The position numbers were made by a program, and so were the translations under genes. Shown here in pieces: positions 1-64,000 of a DNA stretch of 64,000 bases. Position 1 is the first letter of the stretch. Each line of letters opens with the position of its first letter. The stretch comes from Polyangiales bacterium (GTDB lineage: Bacteria; Myxococcota_A; Polyangia; Polyangiales; Ga0077539): assembly GCA_044229975.1 (NCBI GenBank), contig JBGARZ010000009.1, positions 91,947 to 155,946 of the forward strand, in the 5' to 3' direction. The notes under the pieces were generated by a model. That model saw nothing but the letters and a program-made list of their open reading frames with translations, searched no databases and was not told the DNA's origin.

Positions 1-186
1 CTGCTCGCGTGATCCGCGGCGCTTCGCGTGGTCACCCGTGACCGAGCTGCTCGCGCACGCGGCGGAGGTGATCGAAGACCGCGGCGAGTGGTTCGTGACG
101 TCCGCGGGGTGGACGTATCAGGTGGGCGAGCGCTGGCGGGGATTGTCCGTCGCGCCGCTCGGGTGGGTGCCGCGGGCGGCGGTGCG

Positions 187-1002
187 TTAGGACACCGGGG
201 CGACGACGGTGCGCATGGCGACCGGGCGAGCGGGGCCGGGGAAGCCCGCGAGCGTCGTGGCGATGAGCTTGTTGGTGTCGAAATAGACCTGCCAGTAGTG
301 GTCGTTGTGGCAATAGGGGCGCACGCAGAGCACGGGGCCAAACTCATTGAACTCGATGATCTCCACGTCGGGCCCGGAGGTGAGCTGGACGTTGGGGATC
401 TTCTTGATGCCTTCCTTCAGGAGGGTGATGGCCTTCTCGAAGTCGGCGCCGCTCGCGAGCTGGGCCTTGAGGTCGACGCGGCGGTTCTGGTTGGTGTTGA
501 AGTTGAGGATGTCCCCGCCGAAGACCTTGTTGTTGCCGACGAAGGTGCGGACGTTGTCGGGGGTGTCGATGGCCGTCACGAAGAGGCCGATCTCTCGCAC
601 GGTGCCCGTGAGGCCCGCGATGGTGACGAAGTCGCCCACCTTGAAGGGCCGCAAGATCACCATGAACGCCCCGGCGGCGAAGTTGGCGAGCATGCCGGCC
701 CAGGCGGTTCCGATGGCGAGGCCGGCGCCGGCGAGGAGGGCTGCGAAGGAGGTGGTCTCGACGCCGAAGCGGCCGAGGATGGCCATCGCGAGGAAGATGT
801 TGAGGGCCACCACCAGGGTGTTGATGACGTAGGTGGTGATGGTGTGGTCGATGTGCCGGGCGTTGAGGGCGCGCCGCAGCAGCGAGCTCACCGCGGTGAT
901 GAGCCACCGGCCGATGACCCAGATGGCGATGGCGCTCAGCGCCTTCAATCCGAGCGATAGGAAGGCGATCTTTATGGTGTTGAGGAGGTTGGTGACGTCC
1001 AC
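187..1002 (-). CDS. Small-conductance mechanosensitive channel (MscS family)
   Basis: 271 aa with N-terminal TM helices and the conserved MscS beta-domain (FVGNNKVFGGDILNFNTNQNRRVDL...). GTG start at 1002 with AAGGGA about 9 nt upstream. Confidence 0.85.
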   Translation of the reverse strand: MDVTNLLNTIKIAFLSLGLKALSAIAIWVIGRWLITAVSSLLRRALNARHIDHTITTYVINTLVVALNIFLAMAILGRFGVETTSFAALLAGAGLAIGTAWAGMLANFAAGAFMVILRPFKVGDFVTIAGLTGTVREIGLFVTAIDTPDNVRTFVGNNKVFGGDILNFNTNQNRRVDLKAQLASGADFEKAITLLKEGIKKIPNVQLTSGPDVEIIEFNEFGPVLCVRPYCHNDHYWQVYFDTNKLIATTLAGFPGPARPVAMRTVVAPVS

Positions 1003-1081
1003 GGCGCGTTCCCTTTCAAAAGGTGTGTGACCCCGAAACGTCGCGACGCTACGCCTCCGTGCGGCTGAGGTGATAGCGGAT

Positions 1082-1945
1082 TCAGGCTCGCGCGATGTCG
1101 CCCGCCTCGCGACGGTTCTTCCAGGCTTGCGCGGCGTCGATGCCGAGCGCCTCGAAGCGCGGGACGATCACCTCGGTCACCGTCTTGTAGAAGAGCGAGC
1201 GGGCGTCTTCGCCTTCGCACATCCCGACGGCCTCGCGCTGCGCCCGCAGCTCCGACGGGATGGCGGGCGGCGTGAGCGGGAGCAGGTCGACCTCGCGGCG
1301 TTCGAGGTAGGCGAAGGCCACGCGGAGGTAGCGCTCCATGCGCGCGACGGCGCCCGCTTCGAGGCGCGGGAGGTTGTGCGTGAGGTAGAGCCAGCCGAGG
1401 CGGGCGTGGGCGACCTCGTCGGGGAGAATGCGGTCGAGCGTGGCGCGCACGAAGGGCTCGTCGGCGAGCTCGCGCTCCTCGGCGATGAGGGCGACGGCGA
1501 CGGTCTCCGAGAGGCAGCCGACGAAGGTGACGTTGCGCACGGCGCGCTCCAGCGCAGAGAGACCCTCGTGTTCGGGCATGCGCACGAGCGTGGGTTCGGC
1601 AGTCGCAGAGGCGTCGCCGCCGAAGGCGCGCACCACGTCGCCGCAGAGGGTCGCGTGGTAGATCTCGTCCGTCGCGGCGCGGAGGGCCACGGTCTGCACG
1701 TCGATGGTGGAGCTCGCCTCGATGAGCTGCGGAACCAACGACGCAAACACCGCCGCCGACCGGTGCTCGTTGACCATGCGGTCGCGCCAGGTGTGCACCG
1801 CGGCCTCGCGCACGGTGTCGTCGTAGCGCTCGCGGAGCACGTCACCCGCTGGGAGCTCGACGGGGCCCTTCTCCAGACCGCGGACGATGCGCGCGTGGTC
1901 GGCGCGGAAGGGCGAGGCGGAGACGTCCATGGTGAGCGTTCGCAT
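1082..1945 (-). CDS. Ferritin-like domain protein (hypothetical)
   Basis: 287-aa coherent ORF with paired EExxH-like helices (LIAEERELADEPF, LPDEVAHARLGW). Its start overlaps the stop of the upstream lipoprotein gene, which suggests an operon. Confidence 0.55.
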   Translation of the reverse strand: MRTLTMDVSASPFRADHARIVRGLEKGPVELPAGDVLRERYDDTVREAAVHTWRDRMVNEHRSAAVFASLVPQLIEASSTIDVQTVALRAATDEIYHATLCGDVVRAFGGDASATAEPTLVRMPEHEGLSALERAVRNVTFVGCLSETVAVALIAEERELADEPFVRATLDRILPDEVAHARLGWLYLTHNLPRLEAGAVARMERYLRVAFAYLERREVDLLPLTPPAIPSELRAQREAVGMCEGEDARSLFYKTVTEVIVPRFEALGIDAAQAWKNRREAGDIARA

Positions 1946-1948
1946 GGC

Positions 1949-2368
1949 TCAGGCGGCCTCGCCGTGCATCGACGGCGGCATGAACGGCCCCCACGCCTGA
2001 CACCCACGCCGCCAGTCCCAGTTGATGCGCTCGCAGCACTCCGACCACGACAGCGCGGCGTCGCCCTCGTTGCTGCACACCTCGCCGAGGTCCCCGGCCA
2101 CCTCGCTCGCGTCGACCATATCGACCGCGTCGACGGGGGCGCCGGCGTCGACGGCGAGGGCGACGTCCACGGCGGCGGGCGTATCGGCGGTGGCGACGGG
2201 GGTGTCGACGGCGGGTGCGACGTCGGCGGCGACGACACTGCCGTCGACGGTGGAGGCGCAGCCGGCGAGGACGGCGGTCATGGTGAGGGTGACGGCGCGG
2301 GCGGCGCGGAGGGCGCGCTCCTGGGCGCGACGGACTCGCTCAACGGACTCGGGGGCGGTGCTGCGCAT
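1949..2368 (-). CDS. Small lipoprotein (hypothetical)
   Basis: Internal ATG at 2368 gives MRSTAPE...LTMTAVLAGCAS, a signal peptide with lipobox L-A-G-C. Mature part is Ala/Val/Asp-rich and ends in a Cys/Trp-rich module. The upstream part of the track ORF (1949..2602) is judged non-coding. Confidence 0.5.
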   Translation of the reverse strand: MRSTAPESVERVRRAQERALRAARAVTLTMTAVLAGCASTVDGSVVAADVAPAVDTPVATADTPAAVDVALAVDAGAPVDAVDMVDASEVAGDLGEVCSNEGDAALSWSECCERINWDWRRGCQAWGPFMPPSMHGEAA

Positions 2369-2510
2369 GGCGGTGGGTCTCCGGCGGACGAGAGGGAAGA
2401 TCGGTCGGCTCGAAGACCATGATGAGCGTGTGGCGGAGCGTTGAGAATCGGTATGTCGTGTATGCGATTGTATCGAATCGGTTGATGGTGAGGCGACTGC
2501 GACAGGAGAC

Positions 2511-2634
2511 GGGCCGCAAGGGCGCAAGGGTCGCAAGGTCTGAAATGAAAGAGGGAATGGGCTTGGACACGCTTCGCCGAAGCCCAACCAATCATCATTC
2601 ACTTCTGACCCCTGCGCCCCTTGCGCCCTTGCGG
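2511..2634. repeat. Long imperfect hairpin; 18-bp arms GGCCGCAAGGGCGCAAGG (2511-2528) and CCTTGCGCCCTTGCGGCC (2617-2634)
   Basis: Exact reverse-complement arms separated by an AT-richer loop of about 88 nt. The same 27-nt motif family recurs at 39893-39988. Confidence 0.7.
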
Positions 2635-2683
2635 CCGTCGTCTCTCCGCGGCCGTCGTCTCTCCGCGGCCGTCGTCTCTCCGC
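2633..2683. repeat. 17-bp perfect tandem repeat x3 (GGCCGTCGTCTCTCCGC)
   Basis: Three contiguous identical copies at 2633-2649, 2650-2666 and 2667-2683, directly abutting the right arm of the hairpin above. Intergenic. Confidence 0.9.
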
Positions 2684-2695
2684 GGCTGGCGGGTG

Positions 2696-3451
2696 TCAGC
2701 GGATGGCGCGGCGGATGACGGCGGGGTCCCAGCGGTCGGCGGCGATGTCGTCGAGGGCCTCGCGCAGCGGGAGGTCGGCGCTCGCGGCGGCGGCGACGCG
2801 CACGCGGGTGCGGCCGTCGTCACCGCCCGCGGCGAGGGCGATGGCGGCGGCGACGCGCAGCTCGGGGGTGGCGTCGCGGGCGGTGACGGCGCGTTCGAGG
2901 TCGGTGAGGTCGACGGCGGCGTCGCGGTAGGCGGACGACCCGACGGCCAGCGCGCGGAGGGCGTCGCGCCACTCGGTGACGTCGCGGTTGCGGCGCTGGA
3001 GGGCGGCCAGCGCGGTGCTCGGCGCGTCGGGCGGATGGGCGATCTCGGCGCGCAGGTCGGCGACGAGGCGGCGGTCGCGCGCGGGCTCGGGGCTGCTCAC
3101 GCGGAGGGTGACCTGCTCGCCGGAGTGGAGCGTGAGGGCGATGTCGAAGCGCACCTGCTTCACCGCGCGAACGAATCGCCACGGGATGAAGCGCGGCCGA
3201 CGACCCGAGAGGATGGTGAGCCCGTCGTGGCCGAGCAGCAGCTCCACGGGAGCAAACGCGCGCATCGACTGGAGCAGGATGAGCGCCGACGCGAGCATGA
3301 TGACGAGCACGACGACCCACGGGGTCTCGCGGAAGAGCAGCAGCGTGAGCGCGACGATGGGGGTGAGCTGGAGGCCGAAGAAGGCCAGCGCGAGGAGGCC
3401 GCGGAGGGGTCCGTGCCAGGGGGTTCCGAGGAGCACGCGGCGGAGGGTCAA
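2696..3451 (-). CDS. Hypothetical membrane protein (2-3 TM helices plus Ala/Arg/Asp-rich soluble domain)
   Basis: The C-terminal ~250 aa of track ORF 2696..4042 is protein-like (GLLALAFFGLQLTPIVALTLLLF...). Upstream of it the ORF is Arg-rich frame noise. Probable TTG/GTG start near 3436-3451. The next gene ends at 3490. Confidence 0.4.
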   Translation of the reverse strand: MTLRRVLLGTPWHGPLRGLLALAFFGLQLTPIVALTLLLFRETPWVVVLVIMLASALILLQSMRAFAPVELLLGHDGLTILSGRRPRFIPWRFVRAVKQVRFDIALTLHSGEQVTLRVSSPEPARDRRLVADLRAEIAHPPDAPSTALAALQRRNRDVTEWRDALRALAVGSSAYRDAAVDLTDLERAVTARDATPELRVAAAIALAAGGDDGRTRVRVAAAASADLPLREALDDIAADRWDPAVIRRAIR

Positions 3452-3489
3452 GGCGTCGGAGCTGGGCGGGTCGGAGGGCGGCACCGGGT

Positions 3490-4482
3490 CTATCGGGTCG
3501 CGGGGCGGAGGGCGGTGGGGACGCCGTAGCGGTGGTCGAGCGCATCGAGCGCGCGGGCCCAGCGGGAGCCGGAGAGCCCGCGGGCGCGGTCGATGCGGAG
3601 CTGCGCCTGGTGCCACGCGACGACGTGACGGAAGGGCGGGCGGGCGACGTGGCGCGCGAGCAGCGAGGCGTGGTGGAGGGCGTCGAAGGCGCGCTGGTCG
3701 GCGCGTGTCCAGGGGAGCTCGAAGGCGTCGCGCCAGCGCGGTGGGAGCAAGCCCGCGGTGACCACGCGCTCGAAGGGCGTGTGGGAGAGCGGCGTGTCGA
3801 GGAGGGCGCGAGCGACGGTGCGCGCGTGGCGGCCGACGTAGAGATCGGGGTCGTCGAGGGCAGCATCGAACCACGCGTCGAAGGCGGCGCGGTCGACGGG
3901 CCAGCGATCGGGACGAACGCCCGACAGCGCGGAGCTGAGGACGAAGTCGTCGTAGTCGCGCTTGGACTCGGCGGAGGTGAGCGGTCGGACGAAGATCTCG
4001 AAGGCGGCGGTGGAGCCGACGCGCACGGTGGCGGCGACCCAACGCAGGAGGTGCTGGTCGTTGGCGCGGTAGGGGCGACCGTGGAGGGGGCTCTCGGGGG
4101 CGTCGATGGTTCCGCGCACGCGGCAGTGGATGTGGTGCAGGCGGCGGGCGGCGGCGAGGGCCTGGGAGGTGGTTCCGAAGATGAACTCGTAGAGGGTGGC
4201 GGAGGTACGGCGCGCGCGGCCGGCGAGGTCTTCGATGAAGTTGCTGTGCTCAGCGACACCCGTCGCGATGGCGGGATGCGCCATCTGGAGGAGCACCGCC
4301 GCGAAGCCACCCGCGAGGAGCGCGGGCTCGCGGACCTTCACCCACGCGAGGCTGCCGGGCCCGAAGACCCCTTCGACCTCGCTGGCACCGTGGGCGCGCA
4401 CGTAGTCCATGCAGTACGCGAAGTCCTCGGCGTCGAGCGCGTCTTCGGCGGAGCGTGGGTCCACGGCAGCGCGAGCGTACAT
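3490..4482 (-). CDS. DUF2236 / MpaB-like (ER-bound oxygenase family) protein
   Basis: 330 aa from the ATG at 4482 (MYARAAVDPRS...). Conserved DUF2236 features are present (FGPGSLAWV, LLAGGFAAVLLQMAHPAIATGV, RLHHIH). The track ORF is extended 5' by frame noise. Confidence 0.7.
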   Translation of the reverse strand: MYARAAVDPRSAEDALDAEDFAYCMDYVRAHGASEVEGVFGPGSLAWVKVREPALLAGGFAAVLLQMAHPAIATGVAEHSNFIEDLAGRARRTSATLYEFIFGTTSQALAAARRLHHIHCRVRGTIDAPESPLHGRPYRANDQHLLRWVAATVRVGSTAAFEIFVRPLTSAESKRDYDDFVLSSALSGVRPDRWPVDRAAFDAWFDAALDDPDLYVGRHARTVARALLDTPLSHTPFERVVTAGLLPPRWRDAFELPWTRADQRAFDALHHASLLARHVARPPFRHVVAWHQAQLRIDRARGLSGSRWARALDALDHRYGVPTALRPATR

Positions 4483-4584
4483 CGCCCGGCGCGGGAGCGT
4501 CCTCCCGGACGATGACCGCAGCGCGCAGGCCACCGTCCCGCTCGCGCCCGGCGCCGCGACGCGGTAGAGCCCTCTGCGCAACCG

Positions 4585-5469
4585 ATGACCGACACCGACC
4601 CCGCCGAGCGCCTCGCCCGATGGAGCCTCGCCACGGGCGTCGCGGTGCTGCTCCTCAAGGGCTTCGCGTGGCGCCTCACCGGCTCGGTGGCGCTGCTCTC
4701 CGACGCGCTGGAGTCCATCGTCAACGTGGTGGCCTCGCTCGCGATGTTCGTCGCGCTGCGCGTGGCCCGCCTCCCGGCCGATCGCAACCACCCCTACGGC
4801 CACGGCAAGGCGGAGTACCTCTCGGCCGTGCTCGAAGGCGTGCTCATCGCCGTCGCCGCCGTGATGAGCCTCCTCGTCGCGTCGGGACGGCTGCTGCACC
4901 CGCGAGCGCTCGTGGACGTCGGCGCGGGCCTCGGCGTGTCCGTCGCCGCCAGCGCGCTCAATGGTCTGCTCGCGTGGCGGCTCATCGTCGCCGGCAAGAA
5001 GCACCGCTCGCCTGCCCTCGCGGCCGACGGGCAGCACATCCTCTCCGACGTGGTCACCACGGCGGGCGTGCTCGTGGGCGTCGGGCTCGCGCGGCTCACC
5101 GGCTGGTGGCGGCTCGACCCGATCCTCGCGTGCGTGGTCGCGGTGAACATTCTCTGGATGGGGTGGAAGCTCGTTCGCCGCTCGGTGGGTGCGCTGATGG
5201 ACGAGGTGCTCGACGAGGACGAGGTCGCCCACGTGCGCGCCGTCGCCGAGCGCGTCGCCCGCGAGGGCGGGGCCGTCGGCGTGAAGGGCTTCCGACTCCG
5301 GCGCACGGGGGCGTCGGGCCAGTGCGACATGACCCTGGTGGTGCCCGGCGAGATGACCGTGCGGGCAGCCCACACGATCTGCGACCGCATCGAGGACGCG
5401 CTGCACACCGATGAGCCTGCGCTCGGGGTGGTGGTGCACGTCGAGCCTGAGCCCGGCAGCGGGGCATAG
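4585..5469 (+). CDS. Cation diffusion facilitator family transporter (CzcD/FieF-like)
   Basis: 294 aa with 6 TM helices, SDALESIVNV, the HPYGHGKAEY motif and a C-terminal cytoplasmic metal-binding domain (HVEPE). Confidence 0.9.
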   Translation: MTDTDPAERLARWSLATGVAVLLLKGFAWRLTGSVALLSDALESIVNVVASLAMFVALRVARLPADRNHPYGHGKAEYLSAVLEGVLIAVAAVMSLLVASGRLLHPRALVDVGAGLGVSVAASALNGLLAWRLIVAGKKHRSPALAADGQHILSDVVTTAGVLVGVGLARLTGWWRLDPILACVVAVNILWMGWKLVRRSVGALMDEVLDEDEVAHVRAVAERVAREGGAVGVKGFRLRRTGASGQCDMTLVVPGEMTVRAAHTICDRIEDALHTDEPALGVVVHVEPEPGSGA

Positions 5470-5491
5470 TCGCTCGCGGCGGCACGCCTCT

Positions 5492-6034
5492 TCAGGACCG
5501 CAGCGCGAGTCTCATGTGCACGCGCGTCGACCAGTCGAGGCCCTCGGCCGTCTGGTCGCGCTCGATGGCCCGCAGTCCCTCGCCGCACTGATCGCGCGGA
5601 ACCACCACGAAGCCGTGACGCGCGTACCACGGGGCGTTCCACGGGACGTCGACCTGCGTGTTGAGCACGATGGACGCCTCACCGTCGCCGCGCGCCCGCT
5701 CGATGACGGCGCGTAGCAACGCGTCGCCCACGCCGCGTCGCCCATGCGCGATGGCCACGCTGATCTGCCCGAGGCACGGCTCTCCGTCGACGCGGCCGAC
5801 GTAGGCCCAGCCCGCGAGCTCGCCGCCCACCTCGGCGACGGTGACGCAGCCCTTCGCGATGAGCCGGCGCGCCACGTCGAGCGGGATGCCATCGCCGTCC
5901 GCGAGCTCGGGGTGCCCCACCGCGGCGAAGCGGGTGTCGGCGTCGAGCGCCACGCGAACGATCTCCGCGATGTCTTCGTCGCGCGCGAGGCGCAGCGTGA
6001 GGGAGAGACGCTGTGGGTCGGGGCGTTGGTCCAT
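5492..6034 (-). CDS. GNAT family N-acetyltransferase
   Basis: 180 aa from the ATG at 6034. Acetyl-CoA binding motif QISVAIAHGRRGVGDALL; C-terminal YARHGF. Confidence 0.8.
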   Translation of the reverse strand: MDQRPDPQRLSLTLRLARDEDIAEIVRVALDADTRFAAVGHPELADGDGIPLDVARRLIAKGCVTVAEVGGELAGWAYVGRVDGEPCLGQISVAIAHGRRGVGDALLRAVIERARGDGEASIVLNTQVDVPWNAPWYARHGFVVVPRDQCGEGLRAIERDQTAEGLDWSTRVHMRLALRS

Positions 6035-6050
6035 GGTCGGGTGCTGTGTC

Positions 6051-6377
6051 CTACGCCTCGGCGATGCCCCGCTCGCGGCGCGCCTTGAGGCAGTCGTCGG
6101 ACCCTGCCTCCACCCGTCGGCACGGCGCCGGGCGCAGCGCGTAGATCTCGCAGCGCACCTTGCGCCCGAGCTTGCCCGAGAGCGCGGTGCACCGCTGGCC
6201 CGCGTCGAGCTTGAGGTGCGCCTTCCCCTCGGCGTCGCGCGTGACGTACCGCTGAACGAGCTTCTGGTGTCGCCAGAGGCCCTCGCGCTCGGACACGTCG
6301 ACATAGGCGACGTAGCCTTCGGCGCGGTTCTCGTCGGGGTTGGTGCAGCATGCGCCGCAGCGGGTGCAATCGAGCAT
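6051..6377 (-). CDS. YkgJ-family cysteine-cluster (zinc/iron-chelating, CxxCxxCC) protein
   Basis: 108 aa MLDCTRCGACCTNPDE...LSGKLGRKVRCEIYALRPAPCR. Typical of the UPF0153/YkgJ family. Confidence 0.75.
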   Translation of the reverse strand: MLDCTRCGACCTNPDENRAEGYVAYVDVSEREGLWRHQKLVQRYVTRDAEGKAHLKLDAGQRCTALSGKLGRKVRCEIYALRPAPCRRVEAGSDDCLKARRERGIAEA

Positions 6378-6494
6378 CGATCGCGAACCATAATCCCAAA
6401 CGCAGCGCTTCTCGCGGGGTCGTACGTCCCACCGGTTGGGACTTCGCGACGACCGATGACGATTTCCGGTCACGAAACACACCCCCACCCGAAC

Positions 6495-7067
6495 ATGCGA
6501 GACGACCCGATGGGAGCCGAAGCAGCAGTGGTCTGGGACACCGATCCGATTGGTCAGGCGCTCGCGGCCGGCGACCCTCGCACCGCCATCGCCCTCTGCG
6601 CGCGCCGACACGGCGCGTCCATCGGGCGCCTGTGCATGGGCTGGCTGGGCTCTCAGACCGAAGCCGAAGAGGCCGTGCAGGAGACCCTCCTCGCGGCCTT
6701 CGACGGCGCGGCCAACTATCGTGCGGAGGGCAGCATCACCGCGTGGCTGTACGGCATCGCGCGGCGGGTGTGCGCCCGTCGCGTCGAGGTGCGCGGCCGA
6801 CGAGAGCGCCAGCTCCGGCTGGTGGGCCCGGAGGTCGACCACGCCGACGGGGCCGACGTGCTGCTCGCCGCCCGACGCCGCGGGGAGCGGGTGCGCGTGG
6901 CGCTGGAGCAGCTCAAGCCGTCGGAGCGCGATGCGGTGGTGCTGCGCTACGAGGGGGAGCTGTCGTTTCGTGAGGTAGGGGAGAGCTGTGGCATCGACGA
7001 GGCCACCGCGCGCAAGCGGGTGAGCCGCGCCCTGGAGAAGCTGCGGTCGACGCTCGTCGACGAGTGA
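6495..7067 (+). CDS. ECF (sigma-70 family, group IV) RNA polymerase sigma factor
   Basis: 190 aa with region 2 (EEAVQETLLAAF...ITAWLYGIARRV) and a region 4 HTH (LKPSERDAVVLRYEGELSFREVGESCGIDEATARKRVSRALEKLR). Directly followed by the anti-sigma gene. Confidence 0.85.
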   Translation: MRDDPMGAEAAVVWDTDPIGQALAAGDPRTAIALCARRHGASIGRLCMGWLGSQTEAEEAVQETLLAAFDGAANYRAEGSITAWLYGIARRVCARRVEVRGRRERQLRLVGPEVDHADGADVLLAARRRGERVRVALEQLKPSERDAVVLRYEGELSFREVGESCGIDEATARKRVSRALEKLRSTLVDE

Positions 7068-7076
7068 GGACATCCA

Positions 7077-10000
7077 ATGATCAACCGATATGACTGCGCG
7101 CGGGTTCAAGAAGAGCTCGCGGCGCTGGCCGATGACGCCATCCCGGAAGAGGCCGCCGCGCACCTGGCCGGGTGCGACGACTGCCGCGACCTGCTCCACG
7201 ACGCGCGCATCGCCGCCCAGACGCTGCGAGGCGGAGCGGGCGCGGACTTCGTCGCGATGGACGGCGACGCGCTCGCCGCGAAGGTGCTCAGTGCCATCGA
7301 CGGGCGGATGTCGAAGGCGACGCCCGTGCACGGGACGCCGATGGCGGTGACCGTCGCGCAGACCTCACCCCCCAGCCCTCTCTCCCTGGCAGGAGAGGGG
7401 GAGCCGAAGGGAGAGGCACCTCTTCCCGTCGCTGTTCCTACGGCCGTTGCCTCTGCCTCTGGCTCCCCCTCTCCTGCCAGGGAGAGGGGGTTGGGGGGTG
7501 AGGTCTCGCCCCCAAAGGCGAGAGGTGAGGTCGCCCGTCGACGCATCGGCGCGTCCATCTGGGGCGCGGGGTTGTTCGCGGCGGCGGCGTCCGTGGCGGT
7601 CGTGGTGGTCGCGATGCGCGGCCCGTCGACGACACCCGCCAACGCGCCCGATGGCTCCTCGCCCGAGACGCCGCGCGGCCCCGTCGGGCCGTGGCACGCG
7701 ACGCTCGGCCGGGCGCTCGGCGCGGGCGTCGAGGTGAAGGCCGCGGGCGCGTCGGACTTCGCCGCGCTGCGTGAGCGCGGGGTCATCGGGCAGGGAGCGA
7801 CGGTACGCACCGACGCCCGCACCCGCGCCCGCATCGACCTCGACGACGGCACCGTGCTCGTCCTCGATCGCGCGACCACGCTGGTGCTCGACCCGAGCGC
7901 GCCACGCCACGCCCGCATCGTCGAGGGAACCCTCGTCGCCGACGTCGCCCACCGCGACGACGCCCCGCCCGCGGTGCTCACCACGGCGCAGGGAGACGTG
8001 CGGGTGCTCGGGACGAAGTTCGCCGTGAGCGCGTCCAACGATCACACCACCGTGCAGGTCACCCGCGGCGTGGTGCGGCTCGGCCAGGCGTCGAGCGACG
8101 GCGTCGAGGTGAAGACCGGCCAGGAGGCCGTGCTCGCCCGCGGTCAGGTGAGCGTGTCGCCGGCCGTCAACCTGGGCGGTCGCGTGGCGTGGTCGGAGCT
8201 CAACGCCCCCGACGACACCACCACCAGCTCCGGCCTCGGTGAGCTGCGCGCGCGCCGCCCCGGCAGCACCGCCGAACGCGATCAGGCCGTGCACCTCGCC
8301 GAGCATCAGGTGCGCGTTCGCATCGTCGGCAACGTGGCGCGCACCGAGATCGAGGAGGTGTTTCGCAACGACACGGGCAGCGAACTCGAAGGGCTCTACC
8401 GCTTTCCGCTGCCGCCCGAGGCGCAGGTGGAAGAGCTCGCCCTCGACGTCGACGGTCGCATGGAACCCGGCGCCTTCGTCGACCGCGACCGCGCGGCGGC
8501 CATCTGGCGCGGGGTCATCCACCACGCGGCGCCCAACACGCCGCCGCCGAGGGAGGAGTACGTCTGGGTGCCTGGTCCGTGGCGTGATCCGGCGCTGCTG
8601 GAGTGGCAGCGGGGTGGGCGCTTCGAGCTGCGGGTGTTTCCCATCCCGGCACGCGGCGCGCGGCGCGTGCGCATCGCGTACACGCAGACCATCGCGCCAT
8701 CGGGCGGCGGACTGCGGCGCTACGTCTACCCGCTGCCCCACGACCCGGGGGGGAGCACCCGCGTCGATCACATGAGCATGGACGTGCAGGTGCTCGGCCA
8801 CAGCGGGACGCAGCCCGCCCGCGTGCTGGGCTACCCCTTCGCGGCCGCCGACACCTCCGCCGCGGCCTCGCGGTGGACCTTCGCGCGCGACAACTTCACC
8901 CCGTCGGGCGACGTGGTGATGGAGTACGCGCTCGGCGACGCGACCGTGCCGGTGACGGCCTGGGGCTACGCCGAGCCGACCAACACCGAAGGGGCGTACG
9001 TGGCCCTCGCGCTGCGACCGCAGCTCCCGCGCTGGGGCGAGGCGAGGCCGCGGGACTACGTCTTCGTGGTCGACGCGAGCCGCTCCATGGTGGGCGAGCG
9101 CTACGCCCGCGCGACCCGTCTGCTCAGCTCCATCGTCTCGGAGATGGACCGCCGCGATCGGCTCACGGTGCTCGCCTGCGACGTTCGGTGCGTGGCGATG
9201 CGGGAGGGGATGGTCCCGGCGAGCGCGGAGGTGTCGCGGCAGGTGAGCGGGTGGTTGCAGGCGCGCGAGCCCGCCGGCGGGAGCGACCTCGGCGCGGCGG
9301 TGCGGGCGGCGGCGAGCGCGACGCGTTCGACCCCGGACGACCGCGACGTGCGCGTGGTGTACCTGGGCGACGGCGCGTCGACGGTGGGCCACCGGCGCCC
9401 GACGACGCTGGCGCTGGAGGTGACGACGGCGCTGCCCGCGCGCAAGGCGACGTTCACCGCGGTGGCGGTAGGAGCAGAAGCGGACACCACGACGCTCGCG
9501 GCGATGGCGCGGGCGGGTGGTGGGGTGGTGGTTCCGTACCTGCCGGGCGAGGCGAGGACGGGGGCGGCGCTCTCGGTGCTCGAAGCGACGTATGGGGCGG
9601 TGCTGCGCGACCCGGAGGTGACGCTGCCGTCGGGGCTGGTGTCCATGGCGCCAGCGCGACCCGACAACCTGCGCGCGGGCTCCGAGGCCGTCATCACGGC
9701 GCGGATGCTCCCCGGCGTGCGCGAGGTCGAGGGCGAGGTGGTGCTCCGCGGAACGGTCGCCGGCGAAGCCTTCGAGGCGCGCTACCCGATCACGGTGCGG
9801 GCGACGGAGGACGCGGGGAATGCGTTTGTTCCGCGGCTGTTTGGCGCGGCGCGCATCGCTGATCTCGAAGCGGGCGGCGAGCCCGGCGCGCGGGCCGAGA
9901 TGGTGGCGCTGTCGCAGCGGTTTCACCTGGCGAGCCGGTACACGTCGCTGCTGGTGCTGGAGAGCCCGGCGATGTTTCGCGCCTTCGGGGTGGAGCGCAC

Positions 10001-11450
10001 GGCGGGCGGCGTGACGTGGACGGGCGAGACCGAGGCGCTCGCGACGGGCGCCACGGCGACCACGGCCGATGCGAGCGGCGAGGAGGAGCAGCGCACGGCC
10101 GCGGAGGACAACGCATCGACCGAGGCGCTCGGCGGCCTGGCGGCGGCGCACGGCCGCGGAGGCGCGGCGAGCGAACGAGCGTCGACGGAGCCGGAGCCCG
10201 ACATGGTCGAAGCGCCCCGTCGGGAGAACAGCGCGGGGTACGGCCATGTCCAGCAGGTGCCGGCGACGACGACGACGATGCCGCGGCCCGCGCCGGTGGT
10301 CGCGGCGGCGCCGGCCGCGCCTGCGGCGATCTCACAGGCCAACAGCGGGATGCTCGACAACGACGACCTCCAGCGGAGAGGTCCGGCGGCGGCGGCGACC
10401 CGGATGCGTCGCGACGTGGCGGTCGATCGACCGTGGGCGGGAGGCGGTCGCTGGATGCGACGGACGTGGGTGCGTCACGCGGCGGTGAGCGCGCCGGTCG
10501 TGTCGGCGGAGTCGCTGCGGACGCGCATCGAGGCGGCGCGGCGCGCGCTCGGGGAGAACCCCAACAGCCGCGATCGTCACCGGGAGTTGTTCCGGTGGCT
10601 GTCGCTGGCGGGCGAGCTCGACGAGGCGGCGCGGGTGGCCGAGGCGTGGATCGCGCGCGACCCGCTGGACGCCGACGCGCTGATGCGGCTGTCGGACGTG
10701 GCGGCGCGGCGGGGCGATCGTCTGCGGGCGATGCGCTGGCTGGGCGGCGTGGCGGACGTTCGGCAGGACGACGCGCTGCTGCTCGACCGGCTGGCGATGA
10801 TGCACGCGCGGGCCGGGGACGCCGAGACGGCGTGCGCGTACCGGGTGGCGTCGGCGGAGTCGCGGAGCAGCGACGCGACGAAGGTGGCCGAGGCGGTGCG
10901 GTGCGAGCGGGCGCTGGGGCGCGAGATGTTCGCGGGGCGGATGCTCGATCTGTTGACGGACGCGGCGCAGCGATCGCGGGCGGAGTCGCTGGCGATGGGC
11001 AGCGGGGCGGACGTGTTCGCGAGCGTGCGCGGCGAGCTGCTGGCGCAGGCGACGTGGGACGTGGGGGTCGACCTCGACGTGGTGTTCATTGATCCGAACG
11101 GGGTGCGCGTGTCGTGGCAGGGCGGCCGCGCGGGGACGACGGTCAACGAGCCGATGGGCAACGGGCGCGAGTCGCTGGCGCTGGGTCGGCTGGCGACGGG
11201 CGACTGGCGGGTGGAGGTGGTGCGCACCGACCGCGAGGTGACGGGCGCGCAGGACGAGGACGACGCGACGCCGCGGACGGTGGTGCGCGGGAGCGTGACG
11301 CTGACGGCGCTGGGCGAGCGGCGGGTGCTGCCGTTTACGCTGACGGGGACGCGCGCACCGGTGGGCCGCGTGGTGGTGACGCGGGAGGAGCAGCTGGTGC
11401 CAGCGGGTCCGCCGCCGCCGGGCGCGCAGTTGGAGATGAGGCGCTGGTAG
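7077..11450 (+). CDS. Giant anti-sigma factor: zf-HC2, TM, FecR, VIT, vWA and TPR-like C-terminal region
   Basis: 1457 aa. N-terminus has the zf-HC2 motif (C..HLAGCDDC). A TM helix (IGASIWGAGLFAAAASVAVVVVAM) follows. Then a FecR domain (GATVRTDARTRARIDLDDGTVLVLDRAT), a VIT domain (VRIVGNVARTEIEEVFRNDTGSELEGLYRFPLP), a vWA domain (DYVFVVDASRSMVG...VVYLGDGASTVG), and helical repeats plus a beta-rich tail. Confidence 0.8.
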   Translation: MINRYDCARVQEELAALADDAIPEEAAAHLAGCDDCRDLLHDARIAAQTLRGGAGADFVAMDGDALAAKVLSAIDGRMSKATPVHGTPMAVTVAQTSPPSPLSLAGEGEPKGEAPLPVAVPTAVASASGSPSPARERGLGGEVSPPKARGEVARRRIGASIWGAGLFAAAASVAVVVVAMRGPSTTPANAPDGSSPETPRGPVGPWHATLGRALGAGVEVKAAGASDFAALRERGVIGQGATVRTDARTRARIDLDDGTVLVLDRATTLVLDPSAPRHARIVEGTLVADVAHRDDAPPAVLTTAQGDVRVLGTKFAVSASNDHTTVQVTRGVVRLGQASSDGVEVKTGQEAVLARGQVSVSPAVNLGGRVAWSELNAPDDTTTSSGLGELRARRPGSTAERDQAVHLAEHQVRVRIVGNVARTEIEEVFRNDTGSELEGLYRFPLPPEAQVEELALDVDGRMEPGAFVDRDRAAAIWRGVIHHAAPNTPPPREEYVWVPGPWRDPALLEWQRGGRFELRVFPIPARGARRVRIAYTQTIAPSGGGLRRYVYPLPHDPGGSTRVDHMSMDVQVLGHSGTQPARVLGYPFAAADTSAAASRWTFARDNFTPSGDVVMEYALGDATVPVTAWGYAEPTNTEGAYVALALRPQLPRWGEARPRDYVFVVDASRSMVGERYARATRLLSSIVSEMDRRDRLTVLACDVRCVAMREGMVPASAEVSRQVSGWLQAREPAGGSDLGAAVRAAASATRSTPDDRDVRVVYLGDGASTVGHRRPTTLALEVTTALPARKATFTAVAVGAEADTTTLAAMARAGGGVVVPYLPGEARTGAALSVLEATYGAVLRDPEVTLPSGLVSMAPARPDNLRAGSEAVITARMLPGVREVEGEVVLRGTVAGEAFEARYPITVRATEDAGNAFVPRLFGAARIADLEAGGEPGARAEMVALSQRFHLASRYTSLLVLESPAMFRAFGVERTAGGVTWTGETEALATGATATTADASGEEEQRTAAEDNASTEALGGLAAAHGRGGAASERASTEPEPDMVEAPRRENSAGYGHVQQVPATTTTMPRPAPVVAAAPAAPAAISQANSGMLDNDDLQRRGPAAAATRMRRDVAVDRPWAGGGRWMRRTWVRHAAVSAPVVSAESLRTRIEAARRALGENPNSRDRHRELFRWLSLAGELDEAARVAEAWIARDPLDADALMRLSDVAARRGDRLRAMRWLGGVADVRQDDALLLDRLAMMHARAGDAETACAYRVASAESRSSDATKVAEAVRCERALGREMFAGRMLDLLTDAAQRSRAESLAMGSGADVFASVRGELLAQATWDVGVDLDVVFIDPNGVRVSWQGGRAGTTVNEPMGNGRESLALGRLATGDWRVEVVRTDREVTGAQDEDDATPRTVVRGSVTLTALGERRVLPFTLTGTRAPVGRVVVTREEQLVPAGPPPPGAQLEMRRW
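7361..7506. repeat. MITE-like element with ~41-bp near-perfect terminal inverted repeats, inserted inside the anti-sigma CDS
   Basis: Left arm gacctcaccccccagccctctctccctggcaggagaggggg (7361-7401). Right arm ccccctctcctgccagggagagggggttggggggtgaggtc (7466-7506) is its reverse complement with about 3 mismatches. The ORF reads through it as a Pro/Ser/Gly/Glu-rich linker. Confidence 0.75.
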
Positions 11451-11466
11451 ACGGGCGGGTGGGGAC

Positions 11467-11487
11467 GGGGACGGTTTCAGCTTTTCA
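11467..11487. repeat. Left copy of a 21-bp inverted repeat (ggggacggtttcagcttttca) bracketing a ~3.5-kb insertion
   Basis: Its reverse complement occurs at 15011-15032 (gtgaaaagctgaaaccgtcccc), 21/22 identical. A 21-mer match is not expected by chance in 64 kb. Confidence 0.75.
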
Positions 11488-11571
11488 ACTTGTTAGGGCG
11501 CCGCAGCAAAGTGCTCGGGCTGAACGGGCGTAGGGTGTCCAGCGCTCGCCAGAGCTCCCAGGCAGTCGGGC

Positions 11572-12084
11572 ATGCAACTCGCGACCAACGTGACGAAGGT
11601 GTTGAAGGAGACGGCCGCCGCCTTGAAGGGCAGCGAACGTCGGCGGTTCATGGCGCGGACGGTGCGCGACCTGTTCGACGGCGTGATGAACCGAGCCGTT
11701 CGCGCGCTCGACTGGGACGAGCGGACGTTGCGCAAAGGCAAGAACGAGCTGCGCTCCGGGATCGAGTGCCTCGACGGTCGCTCCGGCGGCGGACGTCCGA
11801 CGGCGCAATCGCGACTGCCGAACCTGATGCGGGATCTGCGCGACCTCGTCGATGGTCAGAGTCAGACCGATCCGCGCTTTCAAACGCAGCGGCTCTACAC
11901 ACGCATCACGTCGGCCGAAGTCCGTCGGCAACTCATCGCGCAGAAGGGGTACACGGACGAGGAGTTGCCGTGTGAGGAGACGATCCGCGTCAAGCTCAAC
12001 GACCTGGGATATGGGCTGCGCGCCGTGGCCAAGACCAAGCCGAAAAAAAGGTCGCCGCGACGGACGCCATCTTCGAACAGATGA
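11572..12084 (+). CDS. Transposase orfA (N-terminal part of frameshifted ISAzo13-like transposase)
   Basis: 170 aa. Ends 3 codons after an A7 run (12043-12049, cgAAAAAAAgg). Confidence 0.6.
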   Translation: MQLATNVTKVLKETAAALKGSERRRFMARTVRDLFDGVMNRAVRALDWDERTLRKGKNELRSGIECLDGRSGGGRPTAQSRLPNLMRDLRDLVDGQSQTDPRFQTQRLYTRITSAEVRRQLIAQKGYTDEELPCEETIRVKLNDLGYGLRAVAKTKPKKRSPRRTPSSNR

Positions 12085-12794
12085 GTCGTGAGCGGGCGAC
12101 GGCCGCGCGTTCGCCCAACGTGCTGGAACTGTCGATGGACGCCAAGGCCGTCATCAAGGTGGGGGAGTTCTCTCGGTACGGCGTCAGTCGCGTGCTGGTG
12201 TTTGCGCTCGATCACGACCACGGGGCCGAGGCGAAGGTGACGCCGTACGGCATCCTGCTCACAGCCCACAACGAGCTGACGGTGTCTCTGGCGACGGGGC
12301 CCGTCACGGCGGACTTCATCGTCGATCGGATCGAGGCGTGGTGGTGCGCTCACCGGGCGCGCTTTCCGGAGGTCGATACGCTCCTTTTGCTTCAGGACAA
12401 CGGGCCCGAAAACCAGAGCCGTCGCACACAGTTTCTGTCGCGGATCGTGGCCTTTGCGCAGGCCCATCGGATCAACGTACGCCTCGCCTACTACCCGCCG
12501 TACCACAGCAAGTACAACCCCGTGGAGCGCTGCTGGGGCGTCCTCGAACAGCACTGGAATGGGAGCATCTTGGACACCGTGGAGACGGTCGTGAACTTCG
12601 CTCAGACCATGACCTGGAAAGGGGTCGCGCCCGTCGTGCAACTGGTCACCACGACGTACGCCAAGGGGATCTCGCTCACGCGTGCGGCGATGGCGAAAGT
12701 CGAGGCGCAGGTCCAGCGTCTCGCGGGCTTGGAAGCGTGGTTCGTGGAGATCCTCTGCGCGCCGAAGGCCGTGCGGGGCGACGGAGCGCACTGA
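12081..12794 (+). CDS. Transposase orfB (DDE catalytic part, in -1 frame relative to orfA)
   Basis: 237 aa with DHDHGAEAKVTPYG...LLLQDNGPEN...YYPPYHSKYNPVERCWGVLEQHWNG. Overlaps orfA by 4 nt. The -1 frame is open from the A7 run, so orfA and orfB together give about 400 aa. Confidence 0.6.
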   Translation: MSRERATAARSPNVLELSMDAKAVIKVGEFSRYGVSRVLVFALDHDHGAEAKVTPYGILLTAHNELTVSLATGPVTADFIVDRIEAWWCAHRARFPEVDTLLLLQDNGPENQSRRTQFLSRIVAFAQAHRINVRLAYYPPYHSKYNPVERCWGVLEQHWNGSILDTVETVVNFAQTMTWKGVAPVVQLVTTTYAKGISLTRAAMAKVEAQVQRLAGLEAWFVEILCAPKAVRGDGAH

Positions 12795-12835
12795 ACGCAC
12801 CAGCACCCCGACGAGAAAACTGCGACGCCCTTACT

Positions 12836-13131
12836 GGGAGCACCGGGTCTCGCCCGCGGATGGACTCCAGGTCGCCGATGAGGTCGCTGCCTCCGTAGAG
12901 GCCGATGCCGTAGAGGTTCTCGCCGCCGCGGTTGCGGAAGAGCGTCCCGCGCGCGGCGTTGACCAGCAGCCCGAAGCGCTCGCTCGCGGAGACCTCGTTT
13001 TCCACGAACTGCGTGTCGCCGCGGGTGCCGTTGAGGTGCATCCCGTCAGCCATGGTGACGCTCCCGCTCGACGTCACCAGGCGTGCCCATGAGGGTCCGC
13101 GAAATCGCTGTCGACAGTGACCATGGCGCAT
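12836..13131 (-). pseudogene. Possible 5' remnant of a gene truncated by the IS insertion
   Basis: Minus-strand ORF (MADGMHLNGTRGDTQFVENEVSASERFGLLVNAARGTLFRNRGGENLYGIGLYGG...) reads protein-like and has high GC. It runs uninterrupted into the right end of the IS, so its original C-terminus is missing. Confidence 0.3.
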
Positions 13132-13227
13132 GCGCCCACCATCAAGGCGTCACCCACCGGACCGCTGGTGACCGTAGCGAGAAGCGTTCTGGCGAGCGAG
13201 GCGGGGCGCGGCTCGATCAGGTGAGCG

Positions 13228-14541
13228 TTACCGAACCCGGATGATCCAATTCACGCTGGCGTTCAGGGGACGACTCTCGCCGCCACCCGCAGCCTGGACT
13301 GACACCGTAACGGGAAGGGGATGACGCGAAACACCCGCGTTACCGTTGTCGTGAAAGTTTCCGCCGGTCGAAAATCCATTTCGCATCTCGCTATTTCCAA
13401 TCGCTGTGCTCGAAAACGGATTTCCTCCCATCACCGCTGACGCCCCATGGTTGTGTGACCCGACCGCGCCAGACTGAACCGTGCCGACCGCGTCACCGCT
13501 CCGTCCTCCCGCTGCCATCGACGTGCGCCCGCCGCGATCTGGGTCACGTCCTGCGTTTAGATCTGCGCCGCGCAGGAAGTAGCCTCGGTAGTCAGGAAGG
13601 TTGAAGGTCAGAGCGTCTGGGGTGCCATGCGCGGTACCGATGGCCGTAAAAAGCCCAGGATAGCCGGTTCGAGAGAGGGGTCGGCCGTCGCAAAGCAACC
13701 AGCCCGAGGGAGGCGTGTCGCCCGCAAACGCAACAACTCCCCCGATCGGTGTCGTGACAGGTGGAGGCGCATCAACCTCCGCCGCCTCTGGGATGATAGT
13801 CACTAGAGCCCCACCCCCGGTCGAAACGACCAACTGCGCAGGGGGGGCAAAGATCCGCCGTCCTGGCGCAGCGCTCGGCGAACTTGCTACGCGTCGGCGA
13901 CACGACATTGACAGAAAGGAGTTGCCGATCATGGTCAGCTGACTCCTGGGTCCGGTAGGTTGATTCCGGCGCGCGTCCCAAAGTTCGCCAGCACACTGGA
14001 ATGCGTCATCGGGAATCACGCGAACGTCCTGAAGGCCGATGCCCGAAGTACCCGGGCCGTTATATGACAGAGCAAGCGTGACCAGATCCGATTCGCTCCC
14101 TGAAATGGTGCGCCTGAAGTGTAGTCCTTGTCGCTCCGCCTCGACGCAAGCTCGATAAGCTTGCATCGCATCAGGCGAGATGGTTTGGGTGAGCAGATCC
14201 TGCTCTTGCGCGGACATACTACGAGTGTCCGAGTTGGTGCACAGCGATCGCGCCAATGTCTCCAACTGAGCATACGACATACGAGCATCGACTCCGAAAA
14301 ACGGAGCGTCGACCATCACGCTTGCAGCGACGTTGGTTTGCGATAGTGACTGGTACGTCGAGCACATCGACTGCACCGCGGAGGAAGCTTGCTGCGCCGT
14401 ACTGCGGGTTCGGACGGAGTTGTACACCCCGAGCCGGAGTTGATCGACGCACGATGTATTGAGATTGTTTTGCGCACAGACCTCCACTGAGGAGATGAAT
14501 AGTGCCAGAGCTGTTACTATGGCGATTCCGAACTTGTTCAT
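13228..14541 (-). CDS. Secreted protein with C-terminal phage tail-collar domain (MdpB / tail-fibre-like)
   Basis: 437 aa. Signal peptide MNKFGIAIVTALALFISSVEVCAQ. C-terminus has the tail-collar motif (FAGDTPPSGWLLCDGRPLSRTGYPGLFTAIGTAHGTPDALTFNLPDYRGYFLRGADL...GSHNHG). GC is markedly lower than the flanks (many AT-rich stretches between 13.2 and 14.9 kb). Confidence 0.7.
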   Translation of the reverse strand: MNKFGIAIVTALALFISSVEVCAQNNLNTSCVDQLRLGVYNSVRTRSTAQQASSAVQSMCSTYQSLSQTNVAASVMVDAPFFGVDARMSYAQLETLARSLCTNSDTRSMSAQEQDLLTQTISPDAMQAYRACVEAERQGLHFRRTISGSESDLVTLALSYNGPGTSGIGLQDVRVIPDDAFQCAGELWDARRNQPTGPRSQLTMIGNSFLSMSCRRRVASSPSAAPGRRIFAPPAQLVVSTGGGALVTIIPEAAEVDAPPPVTTPIGGVVAFAGDTPPSGWLLCDGRPLSRTGYPGLFTAIGTAHGTPDALTFNLPDYRGYFLRGADLNAGRDPDRGGRTSMAAGGRSGDAVGTVQSGAVGSHNHGASAVMGGNPFSSTAIGNSEMRNGFSTGGNFHDNGNAGVSRHPLPVTVSVQAAGGGESRPLNASVNWIIRVR

Positions 14542-15010
14542 TCGCTACTCCGAAGATTGAGTGTTGCACTGGGAGCTTTGATCAGAGACCGACGCTAGTT
14601 GGTCGTCGCACAGGAGTCTTCAGCCGAGCGCACGGAATGTGATGTTGTGTGCACCGAAGTCGAGCACCATGCCTTTGGTATGGACTCAGCAGCCACCCGT
14701 AGCTCGGTGGTAGTCCGCTACGGGCTTCGCCGTCAAGTCCTCAAGTGAGCACGCGACCATCGCTCCTGACAAGCGAAAGTACCAAGTGCGTCTGAGCTTC
14801 TGGCGATACGTCGCAGCCGCAATGCTTCGCCCCCGCCACGCGCCACCTTCCCCCTACCTACGCGACAGCGACGATCGGCTCTTCGCCAACGTAACCCTAC
14901 CCATGTGCCCGCTTGGCGACGGCCGCTCCACGACACAATGATCGCTCTACCATTGGGTCTGGCGAGGCCGCGAAAACAGGTTCAGCTTTTCGCCTCTGCC
15001 CCAGCACAAC

Positions 15011-15032
15011 GTGAAAAGCTGAAACCGTCCCC
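15011..15032. repeat. Right copy of the 21/22-bp inverted repeat. A partial third copy (ggttcagcttttc, 14969-14981) forms a local hairpin with it
   Basis: gtgaaaagctgaaaccgtcccc is the reverse complement of 11467-11487. 14969-14981 can pair with 15013-15026 to give a 13-bp stem. Confidence 0.7.
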
Positions 15033-15038
15033 TCCCCC

Positions 15039-16268
15039 TCACCCGTACATCCACCGCCCGCGTTCGCCCGCCCGCCACTCGGCCATCCGCTCGCTCCCGA
15101 CCCTCATCAGCTCCTCCACGCTGGCCCCTGCGTCGATCCCCTCGCGCACCCGTTCGTCGCCGGTCAGCAGGTCCACCGCGGGCACGTCGTCGACGAACTC
15201 ATACCGCTCCGTCCGCCACCCGAAGCCCTCCATCCGTCGGCACGCCCGCAGCGCCGCCAAGTACGCCCGATACGGCGCAAACGCCCGCTCGTCCGTCACG
15301 TGCACCTGCACCCCCTGGCACGTCGCCCCCGCGTGCTTCTGGAACATCGGCCGGAAGCTCATCGCCCGCGCCGTCATCCCGCCACCGCCCTCGCTCATCA
15401 ACGCCGCCGCCAGCACCGCACCGTCCACCCACGGCGCGCCAAACACCTCGAACGGCCGCGTCGTCCCCCTGCCCTCCGACAGATTCGTCCCCTCCAACAA
15501 GCACCCGCCCGGATACACCACTGCCGTGTCCGGCGTCGGCATGTTGGGCGACGGCAGCACCCACAGCAGCCCCGTGTCCGCCCAGCGCATCGACCGCGCC
15601 CACCCCTCCATCGGCACCACCGTCACGTTCGCGAGCGACTCCTCCCGCGCGCGCCACGCCACCACCTCACCCAGCGTCAGCCCGTGCCGCACCGGAACCG
15701 CCTCCAACCCCACGAACGACCGCAACTCCGCCCGTTGCGGAGAGCCCTCCACCACGTCGCCACCCAGCGGGTTGGGCCGATCGCACACCAGCACCTCCAC
15801 TCCCTTCGCCGCGCACGCCCGCGCCATCAGCACGGCCGTCCACACGAAGGTGTAGTACCGCGAGCCCACGTCCTGGAGGTCGATGACCACGGCGTCCAAC
15901 CCGTCCAGCCACTCGCTCCGCGGCGTCAGCGACGAATACTCCGCCCCGTAAAGCGAGTACGCCCGCACACCGACTCCACCGCCGCCGTCCGCGACGCCCT
16001 CCATGTCCTGCGCCTCGCCGCCCACGCCGTGCTCCGGCCCGAAGAGCGCCGTCACCCGCGCGCCCGCCGCCGTCAGCACCTCCCGCGCGTGCCGCAGCTC
16101 CGACGTCACGCTCGCCGGGTGCGCCAGCAGCCCCACCGCGCGACCCCTCACCCGCCCGGTCTGCGCGGTCGCCAGCACCTCCAGGCCCGTTTGTACGCGC
16201 GCGCCCATCACAGCAACCCGTCGAGGATGCGCGTCAGCCGCTCGTCGCCGCCCGCGGGCGGTTCCCAC
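15039..16268 (-). CDS. DUF1343 family protein (NamZ-like exo-beta-N-acetylmuramidase family)
   Basis: About 400 aa. LQDVGSRYYTFVWT matches the DUF1343 'DIQDVGxRFYTY' signature. N-terminal extent is uncertain; an internal Met at residue 21 is possible. Confidence 0.55.
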   Translation of the reverse strand: MGTARGRRRAADAHPRRVAVMGARVQTGLEVLATAQTGRVRGRAVGLLAHPASVTSELRHAREVLTAAGARVTALFGPEHGVGGEAQDMEGVADGGGGVGVRAYSLYGAEYSSLTPRSEWLDGLDAVVIDLQDVGSRYYTFVWTAVLMARACAAKGVEVLVCDRPNPLGGDVVEGSPQRAELRSFVGLEAVPVRHGLTLGEVVAWRAREESLANVTVVPMEGWARSMRWADTGLLWVLPSPNMPTPDTAVVYPGGCLLEGTNLSEGRGTTRPFEVFGAPWVDGAVLAAALMSEGGGGMTARAMSFRPMFQKHAGATCQGVQVHVTDERAFAPYRAYLAALRACRRMEGFGWRTERYEFVDDVPAVDLLTGDERVREGIDAGASVEELMRVGSERMAEWRAGERGRWMYG

Positions 16269-16404
16269 GCCACTACCATCACGGCCACGCCCTCCGAGCG
16301 CGGCCCCTCCGCCAACGCCTCCAAGCCCAACTGAACCACTCCCGCTCTTACACCGAAGGTCCCGTACGCGTCCTGCTCGTGCTCGTCGTCTCTGCTCACG
16401 TCGC

Positions 16405-17946
16405 TCACCCTTCCTCCGGCAGCAGCGCCAGCGCCGCCGTCACCGCGGACGTGTGGTCGGGCATCACGTTCACCCCCAGCGCCGTGAGCGCCGCCACCAC
16501 CGTCGACCGCCGCTGCACGTCGTCGTCCGTCCCCACCACCACGGCCACCACCGAGATCTCGCCGCCTCGCGAACGCGATCGCTCCTTCACCGCCGTCAGC
16601 GCGTCGCGCATCGCGCCCACCGGGTCGGGCTGCGCGCCGTAGCCCAGCACCACGTCGAGCAGCAGCACCGCCACCGCCTCGTCGTTGGCCGCGTTGTAGA
16701 TCGCATCGACGCGCAGCGACGGATCCATCGCCGCCGGCGCGCGACCGCGCGTGTACTCCGCGTCGCCGAGGTCGAGCAGGTGGTGGCCCGCCATGCGGAA
16801 GCGCGAGCTGCGGGCGACGCCCTCTACGGACAGGTTCGTCGTCAGCGGCGCGAGGTGACGGCAGCGCTCGACGGCCTCCGCGCAGAGCGTTCCGCCCACG
16901 TACAACGCCCGCAGCCACCGTTGCGACGGCGCGTACGCCGGGCGCACCACCGACGGCATCACCCACGGTTCGACCCGCACGCCCGACGCCTCGGCCGCCC
17001 GCCACGCCGCGTCCGCGATGGACGTCGCCCAGGTCACACCCGCCACCGCTGGGAGCTTCGTCTCGCCCAACAGACACGCGACCACCGGCCGCCCCGTCGC
17101 CCCGGCCCGCTCCACCGCCCGCAGCGCCACCTCGCGCGAACACCGCCGCGCCAGCAGCACCAGCACCTTCGTCGATGCGTCGCTCGCGAGGCGATCGAGC
17201 GCCGTCAGCGTCGTGCGTCCGCCCACCGCCTCCGTGAGGTCGCGATCGCCCGTCCCGACCGCGTGCGACACGCCGGCGCCCAATCGGTGCAGCAGCGTGG
17301 TGAGCTCCTGCATGCCCGTCCCCGAGGCCGCGACCACGCCGACGTCCCCGCGCCTCAACGCGTTGGCGAAGCCCAGCGGAACCCCATCCAACAACGCCCC
17401 ACCACACTCCGGTCCCATCACCATCAACCCGCGCGCGTCGGCCAGGGTCTTGAGCGAGACCTCCTCCTCCACCGTCACGCCGTCGCTGGTCAGCAGCACC
17501 GAGAGGCCGTGCTCCAGCGCGCGCTTCGCCTCTCGCGCCGCGAAGGGACCCGGCACCGACACCACCGCCAGCCGACTCTCGGGCTGCCGCGCCAACGCCT
17601 GCGACAGCGTCCGCGGCGCGTCGTCCGACGGGACACCGTGACCCGCCAGCGCCCCTGCCACGGGGCGCGCCGAGAGCCACGCGTCGCAACGCTCGATGGC
17701 CGCCGTCGCCGCGGCGTCGTCGCGGGCCGTCAACAACACCAGCAGGTCGCCCGGCTTCGGCGTCGTGGGCCAATGGTCGGGCGCCATGCCCATCTTCCGC
17801 AGCACGTCCTGGTTGCCCGCCGTCCCCATCATCGCGACCACCCGCTGAACGCCGTCCAGCGTCTCGATGTGTCGGGTGAGCGCCAGCAGCGTTCCCGCGT
17901 CGCGGTACTCGCTCGCGCGAATCATCGCCCGCCGCGTCGCGCTCAT
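16405..17946 (-). CDS. FdrA family protein (CoA-binding, succinyl-CoA synthetase alpha-like)
   Basis: About 514 aa from the ATG at 17946 (MSATRRAMIRASEYRDAGTLL...). CoA-binding and ligase-CoA domains are present (VVAASGTGMQELTTLLHRLGAGVSHAVGTGDRD). Confidence 0.75.
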   Translation of the reverse strand: MSATRRAMIRASEYRDAGTLLALTRHIETLDGVQRVVAMMGTAGNQDVLRKMGMAPDHWPTTPKPGDLLVLLTARDDAAATAAIERCDAWLSARPVAGALAGHGVPSDDAPRTLSQALARQPESRLAVVSVPGPFAAREAKRALEHGLSVLLTSDGVTVEEEVSLKTLADARGLMVMGPECGGALLDGVPLGFANALRRGDVGVVAASGTGMQELTTLLHRLGAGVSHAVGTGDRDLTEAVGGRTTLTALDRLASDASTKVLVLLARRCSREVALRAVERAGATGRPVVACLLGETKLPAVAGVTWATSIADAAWRAAEASGVRVEPWVMPSVVRPAYAPSQRWLRALYVGGTLCAEAVERCRHLAPLTTNLSVEGVARSSRFRMAGHHLLDLGDAEYTRGRAPAAMDPSLRVDAIYNAANDEAVAVLLLDVVLGYGAQPDPVGAMRDALTAVKERSRSRGGEISVVAVVVGTDDDVQRRSTVVAALTALGVNVMPDHTSAVTAALALLPEEG

Positions 17947-19178
17947 CGCAGGCCCCGCTCGGACGCGAAATGCTCGATGGCCTTGGTGAAGCACTCCAGC
18001 GGAACCCTCGTGAGCCCCGCCCCCACGCCCGCCCGCCCCGCCTCGCGGTGCGCGATGGCCGCCCCGATCACCGGAAGTATCCCCGTGTCGAGCACCCGCC
18101 GCGCGTCGACGCCCACCGGCGCTCCCGCGGAGTCCAACGCCGCCACCGTGTACCGCGGGTGCCTCGCGACCGTGATCTCTCCCATGTCGAGCGTGACGCG
18201 CATCCCGTCCGCGTGCCGGGTGCCAAAGCGGGCATGCAACGCCGGCGCGCCCGCCAGCACGAAGGCCCCGAGCCCCGCCGTCTCGCCGATGGCCGAGTCA
18301 CCCACGTCGCCTCCCGCGTCGTCCCCCTCGACCCCGTCGGCGAGTCGTCCCCGCACCGTCGGCGCCAGGGCCGTAAACCAACGCTCGCCCGTCCCCGACA
18401 GCCGCACCCCGCAGCGCGCCCCGTTGCGGCTCATCGCCGTCACCACCGTGCTGTCCTCTACGCCGTGCGCCGCGTCGCACGCCAGTTTCGCCGCCGCCAG
18501 CGAGAGCGCCTGCGAGAGACCGCTCGCCGGGCCCTCGGCCCGCGCAAGGGCCGCCAGCGTCCCCGCGTGCGACAGCGCCGCGAGCAACCGCCCGTCCGCC
18601 GCCTGCGTGCGGTGCACCAGGTCGTCCCCCTCGTGCAGCGCCTCGGTCACCACGTCGTCGAAAAACACCCCGCCTCCCCGTCGCAGCGCGTCGTCCACGG
18701 CCGGCGCGAGGTCGTCTCGCCACGCGCGCCTCCGCCCCACGGCCTCGTCGTCGAAGGCCCCGAGGTCGGTGCGCGGCGACTCGATCAGCGCCCACGCCGT
18801 CGCCCCCTGACGCGTACCCGGCTCCCACTCCTCCACCACGCACACCGGGGTGTTGGGAGACCCGACGCCCGCGAGCGCGCCAACACCACCCGCGTGGTGG
18901 TTGGGACGCAGCGTGACCTCGGCCCGATCGAGCATCGCGCGCGCCTCGGCAGGCGTCGCGGCCCACCCCTCGAAGAGCACCGCGGCGAGGACCGCGCCCT
19001 GCTGCGCGCCGCCCATCTCCCGCCAGAGAATCGGCGGCCCGCTGTGGGTCAGCTCGTACGCTCCGAGGTCGAGCACCACGTCGCGCAGCGCACGTACACC
19101 GACCCAGCGGGCGCGGCTCGCCGTGAGCCGCCGGACGGCCTCGGCGTTGGCGTGGTCGATGCGATCGGCGAGCCTCAT
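17943..19178 (-). CDS. DUF1116 domain protein (YlbE/AllG-like partner of FdrA)
   Basis: About 412 aa. Stop overlaps the fdrA start by 4 nt. Likely start is MRLADRI (19178) with GGAG 10 nt upstream. Colocation with FdrA is typical. Confidence 0.65.
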   Translation of the reverse strand: MRLADRIDHANAEAVRRLTASRARWVGVRALRDVVLDLGAYELTHSGPPILWREMGGAQQGAVLAAVLFEGWAATPAEARAMLDRAEVTLRPNHHAGGVGALAGVGSPNTPVCVVEEWEPGTRQGATAWALIESPRTDLGAFDDEAVGRRRAWRDDLAPAVDDALRRGGGVFFDDVVTEALHEGDDLVHRTQAADGRLLAALSHAGTLAALARAEGPASGLSQALSLAAAKLACDAAHGVEDSTVVTAMSRNGARCGVRLSGTGERWFTALAPTVRGRLADGVEGDDAGGDVGDSAIGETAGLGAFVLAGAPALHARFGTRHADGMRVTLDMGEITVARHPRYTVAALDSAGAPVGVDARRVLDTGILPVIGAAIAHREAGRAGVGAGLTRVPLECFTKAIEHFASERGLR

Positions 19179-19293
19179 GGTGGGGCTCCGGGGGCTCTGA
19201 CTCATACGGATCCTTGTAAGCAATGGGCGGGCGGCGGGGCGGCGCCGCGATGGTACCCGAAACTCACGCTCCACCTGTGGTACCGGTTGAGCC

Positions 19294-20439
19294 ATGGGCT
19301 ACCTGTTCGAGACCGACGAGCACCGGGAGCTGCGCGCCCAGATGGAGCGCTTCGCCTCAGCGGAGATCGCGCCACACGCCGACGCGTGGGAAGAGGCCGA
19401 GGAGTTTCCGCGCGAGCTCTACACGAAGGCCGGATCGCTGGGGCTGTTGGGTCTCGGCTACCCCGAGGCGTACGGCGGCGGCGGGGGCGACCTCTCTCAC
19501 GTCGTCGCCGCGAGCGAGTCGATGGTGCTCGCGGGTCGCTCGGTGGGCGTCACCGTCGGCCTCGGGAGCCACGGCATCGCGCTGCCTCCCATCCTCCGAT
19601 CGGGGACGGAGGCGCAGAAGCAGCGGTGGGTTCCGCCGGTGGTGCGCGGGGAGAAGATCGCGGCGCTCGCCATCACGGAGCCCGGCGGCGGCAGCGACGT
19701 GGCCAACCTGAAGACGCGCGCCGAGCGGGTCGGCGATGAGCTGGTGATCAATGGGAGCAAGACGTTCATCACGTCGGGGGTGCGGGCCGACCTGGTGACG
19801 GTGGCGGTGCGAACGGGCGGCAGCGGGCACGGCGGCGTGTCGCTGGTGGTGGTCGAGCGCGGCACCCCGGGGTTTACCGTGGGTCGTAAGCTGAAGAAGA
19901 TGGGCTGGTGGGCGTCGGACACGGCGGAGCTGCACTTCGAGGACTGCCGCGTGCCGATGGAAGACGTCGTCGGCGAGGTCGACCAGGGCTTCGTGACGAT
20001 CATGCAGAACTTCGCGACGGAGCGGGTGTTTCTCGCGGCGCAGTGCGTGGCCATCGCGACGCTCGCGTACCAGGAGTCGGTCGCGTACGCGCGGGAGCGG
20101 GTGGCGTTTGGGAAGCCGCTGAGCGGCTTTCAGGTGACGCGGCACAAGCTGGCGGAGATGGCGACGCGCATCGCGGCGGCGCGGGCGCTGACGGGCGAGG
20201 TGGTGACGCGGGTGATGGCCGGCGACGTCGCGGCGACGGGCATGGCGGCGATGGCGAAAAACGTCGCGACGGACATGTGCAGCGCGGTCTGCGACGAGGC
20301 GGTGCAGATACACGGCGGGTACGGCTACATGCGCGGCTACCTGGTCGAGCGGCTCTACCGCGACGCGCGGCTGTACCCGATTGGGGGTGGCACGCGCGAG
20401 ATCATGAATGAGATCATCGGCAAGCTCGAAGGGTATTGA
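19294..20439 (+). CDS. Acyl-CoA dehydrogenase
   Basis: 381 aa with canonical ACAD N-terminal, middle and C-terminal domains (ALAITEPGGGSDVANLKTRAERVGDELVINGSKTFITSG; catalytic region IHGGYGYMRGYLVERLYRDARLYPIGGGTREI). Confidence 0.9.
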   Translation: MGYLFETDEHRELRAQMERFASAEIAPHADAWEEAEEFPRELYTKAGSLGLLGLGYPEAYGGGGGDLSHVVAASESMVLAGRSVGVTVGLGSHGIALPPILRSGTEAQKQRWVPPVVRGEKIAALAITEPGGGSDVANLKTRAERVGDELVINGSKTFITSGVRADLVTVAVRTGGSGHGGVSLVVVERGTPGFTVGRKLKKMGWWASDTAELHFEDCRVPMEDVVGEVDQGFVTIMQNFATERVFLAAQCVAIATLAYQESVAYARERVAFGKPLSGFQVTRHKLAEMATRIAAARALTGEVVTRVMAGDVAATGMAAMAKNVATDMCSAVCDEAVQIHGGYGYMRGYLVERLYRDARLYPIGGGTREIMNEIIGKLEGY

Positions 20440-20468
20440 GCACAACGGCTGAGGGAGACAGTGACGAC

Positions 20469-21416
20469 ATGAGCAAGAAGATCATCGCGGTGACCGGCGC
20501 CACGGGCGCGCAGGGCGGCGGCCTCGCCCGCGCCATTCTCGACGACGCCTCCGGGGAGTTCACGCTGCGCGCCATCACGCGCAAGCCCGACAGCGACAAG
20601 GCTCGCGCGCTCGCCGACCGCGGCGCCGAGGTGGTGGCCGCCGACCTCGACGACCAGGCCAGCCTGGAGAGGGCCTTCGCGGGCGCGTATGGGGCGTTCT
20701 GCGTGACCAACTTCTGGGAGCACTTCTCGGGCGAGAAGGAGACCGCGCAGGCCCGCTCGCTCGCGGCGGCGGCGAAGGCCGCGAAGGTCTCGCACGTGAT
20801 CTGGTCGACCTTCGAGGACACGCGCGACCTGGTGCCCCTCTCCGACGACCGGATGCCGACGCTCCACGGGAAGTACAAGGTCCCGCACTTCGACTCGAAG
20901 GGAGAGGCGAACAGCGCCTTCACCGGGTCGGGCGTGCCCACGACGCTGCTGCTCACGTCGTTCTATTGGGACAACCTGATCCACTTCGGGATGGGGCCGA
21001 AGAAGGGCGCCGACGGAAAGCTGTCGTTCGTGCTGCCGATGGCCGACAAGAAGCTCCCGGGCATCGCCGCGGGCGACATCGGCGGCTGCGCCTACGGCGT
21101 CTTCAAGCGGGGCACCGAGTTCCAGGGGAAGACCGTCGGCGTGGCGGGCGAGCACCTCACCGGCGACCAGATGGCGGCGGCGCTCTCGCAGGCGCTGGAG
21201 CAGCCCGTCTCCTACGCGTACGTCCCGCCGGAGGTGTACCGCACGTTCGGGTTCCCGGGCGCCGACGACCTGGGCAACATGTTCCAGTACAAGCGTGACT
21301 TCGAGACGCAGTACTGCGGCGCCCGCGACGTCGCCCTCTGCCGCTCGCTCAACCCGGGCCTCCAGACCTTCGCGCAGTGGCTCTCGCGCCACAAGGCGCA
21401 GATCACGGTCGGCTGA
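20469..21416 (+). CDS. NmrA-family NAD(P)-binding protein
   Basis: Start MSKKIIAVTGATGAQGGG (Rossmann GxxGxxG) with GAGGGAGA upstream. NmrA/HSCARG-like fold throughout. Confidence 0.8.
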   Translation: MSKKIIAVTGATGAQGGGLARAILDDASGEFTLRAITRKPDSDKARALADRGAEVVAADLDDQASLERAFAGAYGAFCVTNFWEHFSGEKETAQARSLAAAAKAAKVSHVIWSTFEDTRDLVPLSDDRMPTLHGKYKVPHFDSKGEANSAFTGSGVPTTLLLTSFYWDNLIHFGMGPKKGADGKLSFVLPMADKKLPGIAAGDIGGCAYGVFKRGTEFQGKTVGVAGEHLTGDQMAAALSQALEQPVSYAYVPPEVYRTFGFPGADDLGNMFQYKRDFETQYCGARDVALCRSLNPGLQTFAQWLSRHKAQITVG

Positions 21417-21460
21417 CAGAGAGCCCTCTCATTCAAGCGGGCGGTGATGTTGTCCGCCCG

Positions 21461-21707
21461 GACGCCGGAGTTCGCGTGCCCCCATGAGGCGGGGTGCAGT
21501 CGCTCACTCCGGGCTATTTCAGGTCGTCACCCCGCGACGCGGGGTTGCAGAGAATCCGCTCGTCTTCACGCCTGTGATGGGTTTGTTGAGTGAGTGGCCG
21601 CGGACACGACCCTGACCCTGCAACCCCGCGTCGCGGGGTGACGACCTGAAATAGCCCGGAGTGAGCGACTGCACCCCGCCTCATGGGGGCACGCGAACTC
21701 CGGCGTC
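21461..21707. repeat. 247-bp near-perfect palindrome (about 90-bp arms, about 67-bp loop); family copy 1
   Basis: Arms 21461-21550 and 21618-21707 are exact reverse complements (gacgccggagttcgcgtgcccccatgaggcggggtgcagtcgctcactccgggctatttcaggtcgtcaccccgcgacgcggggttgcag). Lies between the convergent genes ending at 21416 (+) and 21736 (-). Confidence 0.9.
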
Positions 21708-21735
21708 CACCGGACGAGATCACCAACCACTCAAA

Positions 21736-22383
21736 TCAGGGCACCACCGACACCGTCCGCCGGGCCACCACGTGGCCGTCCCACTCCAGCACCAGCCGAT
21801 ACTCTCCGGGCGCGGGCATCAGCGCTTCGATGATGGTTCGCGCGTCGCGCACGACGTGCCCAGCCGGGAGATCGAACCACTCGTTGACCCGCGGCCCGTT
21901 GCCAAAGGCCAGGTCGAACACCTGCGACGGAACCCCGTTGACCAGCAGCCGCAGACGATCGCGCTCGGGCTGCACCACACCGGATGAATTGTTGGTCGCG
22001 GAGATCTCCAGGCGGGTCGTCGCTCGCGCGCTCATGCGGATGCCGTCGGAGAGCGTGAGGTGCCACGTAAGCAGCGCCACCGCGGGCGGCAACGGAGTGG
22101 GGCGCGGCCGCGGCGGAGCGCCGTACGGAGCGACGATGGCGGGGTGCGCTTCGACGTACGCATCGGCGCGCGGCGGCGGGTTGGCGAGGGCCGCGCCGCG
22201 CTCGCATCCGGTGAGGGTGAGCGACGCCCCGAGGGCGACGAGCGCCGCACGCGACGCCCCGCGGGGAAGCTCCAACGACGGTGCGTCGTGAGTCACCACA
22301 AGCGCCGCGCAGAAGGGGCACCGCGCGTCCGTGGAGCGCACGTGCCGCGAGCATCCGACACACACCACCAGCATCGTCGACAT
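21736..22383 (-). CDS. Hypothetical protein with N-terminal zinc ribbon (CxxC...CxxC), a TM segment and a Pro-rich linker
   Basis: 215 aa from the ATG at 22383 (MSTMLVVCVGCSRHVRSTDARCPFCAALVV...). The upstream part of the track ORF is noise. Confidence 0.45.
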   Translation of the reverse strand: MSTMLVVCVGCSRHVRSTDARCPFCAALVVTHDAPSLELPRGASRAALVALGASLTLTGCERGAALANPPPRADAYVEAHPAIVAPYGAPPRPRPTPLPPAVALLTWHLTLSDGIRMSARATTRLEISATNNSSGVVQPERDRLRLLVNGVPSQVFDLAFGNGPRVNEWFDLPAGHVVRDARTIIEALMPAPGEYRLVLEWDGHVVARRTVSVVP

Positions 22384-22449
22384 GGCGGGCGATGATACGC
22401 GAGGGCCCGGTGGCACCACCCGATTCAGCGTGATAGTCGGACACCGGTC

Positions 22450-23154
22450 ATGGGGATTCCGTCGCTCGACAGCCCGGAGGTGCAGCGGCTCTCCATCCGG
22501 GAGGCGATCCAGCCGCAGCTCGCGCGGCTGCTGCTTCTCGTGGGTGGAGTCACCGACGCGAAGATGAAGCTCGCCATCGGTGGAGCGGTCGCCGCGCGTG
22601 ACGCCGGGTGGAGGCGCTACACCGACGACCTCGACGTCTTCGCCCGCCCCGTGAGCGCGAAGCGGCTCGTGCGCGCGCTGGCCGCCGAGGGGATGAAGAC
22701 CTTCTGGATCACCGACTCCCACGGCGTCGCGTGGCTCGAAGAGGACAACGCCGCGACCACCGCCAAGGGCGAGGCGCCCGCCGTCCGCATCGACGTGGTC
22801 AGCACCATCACCGAGCTCGAAGCCAGGGCGATCCGCACGGCCGTTGAAGCGCGCACCCTCGGCGTGCCGGTGAAGGTCTTTCGCCCCGACCATCTTGCGG
22901 CGATCAAGTTCCTCGCCGGGCGGCCGCTCGATCTCATCGACTTCGATGAGCTCATCCGACTCGGCGTCGACCTCGAACGGGTGCGCTTCATCGTCGCCAC
23001 CGCCGACGAGACCCGGGTGGCCGCGGTGATGTCCCGCGGGCGCCGTGCGCTCAAGCCGCCAGGAGTGCGAGAGAAGCAGGTCCCCTATCTCGGTCGCGCG
23101 GCCCTCGATGAAGCGTGGAAGGCGACCGCCGCCACCCGTCAGCGCTCTTCGTAG
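22450..23154 (+). CDS. Nucleotidyltransferase-fold protein (MNT/AbiEii-like motif), hypothetical
   Basis: 234 aa. KLAIGGAVAARDAGWRRYTDDLDVF fits the G[GS]x9-13Dx[DE] minimal nucleotidyltransferase signature. Family assignment is tentative. Confidence 0.4.
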   Translation: MGIPSLDSPEVQRLSIREAIQPQLARLLLLVGGVTDAKMKLAIGGAVAARDAGWRRYTDDLDVFARPVSAKRLVRALAAEGMKTFWITDSHGVAWLEEDNAATTAKGEAPAVRIDVVSTITELEARAIRTAVEARTLGVPVKVFRPDHLAAIKFLAGRPLDLIDFDELIRLGVDLERVRFIVATADETRVAAVMSRGRRALKPPGVREKQVPYLGRAALDEAWKATAATRQRSS

Positions 23155-23688
23155 TCAGGCCGACCCGCGCCCTTCCAGCACCGCGCAGTCGTCCATCGCG
23201 TCGACCATGATCGCGACCTCCTGCATCAGGTAGCGCCCCGGCCCCTGCGTCCCGCACGAGCCACACCCCGCCATCGCCGCCTGCGACGCCGCGTACATCT
23301 CCCTTGCGCGCCGCGGGTCGCCCGCGCACGCCTCGGCCAGCACCGCCAGCGCCGCCGTCTCGCCGCACCCGCCGTCGAGCGTGCGGGCCGCCTCGGCCAG
23401 CGCCGGAAGCGCGTCGTAGCGCTCCACCCGCGCGGCCATCACGGCGAGTGAGACCACGGCGTTTTTCCGTCGCAGCGTCGCCGGGTCGACGTCGTCGAGC
23501 AGCGCGTCGAGCGACGAGCGCGCCGCGGCCGGATCTTCGCCGAAGCCGAAGCCCTCCCACGCGGCCTCCACCCGCTCGTCGGCGGTGGGTCCATCGGTCG
23601 CCTTCTTGTGGTCGTGGCGCTTGTTGATCCACGACACGACCGCGGTCAGCAGCACCAACCCCATCACCAGCGCGACTGCGTTTTCCAT
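23155..23688 (-). CDS. Hypothetical single-pass membrane protein with C-terminal CGSCG motif
   Basis: About 177 aa from the ATG at 23688 (MENAVALVMGLVLLTAVVSWI...). A short TPR-like helical region follows. Confidence 0.4.
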   Translation of the reverse strand: MENAVALVMGLVLLTAVVSWINKRHDHKKATDGPTADERVEAAWEGFGFGEDPAAARSSLDALLDDVDPATLRRKNAVVSLAVMAARVERYDALPALAEAARTLDGGCGETAALAVLAEACAGDPRRAREMYAASQAAMAGCGSCGTQGPGRYLMQEVAIMVDAMDDCAVLEGRGSA

Positions 23689-23764
23689 GATGTCTGGCGG
23701 CGTTGGTACCACGAGCGATGGCGCTGTTGGCGGCCGCCACCTCCGGTACTCTCGCGGGCTCGTG

Positions 23765-24451
23765 ATGCGATCCACCCTGGTCCGTTGGCTCACCCCAGAG
23801 CGCCGCCGCGTACTGTGGGTGCTGCTCGCCTCGGTGGTGTTTCGCTACCTGTGCGTGAAGCTGATGATCGCCCTGTCGCTCTGGGCCGAGCGGCAGCCCG
23901 CGCCCACGTTGGCCGACGCCCTCGTCGACCGCATCCCGCTCGTCCCGTGGATGGACAACGTCAACTACCTCGTGTGGGGTCTCGGGTTTGTTCCGGTGTC
24001 GCTGGTGATGCTCTTCACCGACCCGTCGCGCTACGCCCGCTACTCGGTGACCGACGGCATCCTCTCCGCCGTGCGCGGGTGCTGCGTGGCCGTCACCAGC
24101 CTCGGCCCCGTGCGCGGGATGAACCACGCCGCGGCGGTCGCAGCCAACACCAACGGCCTCACCATGGCGGCGGCGCCGGTCAACGGTGCGCTCGCGGAGT
24201 CCAGGCAGCTCTTCCTCACGCACGACATGTTCTTCTCGGGTCACACGGCGACGACGTTCTTGCTGCTGCTGTACGTGATGCGCGCGCCACGGCTGCGGGC
24301 GGCGATGGTCGTCACGCACGTCGCGGTGGTGGTGACGCTGCTCTTCGGTCACATGCACTACACCATCGACATCATCGGGGCGTGGGCGGTGACCTTCACC
24401 GTGTTCTGGCTGCGCGAGGGCGACGTGCGGGCATTCCTACGCGGCGGGTGA
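23765..24451 (+). CDS. PAP2-superfamily membrane protein (sphingomyelin-synthase-like PAP2_C)
   Basis: About 228 aa, multi-TM. Catalytic motifs FFSGHTATTFLLLLY and HYTIDIIGAW (SGH...HxxxD). 3' end overlaps the convergent kinase gene by about 15 nt. Confidence 0.6.
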   Translation: MRSTLVRWLTPERRRVLWVLLASVVFRYLCVKLMIALSLWAERQPAPTLADALVDRIPLVPWMDNVNYLVWGLGFVPVSLVMLFTDPSRYARYSVTDGILSAVRGCCVAVTSLGPVRGMNHAAAVAANTNGLTMAAAPVNGALAESRQLFLTHDMFFSGHTATTFLLLLYVMRAPRLRAAMVVTHVAVVVTLLFGHMHYTIDIIGAWAVTFTVFWLREGDVRAFLRGG

Positions 24452-26395
24452 CCGGCGGGCGCGCAGCCAGCCGAAGTACATCCCCAGGAGGATCATCCCG
24501 TTGGTCCCGACGCCGTACCAGAGGAGCGCGCGGGCGGGCACCAGCACGGTGGCGACGGAGCACAGGCCCGTCCACACCGCGAGCCAGCCGAGCCACGGGC
24601 GGATGGTCACGGCGCCGATGGTGTTGAGGGCCGCGAGCACCACGAGGTCGCCCCCGATCACGGTCGGGATCGACGTCTGCCCCGTACGCCACGCCACCAG
24701 GCGGTGCGCGAGGGTCGTCACGACGCACACCGCCGCGAAGGCCGCGAACTGCCGGCTGATGCGGTTGACCATCAGTCCGCGCCTTCCGACGAAGAGCCCC
24801 AGCAACACCAGCGACGCCATCCCGGCGTTGACGAACACGAGGTGCCCGATGCCCGCCCGGTCGGCGCTCGGCGCCCAGAGGCGCACGAGCACGGTCACCA
24901 CCGACCCGGCCATGACCACGCCCAACAGCGGCGCCCGCGCGCCGAGTCCCTGGGAGATGTCCGTCTCCCTCGCCTCTTCGACGGCGGCGGCCTCGCGTTC
25001 GCGGCGCAGTCGTAGCGCCTCGGCCAGCGCGGCGAGGCGCTGCTCGGTCGACGCGTCGCGGTCGCCGAGCTCGTCGGCGAGGGCGCGGGCGGCGTCGAGG
25101 TTCTCGCGCGCGAGCTCGTGCTCCAGGAGGAGCCGCAGGGTGTGCCCGAGGCCGTCGCGCGCGCGGATGTTGCCGGGCCAGACTTCGAGCGCCTGCGCGA
25201 AGCCGAAGCGGCACTCGATGGCGAGGCGGTGGATGCGCGCCGGGTCCGGCCCCGACGCGCGAGCGGTGAGGTCGCGGAGCACCGCGAGGCGCACCGTGGC
25301 GGAGGCGGCCAGCGTGAGGCTGGCGCGGTGGCGGACGTACTCGGTGAGGCGACGACGAAACTCCAGGGCGCTCTGCGGGCGGCGCTCGGGGTCGGGGTGC
25401 GTCGCCTGGTTGCAGAGCTCGGCGAGCTCGACCGGGACGTCCGCGCCGTACTCCACCGGCTGCGAGAGGTGCGCCGCGAAGAGCACGGCGTAGATGGTCG
25501 CCCCGAGGTGGCGATTGGTACCGGTGAGAACGGCGTGGAGCGTCGCGCCCAGGAGGTACACGTCGGTGCGCGCGTCGACCTTCGACACATCCCCCGCGAC
25601 CATCTCCGGAGCCATGAACGCCGGGGTCCCGCGGATGGACGGAGCCTTCCCCTCTGGGCGCTCCGCGGGGCGATCGCGGTCGAGCCGCGCGGCGATGCCC
25701 CAGTCGACGAGGTAGACCTCGCCGAAGGCGCCGACCATGACGTTTTCGGGTTTGATGTCGCGGTGCACGACGCGGCGCGAGTGGGCGTAGTGGACCGCGT
25801 CCGCGACCCGGATGAGCACCTCGATGTTGGCCGTGGCGCGATCACCGTGGGCGTCGAGGAGGGGCGTCCACGCCGGGTGGTCGGGGCTCTCCAGCAGGGT
25901 GCACCAGCTCGTCCCCTCGACGCGCTTCATCACGAGCACGGGCCGGCCCTGGTCGTCGCGCCCGAGGGCGTGCACCGGGACGATGTTGGGGTGCTCGACG
26001 CCGCCCATCACCACCGCCTCGCGGAGCAGCGCGAGCGCCCCGTCGTGGTCGGCCGTCTCGGGCCGGAGCACCTTCACCGCGACGTCGCGGGCGAGCGAAC
26101 GCTGGCGCGCGAGCAGCACCTTGCCCATGCCGCCTTCGCCGAGGGTTCCGACGACGCGGAGGTCGTGCGTGCCGGGGTCGCCGTCGACCGCATCGCCGAC
26201 AGCGTCACCGCTCGTCGAGAGGTCGAGGGAGATGGAGGGCAGCGGCGGCGGCGTGAACGAGGCCGCCGGAACAACGGGCGGCGCGGCGGTGGCGGCGAAG
26301 GTGCGCGCGGTGACCGTCTGCCCGAAGGCCACCACGTCCTTGATCTGGTCGAGGTGGTGCTCCTGCCAGAGGGTCTCGAAGTCGTCGGTGGACAT
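24437..26395 (-). CDS. Ser/Thr protein kinase with C-terminal polytopic membrane domain
   Basis: 652 aa from the ATG at 26395 (MSTDDFETLWQ...). Kinase motifs GEGGMGKV, VAVKVL, HRDIKPENVMV, DWGIA and APE are present. Six or more TM helices follow after residue ~480. Confidence 0.85.
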   Translation of the reverse strand: MSTDDFETLWQEHHLDQIKDVVAFGQTVTARTFAATAAPPVVPAASFTPPPLPSISLDLSTSGDAVGDAVDGDPGTHDLRVVGTLGEGGMGKVLLARQRSLARDVAVKVLRPETADHDGALALLREAVVMGGVEHPNIVPVHALGRDDQGRPVLVMKRVEGTSWCTLLESPDHPAWTPLLDAHGDRATANIEVLIRVADAVHYAHSRRVVHRDIKPENVMVGAFGEVYLVDWGIAARLDRDRPAERPEGKAPSIRGTPAFMAPEMVAGDVSKVDARTDVYLLGATLHAVLTGTNRHLGATIYAVLFAAHLSQPVEYGADVPVELAELCNQATHPDPERRPQSALEFRRRLTEYVRHRASLTLAASATVRLAVLRDLTARASGPDPARIHRLAIECRFGFAQALEVWPGNIRARDGLGHTLRLLLEHELARENLDAARALADELGDRDASTEQRLAALAEALRLRREREAAAVEEARETDISQGLGARAPLLGVVMAGSVVTVLVRLWAPSADRAGIGHLVFVNAGMASLVLLGLFVGRRGLMVNRISRQFAAFAAVCVVTTLAHRLVAWRTGQTSIPTVIGGDLVVLAALNTIGAVTIRPWLGWLAVWTGLCSVATVLVPARALLWYGVGTNGMILLGMYFGWLRARRSPAA

Positions 26396-26614
26396 CGTCG
26401 GCGCGCGAGTGTGCACGAAGCCCGCGGGCCACCGCCACCTGCCGCTGCCACACCATTGGCGCCCACCTCCTCACCTCGTAGCGTCGGGCAGCGGAAGTTC
26501 CCCCTCCCCTCCTTCGACGGCTCTGCCTCGGACCTCTCTCGCTCAACAGCCGCCATCGGTAGCTCGCCGTCGCCGCCGTACTCGCGCTCACCATCACCAC
26601 GCAGGTCGGCTTGA

Positions 26615-27112
26615 TTCTCTGGCCGGTGTTCGGGGCGTTTCGCGGACACCATCGCTGCCGGCAGCCCGGGCACACACGTCTCGTATCTCGACGGTGCCTT
26701 CCCCTTCGGCGGTCTGCCGCTGCTCCCGCACCTCTCCCACGGCGACGGGCGCAAGCTCGACCTCGCCCTCTTCTACGTCGATCGCGAGGGTCACCCATTG
26801 GAGGTCGGCGGATCGCCGCTCGGCTACTTCGGCTACGTCCAACCGCCCCGCCCGCGAGACGCCGCGTGTCCGTCGCGCTGGTTCGATCTCCGCTGGGACC
26901 TCTCCGCGCTCCAGTCGTGGCTCATGCCCGACGCCCTCGATCGTGGGCGAACCCGTCGCCTGCTCACGGCCGCGCTGCGCCACCCCGCGATCGATCGCGG
27001 CCTCATCGAGCCGCACCTCCAACGAACGCTCGGTGTCCGCTCTCCGCGGCTGCGCTTCCAGGGCTGTCGCGCGGCCCGTCACGACGACCACGTGCACCTC
27101 CAGCTCCGTTAG
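26615..27112 (+). pseudogene. Protein-like ORF without a canonical start (possible gene remnant or TTG-initiated small protein)
   Basis: Frame is open from 26615 and translates to GSPGTHVSYLDGAFPFGGLPLLPHLSHGDGRKLDLALFYVDREGHPLEVGG...HDDHVHLQLR. The only in-frame start is TTG at 26798. It lies in a 960-bp gap with no other convincing gene. Confidence 0.25.
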
Positions 27113-27384
27113 AACCCTCAATCGACATCATTTTCGATATCTTTCATTGACGGCCATTTCGACATGGCGTACAAGCAGACCGTCGCCATGTCGCTCTCGT
27201 CATTCACCTTCGCTGCCCTCACCACCCGTCGCCTGCTGGGCGCACGGGGAGGGCGCGGTCGCGGTACCGGCCTCGGGCGTTAGAACCCTCCAGGGGTTCA
27301 CGTCCGAGGACGACCGGAAGGTTCGACGCTGACATTGCGGGAGTGAATCGCTGGAAACGGCGGTTTTTCCCGATGTCCGCGCGC

Positions 27385-27459
27385 GCGGGAGTAGCTCAAT
27401 GGTAGAGCGCCTGAGTGCCCCTCAGGCTGTTGCGGGTTCAAGTCCCGTCTCCCGCTCCA
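27385..27459 (+). tRNA. tRNA-Gly (anticodon GCC)
   Basis: Cloverleaf read by eye: acceptor GCGGGAG/CTCCCGC, D arm GCTC-AATGGTA-GAGC, anticodon stem CCTGA/TCAGG with loop GTGCCCC (GCC), T arm GCGGG-TTCAAGT-CCCGT, encoded CCA. Confidence 0.85.
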
Positions 27460-27481
27460 CGGCAGCGATGCCGTGTCCGTT

Positions 27482-27552
27482 GCGGCGCTGGTCTAGTGGC
27501 TGGGCCTCAGGCTTCCAACCTGATGAGGTCGGTTCGATCCCGACGCGCCACA
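27482..27552 (+). tRNA. tRNA-Gly (anticodon UCC); 3' CCA not encoded, one C.A mismatch in acceptor stem
   Basis: Acceptor GCGGCGC/GCGCCAC, anticodon stem TCAGG/CCTGA with loop CTTCCAA (UCC), 4-nt variable loop, T arm GTCGG-TTCGATC-CCGAC. Lies 22 nt after tRNA-Gly(GCC). Confidence 0.6.
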
Positions 27553-27726
27553 CTTCGTTCATCGATGACGGTCTTCATCCATGTACCGTTGGTGCCAATG
27601 GTCACATTGGTGTGCTTTATCAGGGTTGAGTGGCTGAGCTGAGCGCCGCTTCGCCCGCAGCGTATCAACCGCCAGCGTGCCGTCGCCCCTCTGGACGGGA
27701 GCTCCGGGATTCTGTAGTCGCAGCCT

Positions 27727-28077
27727 ATGAGCGACGCCGCCACCGACGTGCCGAGTCCCGACGGCCTGACGATCAAGCAGGCCCGAATCCTGGAGAGCTA
27801 CTACTCGCTCCGACAGCGCCTTCCCGGTCCGAGCATCGGGAGCCACGAGGTCTTGCAGGAGCTTCGGCGCAAGGGCCCGCTCGTCGACCTTCCGAGCGAG
27901 GCGTTGATCCGAGACGTGCTGGCCTCTCACGACCTACCGCGTCGACGGGGCGGGCGACCGCGCCTGTCGTCCAAGGAGGTCGCGCCGCCGGACGACCCTT
28001 TGGTCGCGTCGGCGAGCGGGGCGCCGACGAGCCCCGCATCGAGCAGTCGGTCGGGACGCTCCTCCTCCCGGCGCTGA
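27727..28077 (+). CDS. Transposase N-terminal (HTH) ORF of the IS
   Basis: MSDAATDVPSPDGLTIKQARILESYYSLRQRL... (frame 1). Continues into the frame-0 ORF around 28000-28077 via a probable -1 frameshift. Confidence 0.5.
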   Translation: MSDAATDVPSPDGLTIKQARILESYYSLRQRLPGPSIGSHEVLQELRRKGPLVDLPSEALIRDVLASHDLPRRRGGRPRLSSKEVAPPDDPLVASASGAPTSPASSSRSGRSSSRR

Positions 28078-29558
28078 TCGCAGGACCGTTGCAGGCGATC
28101 GCGGCGCAGGTCGCGTCGTCGCCGCGCGAGGTCGCACGAACGACGACGATCCTGAGCGCGTTGGCGGGTCGCTTGCTGACACGAGGAGGGCTCGCCGCCG
28201 CGTCGCGTGACGCGGGCGCAGAGACCCTGTTCACGGGGCGAGCGCGCCCGTACAGCGAGGCGTGGCTGCGGCAGGAGGCCGAGCGAATCGAGCAGGCGGG
28301 CGGCGCGATCGCGTGTGCGCAACAGGTGTTCGCGCAGGTGACTACCGCGGCTCGGGGCCACGTGGTCACGGCGTTCACCGACATGTTCGATCAGGTGTGG
28401 TGGACCAAGCGGCCCGCGCACGCCGGTCCCATCGGCCGTCTGGCCAACCGGTGCCTGGGGGCGGTGTACTTCGGCGTGACGACGGTGCACATCGCGCTCG
28501 ATACGTCGCCCGGCCTCACGCTCGGACTGCACCTCTCGGCGCACAAGCCCGCGACGCCGCTGTACGACGCCATCGAAGACCTGTCTGCCGACGAGGAGCG
28601 TCGGCGCTGGCTCCAGTCGGTGCATCACTTCGTCGTCGATCGCGGCGGCAACGGGAAGCGAACGCTGCGCTTCATGCACGACGCGCGCTTGCCGTACCTG
28701 ACGATGGCCCAGCGATCGACCGAGCTCCCCGCCGTCGCCGAGGCCACCGACTTCACCGAGTCGGGGTTGCCGTTGCGGGTCACCCCCGACCTCGACCTCG
28801 CGGGCGACGTGGCCCCGAACGCCGACGAGCCAGGCCCGCGTCGGATCGCCTTTCCCGCGAACCCTGATCGCGGCGCCGCGTGTGAGACGGCGATCGTGTA
28901 CCTCGTGGACGCCACGCTCACGCCCGACGAGCTGCGCAACCTCGACGCGGTTTACAAGGGTCGCTGGGGCGGCGGGGAGAACGTGCTCAAGGCGTGGCAG
29001 GCGGTGGGCTTCGGCGTCAATCGCAGCCGCCGCATCGAGCTCGCGTGCAGCCGCGGCGACGACGGCAAGTTGGAGCGCAGCGCGGCGCGGTACGAGGCAC
29101 TGGCCGAGACCCTTCAGTCGATCAACCACCGTGGGAGCCCGAAGGAGGCCCGGCACTTCGATCGAACGTTGATGAAGATCGGCGCCGAGACGCTCAAGGC
29201 GCAGCAGATTCGTGACAAGCCCACGACGAAGCACGTCCGCGTGGTCGATGGCACCGGCGAGATGCTGGCCAAGTGGCTGATGCTGCTGCTCACCAACGCG
29301 CTCGCGATCACGCTGGGTTGCAGTCGCATCCCGGCGGTCCGCACGATGACGCCCGCGCGCCTGAACGAGTTGCTGCTCGGACGAAGCACCATCGCGGCGA
29401 TCGGCGCGGCGGAGATCGCTCTCTACCTGGAGCCCATCCACGAATACCGAGATCGCGAACATCAGCGAGAGTTGGTGAGGGTCTTCGACGAGGCCGCCCT
29501 CACGCTGAGGGGGCGAACGTTACGCCTGCGCCTGCGCAAAACCCGAGGGATCGGCTGA
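28020..29558 (+). CDS. Transposase catalytic ORF (DDE, YREK-like motif YKGRWGGGENVLK)
   Basis: Frame-0 reading from about 28020 (RIEQSVGTLLLPALIAG...) to the stop at 29558. Candidate acidic residues HFVVDRGG and IVYLVDATL, plus Y-x2-R-x4-E-x3-K, resemble IS4/IS701/IS1634-type transposases. The upstream part of track ORF 27630..29558 is noise. Confidence 0.5.
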   Translation, partial: GADEPRIEQSVGTLLLPALIAGPLQAIAAQVASSPREVARTTTILSALAGRLLTRGGLAAASRDAGAETLFTGRARPYSEAWLRQEAERIEQAGGAIACAQQVFAQVTTAARGHVVTAFTDMFDQVWWTKRPAHAGPIGRLANRCLGAVYFGVTTVHIALDTSPGLTLGLHLSAHKPATPLYDAIEDLSADEERRRWLQSVHHFVVDRGGNGKRTLRFMHDARLPYLTMAQRSTELPAVAEATDFTESGLPLRVTPDLDLAGDVAPNADEPGPRRIAFPANPDRGAACETAIVYLVDATLTPDELRNLDAVYKGRWGGGENVLKAWQAVGFGVNRSRRIELACSRGDDGKLERSAARYEALAETLQSINHRGSPKEARHFDRTLMKIGAETLKAQQIRDKPTTKHVRVVDGTGEMLAKWLMLLLTNALAITLGCSRIPAVRTMTPARLNELLLGRSTIAAIGAAEIALYLEPIHEYRDREHQRELVRVFDEAALTLRGRTLRLRLRKTRGIG

Positions 29559-29774
29559 TGCTGGCGGTTTTCGAGGCCCACCACTCAACCCTGTTTATCT
29601 GACGAGCATCCGTCTTCGCCACGACCGTTGAGGTGAAGCGCGCGCTGGTGCGAGTCGATCGCGACGGCGGCACGGGATCATCCTCGGACCGATGAATGCT
29701 GGTCGGATTCGCGGCACCTGCTGGCGTTGCGCGCGGGGAGCGGGTGTAGCCTCGCGCGGAAGGGTAGCGGGGCC

Positions 29775-32390
29775 ATGACATTCAACCGACGAGCAGTGGG
29801 ATGGGCGACGCACGGACTCGCAGCGCTCGCGCTGGTGGGGTGCAGCGCACCTGCGACCGGTCCGATCGATGCGGCGCGGACATCGGACACGCCGACGACG
29901 GACCTCTCGGGCGACGACGCGACGGCGCGCGAAGTGCTGACAGGAACCATCGGCCCCGCAGGAGGTGAGCTGCGGGGCGCGGGGGTGGTGTTGCGCGTCC
30001 CGGAGGGGGCGCTCGACCGAACGGTGACCCTGCGCGCCGAGGACACGGGGCTCTCCCCGCCGCCTCCCTACGACGGCTACAGCAACGTCTGGCGATTCAC
30101 CCCCGAAGGGCTGACGTTCGCGCGCCCGGTGACCGTCTCGCTGCGCTTCCGTCGCGGCCCCGACCCGGCCGTCGCGTGGTCACGCGCGGGAGCCGAAGGT
30201 TACGAGTGGCGGTCCAGCGAGGTCGCGGGCGACGTCATCAGCGCCTCGGTCGACCACTTCAGCACCGGCTTCGTCGCGGCGCGCACGCCCGTCGACGCCG
30301 CGGTCCCGGACGCCGCGGCCGATGACCGCGCGGCGCTCCCCGACGTGCCCGACATGACCGATGCGCCCGATGTGCTCGATGTGCCTGCTCGCCCTGACGC
30401 GAGCTCCAGCGACGCCGCCCCGAGCGTTGATGCCTCCACCGATGCCGACGTGACGACCGATGTGCCCGCTCGTGAGGACGTTCCGATCGACAGTCCCCCA
30501 CCGACCTTCGACGCACCCATCGTCGACGTCGGTGCGACCCCTGACGCTGGCGTCGCCGAGGACGTCATCGCCTGCCGCTCCGGCGACGTCGGACCCGACG
30601 GCGGCGGCGACCCCGACCTCTTCCCGGGCGCGGAGATCATCCCTGACGCCCCCGCCTTGACCGTCGACTTCGATCGCGTGCGCACCGGCCTCAACGCGGG
30701 CCTGACGTGCCTCTCGGACACTACGGAGTCGCGAGACGCCGTGCTGCACTTCCGGCTGACCGAGTCCCGCGACGTGACCTTCAGCGTCACCGCCGAGATG
30801 AGCACCCAGTACACCTACGTGCAGCTCCAGCGCTCGTGCGTCCCCGGCGCGCCGACCCTCGGTGCGTGTCGCGTCGGGCGGGCGCAGACCAACTTCCGCC
30901 GAGCGCTCCCGGCCGGTGACTACTACCTGGTGCTGGGAGCGTTCGGGCCCCGCCAGAGGCACGCGGTGCAGGTCCGAACCGCTCCGCCGACCACGCCGCC
31001 GCCGGGGGACACCTGCGGCAACCCGATGGAGGTCACACCCAACGGCCCTCCCTCGGCTCTCCCTCCCACCAACCTCGGCCTCGACGCCGACGTCGGTCTG
31101 GCTTGCGCGACGCCCGCCGACCACTACGAAAACACCGACGGCGTCTGGCACTTCCGCCTCGACACCACCAGCAACCTCACCGTCACCACCACCGCCGGGC
31201 CCTCCCAGGTGTGGTGGCGACTCCAGCGCTGGGGTTGCGCCGTGGACAGCACCGCCGTCGGCTTCTGCACCGCCACCGGCGCGACCTCGATTCGCACCTT
31301 CGCGGGGCAGACGCCCGGCGACTACTACCTCATCGGCGAGTGGCGATCGGGCTACACGGGCAGCGTCGCGGTCTCCGTGGCGACCTCTCCCGTGACGGGG
31401 CGCCAGCGGGGCGACCTCTGCTCCGATCCGCTCGTGGTGACACCTGACGGGCCGCCTGTGAGCATCCGCCGCGACCAGCTCGCGGCGGGCGACGACCACG
31501 GGCTGCGCGGCAACTACACCGAGAGCAACGCCTCCACTCGTCGCGACGCCGACTTCGTCTACACACTCTCGGAACCACGCGACGTCGTGGTGACCGTCGA
31601 GGACACCGAGGGCACCGGGTCGACCTACTTCGAGGTGCACCGCCGCTGTGGCGAGTGGCCGCCCGACCTCGGCTTGAGCCGCCTCGACACGCGGGACTCC
31701 ACGCGCGAGCTGGTCATCCCGCGACAGGCAGCGGGGACGTGGTTCATCGCCGCGTCACTGGCCAATGGGTCCGTCGTCGCGACGGCTCGCGTGCGCACCT
31801 TCCCGGCTGGGACCTTCAACACGTACAGCCTGTCGCAGCCGACCTCGGTCGTGTGGACGCCTGCGTGCGGCGTCCCGGGCTCGACGGTGCTCATCGCCCC
31901 GGCGAGCGGGTCGACCGCGCAGATGCCGCTGCCCTTCGCGCTCCGGTATTGGGGCGTCGACATCCCGGCGGGCTTCTCGGTGAACGTCTCGCGCTACGGC
32001 CACCTGAACCTCGACGGCATCGTCACCTCGGGGGGCGGGACGCTGCCCTCCCCGACTGCCCCCAATGGCATCGTCGCGCCGGCGCCGCGCAGCGACTGGC
32101 GGGTGCGCGCGCCCGGCCTCTGCACGGTGGTGCTCGGCACAGCGCCCAACCGTCGCTGGGTCATCCAATGGAACAGCTCCACGGCGCCGCTGGTCGGGAC
32201 CGGCATTCCCGCCGACTACGAGGTGATCGTGAGCGAGGGGACCAACACCCTCGACTTCGTGTACGGCGTCAGTGCTGGAGTCGGTGCAGCGGGTCGCCCT
32301 GGCATCGAAGACCTGTCGGGTACCAACGCGGTGACCTGGGACTATGGCATCGACGAAGGCACGCGCATCCGCTTCACGCCGACGCGTTGA
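29775..32390 (+). CDS. Large secreted lipoprotein with ZU5-like N-terminal domain and repeated beta-rich modules
   Basis: 872 aa from the ATG at 29775 (MTFNRRAVGWATHGLAALALVGCSAPA; lipobox LVGC). N-terminus GELRGAGVVLRVPEGALDRTVTLRAEDTGL...YSNVWRFTPEGLTFARPVTVSLRF is ZU5-like. A Pro/Asp/Ala-rich linker follows, then two similar Cys-containing modules (...DYYLVLGAF... / ...DYYLIGEW...). Confidence 0.6.
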   Translation: MTFNRRAVGWATHGLAALALVGCSAPATGPIDAARTSDTPTTDLSGDDATAREVLTGTIGPAGGELRGAGVVLRVPEGALDRTVTLRAEDTGLSPPPPYDGYSNVWRFTPEGLTFARPVTVSLRFRRGPDPAVAWSRAGAEGYEWRSSEVAGDVISASVDHFSTGFVAARTPVDAAVPDAAADDRAALPDVPDMTDAPDVLDVPARPDASSSDAAPSVDASTDADVTTDVPAREDVPIDSPPPTFDAPIVDVGATPDAGVAEDVIACRSGDVGPDGGGDPDLFPGAEIIPDAPALTVDFDRVRTGLNAGLTCLSDTTESRDAVLHFRLTESRDVTFSVTAEMSTQYTYVQLQRSCVPGAPTLGACRVGRAQTNFRRALPAGDYYLVLGAFGPRQRHAVQVRTAPPTTPPPGDTCGNPMEVTPNGPPSALPPTNLGLDADVGLACATPADHYENTDGVWHFRLDTTSNLTVTTTAGPSQVWWRLQRWGCAVDSTAVGFCTATGATSIRTFAGQTPGDYYLIGEWRSGYTGSVAVSVATSPVTGRQRGDLCSDPLVVTPDGPPVSIRRDQLAAGDDHGLRGNYTESNASTRRDADFVYTLSEPRDVVVTVEDTEGTGSTYFEVHRRCGEWPPDLGLSRLDTRDSTRELVIPRQAAGTWFIAASLANGSVVATARVRTFPAGTFNTYSLSQPTSVVWTPACGVPGSTVLIAPASGSTAQMPLPFALRYWGVDIPAGFSVNVSRYGHLNLDGIVTSGGGTLPSPTAPNGIVAPAPRSDWRVRAPGLCTVVLGTAPNRRWVIQWNSSTAPLVGTGIPADYEVIVSEGTNTLDFVYGVSAGVGAAGRPGIEDLSGTNAVTWDYGIDEGTRIRFTPTR

Positions 32391-32442
32391 CCCGAACGTC
32401 GAAGGCGGCCGCGCACCACGGGCGCAACGTCGCTCGCATCGG

Positions 32443-33330
32443 TCAAAGACCGAGCGCGCGCAGGTCGAGGCGCCCGCCCGTCACCGGCGGGCACCAGTAG
32501 TACGAGCCCGTCACGGGTCGCGAAAACGTGAACAACCCATCGGCGGTTCCGTCTTCGAGGCCCAGCATGCGGGACATCACGCGCTCGAAGCGGTCGAGCG
32601 ACTCGCCGAACGCGATGAACTCCAACCCCTGCTCACGCGCGCCCGCCCACGGCATCGACCGCCGCAGCATGAACGCCGCCGGCTCGAAGCTCTCCTGCGC
32701 GCTGCGCTTCACGTGCGCCGACACGGGCGCCTCGTCGTACTCCTCGTTGGTCTCCAGCCGCCGACCGAACACATCGTCGCGCTCGCCGTGCGCGAACCCG
32801 CGGAGGCGCGTGAGGTCGTGCACCCAGCGCTGCACCGCGACGAAGCTCGACCCCGCGAGCCCGTCGCCCTCCGCCACGATCGCCGCCTCGACGGCTTCGT
32901 CGCCGTCGGGGTTTTCGGTTCCGTCTTCGTAGCCGGAGAGGTCGTGGCCGGTGCGGTAGCGAAAGGTGTCGATCGCGTCGTCGAGGATGAAGCCATCGCC
33001 CAGCAGGTCGTGGACGGTGTTGCCCAGGTCGAAGAGGTCGCCGCGGGTGTCGTGACGGAGCTGCACCCAGAGCGCCTGCTGCGTGCTCGGCACCGCGCAC
33101 CCGACGCCCGCGAGGCCCGGAAACGCCCGCAGCCCCGCGAGGCGCACGCCGAGCGCGAGGGTGAGCGGCGCGCCGAGGCCCACGATCGCCCGCTCGGGCG
33201 AGAGGGCGTCGCGCAGACGACGGAGCGGCTCCGCGGGACGGCACCCCGGCGCGAGGCGAAACGTGAGCGCGCGAGCGATGGAAGGAACCGACTGGAGGAT
33301 GGCGGGCTGCGCCCGGTCAGCGATGGACAT
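32443..33330 (-). CDS. Dyp-type peroxidase
   Basis: 295 aa. Dyp family motifs present (GxxDG region FGYEDGTENP, distal Asp/Arg, C-terminal haem-binding region). Confidence 0.85.
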   Translation of the reverse strand: MSIADRAQPAILQSVPSIARALTFRLAPGCRPAEPLRRLRDALSPERAIVGLGAPLTLALGVRLAGLRAFPGLAGVGCAVPSTQQALWVQLRHDTRGDLFDLGNTVHDLLGDGFILDDAIDTFRYRTGHDLSGYEDGTENPDGDEAVEAAIVAEGDGLAGSSFVAVQRWVHDLTRLRGFAHGERDDVFGRRLETNEEYDEAPVSAHVKRSAQESFEPAAFMLRRSMPWAGAREQGLEFIAFGESLDRFERVMSRMLGLEDGTADGLFTFSRPVTGSYYWCPPVTGGRLDLRALGL

Positions 33331-34276
33331 GGGCCGCGGACGCTACCATCGGCCGAGCGCGGCGAAGGGAGCTGAAGACGAAGGCCGCCGCGGCGAGGCA
33401 GAGGCCCGCGCAGACGTCGATGAGGTAGTGCCAGCGGAGGTACATCGTCGCGACGATGATCTGCGACGCGACGAAGGCCACGACCGGCCACGTGTAGCGG
33501 AAGGGCCGCTCGCGGCGATGGTGAAACGAGAAGAGCGCGAGGAAGGTCGGCGCCGCCGTGTGCAGGCTGGGGAACACGTCCGCGCGCGCCCCGCCCGAGG
33601 CCACGATGCGGCGCATGAGGGGGTACCAGAAGGGGCCGTCGAGGTCGTGGGAGAAGGTGTTGGCGAGGTGCACGTAGGGCCCGTAGGCGGGGACGATGAC
33701 GTAGAGCATCTGGCCCGCGCAGTAGAGTGTGGCGATGCCGAGGGTGAACTCCGCGACGATGTGTCGCCGCCGCTCGACGAACACGATCGGGACGAGGTGC
33801 ACCGCCAGCAGCGCGAAGTAGCTGAGGTAGAAGAACGACAGCCACTCCGTCGCGGCCGTGGTCACGTGGGCGTCCCAGGCGACGGATGGTTCGTAGCGTA
33901 GCCAGCGCTCATCGAAGCCCAGGAGCCGGTCATCGAGACGCCGCCACCGCGTCGCGGCCGGCAAGATGAGGTGGAGCTGCGTGAAGGTCGAGAGCACCGG
34001 CATGCACGCGGCGATGCGGTACGCGCGCGGCGAGGCCCGCGTGGGGGCGTCGCCACGAGACACCGCGACGGCACAGCAGAAGAGCACGAGGTCGAACGAG
34101 AGCCACGCGAGGGCCGCGCCGCGGGTGGACCCGGCGCCCTGGGCGACCGCGAGCAGGAGGAAGAGCAGGTAGGCGATCTGGATGCGCTCGATGAGAGGCG
34201 TCGCACGGAGCGCGTCGAGCGTGGGGATGCCGACGAAGCGGCCATTCGGGCCGTCGATGGTGCCAGGGGTGTTCAT
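33317..34276 (-). CDS. PAP2-superfamily membrane protein (AUR1/inositol-phosphorylceramide-synthase-like)
   Basis: 320 aa from the ATG at 34276 (MNTPGTIDG...). Six TM helices. Catalytic motifs FPSLHTAAPTF and WHYLIDVCAG. Confidence 0.65.
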   Translation of the reverse strand: MNTPGTIDGPNGRFVGIPTLDALRATPLIERIQIAYLLFLLLAVAQGAGSTRGAALAWLSFDLVLFCCAVAVSRGDAPTRASPRAYRIAACMPVLSTFTQLHLILPAATRWRRLDDRLLGFDERWLRYEPSVAWDAHVTTAATEWLSFFYLSYFALLAVHLVPIVFVERRRHIVAEFTLGIATLYCAGQMLYVIVPAYGPYVHLANTFSHDLDGPFWYPLMRRIVASGGARADVFPSLHTAAPTFLALFSFHHRRERPFRYTWPVVAFVASQIIVATMYLRWHYLIDVCAGLCLAAAAFVFSSLRRARPMVASAAHVHR

Positions 34277-34514
34277 GCGGTCGCTTCCTCGCCGACGGTG
34301 GAGCGCGTCGGATGGCGGGTCGCGAAGTCCTTGAGCAAGGCACGCGCCGCAAGGCGAAGACCCGCGGCTGCCACGCATCGGATGGCGCAAACGCGGTCGA
34401 CGAAGAGGACGTGCGTGTGGGGCGCGCGGCGAGCGCCGTGGTCACCTCACGCGCCGGTGGCGTGCGCGCTGGCCACCTGCGGAGGTGCGTCGTTGGGGTG
34501 GCGGTGTGAAGAGC

Positions 34515-35423
34515 TCAGTCGTCGGCGAAGACGGCGTCGAGGGAGACGGCGTCGAGGGCACGGTCGGCCCAGCGCTCGATGCGCGCGACGTCGGTCGTCG
34601 CGAGCAGACGCGCCTCGACGTCGGCAGTCACCGCGAAGCCCCTACGTCGGAGGATGCGCATGAGCAGTCGGGCTTCACCGCGGGCTTCACCGCGGGCTTC
34701 ACCGCGAGCCTCGCCCTCGGCGCGGAGGTCAGCCTTCCACTGCTCCAGCGCCGGGTTCTTGGGGAGTTGATTGATGTCGATCATCGCGGCTCTCCTCACC
34801 TGCTCCAACACCGACGGGTGCAGCACAGACATGATGCCTTCCTGCGTCGCCCGTCGCAATCGTTCGTCCTCTACCGCGTCGCTGCGATCGAGCGCACGTC
34901 GCGCCAGGTCGAGCGCGCGGCGACCCTTGCGCCCCTGCGTCACCCACGCGGCGAACACCGCCATCTCGGGCGGTCCCTTCGCGAGGATCACCTCCGCTTC
35001 GGCGAGCCCCAGGAGCAGCACGGTGGGCACGACGCCCCAACGGGTCGTTCCCTTCTTGTGCATCGCCACGCGCTGAGCCCAGCGCGCGACCGCCGCTGCA
35101 GCCGTGATGACGATGAGCTCTCCGTGGGGCCCGAAGCGATCGCCCATGATCGCCATCGCGAGCGGCCATCGCCGCGCCTTCTCCGCGTCGCGCTGCCGCT
35201 GCACCTCGATGATGACCCAGCGGCGCACCTTGCGAGCGTCCGGGCTTCGCAGCACCAGGTCGGGCGCCACATCGACGGTCAGCGCCGTGCGCAGCACCGA
35301 GTCCTCCACCTCCAACTGCGAGGGGCACGGCGCGTGACCCGTGAGGTCGAGCAGCGTGCGGAGCTGCGACGGATCGTCCCGCAGCCACAGGAGCACCGAT
35401 TCGTGGATCGTCGTAGGTGGCAT
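34515..35423 (-). CDS. Rpn/YhgA-like family protein (PD-(D/E)XK recombination-promoting nuclease / putative transposase) with C-terminal DUF4351-like region
   Basis: About 302 aa from the ATG at 35423 (MPPTTIHESVLLWLR...). Core VIIEVQRQRDAEKARRWPLAMAIM. C-terminal LRILRRRGFAVTADVEARL. Contains an in-frame (EARG)x4 repeat. Confidence 0.65.
   Translation of the reverse strand: MPPTTIHESVLLWLRDDPSQLRTLLDLTGHAPCPSQLEVEDSVLRTALTVDVAPDLVLRSPDARKVRRWVIIEVQRQRDAEKARRWPLAMAIMGDRFGPHGELIVITAAAAVARWAQRVAMHKKGTTRWGVVPTVLLLGLAEAEVILAKGPPEMAVFAAWVTQGRKGRRALDLARRALDRSDAVEDERLRRATQEGIMSVLHPSVLEQVRRAAMIDINQLPKNPALEQWKADLRAEGEARGEARGEARGEARLLMRILRRRGFAVTADVEARLLATTDVARIERWADRALDAVSLDAVFADD
34670..34717. repeat. 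12-bp tandem repeat x3 plus a partial copy (gggcttcaccgc), in-frame inside the Rpn-like gene
   Basis: Copies at 34670-34681, 34682-34693 and 34694-34705, then a diverged copy. Encodes AEGEARGEARGEARGEAR on the minus strand. Confidence 0.85.
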
Positions 35424-35531
35424 GCGACGCAGACATCGCAGCGTGCATGCCACGCGTATTCATCGAAAAACAAAGCATCGCCGGGGTGGCGGCGGGGTGG
35501 CGGCGAGGGGTGGCGGTGACGTGCCGCGAGC

Positions 35532-36086
35532 CTACACCGTCCCGATGAGGCGCTCGCGCTCCCGATCGATAGCTTGCTTGATCTCGTGCGCGGCCCAGGC
35601 CGGTCCGAGCTGCACGTCGACGTGCGGTGTCTTGTCTCCTGGAGCGGGATTGAAGATCAGGGCGCAGTTCTCCGGCGCGGGCCACCAGGCATCGTCGCCG
35701 AAGTCGTCGGGATGGACGTCGATATGGGCCTGCGCCGCGGGCATCTTCCGCCGCCACCACGGAACACCCAGGAAGCGACGCGACAGGACGAAGAGTCCGT
35801 CCTCCCAACGCAGGTCGAAGGTCAGCGTCAGGCGGAAGAACGCCCACCCCACTGGCACCCATGCCGCCATCTTGAGTGCCGACCGTGGCGCCTCGAAGAG
35901 AAGCGGGAGGCACAAGTAACCGGACAGGAGAAAGAGCGCGAGACCCAGGCTGATGAGCGCCCATTGGTCGTAGCCGCCGACCGCGAAGCCCGATGGCATC
36001 GACCGCATCCACACCTGTCGCGCGAGACGCACCCGACGGCCCGTCGGCGGTGGGGGCGGCTCTGGTGATCGAAACGGGTGGTCCAT
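35532..36086 (-). CDS. Hypothetical membrane protein
   Basis: 184 aa with two central TM helices (WALISLGLALFLLSGYLCLPLLF; MAAWVPVGWAFFRLTLTF). No recognisable family. Confidence 0.45.
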   Translation of the reverse strand: MDHPFRSPEPPPPPTGRRVRLARQVWMRSMPSGFAVGGYDQWALISLGLALFLLSGYLCLPLLFEAPRSALKMAAWVPVGWAFFRLTLTFDLRWEDGLFVLSRRFLGVPWWRRKMPAAQAHIDVHPDDFGDDAWWPAPENCALIFNPAPGDKTPHVDVQLGPAWAAHEIKQAIDRERERLIGTV

Positions 36087-36446
36087 GGGTGGGTATCAGA
36101 GGGAGACCATGGGACGGTGTTCGTGTCGATCCAGGAGGCGATCGACGAGCTCCCTCGGCGTCCCGTCATCGCACCACCCGTCCGCCGTCCATACACCCCG
36201 CACCGGAATCCGTGCATGACTGTTCGATAGGACCATCGCGGCAGGGGGCCGCACCATGTCTCGATCGCCACGATCGTGTGTCGCGCCCCCCGCGCTCAAC
36301 GCTGGGAAAGCGCCGATTCTCGGCGCGCATGCACGGGCACGTCTCGTGGATAGGGCGGCCACGCCTCGGTCGCCGGTGCCGCCGGGGTCGCGTCGCCGTG
36401 CGTCGGCGGCGCTTCATTCGACCGATGGCGGAAGGGGAGTCATCCA

Positions 36447-36971
36447 ATGGGCGTGTGGGATTCGGTCTTGAACACCGTGAGTCGCATCACGGGCAGCGCG
36501 GCGGACGTGACGATGCGCTTCGGGCCACACGGCGTGATGCCAGGCGAGGACGTCAAGGTGGAGATCGAGGTGATCGGGGGGAAGACCGCGGTGGAGGTGC
36601 GAGAGATCATCGTCGACATCGAGGCCAACGAGCACGTCACGCTCAAGAGCGTCGAACGCACGCTCGATGAGCTCGCGGGCGCGCTCGACCAGCACGGGCG
36701 ATCGCGACCGACGTCGCGACCGGCGAGCTTCTCGCCGCACACCGTCAACGTGTTTCGCCAGAAGGTGCGAGTGGCTCAACCGTTCACGCTCGGAGCCGGA
36801 GAGAAGAAGTCGTACTCCGGCCGCTTCCGCCTGCCCGACAACGCACAACCCACTTACGAGGGGACCAACGTTCGCCACTATTGGCAGATCCGCGCTCGTC
36901 TCGACATCCTGGGCGCCGACCCGACTAGCGACTGGTGCGCCCTGGCCGTCGGGCGCCGCGTCACGGGCTAA
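36447..36971 (+). CDS. Spo0M-like (arrestin-N-like fold) protein
   Basis: 174 aa. MGVWDSVLNTVSRITGSAADVTMRFGPHGVMPGEDVKVEIEVIGGKTAVEVREIIVDIEA matches the start of the SpoOM family. Confidence 0.6.
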   Translation: MGVWDSVLNTVSRITGSAADVTMRFGPHGVMPGEDVKVEIEVIGGKTAVEVREIIVDIEANEHVTLKSVERTLDELAGALDQHGRSRPTSRPASFSPHTVNVFRQKVRVAQPFTLGAGEKKSYSGRFRLPDNAQPTYEGTNVRHYWQIRARLDILGADPTSDWCALAVGRRVTG

Positions 36972-37086
36972 CGGTCGCGGCCACCCACGTTGCCAGTGGC
37001 TCTTCCACGGGCCGACGACGATGCGCGTCCGCGCGGCTGTTTCATCGAGCCTCCAAGCGGCACGCAGGATGCGTTGATGGCTGCCC

Positions 37087-37587
37087 ATGTCGTTCGCCAA
37101 CATTGCATCGCAGTTCAGGGCGATGCGCTGGCGGCTCTGCACTTTGCTCGTCTTCGCGGCGCTCGCGGTCGTCGCGTGGCAGCGCCACTACTCTCTCGTC
37201 GTGGTCAGCGCCGACGTCCCCGCCGTCGACCCGTTTCAGCTCTTCTGCGCAACCTGGGACTGCACGCCGCTGCCCCGCAGCGCACCCGACCCCTACGTCA
37301 TGGTGACGCCCTGGGCGCGCGGCGTCCGCGACTCCCACACCTCCACGCGCCGCGACACCTTCGCTCCCCACTGGAACCAGGTGGTGATCGAGAACGAGAC
37401 CGCCGACGTGCTCATGCAGCCCATCGCCCTCCACGTCGTCGATCAGGACGACGAGACCTTCAACGTCGACGACACCATCGCGCGCTTCCAGCTTCGACTC
37501 ACGCGCGAGCAGCTCCGACCCGGACGCATCGTGCTGACGACCCCGGTAGGTGCCCGCACCGCGACGCTGACCCTCGAAGTGCGCTGA
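37087..37587 (+). CDS. Hypothetical secreted/membrane-anchored protein (possible C2-like beta-sandwich)
   Basis: 166 aa. N-terminal hydrophobic anchor LCTLLVFAALAVVAW, then beta-rich DQDDETFNVDDTIARFQL. Confidence 0.4.
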   Translation: MSFANIASQFRAMRWRLCTLLVFAALAVVAWQRHYSLVVVSADVPAVDPFQLFCATWDCTPLPRSAPDPYVMVTPWARGVRDSHTSTRRDTFAPHWNQVVIENETADVLMQPIALHVVDQDDETFNVDDTIARFQLRLTREQLRPGRIVLTTPVGARTATLTLEVR

Positions 37588-37648
37588 GCCGGAGGTGCGA
37601 CAGTCGCCACCCGGAGCGAGGGAGAGAGCTCGCGCCGCGGAGCGCTGG

Positions 37649-37993
37649 TCAGTCGGCCACGCGCTCGGCGGCGTCGAAGAGCGGTTGGTAGAACTCGAGC
37701 CGCTCGCGCCCGATGCGCTCGGCGAGCACGGCCCAGGGGACAGGACGATCGGCGTCGTCCAGGCCGACCGCGTCGACGAGGAAGAAGTGGCCCGCGTACA
37801 TGCCGCGCGGCTGATCGGCGGACTCGCGGATGTCGTAGAAGGCCGTGATCGCCTGGACGAAGTGCGCCACGATGGCGTCGCGGTCTTCGCCGAGGGCGGG
37901 CAGCGCATCGACGAACCAGGCGCCGAGGCGATCGAGCAGACGTTCGCGGCCGTCGGACGTCGTGAGCTCGTCGGGGTCGATGGGAAACGCCAT
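37649..37993 (-). CDS. Hypothetical small acidic protein
   Basis: 114 aa coherent ORF with no recognisable motif. Immunity-protein-like composition. Confidence 0.4.
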   Translation of the reverse strand: MAFPIDPDELTTSDGRERLLDRLGAWFVDALPALGEDRDAIVAHFVQAITAFYDIRESADQPRGMYAGHFFLVDAVGLDDADRPVPWAVLAERIGRERLEFYQPLFDAAERVAD

Positions 37994-38099
37994 CGCCGGA
38001 CGCTACGAGCGCACCGACCGACGCCGCAAGGTCGCGAGCCGGCGTCGCAGCGCGGCGGTCGCTTGCCCGGCCCGCAGGCAAACGCCCAACCCCCGTCCG

Positions 38100-39356
38100 T
38101 CAGCGTCCCGTCGCCCCCCGCTCACGCACCTCGGGCACCCGCGGCCACCACAGCCACGCCAGCGTCCCCGGAATCACCCACGCCGCGAGCACCAGCAGCA
38201 CCTCGCGGTACCCGCTGTGGGCCTCCACCCCGCGCCCGATCAGTGGGTTCGCCACCGTGAACGCCAGCGCCTGCGCCGACGCGCACCAACCGCCCGCCGT
38301 CGACACACCCCGCGCCGGAATGCGCGCCAGCATGTCCGAGGTGATCATCGCGTAGGTCCCGCCGCCGCCGAACATCGCCACGCCCGCGAAGCCCATCGCC
38401 ATCCACGCCGACGTGGCCGTCGTCATCGCCGCCGTCCCGCCCGCCGCCAGCGCGCCGCTCAACACGATGAGCCCAGGGTGCGTCCCGCCGCGCACGTTGC
38501 TCGCGTGACGCGCGAGCCGCGCCGACACATCACCAAACACCACGCTCCCCAGGTCGAACATCAGCGGCGGCAGCCAGATGAACGCCGCCACCCCCTTCTG
38601 CGTCACCCCCCACGTCCGCACCAGGTACTTCGCGCTCCACGTGAGCACGAGCCCGATGGCGGGCGACGACGCCACGATGAGCGCCAGCGTCCGCACCACC
38701 GCGGGCGACCGCCACGCGCTCCACCGCTCCGTGACCTCGCCCTCGGCCACCGTCTCGGGTGCCGCGTCGAGCACCTCGCGCCCCGGCGAGCGCCACGCCA
38801 CGCCCATCCACAACGGAACCCACACGAGCCCCGCCAGCGCCGACACCAGCAGCGCCCCGCGCCACCCGAACGCCCCCATCAGCCCCACCGCGATGGGCGG
38901 CGCGATCATCGACCCGATGGAGCTTCCGGTGAACAGCACCCCGACCCCTCGCGGCCGCTCGGACGGCGGCAGCGCGCGGTGCACCGTCTGCGACGCCCCC
39001 GGAAACGACGGCGACTCCGCGAAGCCCAGCAGCACGCGAAACACCACCAGCGCTCCGAAGCCCGGCGCCAGCGCGTGGAGGGCCGACGCGACGGTCCACA
39101 CCAGCACCGCCGCCAGCAGTCCGCGGCGGGCGCCGACGCGGTCGATCCACCGTCCCGCGAAGGGCGCGCCGATCAGGTACGCCAGCGAGAACGTCGACAT
39201 CATCAGCCCGTACCGCGTCTCCGAGATGTGCAGCTCGCGGGTGATGGTGGGCGCCAGCACCGCCAGCGCCTGCCGGTCGACGTAGCTGATGGTCATGGTG
39301 AAGGTCGCCGCCAGCACCAGCATCCACGACTGTCCGCGGGTCAGCGTCGACGTCAT
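38100..39356 (-). CDS. MFS transporter
   Basis: About 418 aa from the ATG at 39356 (MTSTLTRGQSWMLVLAATFT...). 12 TM helices; MFS motif GRWIDRVGARRG. Confidence 0.85.
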   Translation of the reverse strand: MTSTLTRGQSWMLVLAATFTMTISYVDRQALAVLAPTITRELHISETRYGLMMSTFSLAYLIGAPFAGRWIDRVGARRGLLAAVLVWTVASALHALAPGFGALVVFRVLLGFAESPSFPGASQTVHRALPPSERPRGVGVLFTGSSIGSMIAPPIAVGLMGAFGWRGALLVSALAGLVWVPLWMGVAWRSPGREVLDAAPETVAEGEVTERWSAWRSPAVVRTLALIVASSPAIGLVLTWSAKYLVRTWGVTQKGVAAFIWLPPLMFDLGSVVFGDVSARLARHASNVRGGTHPGLIVLSGALAAGGTAAMTTATSAWMAMGFAGVAMFGGGGTYAMITSDMLARIPARGVSTAGGWCASAQALAFTVANPLIGRGVEAHSGYREVLLVLAAWVIPGTLAWLWWPRVPEVRERGATGR

Positions 39357-39838
39357 CGGGGCTGCGTCCGCTCGAAGTCGGCGAGGGTCATCCGCTCGAC
39401 GCGACCCTTGAGCGCCGACGCCGGGATGAGATCGCCCGCGAGGTAGCGCCACCCCACGCCGTCGTGCGCGAAGTACGAACGCTCCACGAAAGACCGGTCG
39501 CTCTTCCCTTCTTGAATGCGCGCGTAGAAGAGCACCTCGGCGAGGCCGTCGCTCCCTGTGGGACGACGGTCGAGCACCCGCAGACCCTGGTAGCGGTACA
39601 CCCGAAACGTCTGCTTCAACGACCGCCGCACCGCCTCGACCCCACCCTCCAGGTCGGCGTGATCGGCGTGCATCGTTCGCAACAGGTACGAGTCGTCACC
39701 GCGCGCGAAGGCCACGTAGCGCGAGCGCATCAGCGCCTCGGCGTCGGGCGCCTCGCGCTCACCCCGGTGGTACGGACCGCAGCAGCTCTCGTAGTCCCGC
39801 CCGGTGTCGCACGCGCACCGCCTGTCGTCGGTTGGCAC
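39353..39838 (-). CDS. YchJ family protein (UPF0225) with SEC-C metal-binding motif
   Basis: 161 aa. N-terminal CACDTGRDYESCCGPYH and C-terminal nuclear-transport-factor-2-like domain. Confidence 0.7.
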   Translation of the reverse strand: MPTDDRRCACDTGRDYESCCGPYHRGEREAPDAEALMRSRYVAFARGDDSYLLRTMHADHADLEGGVEAVRRSLKQTFRVYRYQGLRVLDRRPTGSDGLAEVLFYARIQEGKSDRSFVERSYFAHDGVGWRYLAGDLIPASALKGRVERMTLADFERTQPR

Positions 39839-39892
39839 CGTCGGAGTCCTCTCGGCTAGTACTGCTTCGCCAGCGTTCTGACGGGTTGGAGA

Positions 39893-39988
39893 GGCCGCAA
39901 GGGCGCCAGGGTCGCAAGGGAGGAACGAACAGCGCGACTCATCAACACCTCATCTCATCTTGTCCTTGCGACCCTGGCGTCCTTGCGG
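39893..39988. repeat. Hairpin of the same motif family as 2511-2634 (arms ccgcaagggcgccagggtcgcaagg / ccttgcgaccctggcgtccttgcgg, about 38-nt AT-rich loop)
   Basis: About 25-bp arms, 24/25 complementary. Shares the CGCAAGGGCGC[AC]AGGGTCGCAAGG core with 2511-2538. Confidence 0.7.
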
Positions 39989-39991
39989 CTT

Positions 39992-41074
39992 TCAACCGTT
40001 CAGAACTCTTGCGATGCGACCCCAGGCGGGCTTCATCGCCGCGTCGACGCGCGCGCGCAGTTCGCCCTGTCGGTCGATCACGCTCTTCGCCAACGACCAC
40101 TGCCCGCGCGCTCGCACCAGGTTGTGCCCGCCGCGCGTCGCGTGACGTGACGGGTCCCATCCGAAGTAGCGCTCGTTGAGGGCGTCCGCCGCGAAGCGCG
40201 CCGCGAGCTCCGTGCAGATCGTCGCCAGTCCGTCGACGAGGGCATCCGTCTCCTCGGGCGTCACGAGCTCGCCCGCCGTGCTCGCGTAGCCCGCTACCGC
40301 CCGGCCCAGGCGCTCGGCGTCGACCGCGCAGTCCGTCGCGTCCTCGCCCGACGGGTTGCACCACGAGCGCAGCGCATCACCCAGCTCGAAGGGCAGCACC
40401 ATCCGGCCGACGGTGTCGAGGTCGACGAGGCACACCCCGCGCAGATGCTCGTCGAAGAGCAGGTTGGAGAGCTTCAGGTCACCGTGCGCATGACGCAACG
40501 GAAGCGCCCCGAAGGTCGGCAGCGCCGCACCCGCGCGCTCGATGTCATCGGCCAGGGGCGCGACCTGCTCATAGAGCGCGTGGGCGCGACCGTCGTCGAC
40601 GGCCTGCGCGAGCGTCGCGAGGTGCGCGCGGGTGTCGTGAACGCCCGGCCGCGTGAAGCGGTACGCGTGGTCGAGGTCGCCGAGCGCGCGGTGAAACGAA
40701 CCCACCAGCGCGCCGGCCGCGAAGACGTGATCGGCGCTCACCGGTCGGTCGAAGGTCTGCGCGTCGGGGACGAAGGTCTGCGCGCGCCAGATCTCGGTGC
40801 GCTCACTCGTCGGGCGTTCGACCCAGAGGGCGCCATCGCGCGTCGGGAGGAGCCGCGGCGTCACCATCGCCTTCGCCGCGAGGTGCGCGGTGACGGCCTC
40901 GATGTCGTGGTGCACCGCCGCGCCAAACACCGGGTGCAGTCGCTGGAGCACACACCGCCGACCGTCCGCTTCGAGCAGGAACGTATCGTTGATGAGCCCC
41001 CGCCCATACGGTTTCGCGGCGGCGCCCTCGAAGCCCTCGAAGCGCGCGAGCACCTCCGGGGGAGGTGAGGTCAC
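39992..41074 (-). CDS. Phosphotransferase enzyme family protein (APH/choline-kinase-like)
   Basis: 360 aa. Brenner motif HGDLKLSNLLFDE and VDLDTVG (DxD) typical of the APH fold. Confidence 0.75.
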   Translation of the reverse strand: MTSPPPEVLARFEGFEGAAAKPYGRGLINDTFLLEADGRRCVLQRLHPVFGAAVHHDIEAVTAHLAAKAMVTPRLLPTRDGALWVERPTSERTEIWRAQTFVPDAQTFDRPVSADHVFAAGALVGSFHRALGDLDHAYRFTRPGVHDTRAHLATLAQAVDDGRAHALYEQVAPLADDIERAGAALPTFGALPLRHAHGDLKLSNLLFDEHLRGVCLVDLDTVGRMVLPFELGDALRSWCNPSGEDATDCAVDAERLGRAVAGYASTAGELVTPEETDALVDGLATICTELAARFAADALNERYFGWDPSRHATRGGHNLVRARGQWSLAKSVIDRQGELRARVDAAMKPAWGRIARVLNG

Positions 41075-41853
41075 GGATCGACCGGCAGCGGCGGAGCCTC
41101 GAAGGGCAGCGTCACCTCGCCCACCTCACCCGCCGTCACCTCGGCTTCGGCGTTGAGGGTCTGGAGGACGGTTCCGTTGCCGTTCATGACGCGGTAGATG
41201 CGGCCGACGACGGCGTAGCGACCGGGCTGCACGCCCTCCATCTCGGGCGCCGGGATGCCAGTGCCGCGGGTCGGCCCATTGAACGTGATGACCCCGGAGG
41301 TGCAGTTGGCCTGCCGCGACCCGAGCAGCCGCACATCGACCTGGACCACCGACGCGGTGGTGGTCGGGCACGTCGGGCGGGCGACCTCGCCGTTGACGGT
41401 CCAGCGCACGGAGAGGCGGCCGGGCGGCGAGAAGTCGACGACGGCGTTGGTGGTGGTGTCGGAGGTGACGCTGGCCTCGACGGCGTAGCGGTAGATGGCC
41501 GTGCCGTTGGCGCGCAGGAGGTTGGCGCCGATGTTGTAGTTACCCGCCGGAACCGACGGCTCCATGAACGACCCCTTCGTGCACGGGAAGGTCATGCTGC
41601 CGCCGAAGGAGAGCTGGAGCTCGACGCGATCGGCGCCCACGGCGGCGCAGGCCGCGGCGGGCGACATGCCGTTGATGGTCCACGTCACGTTGAGGGACCC
41701 GGGGCCCACGAAGAGCGGGATATCCCCGGCGTCGGTGCCCGCGTCGACCCCGGCGTCGACCGGGGTGATTCCGGGCGCGGCCGTTGAACAACCGAGCGCC
41801 CCGAGGAGACAAAGCGCGGCAAACGAGCCCTTCACGAGACGTTGAACCTCCAT
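41071..41853 (-). CDS. Lipoprotein with two homologous beta-rich modules
   Basis: 260 aa from the ATG at 41853 (MEVQRLVKGSFAALCLLGALGCSTAA; lipobox LGALGC). Internal duplication (LNVTWTINGMSPAAAC... / LSVRWTVNGEVARPTC...). Confidence 0.55.
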   Translation of the reverse strand: MEVQRLVKGSFAALCLLGALGCSTAAPGITPVDAGVDAGTDAGDIPLFVGPGSLNVTWTINGMSPAAACAAVGADRVELQLSFGGSMTFPCTKGSFMEPSVPAGNYNIGANLLRANGTAIYRYAVEASVTSDTTTNAVVDFSPPGRLSVRWTVNGEVARPTCPTTTASVVQVDVRLLGSRQANCTSGVITFNGPTRGTGIPAPEMEGVQPGRYAVVGRIYRVMNGNGTVLQTLNAEAEVTAGEVGEVTLPFEAPPLPVDP

Positions 41854-41971
41854 CGCGGCGCATGAAGCACTGCGACCCCGGTCAGTGTCAACGACGCCCG
41901 CCGCGGGGCCCTTGCGTCCAGAGCGGGAGTGCGGTTGAACCCCGCGCGCAGTTTCTACGTCGGAGCCACCC

Positions 41972-43093
41972 ATGCACTTGAACCTCTCCCCTCGCGGGAC
42001 CCTCGTCACCCTCCTCGGCCTCTCCCTCTTCGCGGTCTCGACCGGCCACGCCCAGCACCATCGGCGCGGCCCAGCGGCCCCGGCCTGCACGGTCGCCCAG
42101 CACCCCTCCGACGGCCACTGCTGCGACGGCGGCGAGGAGTGGGTTCCAGCCCGCGCGCGCTGCATGTGCGTCGATGGTGTGGACATCTGCCAGCGCCTCG
42201 CGGCCGCTGCCGCTGCCGCTGCTGCACCCCCGCCTGCACCGCCGCCGGTGGTGGTCGTCGCCCCGCCGCCGCCTCCCCCGTCGCGCTGCGGCCCGGACAT
42301 GGTGCTGGTGGAAAACGCCATCTTCAACATGGGCGCCGCCGCGGGTCAGCCGGGCGACCGCAATGAGACGCCCGCCCACCGCGTGTCGCTCTCGCCGTAC
42401 TGCATCGACCGCACGGAGGTGAGCGTTCATCGCTACCAGGAGTGCACCACCTGCGCCTCGACCAGCACCGTGCAGTTTCCTGCCATCCCGGCCGCGCAGG
42501 TCCCGGCCTGGAACCAGCTCTGCAACGCCAACCGCGCCGACCGCGCCGACCATCCGATGAACTGCGTCGACTGGGCGCAGGCCAACGCCTACTGCCGCTC
42601 GCGCGGCGCCCGTCTCCCCACCGAGGCCGAGTGGGAGTTCGCCGCCCGCGGCGCCGAGACGCGCACCTACCCGTGGGGCGAGGCCGCTCCGTCTCCCGAC
42701 CGCGTCAACGCCTGCGACGCCGACTGCGTGGCGCTGCTCACCCGCAGCAACATCCCGCGCCCGACCGGGGTCTTCCCCGGCAGCGACGGCCACGGCGGAA
42801 CCGGCCCGGCGGGCGCGTACATCAGCGGCGCCTCGCCCCTCAACCTCCTCGACATGGCGGGCAACGTGATGGAGTGGACCGCCGACTGGTTCGGCCCCTA
42901 CAACGCCGCCCCGGCCATCGACCCGACGGGCGCGACCGCGGGCACCGACCGCATCGCCCGCGGCGGCCACTGGTTCTCCAGCGCCCCGACCGCGCTGCGC
43001 ACCACCGCCCGTGTCCCGGCCAACCCGAGCTTCCGCCTCGCCACGCTGGGCTTCCGCTGCGCCAGCGCGCCGCTCCCCGCGCCGCCGCGCTGA
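41972..43093 (+). CDS. Formylglycine-generating-enzyme (FGE/SUMF1) sulfatase-modifying domain protein
   Basis: 373 aa. Signal peptide, Cys-rich module, poly-Ala/Pro linker, then FGE domain (HRVSLSPYCIDRTEV...MNCVDWAQANAYCRSRGARLPTEAEWEFAARG...GNVMEWTADWF...ARGGHWFS...RVPANPSFRLATLGFRC). Confidence 0.8.
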   Translation: MHLNLSPRGTLVTLLGLSLFAVSTGHAQHHRRGPAAPACTVAQHPSDGHCCDGGEEWVPARARCMCVDGVDICQRLAAAAAAAAAPPPAPPPVVVVAPPPPPPSRCGPDMVLVENAIFNMGAAAGQPGDRNETPAHRVSLSPYCIDRTEVSVHRYQECTTCASTSTVQFPAIPAAQVPAWNQLCNANRADRADHPMNCVDWAQANAYCRSRGARLPTEAEWEFAARGAETRTYPWGEAAPSPDRVNACDADCVALLTRSNIPRPTGVFPGSDGHGGTGPAGAYISGASPLNLLDMAGNVMEWTADWFGPYNAAPAIDPTGATAGTDRIARGGHWFSSAPTALRTTARVPANPSFRLATLGFRCASAPLPAPPR

Positions 43094-43097
43094 CCCG

Positions 43098-43439
43098 ATG
43101 CGCGTCCTCACACCACTCGCCGTCGTCGCCCTGCTGGGGTGCTCGTCTGGCCCCACGCACCACTTCCACGTGCTCAATGTTCGGCACACCGCGCGGCCGA
43201 CGCCGTGCGTCCCGGCCGAGGTGCAGGTGCACACCGACCGCGGCCCGTCGACGGCGCGCGAGATCATCGCCGTGCTCACCGCCGAGTGCGACAACGACCA
43301 CCCCGATCAGTGCCGCAGCGCCCTCCAGCGCGCGGCCTGCGAGGTCAACGCCGACGCGGTGGTGACGGCGCTCGCCCGCCCGCTACCCCGCAGCCGCCTG
43401 CGCCTCATCGGCGACGCCGTGGAGTGGCAGGCGCCGTAG
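43098..43439 (+). CDS. Small lipoprotein
   Basis: 113 aa from the ATG at 43098, which overlaps the FGE stop. MRVLTPLAVVALLGCSSG (lipobox LLGC). Confidence 0.5.
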   Translation: MRVLTPLAVVALLGCSSGPTHHFHVLNVRHTARPTPCVPAEVQVHTDRGPSTAREIIAVLTAECDNDHPDQCRSALQRAACEVNADAVVTALARPLPRSRLRLIGDAVEWQAP

Positions 43440-43450
43440 CCCCGCCCGAG

Positions 43451-43710
43451 GCCGCTGCGCCCGCGGGCCGGAGTTCGCGTGACCCCATTGCGGGTGCGTG
43501 CAGTCGCTCACGCCGGGCTATTTCACGGGGTCACCTCGCTGCGCGAGGTTGCAGGAACTCTCGATCGGCGATGGACGAGGCGACGGGTTGCTCGTTGAGA
43601 CCAGAGCTGCAACCTCGCGCAGCGAGGTGACCCCGTGAAACAGCCCGGCGTGAGCGACTGCACGCACCCGCAATGGGGTCACGCGAACTCCGGCCCGCGG
43701 GCGCAGCGGC
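43451..43710. repeat. 260-bp near-perfect palindrome; family copy 2 (same family as 21461-21707)
   Basis: Arms share the blocks ccggagttcgcgtg, tgcagtcgctcac and ccgggctatttca with copy 1. The inner stem differs (cacctcgctgcgcgaggttgcag versus caccccgcgacgcggggttgcag), but each copy remains self-complementary. Lies between the convergent genes ending at 43439 (+) and 43716 (-). Confidence 0.9.
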
Positions 43711-43715
43711 CCTCC

Positions 43716-44591
43716 CTATCCCCCGGCGGTCGCCTCGTGAGCCCACGGGTCGCGCCCGTTGGTGCGATCGATCACCGACTCGCCCCGCAGCTCGCGCACC
43801 ACCACCGAGGCCGCCACGAGTCCGAAGGTGCCCGTCACCCACGCGGCGCTGCCGTCGATGCGCGCGCGCTTCTCACACGTGTGCATCCCGTTGTCGGACT
43901 GCGGGCACACACACTGGAACCCGTGGTCGTGGTCGTACGCGAGCTCCGTCGGCGCGATGGGCGTCTCCTCACTGAACACACACGGAACCCCCGTCGGCAT
44001 CGACGGGCGCAGCCGCCAGCCGTGCTTGGTGCGCATGATCTCGCGGAAGTGGTGGGCCATCGGGTCGTGCCGGGTGCGCGCGAGGTCGTCGACCCGGACC
44101 TTCGTCGGATCGATGCGGGCCGCCGCGCCCATCACGCTCACCACCGGGATTCCCCTCCGACGGCAGGTCGCCACGAGGTGGGCCTTGGCGGTGAGGTTGT
44201 CGATGGCGTCGACGACGTAGTCCACCCCCTCGCCCAGCACCGCCTCGCTGTTGTCCACGTTGTAGAACTCCGCCCTCGCCGTGACGCTCCCCGTCGGGTG
44301 GATGAGTCGCAGTCGCTCGGCCACGACCTCCACCTTCGGGCGCCCGATGTTGCCGCGCATCGCGTGGAGCTGGCGGTTGGTGTTGGTCACGCACACGAGG
44401 TCGAAGTCGACCAGGGTGATGTTGCCCACCGCCGTGCGTGCGAGCGCTTCGGCGGCGAAGCTCCCGACGCCGCCGAGGCCGACGACCATGACCTTTGCGC
44501 TCGCGAGGGTGCGCATCGCGGGCTCGCCGAGGAGCCTCGCCGCGCGGTCGAAGCGACGGTGGGTGCGGTAGCTCTCGTCGACGTCTGCCAT
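43716..44591 (-). CDS. ThiF/MoeB-family protein, tRNA threonylcarbamoyladenosine dehydratase (TcdA/CsdL)-like
   Basis: About 292 aa from MADVDESYRTHRRFDRAARLLGEPAMRTLASAKVMVVGLGGVGS (E1-like Rossmann). TcdA-type C-terminus. Confidence 0.8.
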   Translation of the reverse strand: MADVDESYRTHRRFDRAARLLGEPAMRTLASAKVMVVGLGGVGSFAAEALARTAVGNITLVDFDLVCVTNTNRQLHAMRGNIGRPKVEVVAERLRLIHPTGSVTARAEFYNVDNSEAVLGEGVDYVVDAIDNLTAKAHLVATCRRRGIPVVSVMGAAARIDPTKVRVDDLARTRHDPMAHHFREIMRTKHGWRLRPSMPTGVPCVFSEETPIAPTELAYDHDHGFQCVCPQSDNGMHTCEKRARIDGSAAWVTGTFGLVAASVVVRELRGESVIDRTNGRDPWAHEATAGG

Positions 44592-44671
44592 GGCCGTCGG
44601 GTCTTCTACCGTATGCCGCAACATTTAGCGCCCTTGCCGGTGCTGCGGCGTGAGCGTATGTCGCCCGCACC

Positions 44672-46588
44672 ATGGCAGCGCGCTTTCTTGAGGCCCTTCG
44701 CGATCACCCCCTCGTGGCCGACGGCGCCATGGGCACCCAGCTCTACGAGCGCGGCGTGCTCTACACGCAGAACTACGAAGAGATCTGCGTCACCCGCCCC
44801 GACCTCATCAAGAACATCCACAAGGAGTACCTCCGCGCCGGCGCCCAGGTGATCGAGACCAACACCTTCGGGGCCAACCGCTATCGGCTCGCGAAGTTCA
44901 ACCTGGAGAAGCGCGTCGCGGAGTTCAACGAGGCGGGCGTTCGCATCGCGCGCGAGGCCGTCGCCGAGGCGGGCCCCGCAGCCGCGGGCGCTTGGGTCGC
45001 GGGCAACATCGGCCCCACCGGATTGCCCACGCTCAAGGGCCTCACGCAGCGCGACTTCGCCGACATCCGCGCGGCCTTCGAGGAGCAGGTCGCCTCCCTC
45101 ACATCGGCCGATCTGCTGGTCATCGAGACGATGCGCTCGCCCGAGGAGATGCGCCTCTGCATCGAGGCGGTGCGCGCCACCACCGACCTCCCGCTCGTAG
45201 CCATGGTGAGCTTCGACGCCTTCGGAACCATGGCCGACGGAACCACGCCCGAGGTCATGGCCGAGCGCCTCGCGCAGTGGGGCGCCGACGTCATCGGCGT
45301 CAACTGTGGCGACGGCCCGGCCGGCGTCTTCGACACGCTGGAGCGCATGCGCGGCGTCGGGCTCCCGCTGGCGGCGATGCCCAACGCGGGCATCCCCCGG
45401 CGCATCGAGGGCCGCATGCTCTACATGGCCAACCCGGAGTACTTCGGGGTGTATGCGCGGCGCCTCATCAAGCTGGGCGTTCGCCTCGTGGGCGGCTGCT
45501 GCGGCACGACCATGGACCACATCCGACGCGCGGCCAACGCCGCCCGGATGCACGCCCACGAGGGCGCTGCGACGCCCATCGACGGCGGCTCGGTGAGCCT
45601 GTCGATGCCCCCGACGCCAGCCGGAACCACGCAGGAGCCCAACGACCCGACGCTCTCCATCGTGAGCCTGGAGCCTGCGCCGGGGGTGCGGGTGGTCCCG
45701 CTGGCGGAGCGCAGCCCCTTCGCGTCGAAGCTGGGCAAGGAGTTCGTGGTGAGCGTGGAGGTCAACCCTCCCGCCGGGATGGACCCGTCGAAGGCCGTCG
45801 CCGCGGCGAAGCACCTGCTGGCCCACGGCGTCGACGTCATCAACATCGCCGACGGTCCGCGGGCGAGCGCGCGCATGGGCAACCTCGCGCTGGCGGTGAA
45901 GCTGTTGCGCGAGGGCGTCGAGCCGCTGCTCCACGTCTGCTGCCGCGACCGCAACACCCTGGGTCTCGTCGGCCACGTGATGGCGGCGCACGAGCTCGGT
46001 GTTCGCAACCTGGTGGTCATCACGGGTGATCCGCCGAAGATGGGCGACTACCCCGACTGCACGGCCGTCTACGACCTCGACTCCATCGGGCTGTTGCGGC
46101 TCTTGCGCGGGCTCAACCACGGGCGCGACCCCGGCGGAAAGGCACTGGGTGGCGTGACGGAGTTTGCGCTCGCGACCGGGGCCGAGCCCGCGGCGATGGA
46201 CTACGCGCGGGAGATCGCGCGGCTGCGAAAGAAGATCGAAGCGGGCGCCGAGCTGGTGATGACGCAGCCGGTGTACGACCCGGCGGTGCTCACGCGCTTC
46301 CTCGACGACGTGGCGCCGTGGGGGGTTCCGGTGATGGTGGGCATCCTGCCGCTGGCGAGCTACCGCAACGCGGAATTCCTGCACAACGAGGTGCCCGGGA
46401 TGCGCGTGCCCGACGAGGTGCGCGAGCGTATGAGACTCGTCGGCAGCGGGCCGCAGGCGCGGCAGGAGGGCGTTCGCATCGCGCGCGAGATGCTGCTCGC
46501 GGTGAAGCACCGGGTGGCGGGCGCGTACGTGATGCCGCCGCTCGAACGCTGGGAGATGGCGCTCGAAGTCATCGACGGCGTGAAGTAG
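44672..46588 (+). CDS. Bifunctional homocysteine S-methyltransferase / methylenetetrahydrofolate reductase (YitJ-like)
   Basis: 638 aa. N-terminal Hcy S-methyltransferase domain (VADGAMGTQLYERG...IETNTFGAN...GGCCGTT). C-terminal MTHFR domain (FVVSVEVNPP...VINIADGPRA...LHVCCRDRN). Confidence 0.85.
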   Translation: MAARFLEALRDHPLVADGAMGTQLYERGVLYTQNYEEICVTRPDLIKNIHKEYLRAGAQVIETNTFGANRYRLAKFNLEKRVAEFNEAGVRIAREAVAEAGPAAAGAWVAGNIGPTGLPTLKGLTQRDFADIRAAFEEQVASLTSADLLVIETMRSPEEMRLCIEAVRATTDLPLVAMVSFDAFGTMADGTTPEVMAERLAQWGADVIGVNCGDGPAGVFDTLERMRGVGLPLAAMPNAGIPRRIEGRMLYMANPEYFGVYARRLIKLGVRLVGGCCGTTMDHIRRAANAARMHAHEGAATPIDGGSVSLSMPPTPAGTTQEPNDPTLSIVSLEPAPGVRVVPLAERSPFASKLGKEFVVSVEVNPPAGMDPSKAVAAAKHLLAHGVDVINIADGPRASARMGNLALAVKLLREGVEPLLHVCCRDRNTLGLVGHVMAAHELGVRNLVVITGDPPKMGDYPDCTAVYDLDSIGLLRLLRGLNHGRDPGGKALGGVTEFALATGAEPAAMDYAREIARLRKKIEAGAELVMTQPVYDPAVLTRFLDDVAPWGVPVMVGILPLASYRNAEFLHNEVPGMRVPDEVRERMRLVGSGPQARQEGVRIAREMLLAVKHRVAGAYVMPPLERWEMALEVIDGVK

Positions 46589-46650
46589 CCGCGGGCCCAC
46601 GCCGCGGCGTCAGCGCGGCGCGTGGAGGTCAGGCCCGCAGTAGCCCACAC

Positions 46651-47976
46651 CTACAGCCGATAGCGCACGATCACCACGCCGCTGCCGCCCGCCGCGTCGC
46701 CGCCGCCCCCGCCGCCCGTGTTCGCCGCCCCCGCCCGCTCCGGCCCGCCGCCACCGCCCGCCCCCGCGCTGCCGTTGCTGCCCTCGCCGCGGCCGGCGCC
46801 GCCGCCACCGCGCGTGACCATCATGCCCGTGATGTCCGACGCCAGGCCCGCTCCGCCGTTGCCGCCGGTGCCCCGATCGCCGCCGCCGTTGGTGCCCGCC
46901 GCGCCCGCGCCGCCGCCACCACCGCCCGCCGTGTAGTTGCCGTCGCGCGACGCGCCGCCCGCGTTGCCCTGCCCCGCCGTGCCCGCGGTGCGCCCGATGA
47001 GCTTGAACCCGCTGCCGCCGCTCGACCCTCCGACGAGCCCCGCCGTGCCGCGCCCCCGATCGCCGAAGCCGCCACCGCCGCCGCCAAGCGCCATGATCGC
47101 GCCCAGCGAAGACGGACCGCCCGTCACGCCCACCGCACCGCCGCCACCGACCGCCGTCGCCGTCGCGCCGACCTGCACCACCAACGACCCGGTGAGGTAT
47201 CCGCCCGCGCCGCCGCCGCCACCGTTGCGACCGCCGCCACCGCCACCACCGCCGCCGCCGATGACGAGGTAGTCGACCGTTCCGGCCGTGGCGCAGGTCA
47301 GCGCCGACGCGCCCATCGCCGTGAAGACGTGAACCCGATAGCTGGCTGCGCCGACCATGATGTCCGCGGTCGTTCCGCCCGTGCATCCCGTCGGCGCCAC
47401 CGCCACGCACGCGCCGCCCACGCAGCCCTGCCCCACGGCGCACGCCGTCCCGCACGCGCCACAGTGCTGCGCGGTGTTGAGCGCCGCCTCGCAGCCGTTC
47501 GCAGCATCACCATCGCAGTCCGCGAAGCCCATCGTGCAGACCGACCCGCAGCGCCCCGCCGCGCACGTCGCAGCAGCGTTCGCCGACACCGCGCAGACCG
47601 TCCCGCACGCGCCGCAGTGGGCGACGTCGGTGCTCGTCTCGACGCAGCGACCGCCGCACTCGGCGCTCCCCGTCAGGCACCCGCATCGACCTGCGACGCA
47701 GCTCAGCCCCGCCGCGCACACCGCGCCCGCGTCGGCGGCGCAGCAGTCTTCGCCGGACATCCCGCACACCACCGGAGCGACGTCCGGAACATCGACGGCG
47801 GCGACGTCCTCGGGCGTCACGCCGAGGTCCGGCGGCGCGACGACCACGTCATCGACGCTGACGTCGGCCGTGGTGCCACCACCGTCGGGCGACACGATGA
47901 CGGACGGATTGCCGAGCTCGCACCCGCACACGAGCAGTGACGTGATGGACAGGACTCGTCGAAGACCGTGGCGCAC
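46651..47976 (-). CDS. Lipoprotein with myxobacterial cysteine-rich repeats and long glycine-rich C-terminal region
   Basis: 441 aa. MRHGLRRVLSITSLLVCGCE (lipobox). Repeats of the CGACG..C......C..GFADCDGDAANGCE type. The C-terminal half is poly-Gly (GGGGGGGGGGRNGGGGGAGGYLTGSLVV...) ending VVIVRYRL. Confidence 0.6.
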   Translation of the reverse strand: MRHGLRRVLSITSLLVCGCELGNPSVIVSPDGGGTTADVSVDDVVVAPPDLGVTPEDVAAVDVPDVAPVVCGMSGEDCCAADAGAVCAAGLSCVAGRCGCLTGSAECGGRCVETSTDVAHCGACGTVCAVSANAAATCAAGRCGSVCTMGFADCDGDAANGCEAALNTAQHCGACGTACAVGQGCVGGACVAVAPTGCTGGTTADIMVGAASYRVHVFTAMGASALTCATAGTVDYLVIGGGGGGGGGGRNGGGGGAGGYLTGSLVVQVGATATAVGGGGAVGVTGGPSSLGAIMALGGGGGGFGDRGRGTAGLVGGSSGGSGFKLIGRTAGTAGQGNAGGASRDGNYTAGGGGGGAGAAGTNGGGDRGTGGNGGAGLASDITGMMVTRGGGGAGRGEGSNGSAGAGGGGGPERAGAANTGGGGGGDAAGGSGVVIVRYRL

Positions 47977-48215
47977 GCCGCGACTCTACCGAAGAACCAC
48001 CCGCGATCGATCCCGCCGTCACGCCCTTCGTCAGTGCGACAAACCGAGCGCACTCCATCCCGGCGGCGTCTGGAAGCGCCGCACCTGTCGGCACACCCTC
48101 GCGCCACGGCCCCACATCGCGCCTGATTCATACATTGCCGAGCGTTTCGCGATCGCGGAAGGATGGTTCGTCCAGTTCCACCATTGCCCTTGATCACCTC
48201 CACAGGGAGCCTTCG

Positions 48216-49958
48216 ATGAACGCCCAACCCGGAGCGCGCAGATCTTCTCCCCCGCCCGCTGGCCCGACGCGCATCGGCCGCTACGACCTCCTCACCGAGC
48301 TCGGCCGCGGCGGCATGGCCAGCGTCTTCCTCGCGCGCGGCTTCGGCAGCGCCGGGTTCGAGCGCCTCGCCGCCGTGAAGGTGCTCCACCGAGAGCTCTG
48401 CCTCGACCCGGACTTCGTGGAGATGTTCCTCGATGAGGCGAGGGTCGCGGCGCGGCTGCACCACCCCAACGCGACGGCCATCATCGACCTCGGGGCCGAG
48501 GGCACGCGGCTCTACATGGTGATGGACTACGTCGAGGGCGACACGCTCCACGCCGTGCAGACGGCGGCCTCGGCGCTGCGTCGCGCGGTGCCGTTGGGCA
48601 TCGCGCTGCGCATCGTGCTCGACGCGCTGGAGGGCCTCGACGCCGCGCACGAGCTGAAGGACATCGACGGCGCCACCCTCGGTCTCATCCACCGCGACGT
48701 CACGCCGCACAACGTGCTCGTCGGGGTCGACGGCTCGGCGCGCCTGGTGGACTTCGGCATCGCGCGCGCGGCCTGTCGCACGGGCATCACCACCGTCGGC
48801 GTCGTGAAGGGGAAGGTGCCCTTCATGGCCCCCGAACAGATCCGCGGGAAGCCCGTCGACCGCCGCGCCGACATCTTCGCGATGGGCGTCACGCTCTGGG
48901 AGACCATGGCCCTGCGACGGTGCTTCCCGATGCGCGAGGGCGCCCCGTTGTCGCGCCTCGCCAACGAGGCGTACCGCCCGCTCATCGAGGTCGCGCCGCA
49001 GGTGCCCGCGGCGCTCGACGACATCTGCCGCCGCGCGCTCGCGTTCGACCCGGCCGACCGCTTCCCCACCGCCGCGGCCTTCGCCGAGACGCTGGAGAAC
49101 GACTTCCGCGGCCACGTCGCGACCCAGCGCGAACTCGGGCAGTTCATGTCCGTGGTGGCGGCCGACAAGGTGCGCCGCGAGCGCGAGGCCGTCCGCACCT
49201 CCGCGTACCCGATGCCCAACCGAACCGTTCCGCCGTCGGCGCTGCGGGACATCTCTCGCACGGTCTCCGTCCGCGAGCCCAGGCCCTCACACGCGCGCGG
49301 GACGCCCGTCCACTCGCTGCGCGCCCCGATGGGCGACGGCCTCTTCGACGGCGAAGACCTCACCGCCGTCGCGCCCTCCAAGCAGCCGCCCTCCATGGCC
49401 CCGTCGCGGCGCCCCGTGACGCTCCCTCCGCTGCCCGAGCGCTCGCCGAGCTCCATCGCCCCGCCGCCTGCCGCGGTCGACCCGTCGTCGGTCTACGAGG
49501 TGGCGACGCAGGCCTTCACGCTCCAGCGCTCGCGCCCGCCGCCCGTCTCCCCGAAGGCCGAGCGCCCCAACACGTTCTGGCCGGCCGCGCCCGTGCGCCC
49601 CGCCAACGACGTCGCGCGCGCATCCGTCGTGCCGCCGCCGTCGCCCCCGGCGCGGAAGCCCGTCGCCGAAGCGCCATCGCCGCCGCCCGTCGTGGTCGCC
49701 GAAGCGCCCGCGGCTCCCGTCGCCGAGGCGCCCGCCCCGGTCGTCGAGGAGCCCGCTCCCGAGCCCGCGGTCCTCGTCGAGCTGACCGTGCACTCCCTCG
49801 CCCCGCCGGCGCTCCCTGCGCTCGTCGTCGAGGCGCCCGTCGTCGTCGAGGCGCCCGTCGTCGAGGCGCCGACCGCTCTCGCCCTCTCGGAGCCTCCCGC
49901 CCCTCCGCGCGGGCTGCTCGCCCTCCTCCGTCGCTGGTGGTCAATGCTCGTGGGCTGA
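48216..49958 (+). CDS. Ser/Thr protein kinase with Pro/Ala-rich C-terminal region
   Basis: 580 aa from the ATG at 48216. Kinase motifs GRGGMASVF, AAVKVL, HRDVTPHNVLV, DFGIA and APE. C-terminus is low-complexity (PAPVVEEPAPEPA...). Confidence 0.85.
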   Translation: MNAQPGARRSSPPPAGPTRIGRYDLLTELGRGGMASVFLARGFGSAGFERLAAVKVLHRELCLDPDFVEMFLDEARVAARLHHPNATAIIDLGAEGTRLYMVMDYVEGDTLHAVQTAASALRRAVPLGIALRIVLDALEGLDAAHELKDIDGATLGLIHRDVTPHNVLVGVDGSARLVDFGIARAACRTGITTVGVVKGKVPFMAPEQIRGKPVDRRADIFAMGVTLWETMALRRCFPMREGAPLSRLANEAYRPLIEVAPQVPAALDDICRRALAFDPADRFPTAAAFAETLENDFRGHVATQRELGQFMSVVAADKVRREREAVRTSAYPMPNRTVPPSALRDISRTVSVREPRPSHARGTPVHSLRAPMGDGLFDGEDLTAVAPSKQPPSMAPSRRPVTLPPLPERSPSSIAPPPAAVDPSSVYEVATQAFTLQRSRPPPVSPKAERPNTFWPAAPVRPANDVARASVVPPPSPPARKPVAEAPSPPPVVVAEAPAAPVAEAPAPVVEEPAPEPAVLVELTVHSLAPPALPALVVEAPVVVEAPVVEAPTALALSEPPAPPRGLLALLRRWWSMLVG

Positions 49959-50657
49959 CGGCCCTCGCCGTCGCAACCGCATCGCGATGTCTTCGAGGTC
50001 GACCTGCTCGCCGACGAGCAGCGGGAGAAACTCCGCCGACGGGCACGCCCCGTAGCGCTGGCAGCGCGGTCGCCCGGCGTTCGACGCGTCGACGACGGCG
50101 AGCGACTCACCGCAGCCGAGGGTGATCATCAGGCGACCGGCCGACGAGCGCACCGCGACGCCCGCCTCGCGCGGATCGCGGTGGATGAAGGGCGTCACCG
50201 TGGAGCGCGTCGCGACGAAGTCGAGGGAGCTCCCGGTGACGGGGTACGGCCCCCAGACGTCGGAGTCGGGCTCCGTCTGCGTCTGCGCGAAGTCGACGTC
50301 GTCGAGGGTCTCACAGTCGAGCAGGGCGCCCGCGCGCGACGCCTGCTGGTACGCCGCGCGGGCCTCGACGACGTGGGCCCTGAGCCGGTCAGCGTCCCCG
50401 CGAACGATCCCCAGCGGCGACTCCGCGACGGCGACGGCGACGCGGTCGGCGAGGGTGAGCGCGCGCAGCAGCGAGCGCATGCCGGGGGTGGAGGCGATCC
50501 AGCGGGCGGGCGCGACGGGGCGGGCGCGCGAGGCCATGGTCGGCACCGCGGGGCGCGACGAAGCACAGCCCGAAGCGGCGAAGAGCACGAGCATGACCGA
50601 CGCGAGCACCGTGGTTCGCACGGCGGACGTGTCCACCGTCCGGGGCGGCGATGTCAA
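49941..50657 (-). CDS. Hypothetical lipoprotein
   Basis: 238 aa. VLASVMLVLFAASGCASS (lipobox). 3' end overlaps the convergent kinase gene by about 18 nt. Confidence 0.5.
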   Translation of the reverse strand: MTSPPRTVDTSAVRTTVLASVMLVLFAASGCASSRPAVPTMASRARPVAPARWIASTPGMRSLLRALTLADRVAVAVAESPLGIVRGDADRLRAHVVEARAAYQQASRAGALLDCETLDDVDFAQTQTEPDSDVWGPYPVTGSSLDFVATRSTVTPFIHRDPREAGVAVRSSAGRLMITLGCGESLAVVDASNAGRPRCQRYGACPSAEFLPLLVGEQVDLEDIAMRLRRRGPSAHEH

Positions 50658-50746
50658 CGCGGTCGCGGCGATGGTGCTTGCCGGGGCGTCGGGCGGGAGC
50701 TTAGCGTCCTCGCCGCCTCGAACGAGCCGCTGGCAGGGAGAGACCG

Positions 50747-51553
50747 ATGATTCCGATCGACCCGGGGATCAAGGCGCGCGTGGAGCGTGTCGCGCTGCCC
50801 TTCAACCGCTACGGCTACGACCCCTACGGCATCTCCAAGCGACACCTCGCGGAGATGTTCACGGCCTTCGGGTTCTTCTACCGCAACTACTTCCGGGTGT
50901 CGGTACACGGCATCGAGCACGTCCCCACCGCCGGGCGCGTGATGCTCATCGGCAACCACTCGGGCGGTTACGCCATCGACGGCGCGATGCTCATCACGTC
51001 GATGTTCATGGAGCTCGACCCGCCGCGGCTCGCGCAGGGCATGGCGGAGCGCTTCATCAACCGGGTCCCGTTCGCGTCGCTGTGGTCGTCGCGCACGGGG
51101 CAGTTCACCGGCCTCCCCGAGCACGCCGAGCGCCTGCTCGAAGACGACCGCATGCTCATGGTCTTCCCCGAAGGCGCGCGCGGCACGGCCAAGCTCTACT
51201 GGGAGCGCCACTCGCTGGTGGAGTTCGGCACGGGCTTCTTGCGGCTCGCGATGAAGACCCGCACGCCCATCGTCCCGGTGGGCATCCTCGGCGGCGGCGA
51301 GGCGATTCCGTCCGTCGCCAACTCGGCCACGCTGGGCAAGCTCGTGGGCGCGCCGTACGTGCCCATCACGCCGTACCTCCTGGCGCTCCCGCTGCCCGCG
51401 AAGATGGAGCTGCGCTTCGGCGAGCCGATGTTCTTCGACGGAACGGGCAACGAAGAAGACGAGGCCATCCACGAGGGCGTCGAGTCGGTGAAGTCGCGGG
51501 TCGCATCGCTCATGGCCGACGGGCTCCTCGCCCGCGAAGGGGCGCAGCGATGA
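50747..51553 (+). CDS. Lysophospholipid (1-acyl-sn-glycerol-3-phosphate) acyltransferase family protein
   Basis: 268 aa. Acyltransferase blocks HSGGYAIDG (HX4D variant) and FPEGARG. Confidence 0.75.
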   Translation: MIPIDPGIKARVERVALPFNRYGYDPYGISKRHLAEMFTAFGFFYRNYFRVSVHGIEHVPTAGRVMLIGNHSGGYAIDGAMLITSMFMELDPPRLAQGMAERFINRVPFASLWSSRTGQFTGLPEHAERLLEDDRMLMVFPEGARGTAKLYWERHSLVEFGTGFLRLAMKTRTPIVPVGILGGGEAIPSVANSATLGKLVGAPYVPITPYLLALPLPAKMELRFGEPMFFDGTGNEEDEAIHEGVESVKSRVASLMADGLLAREGAQR

Positions 51554-52476
51554 AGGTCCTCCTCACGGGCGTCGCGTCGCCGGTGGCGCAGGTCGTCGCG
51601 CACAAGCTCCTCGCCGAAGGTCACCAGGTCATCGGCGTCGACCGTCGCCCTTGGTTGGGCGCGCCGGCCAGCATCGAGATGCACGCCGTCGACATCCGCA
51701 AGCGCGCCGCCGAGGACATCTTCCGCAAGTCACGCCCCGAGGCCGTGGTGCACATGGCAACGGTCACGCACCTGCGCTTCCGCAGCGAGGAGCGCTACCG
51801 CATCAACCTCGGCGGCACCCGCGCGATCCTCGAATACGCGCAGCAGTATGGCGCCTCGCAGGCCATCTTCGTCGGACGCCACACCTACTACGGCGCCGGC
51901 GCCGACCACGCGCTCTACCACCAGGAGGACGATCCTCCGATGGCGGTGACGACCTTCCCCGAGCTCGCCGACCTCGTGGCCGCCGACCTCTACGCGTGCA
52001 CGTCGCTGTGGCGCGTTCCGACGCTCACCACGTCGGTGCTGCGCATGTGCTACGTGCTCGGCCCCACCGGGCAGGGGACGCTCGCCGCCTTCCTCAAGGG
52101 CAGGCGCGTGCCGGCCATCCTCGGCTACGACCCGCTCTACCAGTTCATGCACGAGGAGGACATCGCGACGGCCATCGTGAGCGCCCTCGACCACAAGCTG
52201 CGCGGGGTGTTCAACGTCACCGGGCCGCAGCCGCTCCCGCTCTCGGTGCTGGTGCGTGAGTGCGGGCGCGAGCGCGTGCCGATGCCGGAGCTGGCGTTCC
52301 TCGCGCTGACGGGGCGCTTCGGTCTGCCGAAGCTGCCGCCGGGCGCCGTCGCGCACATCAAGTACCCCGTGGTGGTCGACGGCCGCGCCTTCGCGAAGGC
52401 CACCGGCTTCCAGCACGCGCACGACGAGCTCGGTTGCATCGCGGACTTCCGCGCGGCCTATCCAGTGCCCCGCTGA
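51550..52476 (+). CDS. NAD-dependent epimerase/dehydratase (SDR family)
   Basis: 308 aa from the ATG at 51550, which overlaps the upstream TGA (ATGA coupling). [20 protein letters not shown] (Rossmann). The upstream 1.4 kb of track ORF 50122..52476 is noise. Confidence 0.8.
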
Positions 52477-52779
52477 AGCAGTGACAGCCTACGTCACACA
52501 CCCGTTGGACTCCGCGCCGCCGCGGGTGTGAGCTGACACCCATGAACAACGTGCGAGCGGTGCGTCTCGAAGTGTGGCGGCGTGGGGTGACGGTGACCGT
52601 GGCGCTGCGGGCGGTGGGCAGCGGCCGCGTGGTGTACCGCGCGTCGCGGCGCAGCGAGCGCGGCACCGAGGCGGCGGTGCTGGGCGCCGAGCGGTACTGC
52701 GTGGCGGAGGGCTGGGTGCTGGTGATGCCGCCGGCCAACGACGGCGCGGTCGACGCGGCCGACGTGGCGTAGCGACTGG

Positions 52780-53517
52780 TCAGCGCTTGGGGAGGCCGGG
52801 GAGCTCGATGCGCTCCCAGACTTCGAGCGGTAGGCGGACGTCGACCTCGGCGCCGTGCTCACGGCGCGAGGCCACGAGGCGCGTGTGCACGACGGTGGCG
52901 AGGTCGCGGCGGGCGCGCCAGCGCTTCTCGACGGCGGTGAAGCGGCGCTTCTCGTCGGGCGTGGTGGTGAACCCGCGCGAGCGCTTGCCCTGCTTGGCGC
53001 CGCGCACCAGGCGAAAGCTGCGCGCGGCCTCGCGCACCTCGGCGGCGGTCGCCCCGCGCACCACCAGCTTGCCGCCCGTCGGAAGCTGGAGCGTCGCGTC
53101 GAGGAGGTTGAGCGGCCGGTCGTCGGCCGGGACGGCGTCGACGAGGGCGAGGAGGGCGCTCGCCCGGTCGCGACCGAGGTCACGTTCGAGGTCGTGGGCG
53201 ATGCGATCGGAGAGCGAGATCATGGCGTCGACGGTGGACTCGGTGAGGTCGAGGTCGCGCGCACAGACGTCGTCGAAGTCGGCCCGCCCGAGGGCCTCGA
53301 ACATCCCTTCGCTCTTCAACACGCGCAGCGCCTCGCCGACGTCGAGGAAGTCGTCGGCCAGGGTCGCGCGACGCTTGCGGATGAGGGAGATCGCGGCGCG
53401 GCCCTTCTCGCGGAGGCGCTGCGAGCGGGGCTTCTGGACGGACTTCACCTTCGGGGCACCAACGGGCGCGGGCTTCTTCTTCGGGGCGGGAGACTTCGAC
53501 TGCTTCGCTCGTGCCAT
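52780..53517 (-). CDS. Hypothetical protein with Lys/Pro-rich histone-H1-like N-terminal tail
   Basis: 245 aa. MARAKQSKSPAPKKKPAPVGAPKVKSVQKPRSQRLREKG... followed by an Asp/Leu/Arg-rich helical body. Divergent from hcp. Confidence 0.5.
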   Translation of the reverse strand: MARAKQSKSPAPKKKPAPVGAPKVKSVQKPRSQRLREKGRAAISLIRKRRATLADDFLDVGEALRVLKSEGMFEALGRADFDDVCARDLDLTESTVDAMISLSDRIAHDLERDLGRDRASALLALVDAVPADDRPLNLLDATLQLPTGGKLVVRGATAAEVREAARSFRLVRGAKQGKRSRGFTTTPDEKRRFTAVEKRWRARRDLATVVHTRLVASRREHGAEVDVRLPLEVWERIELPGLPKR

Positions 53518-53823
53518 GCGGCGAGCTTACCGGAGAGCGTACGCGGGGGGGAAGCGCCTTCGCGCTTGCGAATACCTGACCGTGTATTCGAGGCGACGCC
53601 CGGCGCGACGTCGCGGTCGTGCGAAGGCGTTGGGACAACCGTCCAACGCCATGGCGTCGTGTCCAACCCTCGGGCGGGAAAGCTCAAAGAGGGTCGCGCC
53701 CGCAGCGACGACGGCTCCGAAGTCGCGACGTGTGTGCAGGGAGTCCAAACGGCGAAGGGCGATCCCAGACGCGAAACGCCGGTCATCGGCGAAGAATCGC
53801 CTTCGAGGCGATCTGCGCTGGTA

Positions 53824-53840
53824 CTGGCACGGACGCTGCT
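53824..53840 (+). promoter_or_regulatory. Candidate sigma-54 (-24/-12) promoter upstream of hcp
   Basis: cTGGCACGgacgCTGCTct. The GG and GC elements are spaced exactly as in the TGGCACG-N4-TTGCW consensus, with one mismatch in the -12 box. About 85 bp upstream of the hcp ATG. Confidence 0.55.
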
Positions 53841-53922
53841 CTAGCGTTCTGCGCCGAACGCAGCGGGCAGCAGGTGCCCAGCGATCGAAAAAACCCTCAC
53901 CCCACCTGCACGAGAGACCACC

Positions 53923-54414
53923 ATGGCCGAAACCGTACATCTCTATCTCAAGGCGAACGGCACCGAGATCAAGGGCGACAGCACGCAGACCAGCCTGGGT
54001 CGCGAGGGCTCCATCGAGTGCGTCTACTACGAGCAGGCCGTGAAGACCGCCCGCGAGTCGGGCTCGGCCCTCGCCACCGGCCGCCGCCAGTACGAGCCGC
54101 TGCTCATCCGCAAGCGCATCGACAAGGCGACCCCGCTCCTCGCCAAGGCCCTCTGCAACAACGAGGTCATCGAGGGCAAGTTCAAGTTCTTCCGCCCGAA
54201 CCCCAACGGCGACGGCACGACGGAGCAGTTCTTCACGGTCGAGATCAAGCAGGGCCGCATCAACTCGCAGAAGCAGATCGTGCCCGACACGATCGTCCCC
54301 GCCACCTCCACCGAGCCCCCCTTGGAGGAAGTGACCTTCGTGTACCACTCCATCAACTGGACGTACACCAACGGCGGCATCACCCACGAGGACACCTGGG
54401 ACGCCCAGCGCTGA
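53923..54414 (+). CDS. hcp: Hcp (TssD) type VI secretion system tube protein, orphan copy
   Basis: 163 aa. MAETVHLYLKANGTEIKGDSTQTSLGREGSIECVYYEQAV...KATPLLAKALCNNEVIEGKFKFFRPNP aligns to Hcp1 family (PF05638) signatures: N-terminal beta strand, K/SSP.L...C..G..I at the matching position, size about 160 aa. Confidence 0.7.
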   Translation: MAETVHLYLKANGTEIKGDSTQTSLGREGSIECVYYEQAVKTARESGSALATGRRQYEPLLIRKRIDKATPLLAKALCNNEVIEGKFKFFRPNPNGDGTTEQFFTVEIKQGRINSQKQIVPDTIVPATSTEPPLEEVTFVYHSINWTYTNGGITHEDTWDAQR

Positions 54415-54544
54415 TCGAGCGCTGACACCAGCCGACTCAACGCGCGGCCCCGCAGCACCGAAAGGCGCTGTCGGGGCCGTCGCCCATTTACGTCCCCAGC
54501 GATCGGTTTACACCGCGCTCCGCGACGGTCTAGCCTGCGGGCCG

Positions 54545-56221
54545 ATGCTCACCTTCAGCGATGATCCGCGCGCCGCCGAGCAGCAGATGCAGGCGATCAT
54601 CTGGTACCTCACGGCCATCGGGCACCTCGACGGGGACTTCGACGAGAGCGAGCGCGAGTACGTCCGCGACCACGTCGCGCAGCTCGTGATGCGCCGGGCC
54701 AACGCCGCCCTCGCCCACGACGCCGAGCTCCGCCACAGCGTGGTGGAGAAGTGGACGGGGCACTTCCACGAGATCGCCGACAGCGTGGCCGCCGAGGTCG
54801 GCGCGTACTTCACCGAGTCGGTCTCCGAAGGCGAAGACACCCACCAGTTCGTGACGGCGAAGCTCAAGCTCCGGTGCTTCGAGCTCTTCCAGCGCTTCGA
54901 CGCGCCGGGGCGCCGGCAGCTCATGACCGTGGCCGACGCGATGATCGAGGCCGACGGCGTGGTGCACCCGGCCGAAGCTGAGTTTCGCCGCGAGCTCGCC
55001 GCGCTCCTCGACGCGCCCGAAGAGCTTCCCGACATCGACGTCGAGCCCATCACCGACGGCATGACCCTCATCGAGGCCACCGAGGTTCGCGTCCCCCGAC
55101 AGGACGATCACCCCTTCCTGCAATCGTTCGAGCGCGACTGGGACCGTAATCCCTCAGCGTTCGCGACGCAGGCCGAGGCCGACCTGCGGCTCATCCAGGC
55201 CGTGCACGAGCGCCTCGACAAGATGCGCGTCGAGGGTCGCGGTCGCCTCGACGGCAAGAAGGACGTCGGCGAGTTCGCCGGGCAGGAGCCCTTCCTCGAC
55301 GGGCACGTCCACGTGCTGCCGCCGAAGCCCGGCGCGGAGTACGAGCTGCTGGTCATCGGCGACCTCCATGGTTGCTACTCGTGCCTCAAGGCCGCGCTGC
55401 TCCAGGCCGACTTCTTCGCGAAGGTCGAGGCCCACCGCAGCAATCCGACGAAGAACCCCGCGATGAAGCTGGTGCTCCTCGGCGACTACATCGACCGCGG
55501 GCGCTTCAGCTACAACGGCATCCTGCGGGCGGCCATGTCGCTGTTCCTCGTCGCGCCCGAGGACGTCTACATGCTGCGCGGCAACCACGAGTACTACGTC
55601 GAGCTCAACGGCCGCGTGCTCGCGCCGGTGCGGCCCGCCGAGGCGATGACGTCGCTCCAGGGCATCGCGACGCAGGAGGTGTTCGGCGCGTACATGAAGC
55701 TCTTCGAGGCGCTGCCCAACATGCTGCTCTTCGATCGCACCATCTTCGTGCACGCGGGCATCCCCCGCGATGACAGCTTCGCCGAGAAGTACAAAGACCT
55801 CTCGTCGCTCAACGACAACGACCTGCGCTTCCAGATGCTGTGGAGCGACCCGAGCACCTCCGACGTGGTGCCCGCCGAGCTCCAGAACGCCAACGCGCGC
55901 TTCCCCTTCGGCCGCAAGCAGTTCCAGCGCTTCATGAGCGCGCTCGGGCTGCGGACGATGGTGCGCGGCCACGAGCGCGTCATCGAAGGCTTCAAGAAGG
56001 TCTACGGCGAGGGCGACGCCATGCTGCTGAGCCTCTTCTCGGCGGGCGGCAAGACCAACGACGACCTGCCCGAGACCAGCAACTACCGCGAGGTCACGCC
56101 GATGGCGCTGACCATCCGCCACCGCCATGGCGTGAGCGAGGTGGTGCCCTTCGCCATCGACTACGCCCGGTACAACGACCCGAAGGTCAACCAGTTCTTC
56201 CAGACGCAGATCGCGGTCTGA
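54545..56221 (+). CDS. PPP-family Ser/Thr protein phosphatase (metallophosphoesterase) with N-terminal TerB-like domain
   Basis: 558 aa. C-terminal half has the PPP motifs GDLHGCY, GDYIDRG, GNHE and HAG. N-terminal ~150 aa has the TerB-like DGDFDESEREYV and a second D/E-rich repeat. Confidence 0.8.
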   Translation: MLTFSDDPRAAEQQMQAIIWYLTAIGHLDGDFDESEREYVRDHVAQLVMRRANAALAHDAELRHSVVEKWTGHFHEIADSVAAEVGAYFTESVSEGEDTHQFVTAKLKLRCFELFQRFDAPGRRQLMTVADAMIEADGVVHPAEAEFRRELAALLDAPEELPDIDVEPITDGMTLIEATEVRVPRQDDHPFLQSFERDWDRNPSAFATQAEADLRLIQAVHERLDKMRVEGRGRLDGKKDVGEFAGQEPFLDGHVHVLPPKPGAEYELLVIGDLHGCYSCLKAALLQADFFAKVEAHRSNPTKNPAMKLVLLGDYIDRGRFSYNGILRAAMSLFLVAPEDVYMLRGNHEYYVELNGRVLAPVRPAEAMTSLQGIATQEVFGAYMKLFEALPNMLLFDRTIFVHAGIPRDDSFAEKYKDLSSLNDNDLRFQMLWSDPSTSDVVPAELQNANARFPFGRKQFQRFMSALGLRTMVRGHERVIEGFKKVYGEGDAMLLSLFSAGGKTNDDLPETSNYREVTPMALTIRHRHGVSEVVPFAIDYARYNDPKVNQFFQTQIAV

Positions 56222-56283
56222 CCGTGGCCGCCGCGGGTTGAAAACCCACGGCAGCCGGGCGCGACGTCAAGACGACAGGGAGA

Positions 56284-58176
<1,893 letters not shown>

Positions 58177-58207
58177 TCAATCGGCGACGTCCGACCGACT
58201 GCCCATC

Positions 58208-59908
58208 TCACATGCAGCCGTAGAAGCCGCCGCCCTGGTTGCGGCAGAACGTCCCGCCCCGGCACAGCGCCCCGACGTTGGCCGCGTTGCACTGCTCGCA
58301 CCCGCCGGCGCGGCACACCTCGGAGCAGAAGGAGCCGCACGAGCCGCAGTTGTTGGGGTCGTTGGAGATCGCGGTCTCGCAGCCGTTGCCGACCTCGCCG
58401 TCGCAGTTGCCGAAGCCCGTGTCGCAGGTCCCGATCTCGCACACGCCGCTGCGGCACGCCGGCGTCGAGCGCGGGGGCCGGCAAGGGCTGTTGCAACCGC
58501 CGCAGTTGTTGATGTCGGTCTGGCGGTTGACCTCGCAGCCGTCAACCGGGCTGCCGTTGCAGTTCTCGAAGTTGGGCGCGCACGACCCGACGGCGCAGTG
58601 ACCCTCGTCGCAGACGTTGACCGCGTTGGCCAGGGAGCAGCGCACGTTGCAGCCGCCGCAGTTGTTCACCGAGGCGCCGGTGTTGACCTCGCAGCCGTTG
58701 GACTCGTTGCCGTCGCAGTTGGCCGAGTCGAGGTCGCAGCGAAGGATGTGGCAGGTGCCGCTCGTGCACGTCGCCGTCGCGCTGTCGAACTCGCACACGG
58801 TGCCGCAGGTGCCGCAGCTCGCCACGTTGCTGCTCGTCTGCACCTCGCAGCCGTTGGCCGCGTCGCCGTCGCAGTTGCTGAAGCCCGCCGTGCACGTCCC
58901 GAGCGAGCACACGGCGTCGCGGCACACGCCCGCCGCGTTGGCGTAGGTGCAGCGGGTCGGGCAGGTGCCGCAGTGGGTCGCGTCGGTGCGGAGGTTGACC
59001 TCGCAGCCGTTGCTCGGCTCACCGTCGCAGTCGGCGAAGCCCGCGTCGCACGACCCCACCGTGCACGCGCCCGCCGCGCACGCGCCCGTCGCGTTGGCCG
59101 GGGCGCAGCGGGTCCCGCACGCGTTGCAGTTGGCCGCGTCGGTGCGGGTGTTCACCTCGCAGCCGTTGGCCGCCATGCCGTCGCAGTCGGCGAAGCCGGC
59201 GGTGCAGCTCGCGACCGTGCACGCGCCCGCCGCGCACGCCCCCGTCGCGTTGGCCGGAGCGCACGCCATCCCGCAGCCGCCGCAGTGGCTGAGCGTCGTC
59301 GCGAGAACCGTCTCGCAGCCGTTGCTCGCCATGCCGTCGCAGTCGCCGAAGCCCGCGTTGCAGGTGCCCACCACGCACATCCCGCCGGCGCAGGCGGCGG
59401 TCGCGTTGGCCACGGTGCAGCGCGTCCCGCACGCGCCGCAGTTGTTCACGTCGGCGCGCGTCTCGACCTCACAGCCGTTGGACGCCGTCACGTCGCAGTC
59501 GGCGAAGCCCGCGTTGCAGGCGCCCATCGCGCACGCGCCCGCGGCGCAGATCGCCGTGGCGTTGGCGGAGATGCACGGCGCACAGCTCGCGGCCCCGCAG
59601 CCGGTCGACGGGTCGGTCAGCGCGACGCAGCGATCGCCGCACACCCGCTCGCCCGCGGCGCAGCGGAGGCAGGGGCCGCCGTCGAGCTGTGTTCCGCCGT
59701 CGCAGTTGTCGACGACCACGTCGACCGCGTCGATGGCCGGGACGTCGGGCGTGTCGAAGCCCACGTCGAAGCCCGCGTCGAAGCCGATGTCCGTCTCGAC
59801 CTGGACGTCGGCGGTGGCGGCGTCGGGCATCGCGGCGGGGTCGCTGCTGCACGCGGAGAGCGAAGCAAGGGTCGCGACGAGGGTGACCTGGAGGGCGCGT
59901 CGGTTCAT
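58208..59908 (-). CDS. Lipoprotein composed of about 12 tandem myxobacterial cysteine-rich repeats
   Basis: 566 aa from the ATG at 59908 (MNRRALQVTLVATLASLSACSS). Repeating unit is about 38 aa: CxxGFADCDGxxxNGCEVxxxxDxxNCGxCGxxCxxANAxxxCxxGxC. Confidence 0.7.
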   Translation of the reverse strand: MNRRALQVTLVATLASLSACSSDPAAMPDAATADVQVETDIGFDAGFDVGFDTPDVPAIDAVDVVVDNCDGGTQLDGGPCLRCAAGERVCGDRCVALTDPSTGCGAASCAPCISANATAICAAGACAMGACNAGFADCDVTASNGCEVETRADVNNCGACGTRCTVANATAACAGGMCVVGTCNAGFGDCDGMASNGCETVLATTLSHCGGCGMACAPANATGACAAGACTVASCTAGFADCDGMAANGCEVNTRTDAANCNACGTRCAPANATGACAAGACTVGSCDAGFADCDGEPSNGCEVNLRTDATHCGTCPTRCTYANAAGVCRDAVCSLGTCTAGFSNCDGDAANGCEVQTSSNVASCGTCGTVCEFDSATATCTSGTCHILRCDLDSANCDGNESNGCEVNTGASVNNCGGCNVRCSLANAVNVCDEGHCAVGSCAPNFENCNGSPVDGCEVNRQTDINNCGGCNSPCRPPRSTPACRSGVCEIGTCDTGFGNCDGEVGNGCETAISNDPNNCGSCGSFCSEVCRAGGCEQCNAANVGALCRGGTFCRNQGGGFYGCM

Positions 59909-59958
59909 GGCGACCGCGAGCCTATCCCGACCAGCGCACCAACCGGAACCCCTCAACA

Positions 59959-61896
59959 TCACGGCCTGCGCCGCGCCGCCTCCCGCGCCGCCGCTGCCGC
60001 ACCCTCCCGATCACCCAGCGACCGCAGATACTCCGACAGGTTGCGCCACGCCCTCGGGCGCTCGGGCTCCAGGTCGAGCGAGCGCCGCGTCATCACCACC
60101 GCCTCGCGCAGCCGCCCGGCCCGCGCCTCCGCCACCGCGAGGTTGGTCCAGGCCGCGGGGTGATCGGGCCACACGCCCAGCGCAGCCCGCCACAACGGAA
60201 CCGCCCGCTCCAGCGCCCCCCTCCCCTCGCGCGCCCCGGCGGCGAAGAGCGCGGTCGCACCGAGCCGCTGCGCGCCCACCCCGGCAACCTCCATCGGCGG
60301 CAGCCGCGGCAGCACCCAGCGCAGGGCCTCGCGGTCGATCGAAGCGTCCCCCACGGGCGCCCCGATGCGCGCGAACACCGGCGTCTCCCCGGCGCTCAAG
60401 CGCAGCCACGGAAACGCCCGCCCGTCGCCCTCCCAGCGCACACGATCGCCTGCTCGCTCCAGCAGCCAGCGCAGTCGCCCGTCCGCCGTCGACGGCGCTT
60501 CTTCCCTTCGCAGGAGGGAGCGCCGGGCGTCGATCCGTCGCCACGTCGTCGGCTGGTGCAGGTCGCCTTGCGGCAGCACCGTCACGTCGGGGCGTTCGCC
60601 TTCGACCCACTGCGCGTACATCGATCCGCCGCAGGCGTCGTCCGAGCCGCACAGCACCACGGCACGCGACGGAACCTCACCCAGCGCACCGGCACCACCG
60701 GGGATCTCGCTCGCCGCCCACCCGTCCGCCGCGCCCGACCAGTGCGCATCGACGCGCGCCAGCGTCGCGATCACGGCAGCGACAGCGACCACGAGCGAGA
60801 GCTCCGCGCGACGACGATCGGGGAGGCGCGTGAGCAGCGACCCGAGGGCCAGCGCGGCGAGCACCGCCATCCCTGCTTCGGTGACGAAGAGGGTCTGGCG
60901 GTCGGTGGTTCCCATGGGGTTGATGGCGACGGCGTAGGCGAGGTCGACGATGGTCACCGCGAGCAGCGGCCACGCCGCGCGACGACGCGCCGCAAGCGCA
61001 GCGCCGACGAGGGCGAGCAGCGACAGCGGGATGCCCAGGTCGTCGACGAGGACACGCAGCGCGGCGCCGAGGTCTTCGGGCAGGCGCCACGCCACCATGA
61101 TGCGATCCGCGTAGCTGGCGCGGATGGAGCGCGCGGTCAGGTGTTCGATGAAGCGCGCGGGCGTCTGCGGATCGCCCCAGTCGATGGGTCCATCGCGGAG
61201 GGAGGCGAGCGGGAGATAGGCCACCGTGAGGGCGCCCACGAAGGCGAAGGCTACGAGCGCGGCGACGGTTCGCGGGCGGCGGAGCGAGGGCCACGCGACG
61301 AGGCAGAGGGCGACGAGTGCGGCGGGTCGACTGGTGGTGTGGGTGGCGAGTGTGAGGCCGAGCGCGAGCGCGGCGAGGCGCGCACGAACGGGCGCGGGTG
61401 CAGCGCCTTCGGTGAGGGTGAGCGCCACGAGGCCGAGGAGGAGTGAGCCCGCATAGACCTCCATGGCGGTGGCCGCGCGCAGCACCGTGGACGAGGCCAT
61501 GAGCGCGGCGGCGGGGAGCGCCGAGACGGCGAGGCGAGCGGACGGAGCGAGGCTCGGGAGAAGACGGAAGGCGAGGACCGAGGCGCATCCGCACGCGAGG
61601 GCCATGAGGGCGGCGACGGCGAGGTTGGCGCGGAAGGCGAGGTCGCCGATGGGGACGAGCATCGCGAGGCGGACGACGAGGAGGTCGCCGGGGAAGCCGG
61701 TGGGGTGCGCGACGTCGAGGAGGAAGGAGGCGGCGGTGAGCTCACCGGCGTCGCGGAAGGCGACGGAGGGGGCGGCGCGGAGGGTGAACCAGAGCGCGGC
61801 GGGGATCGCGCCGAGGGCGAAGGCCCGCTGCGACACCCTACAGGGCGCAGTTGGTGAGGATGAGGTTGACGTCGGCCTCGATGACGCGCGAGTCAC
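59959..61896 (-). CDS. DUF2723-family polytopic membrane protein (glycosyltransferase-like) with C-terminal TPR repeats
   Basis: About 645 aa. N-terminus LGAIPAALWFTLRAAPSVAFRDAGELTAASFLLDVAHPTGFP matches the DUF2723 start; about 11 TM helices. C-terminus ERAVPLWRAALGVWPDHPAAWTNLAVAEARAGRLREAV is TPR-like. Start codon uncertain (GTG at 61896). Confidence 0.65.
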   Translation of the reverse strand: MTRASSRPTSTSSSPTAPCRVSQRAFALGAIPAALWFTLRAAPSVAFRDAGELTAASFLLDVAHPTGFPGDLLVVRLAMLVPIGDLAFRANLAVAALMALACGCASVLAFRLLPSLAPSARLAVSALPAAALMASSTVLRAATAMEVYAGSLLLGLVALTLTEGAAPAPVRARLAALALGLTLATHTTSRPAALVALCLVAWPSLRRPRTVAALVAFAFVGALTVAYLPLASLRDGPIDWGDPQTPARFIEHLTARSIRASYADRIMVAWRLPEDLGAALRVLVDDLGIPLSLLALVGAALAARRRAAWPLLAVTIVDLAYAVAINPMGTTDRQTLFVTEAGMAVLAALALGSLLTRLPDRRRAELSLVVAVAAVIATLARVDAHWSGAADGWAASEIPGGAGALGEVPSRAVVLCGSDDACGGSMYAQWVEGERPDVTVLPQGDLHQPTTWRRIDARRSLLRREEAPSTADGRLRWLLERAGDRVRWEGDGRAFPWLRLSAGETPVFARIGAPVGDASIDREALRWVLPRLPPMEVAGVGAQRLGATALFAAGAREGRGALERAVPLWRAALGVWPDHPAAWTNLAVAEARAGRLREAVVMTRRSLDLEPERPRAWRNLSEYLRSLGDREGAAAAAREAARRRP

Positions 61897-62335
61897 CGGT
61901 GGCGCGAACGCCCGTGCAACGGGTGACGACGTGCAGGCTGTCGCTGGTCGTGGTGGTGGTGTCGACGCAGGTTCCGCTGGCGGCGAAGGTGGTGGCGCCG
62001 ATGTCGAAGGTGGCCTGCGGGGACTCGCGGGCCTGGCCGAGCGCAGGGATCGGGATGCTCAGGTGGAGGTGCTTGAACTCATCGGCGCCTGGAGACTCGC
62101 GGGCGATGTCGACCTCCCAGCGGTTGGCCACCTGGATGCAGCTCCCGTTGAAGCCGGAGCCTGCTTCGAGGGTGGTCGAGCGGGCGCTGAAGTCGAAGCC
62201 CATCCGGGTGGGGGTCTGGCCGGCGATGGTCGAGGTCAGGATCGCCGTCCCCTGAGCGCTCAACGCATCGCTGGCACAACCAGAGAGCAGCGCCAGAGAG
62301 GCGGCGAGAAAGGTCGGGGCGGAGAAGTTCTTCAT
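61838..62335 (-). CDS. Hypothetical lipoprotein
   Basis: About 166 aa from the ATG at 62335 (MKNFSAPTFLAASLALLSGCAS), with GGAGAGG 9 nt upstream. 3' end overlaps the start of the DUF2723 gene. Confidence 0.5.
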   Translation of the reverse strand: MKNFSAPTFLAASLALLSGCASDALSAQGTAILTSTIAGQTPTRMGFDFSARSTTLEAGSGFNGSCIQVANRWEVDIARESPGADEFKHLHLSIPIPALGQARESPQATFDIGATTFAASGTCVDTTTTTSDSLHVVTRCTGVRATGDSRVIEADVNLILTNCAL

Positions 62336-62385
62336 GGGGTTCATCCTCTCCGTGAGCGCGAGGCACGGAGCGAGCCACTGTTGCG

Positions 62386-63168
62386 ATGTGCTGGGATGCC
62401 GAGGGTTGTAGCAGAGATCGCGCGGTCGGCGTGGGAGGGGGTTCGCGGTCGGGGGTGTCAACGGCCGTGCACGGTGGGCGGTGGTTGGCGCTACCTTCCG
62501 CCGCAGTGCCCACGCCGAGGTCTCAGCTCGCCGCCCGCCTTGGTCTGGTCGTCGTGGTGGCGGTGGTGCTGCTGGTCGCGCAGCGGATGGGGTTGCTGGC
62601 GCAGTTCGCCGACCTTGGGAGGGCGAGGGCGACGCTGGTGGGGCTCGGGGTGTGGGGCTACGTGGCCTTCGTCGCGGCGTACGCGATGTTCCAGCCGTTC
62701 GGGGTTCCGGGGACGGTGTTTGTCTGGGTGGCGCCGCTGGTGTGGCCTTGGCCGGTGGCCTTCGCGCTGTCGATGACCGGGACCATGGCCGCGAGCGTGG
62801 TGGGGTTCTCGTTCGCGCGCTTCGTGGCCCGCGACTGGATCGCGCCGCGCATCCCGGAGAGGTTCCGCCGCTACGACGAAGCGCTGGCGGAGCGGGGGTT
62901 CCAGACGGTGGCGTTGTTGCGGTTCATCTTCTGGATGCCGCCGCTGCTGCACGCGTTCTTCGGGGTGTCGAAGGTGCGCTTCGCGACGCACTTCTGGGGA
63001 TCGCTGGTGGGGTATCTGGTTCCGCTGTTTCTGGTGAGCTACTTCGGGCAGCGGCTCTTCGACCTGGCGAAGCGGGTGCCGGTGGCGGGGTGGGTCGGGC
63101 TCGGCGCAGCGACGGTGGTGGTCGGGGTCGCGGTGTGGCTGGTGCGACGGCGGCGAAACCAGGGTTGA
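62386..63168 (+). CDS. TVP38/TMEM64 (DedA-like) family membrane protein
   Basis: PFGVPGTVFVWVAPLVW...AFALSMTGTMAASVVGFSFARFVARDW...ALLRFIFWMPP is typical of the SNARE-associated/DedA fold. The true start is probably an internal GTG/ATG near 62560-62600. Confidence 0.65.
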   Translation: MCWDAEGCSRDRAVGVGGGSRSGVSTAVHGGRWLALPSAAVPTPRSQLAARLGLVVVVAVVLLVAQRMGLLAQFADLGRARATLVGLGVWGYVAFVAAYAMFQPFGVPGTVFVWVAPLVWPWPVAFALSMTGTMAASVVGFSFARFVARDWIAPRIPERFRRYDEALAERGFQTVALLRFIFWMPPLLHAFFGVSKVRFATHFWGSLVGYLVPLFLVSYFGQRLFDLAKRVPVAGWVGLGAATVVVGVAVWLVRRRRNQG

Positions 63169-63171
63169 CCC

Positions 63172-63312
63172 TGGGGAGGGGGGTGGGTTGACCGTGGGGG
63201 CGGGGGTGGGTTGAGGCTGGGGAGGGCAGAGGGTCGAGGGTGGGGACGGGGGTGGGTTGAGGGTGGGGACGGGGGTGGGTTGACCGTGGGGAGGGTAGAG
63301 GGTTGAGGGTGG
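63172..63312 (+). repeat. G-rich ~23-bp tandem repeat array, about 6 copies (consensus cgggggtgggttgasggtgggga)
   Basis: Six successive units with G-tracts of 3-5 on the plus strand, immediately after the DedA-like stop. C-rich on the minus strand. Confidence 0.85.
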
Positions 63313-63506
63313 GGTAGCGGTCAATCGATCTGGTAGCGTCGACCCCATGCGGGTCGCGTGCGTGGTCGTGGTCGCCTTGAGCGCGTGGGGATGCGCCGGC
63401 ACGGCGACGAGCCGGGGCGCCGACGCGGGGGACGACGGGCCGGGTCTCGACGCGCCCGCCGCCGCGTGGAGCTGCGTCGTCGGGCCGCTGCCCCGCGCGC
63501 CGTCCG

Positions 63507-64000
63507 CTACTTCCCCCTGAGCTGTCGCCGCTTCAGGTCGACCAGGTCGCGCGCCACCCGGTACACGGTGCGCCATCCCGCGCTCTTGCTCTGCCCCGCG
63601 CGCCGCGGAACACACTCGATGGTCACCACCTTCGAGCGCACCCCGCGTTGCATCGCCCTGATCGGGAACTCGAAGTTCAGGAAGAACGTATCCGGCACCA
63701 GCTCGCGCGCGCTGAACAGCTCCCGCTTGAACAGATACGGCCCGTCGGAGCGCATCGTCACCCCGTGCACCGCGCGGATGAGCCCGCGCACGCCCGCCGA
63801 GAACACCTTCCGCAACAGCCCATCATCCCGGTCGCGGTACACCGAGAACACCACGTCGGCGTCCCCCTCCCCCGCCGCCGCCAGCAACACGTCGAGCTCC
63901 CCCGGCGGAATCTGCCCATCACACGGCAGGAACGTCACCCAAGGCCGCGTCGCCGTCGTCACGCCCGCCTTCAGCGCCCCGCCGATGCCGCGGTTGGCAC
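63507..64000 (-). CDS. Glycosyltransferase family 2 (dolichyl-phosphate/polyprenyl-phosphate sugar transferase-like), 5'-partial at window edge
   Basis: The C-terminal half of a GT2 fold is visible (VVFSVYRDRDDGLLRKVFSAGVRGLIRAVHG..., FKRELF). The N-terminal DXD region would lie beyond 64000. Confidence 0.55.
   Translation of the reverse strand, partial: ANRGIGGALKAGVTTATRPWVTFLPCDGQIPPGELDVLLAAAGEGDADVVFSVYRDRDDGLLRKVFSAGVRGLIRAVHGVTMRSDGPYLFKRELFSARELVPDTFFLNFEFPIRAMQRGVRSKVVTIECVPRRAGQSKSAGWRTVYRVARDLVDLKRRQLRGK

Follow-up and report, generated by a model that had tools for sequence, protein, structure and literature searches.

A gene for a membrane protein with a DedA/VTT domain, a G-rich tandem array, a small open reading frame (ORF) and part of a family-2 glycosyltransferase (GT2) gene lie in this order toward the end of the window, by which we mean the whole stretch of DNA that was analysed, 64,000 nucleotides long. 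Their coordinates, and those of other features discussed, are given in Table 1. The start codon of DedA is uncertain: the longest ORF encodes 260 amino acids and is identical to NCBI protein P0122, and the proteins of relatives are called at 204-227 amino acids. Two DedA homologues (P0021 and P0043) carry source names that place the window in a Labilithrix-like group of myxobacteria. Three other DedA proteins (P0006, P0007 and P0010) are 71-74% identical, and their loci are non-syntenic and uninformative on the spacer.

Table 1. Features at the DedA-GT2 junction and elsewhere; positions are those of the window unless a related locus is named.
Feature	Position	Strand	Basis or comment
DedA/VTT-domain membrane-protein gene	62386..63168	+	Pfam PF09335, E=1.5e-14
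Palindrome CCAGGGTTGACCCTGG (6-bp stem, TTGA loop) at the left end of the array; its loop contains the DedA stop codon	63159..63174		
TGA stop codon of the DedA/VTT gene, within unit 1 (GGGTTGA)	63166..63168	+	ORF and unit alignment
G-rich 23-bp tandem array, seven head-to-tail units	63162..63322	+	repeat finding and consensus matching
Lineage-private segment: array and 144 bp of largely unalignable sequence	63150..63466		homology to L137 stops at 63149 and resumes at 63467
57-codon ORF, remnant of a 93-94-aa secreted-protein gene	63347..63520	+	
3' part of the family-2 glycosyltransferase (GT2) gene, convergent with DedA	63507..64000	-	PF00535
ISAzo13-family DDE transposase, split in two ORFs	11572-12084 and 12081-12794		PF07592, E=4e-58
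Phage-tail-collar-domain protein, in the 11461-15038 segment	13228-14541	-	
42-bp minisatellite GGATCGCAACCGGGATGCTCGCACGGACCTTCGTGAAGGTTC and variants, directly 3' of the DedA stop codon	L001 3051-3191; L137 4376-4533		

Several features lie elsewhere in the window. A 3.6-kb segment at 11461-15038 is bounded by imperfect 55-nt inverted repeats (11461-11515 and 14984-15038; 75% complementary), and is probably an insertion sequence or small composite transposon that carries a passenger gene. The ends of the segment are G-rich (GGGTGGGGACGGGGACGG) and adjoin the stop codon of the gene on either side. Between the array units and the left inverted repeat of this element there is a match of 14 nt (11457-11470; E=0.4), probably by coincidence. 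At 2505-2690, inverted 9-bp tandem triplets, gggccgcaagggcgcaagggtcgcaagg (at about 2510-2538) and cccctgcgccccttgcgcccttgcggcc (at about 2609-2636), surround a 70-bp AT-rich stretch and are followed by a perfect 17-bp tandem repeat of 3.3 copies at 2631-2686; this structure is intergenic and unusual. On the minus strand, an ORF with high GC3 contains long coding tandem repeats at 58679-59577, whose periods are 156, 312 and 468 bp. They resemble cysteine-rich repeat proteins that are common in myxobacteria, and are found also in the related locus L137, where BLAST gives multiple offset alignments. Short tandem duplications of 12-18-bp units, with 95-100% matches, occur at 34529-34558, 34669-34706, 49822-49863 and 59753-59785. 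These duplications suggest frequent recent slippage in this genome.

Anatomy of the tandem array

Tandem Repeats Finder called one array at this site, at 63162-63314, with a period of 23, 6.7 copies, 80% matches and a score of 159. It also called higher-order periods of 46 and 69 bp, of which 69 bp is the best-matching lag (87% matches). When the unit consensus, GGGTTGASSSTGGGGASGGGGGT, was matched with at most three mismatches, six matches were found (at 63162, 63185, 63208, 63231, 63254 and 63277), all in register, and 100 shuffles gave none. A seventh, degenerate unit starts at 63300 and has decayed past 63314. There are no gaps between units, as the start-to-start spacing equals the unit length. 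The tandem repeat is real and far beyond chance, and its head-to-tail unit, between 10 and 100 bp in length, makes the array a bacterial minisatellite by kind. An earlier note on this DNA had described about six copies of a 23-bp unit at 63172-63312. The repeat was correctly recognized, but it comprises seven units and is wider by roughly 10 bases on each side. Consensus matching detected no second copy of the array within the 64 kb.

The 161 nucleotides of the array consist of 102 G, 15 C, 17 A and 27 T (63% G and 9% C). Unit columns 1-4, 6-7, 11-15 and 18 are invariant, and columns 8-9 toggle jointly between CC and GG. Within the units, the GGGTTGA and TGGGG cores do not vary except for one T to C change, which gives unit 4 the sequence TCGA. 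Units 4 and 5 are one base apart, and the remaining pairs differ by three to nine bases. An inverted copy, GGTCAA, follows the last unit. The array is non-coding: units of 23 bp shift the reading frame from copy to copy, and stop codons are present in all three plus-strand frames.

The earlier note placed the array downstream of the DedA-like gene and before the minus-strand GT2 gene. These flanks are right, but the stop codon of DedA actually lies inside unit 1, and the plus-strand 57-codon ORF intervenes on the other side. The same TGA recurs in all units that carry TTGA (all but unit 4) and, because 23 is not a multiple of three, it falls in all three frames. Because every TTGA-bearing unit repeats the stop codon in this way, a change in copy number leaves the DedA protein intact, which removes one obvious cost of repeat expansion. 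The palindrome that spans the stop codon is predicted to form a hairpin in transcripts of both strands, and it is absent from relatives.

The junction in related lineages

We compared the junction with syntenic loci from metagenomes and from one NCBI MAG. These loci share a gene order that consists of a TMEM260-like/TPR protein, a 165-aa protein, DedA, the spacer, GT2, a hexapeptide-repeat protein and SQS_PSY (squalene/phytoene synthase family). Identity to the window is 80-95% in the flanks, and extends to the divergent promoter region 5' of DedA; the DedA-GT2 spacer is unalignable.

The closest relative, L137, is 92.3% identical to the window over 59000-63149 and 95.5% identical over 63467-63998, with no homology between these segments. 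Taken together with L001, it has flanks that are 90-95% identical, and homology breaks at 63140-63149 and returns at 63467-63507. In L137, the DedA stop codon is followed directly by 3.8 copies of an unrelated 42-bp minisatellite unit, next by an insertion of 2.2 kb, and finally by an intact gene for a secreted protein of 94 aa. L001 has the same 42-bp repeat, in 3.4 copies, and lacks the small secreted-protein gene. The 42-bp minisatellite is a second, independent repeat birth at the DedA-GT2 junction.

The last residues of DedA are also altered in L001 and L137 (RRARRTA and RRARRKP, versus RRRRNQG in the window). The insertion in L137 (4540-6550) contains two minus-strand ORFs, of 217 and 119 amino acids and with no Pfam match on record, and is absent from the window.

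A different situation is found in the L002 lineage, which comprises L002, L008, L009 and L138-L144. At the homologous stop codon, its sequence is cagGGGTGAGGTGGGGATTGGGGGccagtgGCGTTGACCGag, that is, one unit and the start of a second (about 1.4 proto-units), and its BLAST homology with the window extends to 63194. This single proto-unit allele is identical in all 10 contigs of the lineage, which come from at least nine samples. The earlier suggestion of a variable-number repeat is supported in part: copy number differs between lineages that are about 8-10% diverged, with some 1.4 proto-units in one, 6.7 copies in the window and a replaced site in L001 and L137, and the allele is invariant among these ten contigs. 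The DedA-GT2 spacer of L002 also contains a near-perfect palindrome (L002 1999-2184) with 72-nt arms that are 99% complementary, a 42-nt loop and G5/C5 tracts. Neither this palindrome nor the 42-bp unit of L001 has a copy in the window, and L003 has no repeat whatever at the DedA-GT2 site. The palindrome region is also seen at the ends of L008 and L138-L143, and several short-read contigs stop just inside its left arm.

Searches beyond these loci revealed no kin of the array. A 30-nt two-unit pattern had no matches in 185,579 reference genomes and the JGI metagenome contigs, and the plasmid collection gave no match. A 20-nt unit junction gave three single matches (Streptomyces, Pontibacillus and an alphaproteobacterial MAG), which is about the number expected by chance. 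In metagenomes, GGGTTGA at a strict 23-bp period recovered at least 120 unrelated tandem repeats, with periods of 23 bp or 7/8 bp. Among the matches listed, only L127 and L031 share 14-16 nt with a unit of the array (GGGTTGACCGTGGG); their contigs have 56-57% GC, and we judged the resemblance to be a coincidence. The array is private to this lineage and unconserved.

The small ORF next to the array is probably a pseudogene, to judge from its alignment. The ancestral frame is kept by no more than its 13 C-terminal residues (VGPLPRAPSATSP); its middle part aligns in a different frame, and the signal-peptide region is missing. The gene from which it derives is intact in L137 (94 aa) and in L003, and is cut by the contig end in L002. 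The small secreted-protein gene has thus decayed in the lineage of the window.

Origin of the array and its possible effects

The array is probably a young, lineage-private, non-coding minisatellite that was amplified from a G-rich seed at the end of DedA, in an unconstrained spacer, and that has no conserved function. Its local origin is evident from the L002 lineage, in which the homologous stop codon lies in one unit, with the beginning of another behind it. The seed would have been a G-rich stretch made up of a Gly codon, the TGA stop codon and some 16 nt 3' of it, and after these part of a second copy. It was most likely amplified head to tail to seven copies by replication slippage or unequal recombination. 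Growth appears to have taken several rounds, because units 4 and 5 differ by a single base, other pairs differ by three to nine, and a 69-bp super-period is present; one of these rounds would have duplicated a three-unit (69-bp) block.

The spacer presumably lost constraint while the downstream small secreted-protein gene was being destroyed. Relaxed constraint is suggested by the small ORF, which is what frameshift and 5' truncation have left of a gene that relatives keep intact. Moreover, Tandem Repeats Finder called perfect tandem arrays elsewhere in the window, at 2631-2686, 34669-34706 and 49822-49863. Given these other young tandem duplications and a different minisatellite at the same site in a sister lineage, both the site and the genome appear to be prone to such events. 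The units have diverged by about 20%, versus about 8% between lineages, so the array is either older than we have assumed or fast-mutating. Whereas the anatomy of the array, its restriction to one lineage, its local birth and the loss of the adjacent gene are shown by these sequences, we infer the slippage mechanism, the neutrality of the array and all of the effects on transcription that are considered below.

Both strands have predicted properties that could affect transcription. On the DedA sense strand, DNA and RNA are predicted to be foldable into several G-quadruplexes. The transcript of the opposite strand is predicted to be unstructured, rich in C and poor in G, and Rho would be expected to load on it. 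Any present effect is most likely a by-product that damps read-through between the convergent DedA and GT2 genes, and the most plausible side effect, on these models, would be a strand-asymmetric transcription barrier between them. Effects through Rho and through quadruplexes may both be by-products that were possibly co-opted.

One alternative is that the array serves as a Rho-dependent terminator for the convergent GT2 operon, in which minus-strand read-through RNA would load Rho and stop before it becomes antisense to DedA. Read-through from the GT2 stop codon (63507, minus strand) meets the C-rich complement of the array 185 nt on. In 78-nt windows, the C/G ratio of this RNA, which the earlier note did not take up, peaks at 13 (52 C and 4 G), with regularly spaced C, which is the highest value in the 64 kb. 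All windows of the 64 kb, on both strands, with C/G above 5 fall in the array; for windows of 100 nt, a ratio of 3.5 marks the 99.9th percentile. The 181-nt minus-strand RNA is predicted to be almost unstructured (-22.3 kcal/mol, z = -0.8), except that the GC-rich hairpin CCAGGGUCAACCCUGG at its 3' end (63174-63159), with a 4-nt loop, appears in both the minimum-energy and the centroid structures. RhoTermPredict looks for a 78-nt rut site in which C exceeds G and C occurs every 11-13 nt, followed within 150 nt by a pause hairpin, defined as a GC-rich stem with a 4-8-nt loop (PMC6407284). Both elements are found on the minus strand of the array; however, they discriminate poorly, because 48% of 78-nt windows in this genome, which has 72% GC, already pass C/G >1. 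No intrinsic terminator (a GC hairpin with a U-tract) was found in or beside the array or between the convergent genes, which favors the Rho reading. The sole terminator-like match in the region is inside the DedA coding region and within chance expectation. Against a Rho role, the array is unconserved, and the sequences of relatives at this site lack C/G asymmetry. In addition, selection for such a role is indistinguishable from a by-product of the G-richness of the other strand. We regard termination by Rho as unlikely to be the reason for the array.

Another alternative is that quadruplexes or R-loops on the DedA sense strand form a barrier. Quadruplexes in the non-template DNA or in the nascent RNA, with an R-loop on the C-rich template to stabilize them, would stop or slow RNA polymerase past DedA, protect the 3' end of the mRNA, or stall replication and so promote recombination. 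The quadruplex potential itself is considerable by prediction. The earlier note had counted 18 or more G-tracts; there are 23 of at least three G, and every unit keeps at least three of them. The mean G4Hunter score over the array is 1.88, with 25-nt windows reaching 2.48; of all stretches in the 64 kb with a score of at least 1.5, the two longest lie within it. A search for canonical motifs gave three that do not overlap. By the formal rule, which asks for at least four G-tracts, each of three G or longer and joined by loops of 1-7, and for a G4Hunter score of about 1.5 or above, the array is predicted to form G-quadruplexes. When ViennaRNA takes quadruplex energies into account, the minimum-energy structure of the plus-strand RNA of 63140-63360 has five quadruplexes and an energy of -140.8 kcal/mol, versus -72.7 kcal/mol without them. 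All three approaches therefore give high values, in agreement with the earlier statement that multiple quadruplexes could form. For DedA, moreover, the G-rich strand is the non-template strand, an arrangement that at least one report describes as favorable to R-loop and quadruplex formation (PMC12455608).

However, same-composition shuffles fold nearly as well under quadruplex energies (-111.6 ± 16.8 kcal/mol, z about -1.7), which means that the potential comes from composition and not from arrangement. The earlier note also proposed that the array could act as a transcription barrier or a recombination hotspot, which our comparisons do not support. The array is unconserved among relatives, and its 23 G-tracts are only marginally more than the 19.2 ± 1.9 retained under random substitution (P=0.035, a weak test since substitutions are non-independent). 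The G4Hunter score does not exceed what random substitution would give (P=0.11). We see no good evidence in these comparisons that selection maintains quadruplex potential. The sense-strand flanks that follow about 40 other stop codons in the window have a mean G4Hunter score of 0.03, so this genome has no general habit of placing quadruplexes after genes; the two next-best flanks are the inverted repeats of an insertion sequence. There is also no U-tract 3' of the array, so the usual release signal is absent, and the abundant repeats of this type in Xanthomonas and Nostoc have no findable regulatory role (PMC4692102). A quadruplex or R-loop barrier as the function of the array is, in our estimation, quite improbable.

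The slight excess of retained G-tracts, with at least three in every unit, is one counterpoint to neutrality, although the test behind it is weak. Another is that three related lineages have an unusual structure at this junction, namely the array, the 42-bp minisatellite and the palindrome with 72-nt arms, which could reflect selection for a barrier. Under this proposal, the DedA/GT2 junction would be under recurrent selection for some barrier, and the array would be a de novo strand-asymmetric insulator, acting through quadruplexes or R-loops on the plus strand and through an exceptionally strong Rho-loading site on the minus strand, and sister lineages would use the other two structures to the same end. 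We consider this distinctly unlikely.

The units might instead be protein-binding sites or tandem promoter elements, in which a -35-like TTGACC or TTGAGG in each unit controls the small ORF. Such a role would fit the near-invariance of the GGGTTGA and TGGGG cores (one T to C change) and the inverted GGTCAA after the last unit. However, no sigma-70-like promoter, with -35 and -10 hexamers 16-18 nt apart, was found in 62300-64000, and a 17-nt spacer after TTGACC leads to the next TTGACC and not to a -10 box. A spacing of 23 bp does not keep the units in helical phase, the 64 kb contain no other instance of the motif, and the supposed target is a pseudogene remnant. These points make binding or promoter functions very unlikely. 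Finally, a 374-codon minus-strand ORF (62491-63615) reads the array as a proline-rich repeat, and the best-matching period of 69 bp is a multiple of three, but this ORF lies antisense to the conserved DedA gene along its full length and reaches into the end of GT2, as is usual for shadow ORFs in high-GC DNA, and the segment is missing in relatives, so that a coding repeat is scarcely credible.

Other classes of element were rejected. The array is not a CRISPR array, in that its units are contiguous and there are no unique spacers. It is not a dispersed element such as a REP, a MITE or an insertion-sequence end, as no further copies occur in the 64 kb, the reference genomes or the metagenomes. 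A known structured RNA was likewise rejected: Rfam searches of 62000-64000 gave no match in the array, and two matches elsewhere were at chance level (E = 0.33 and 0.81).

Significance and comparison with known systems

As a young minisatellite that probably lacks a conserved function, the array is of small direct importance: it adds one case to the known bacterial minisatellites and could serve at best to type strains. It has modest value as a well-documented repeat birth, in which a sister lineage still has the single-copy seed and the stop codon of a gene was amplified along with the rest of the unit. It also serves as a caution that counts of G-quadruplex motifs in high-GC genomes include neutral junk. 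If the insulator proposal were true, the array would be a transcription barrier that arose de novo from slippage, and it would offer a natural test of one DNA segment that acts via quadruplexes in one direction and via Rho in the other.

Bacterial minisatellites, or VNTR loci, consist of tandem units of about 10-100 bp and are used for MLVA typing, as with mycobacterial MIRU-VNTR. The array resembles them in its imperfect head-to-tail units, its intergenic position, its higher-order block duplications and the differences in presence and copy number between lineages. In contrast to the usual minisatellite, it is strongly strand-asymmetric (63% G) and has grown from the stop-codon region of a gene. 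It also differs from MIRUs, which are present at many loci, in that it occurs at one.

Immunoglobulin class-switch regions, and the mitochondrial CSBII element with its quadruplex-dependent termination, are G-rich and R-loop-prone on the non-template strand; they are eukaryotic or organellar and have dedicated machinery. By analogy, the array has tandem G-clusters on the non-template strand and would yield a G-rich RNA if transcribed, but nothing at the array points to programmed recombination or priming. On its minus strand, the array resembles rut sites, in that the predicted transcript runs for more than 80 nt, rich in C and poor in G, with neither structure nor translation, and then forms a GC hairpin. 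Natural rut sites, however, are not tandem repeats and rarely approach a C/G ratio of 13, and the feature in the array is unconserved.

The G-quadruplex repeats of Xanthomonas and Nostoc (Rehm et al. 2015) have 7-nt units, GGGNATC or GGGGA(C/T)T, are present at hundreds of loci per genome and prefer four units (PMC4692102). Like them, the array is G-rich, tandem, prone to quadruplex formation by prediction, non-coding and variable between close relatives, and in neither case has a regulatory role come to light (PMC4692102). The position is shared too: both lie on the sense strand, no more than 50 bp from a stop codon, with ORFs of the same direction on either side (PMC4692102). The array differs in its unit, which is 23 nt long (GGGTTGASSSTGGGGASGGGGGT) with three tracts and is not a heptamer, and in its distribution, as it occupies one locus in 64 kb and is absent from the other genomes searched, in contrast to genome-wide dispersal. 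With these differences, the Xanthomonas and Nostoc heptamers are the nearest described G-rich relatives of the array.
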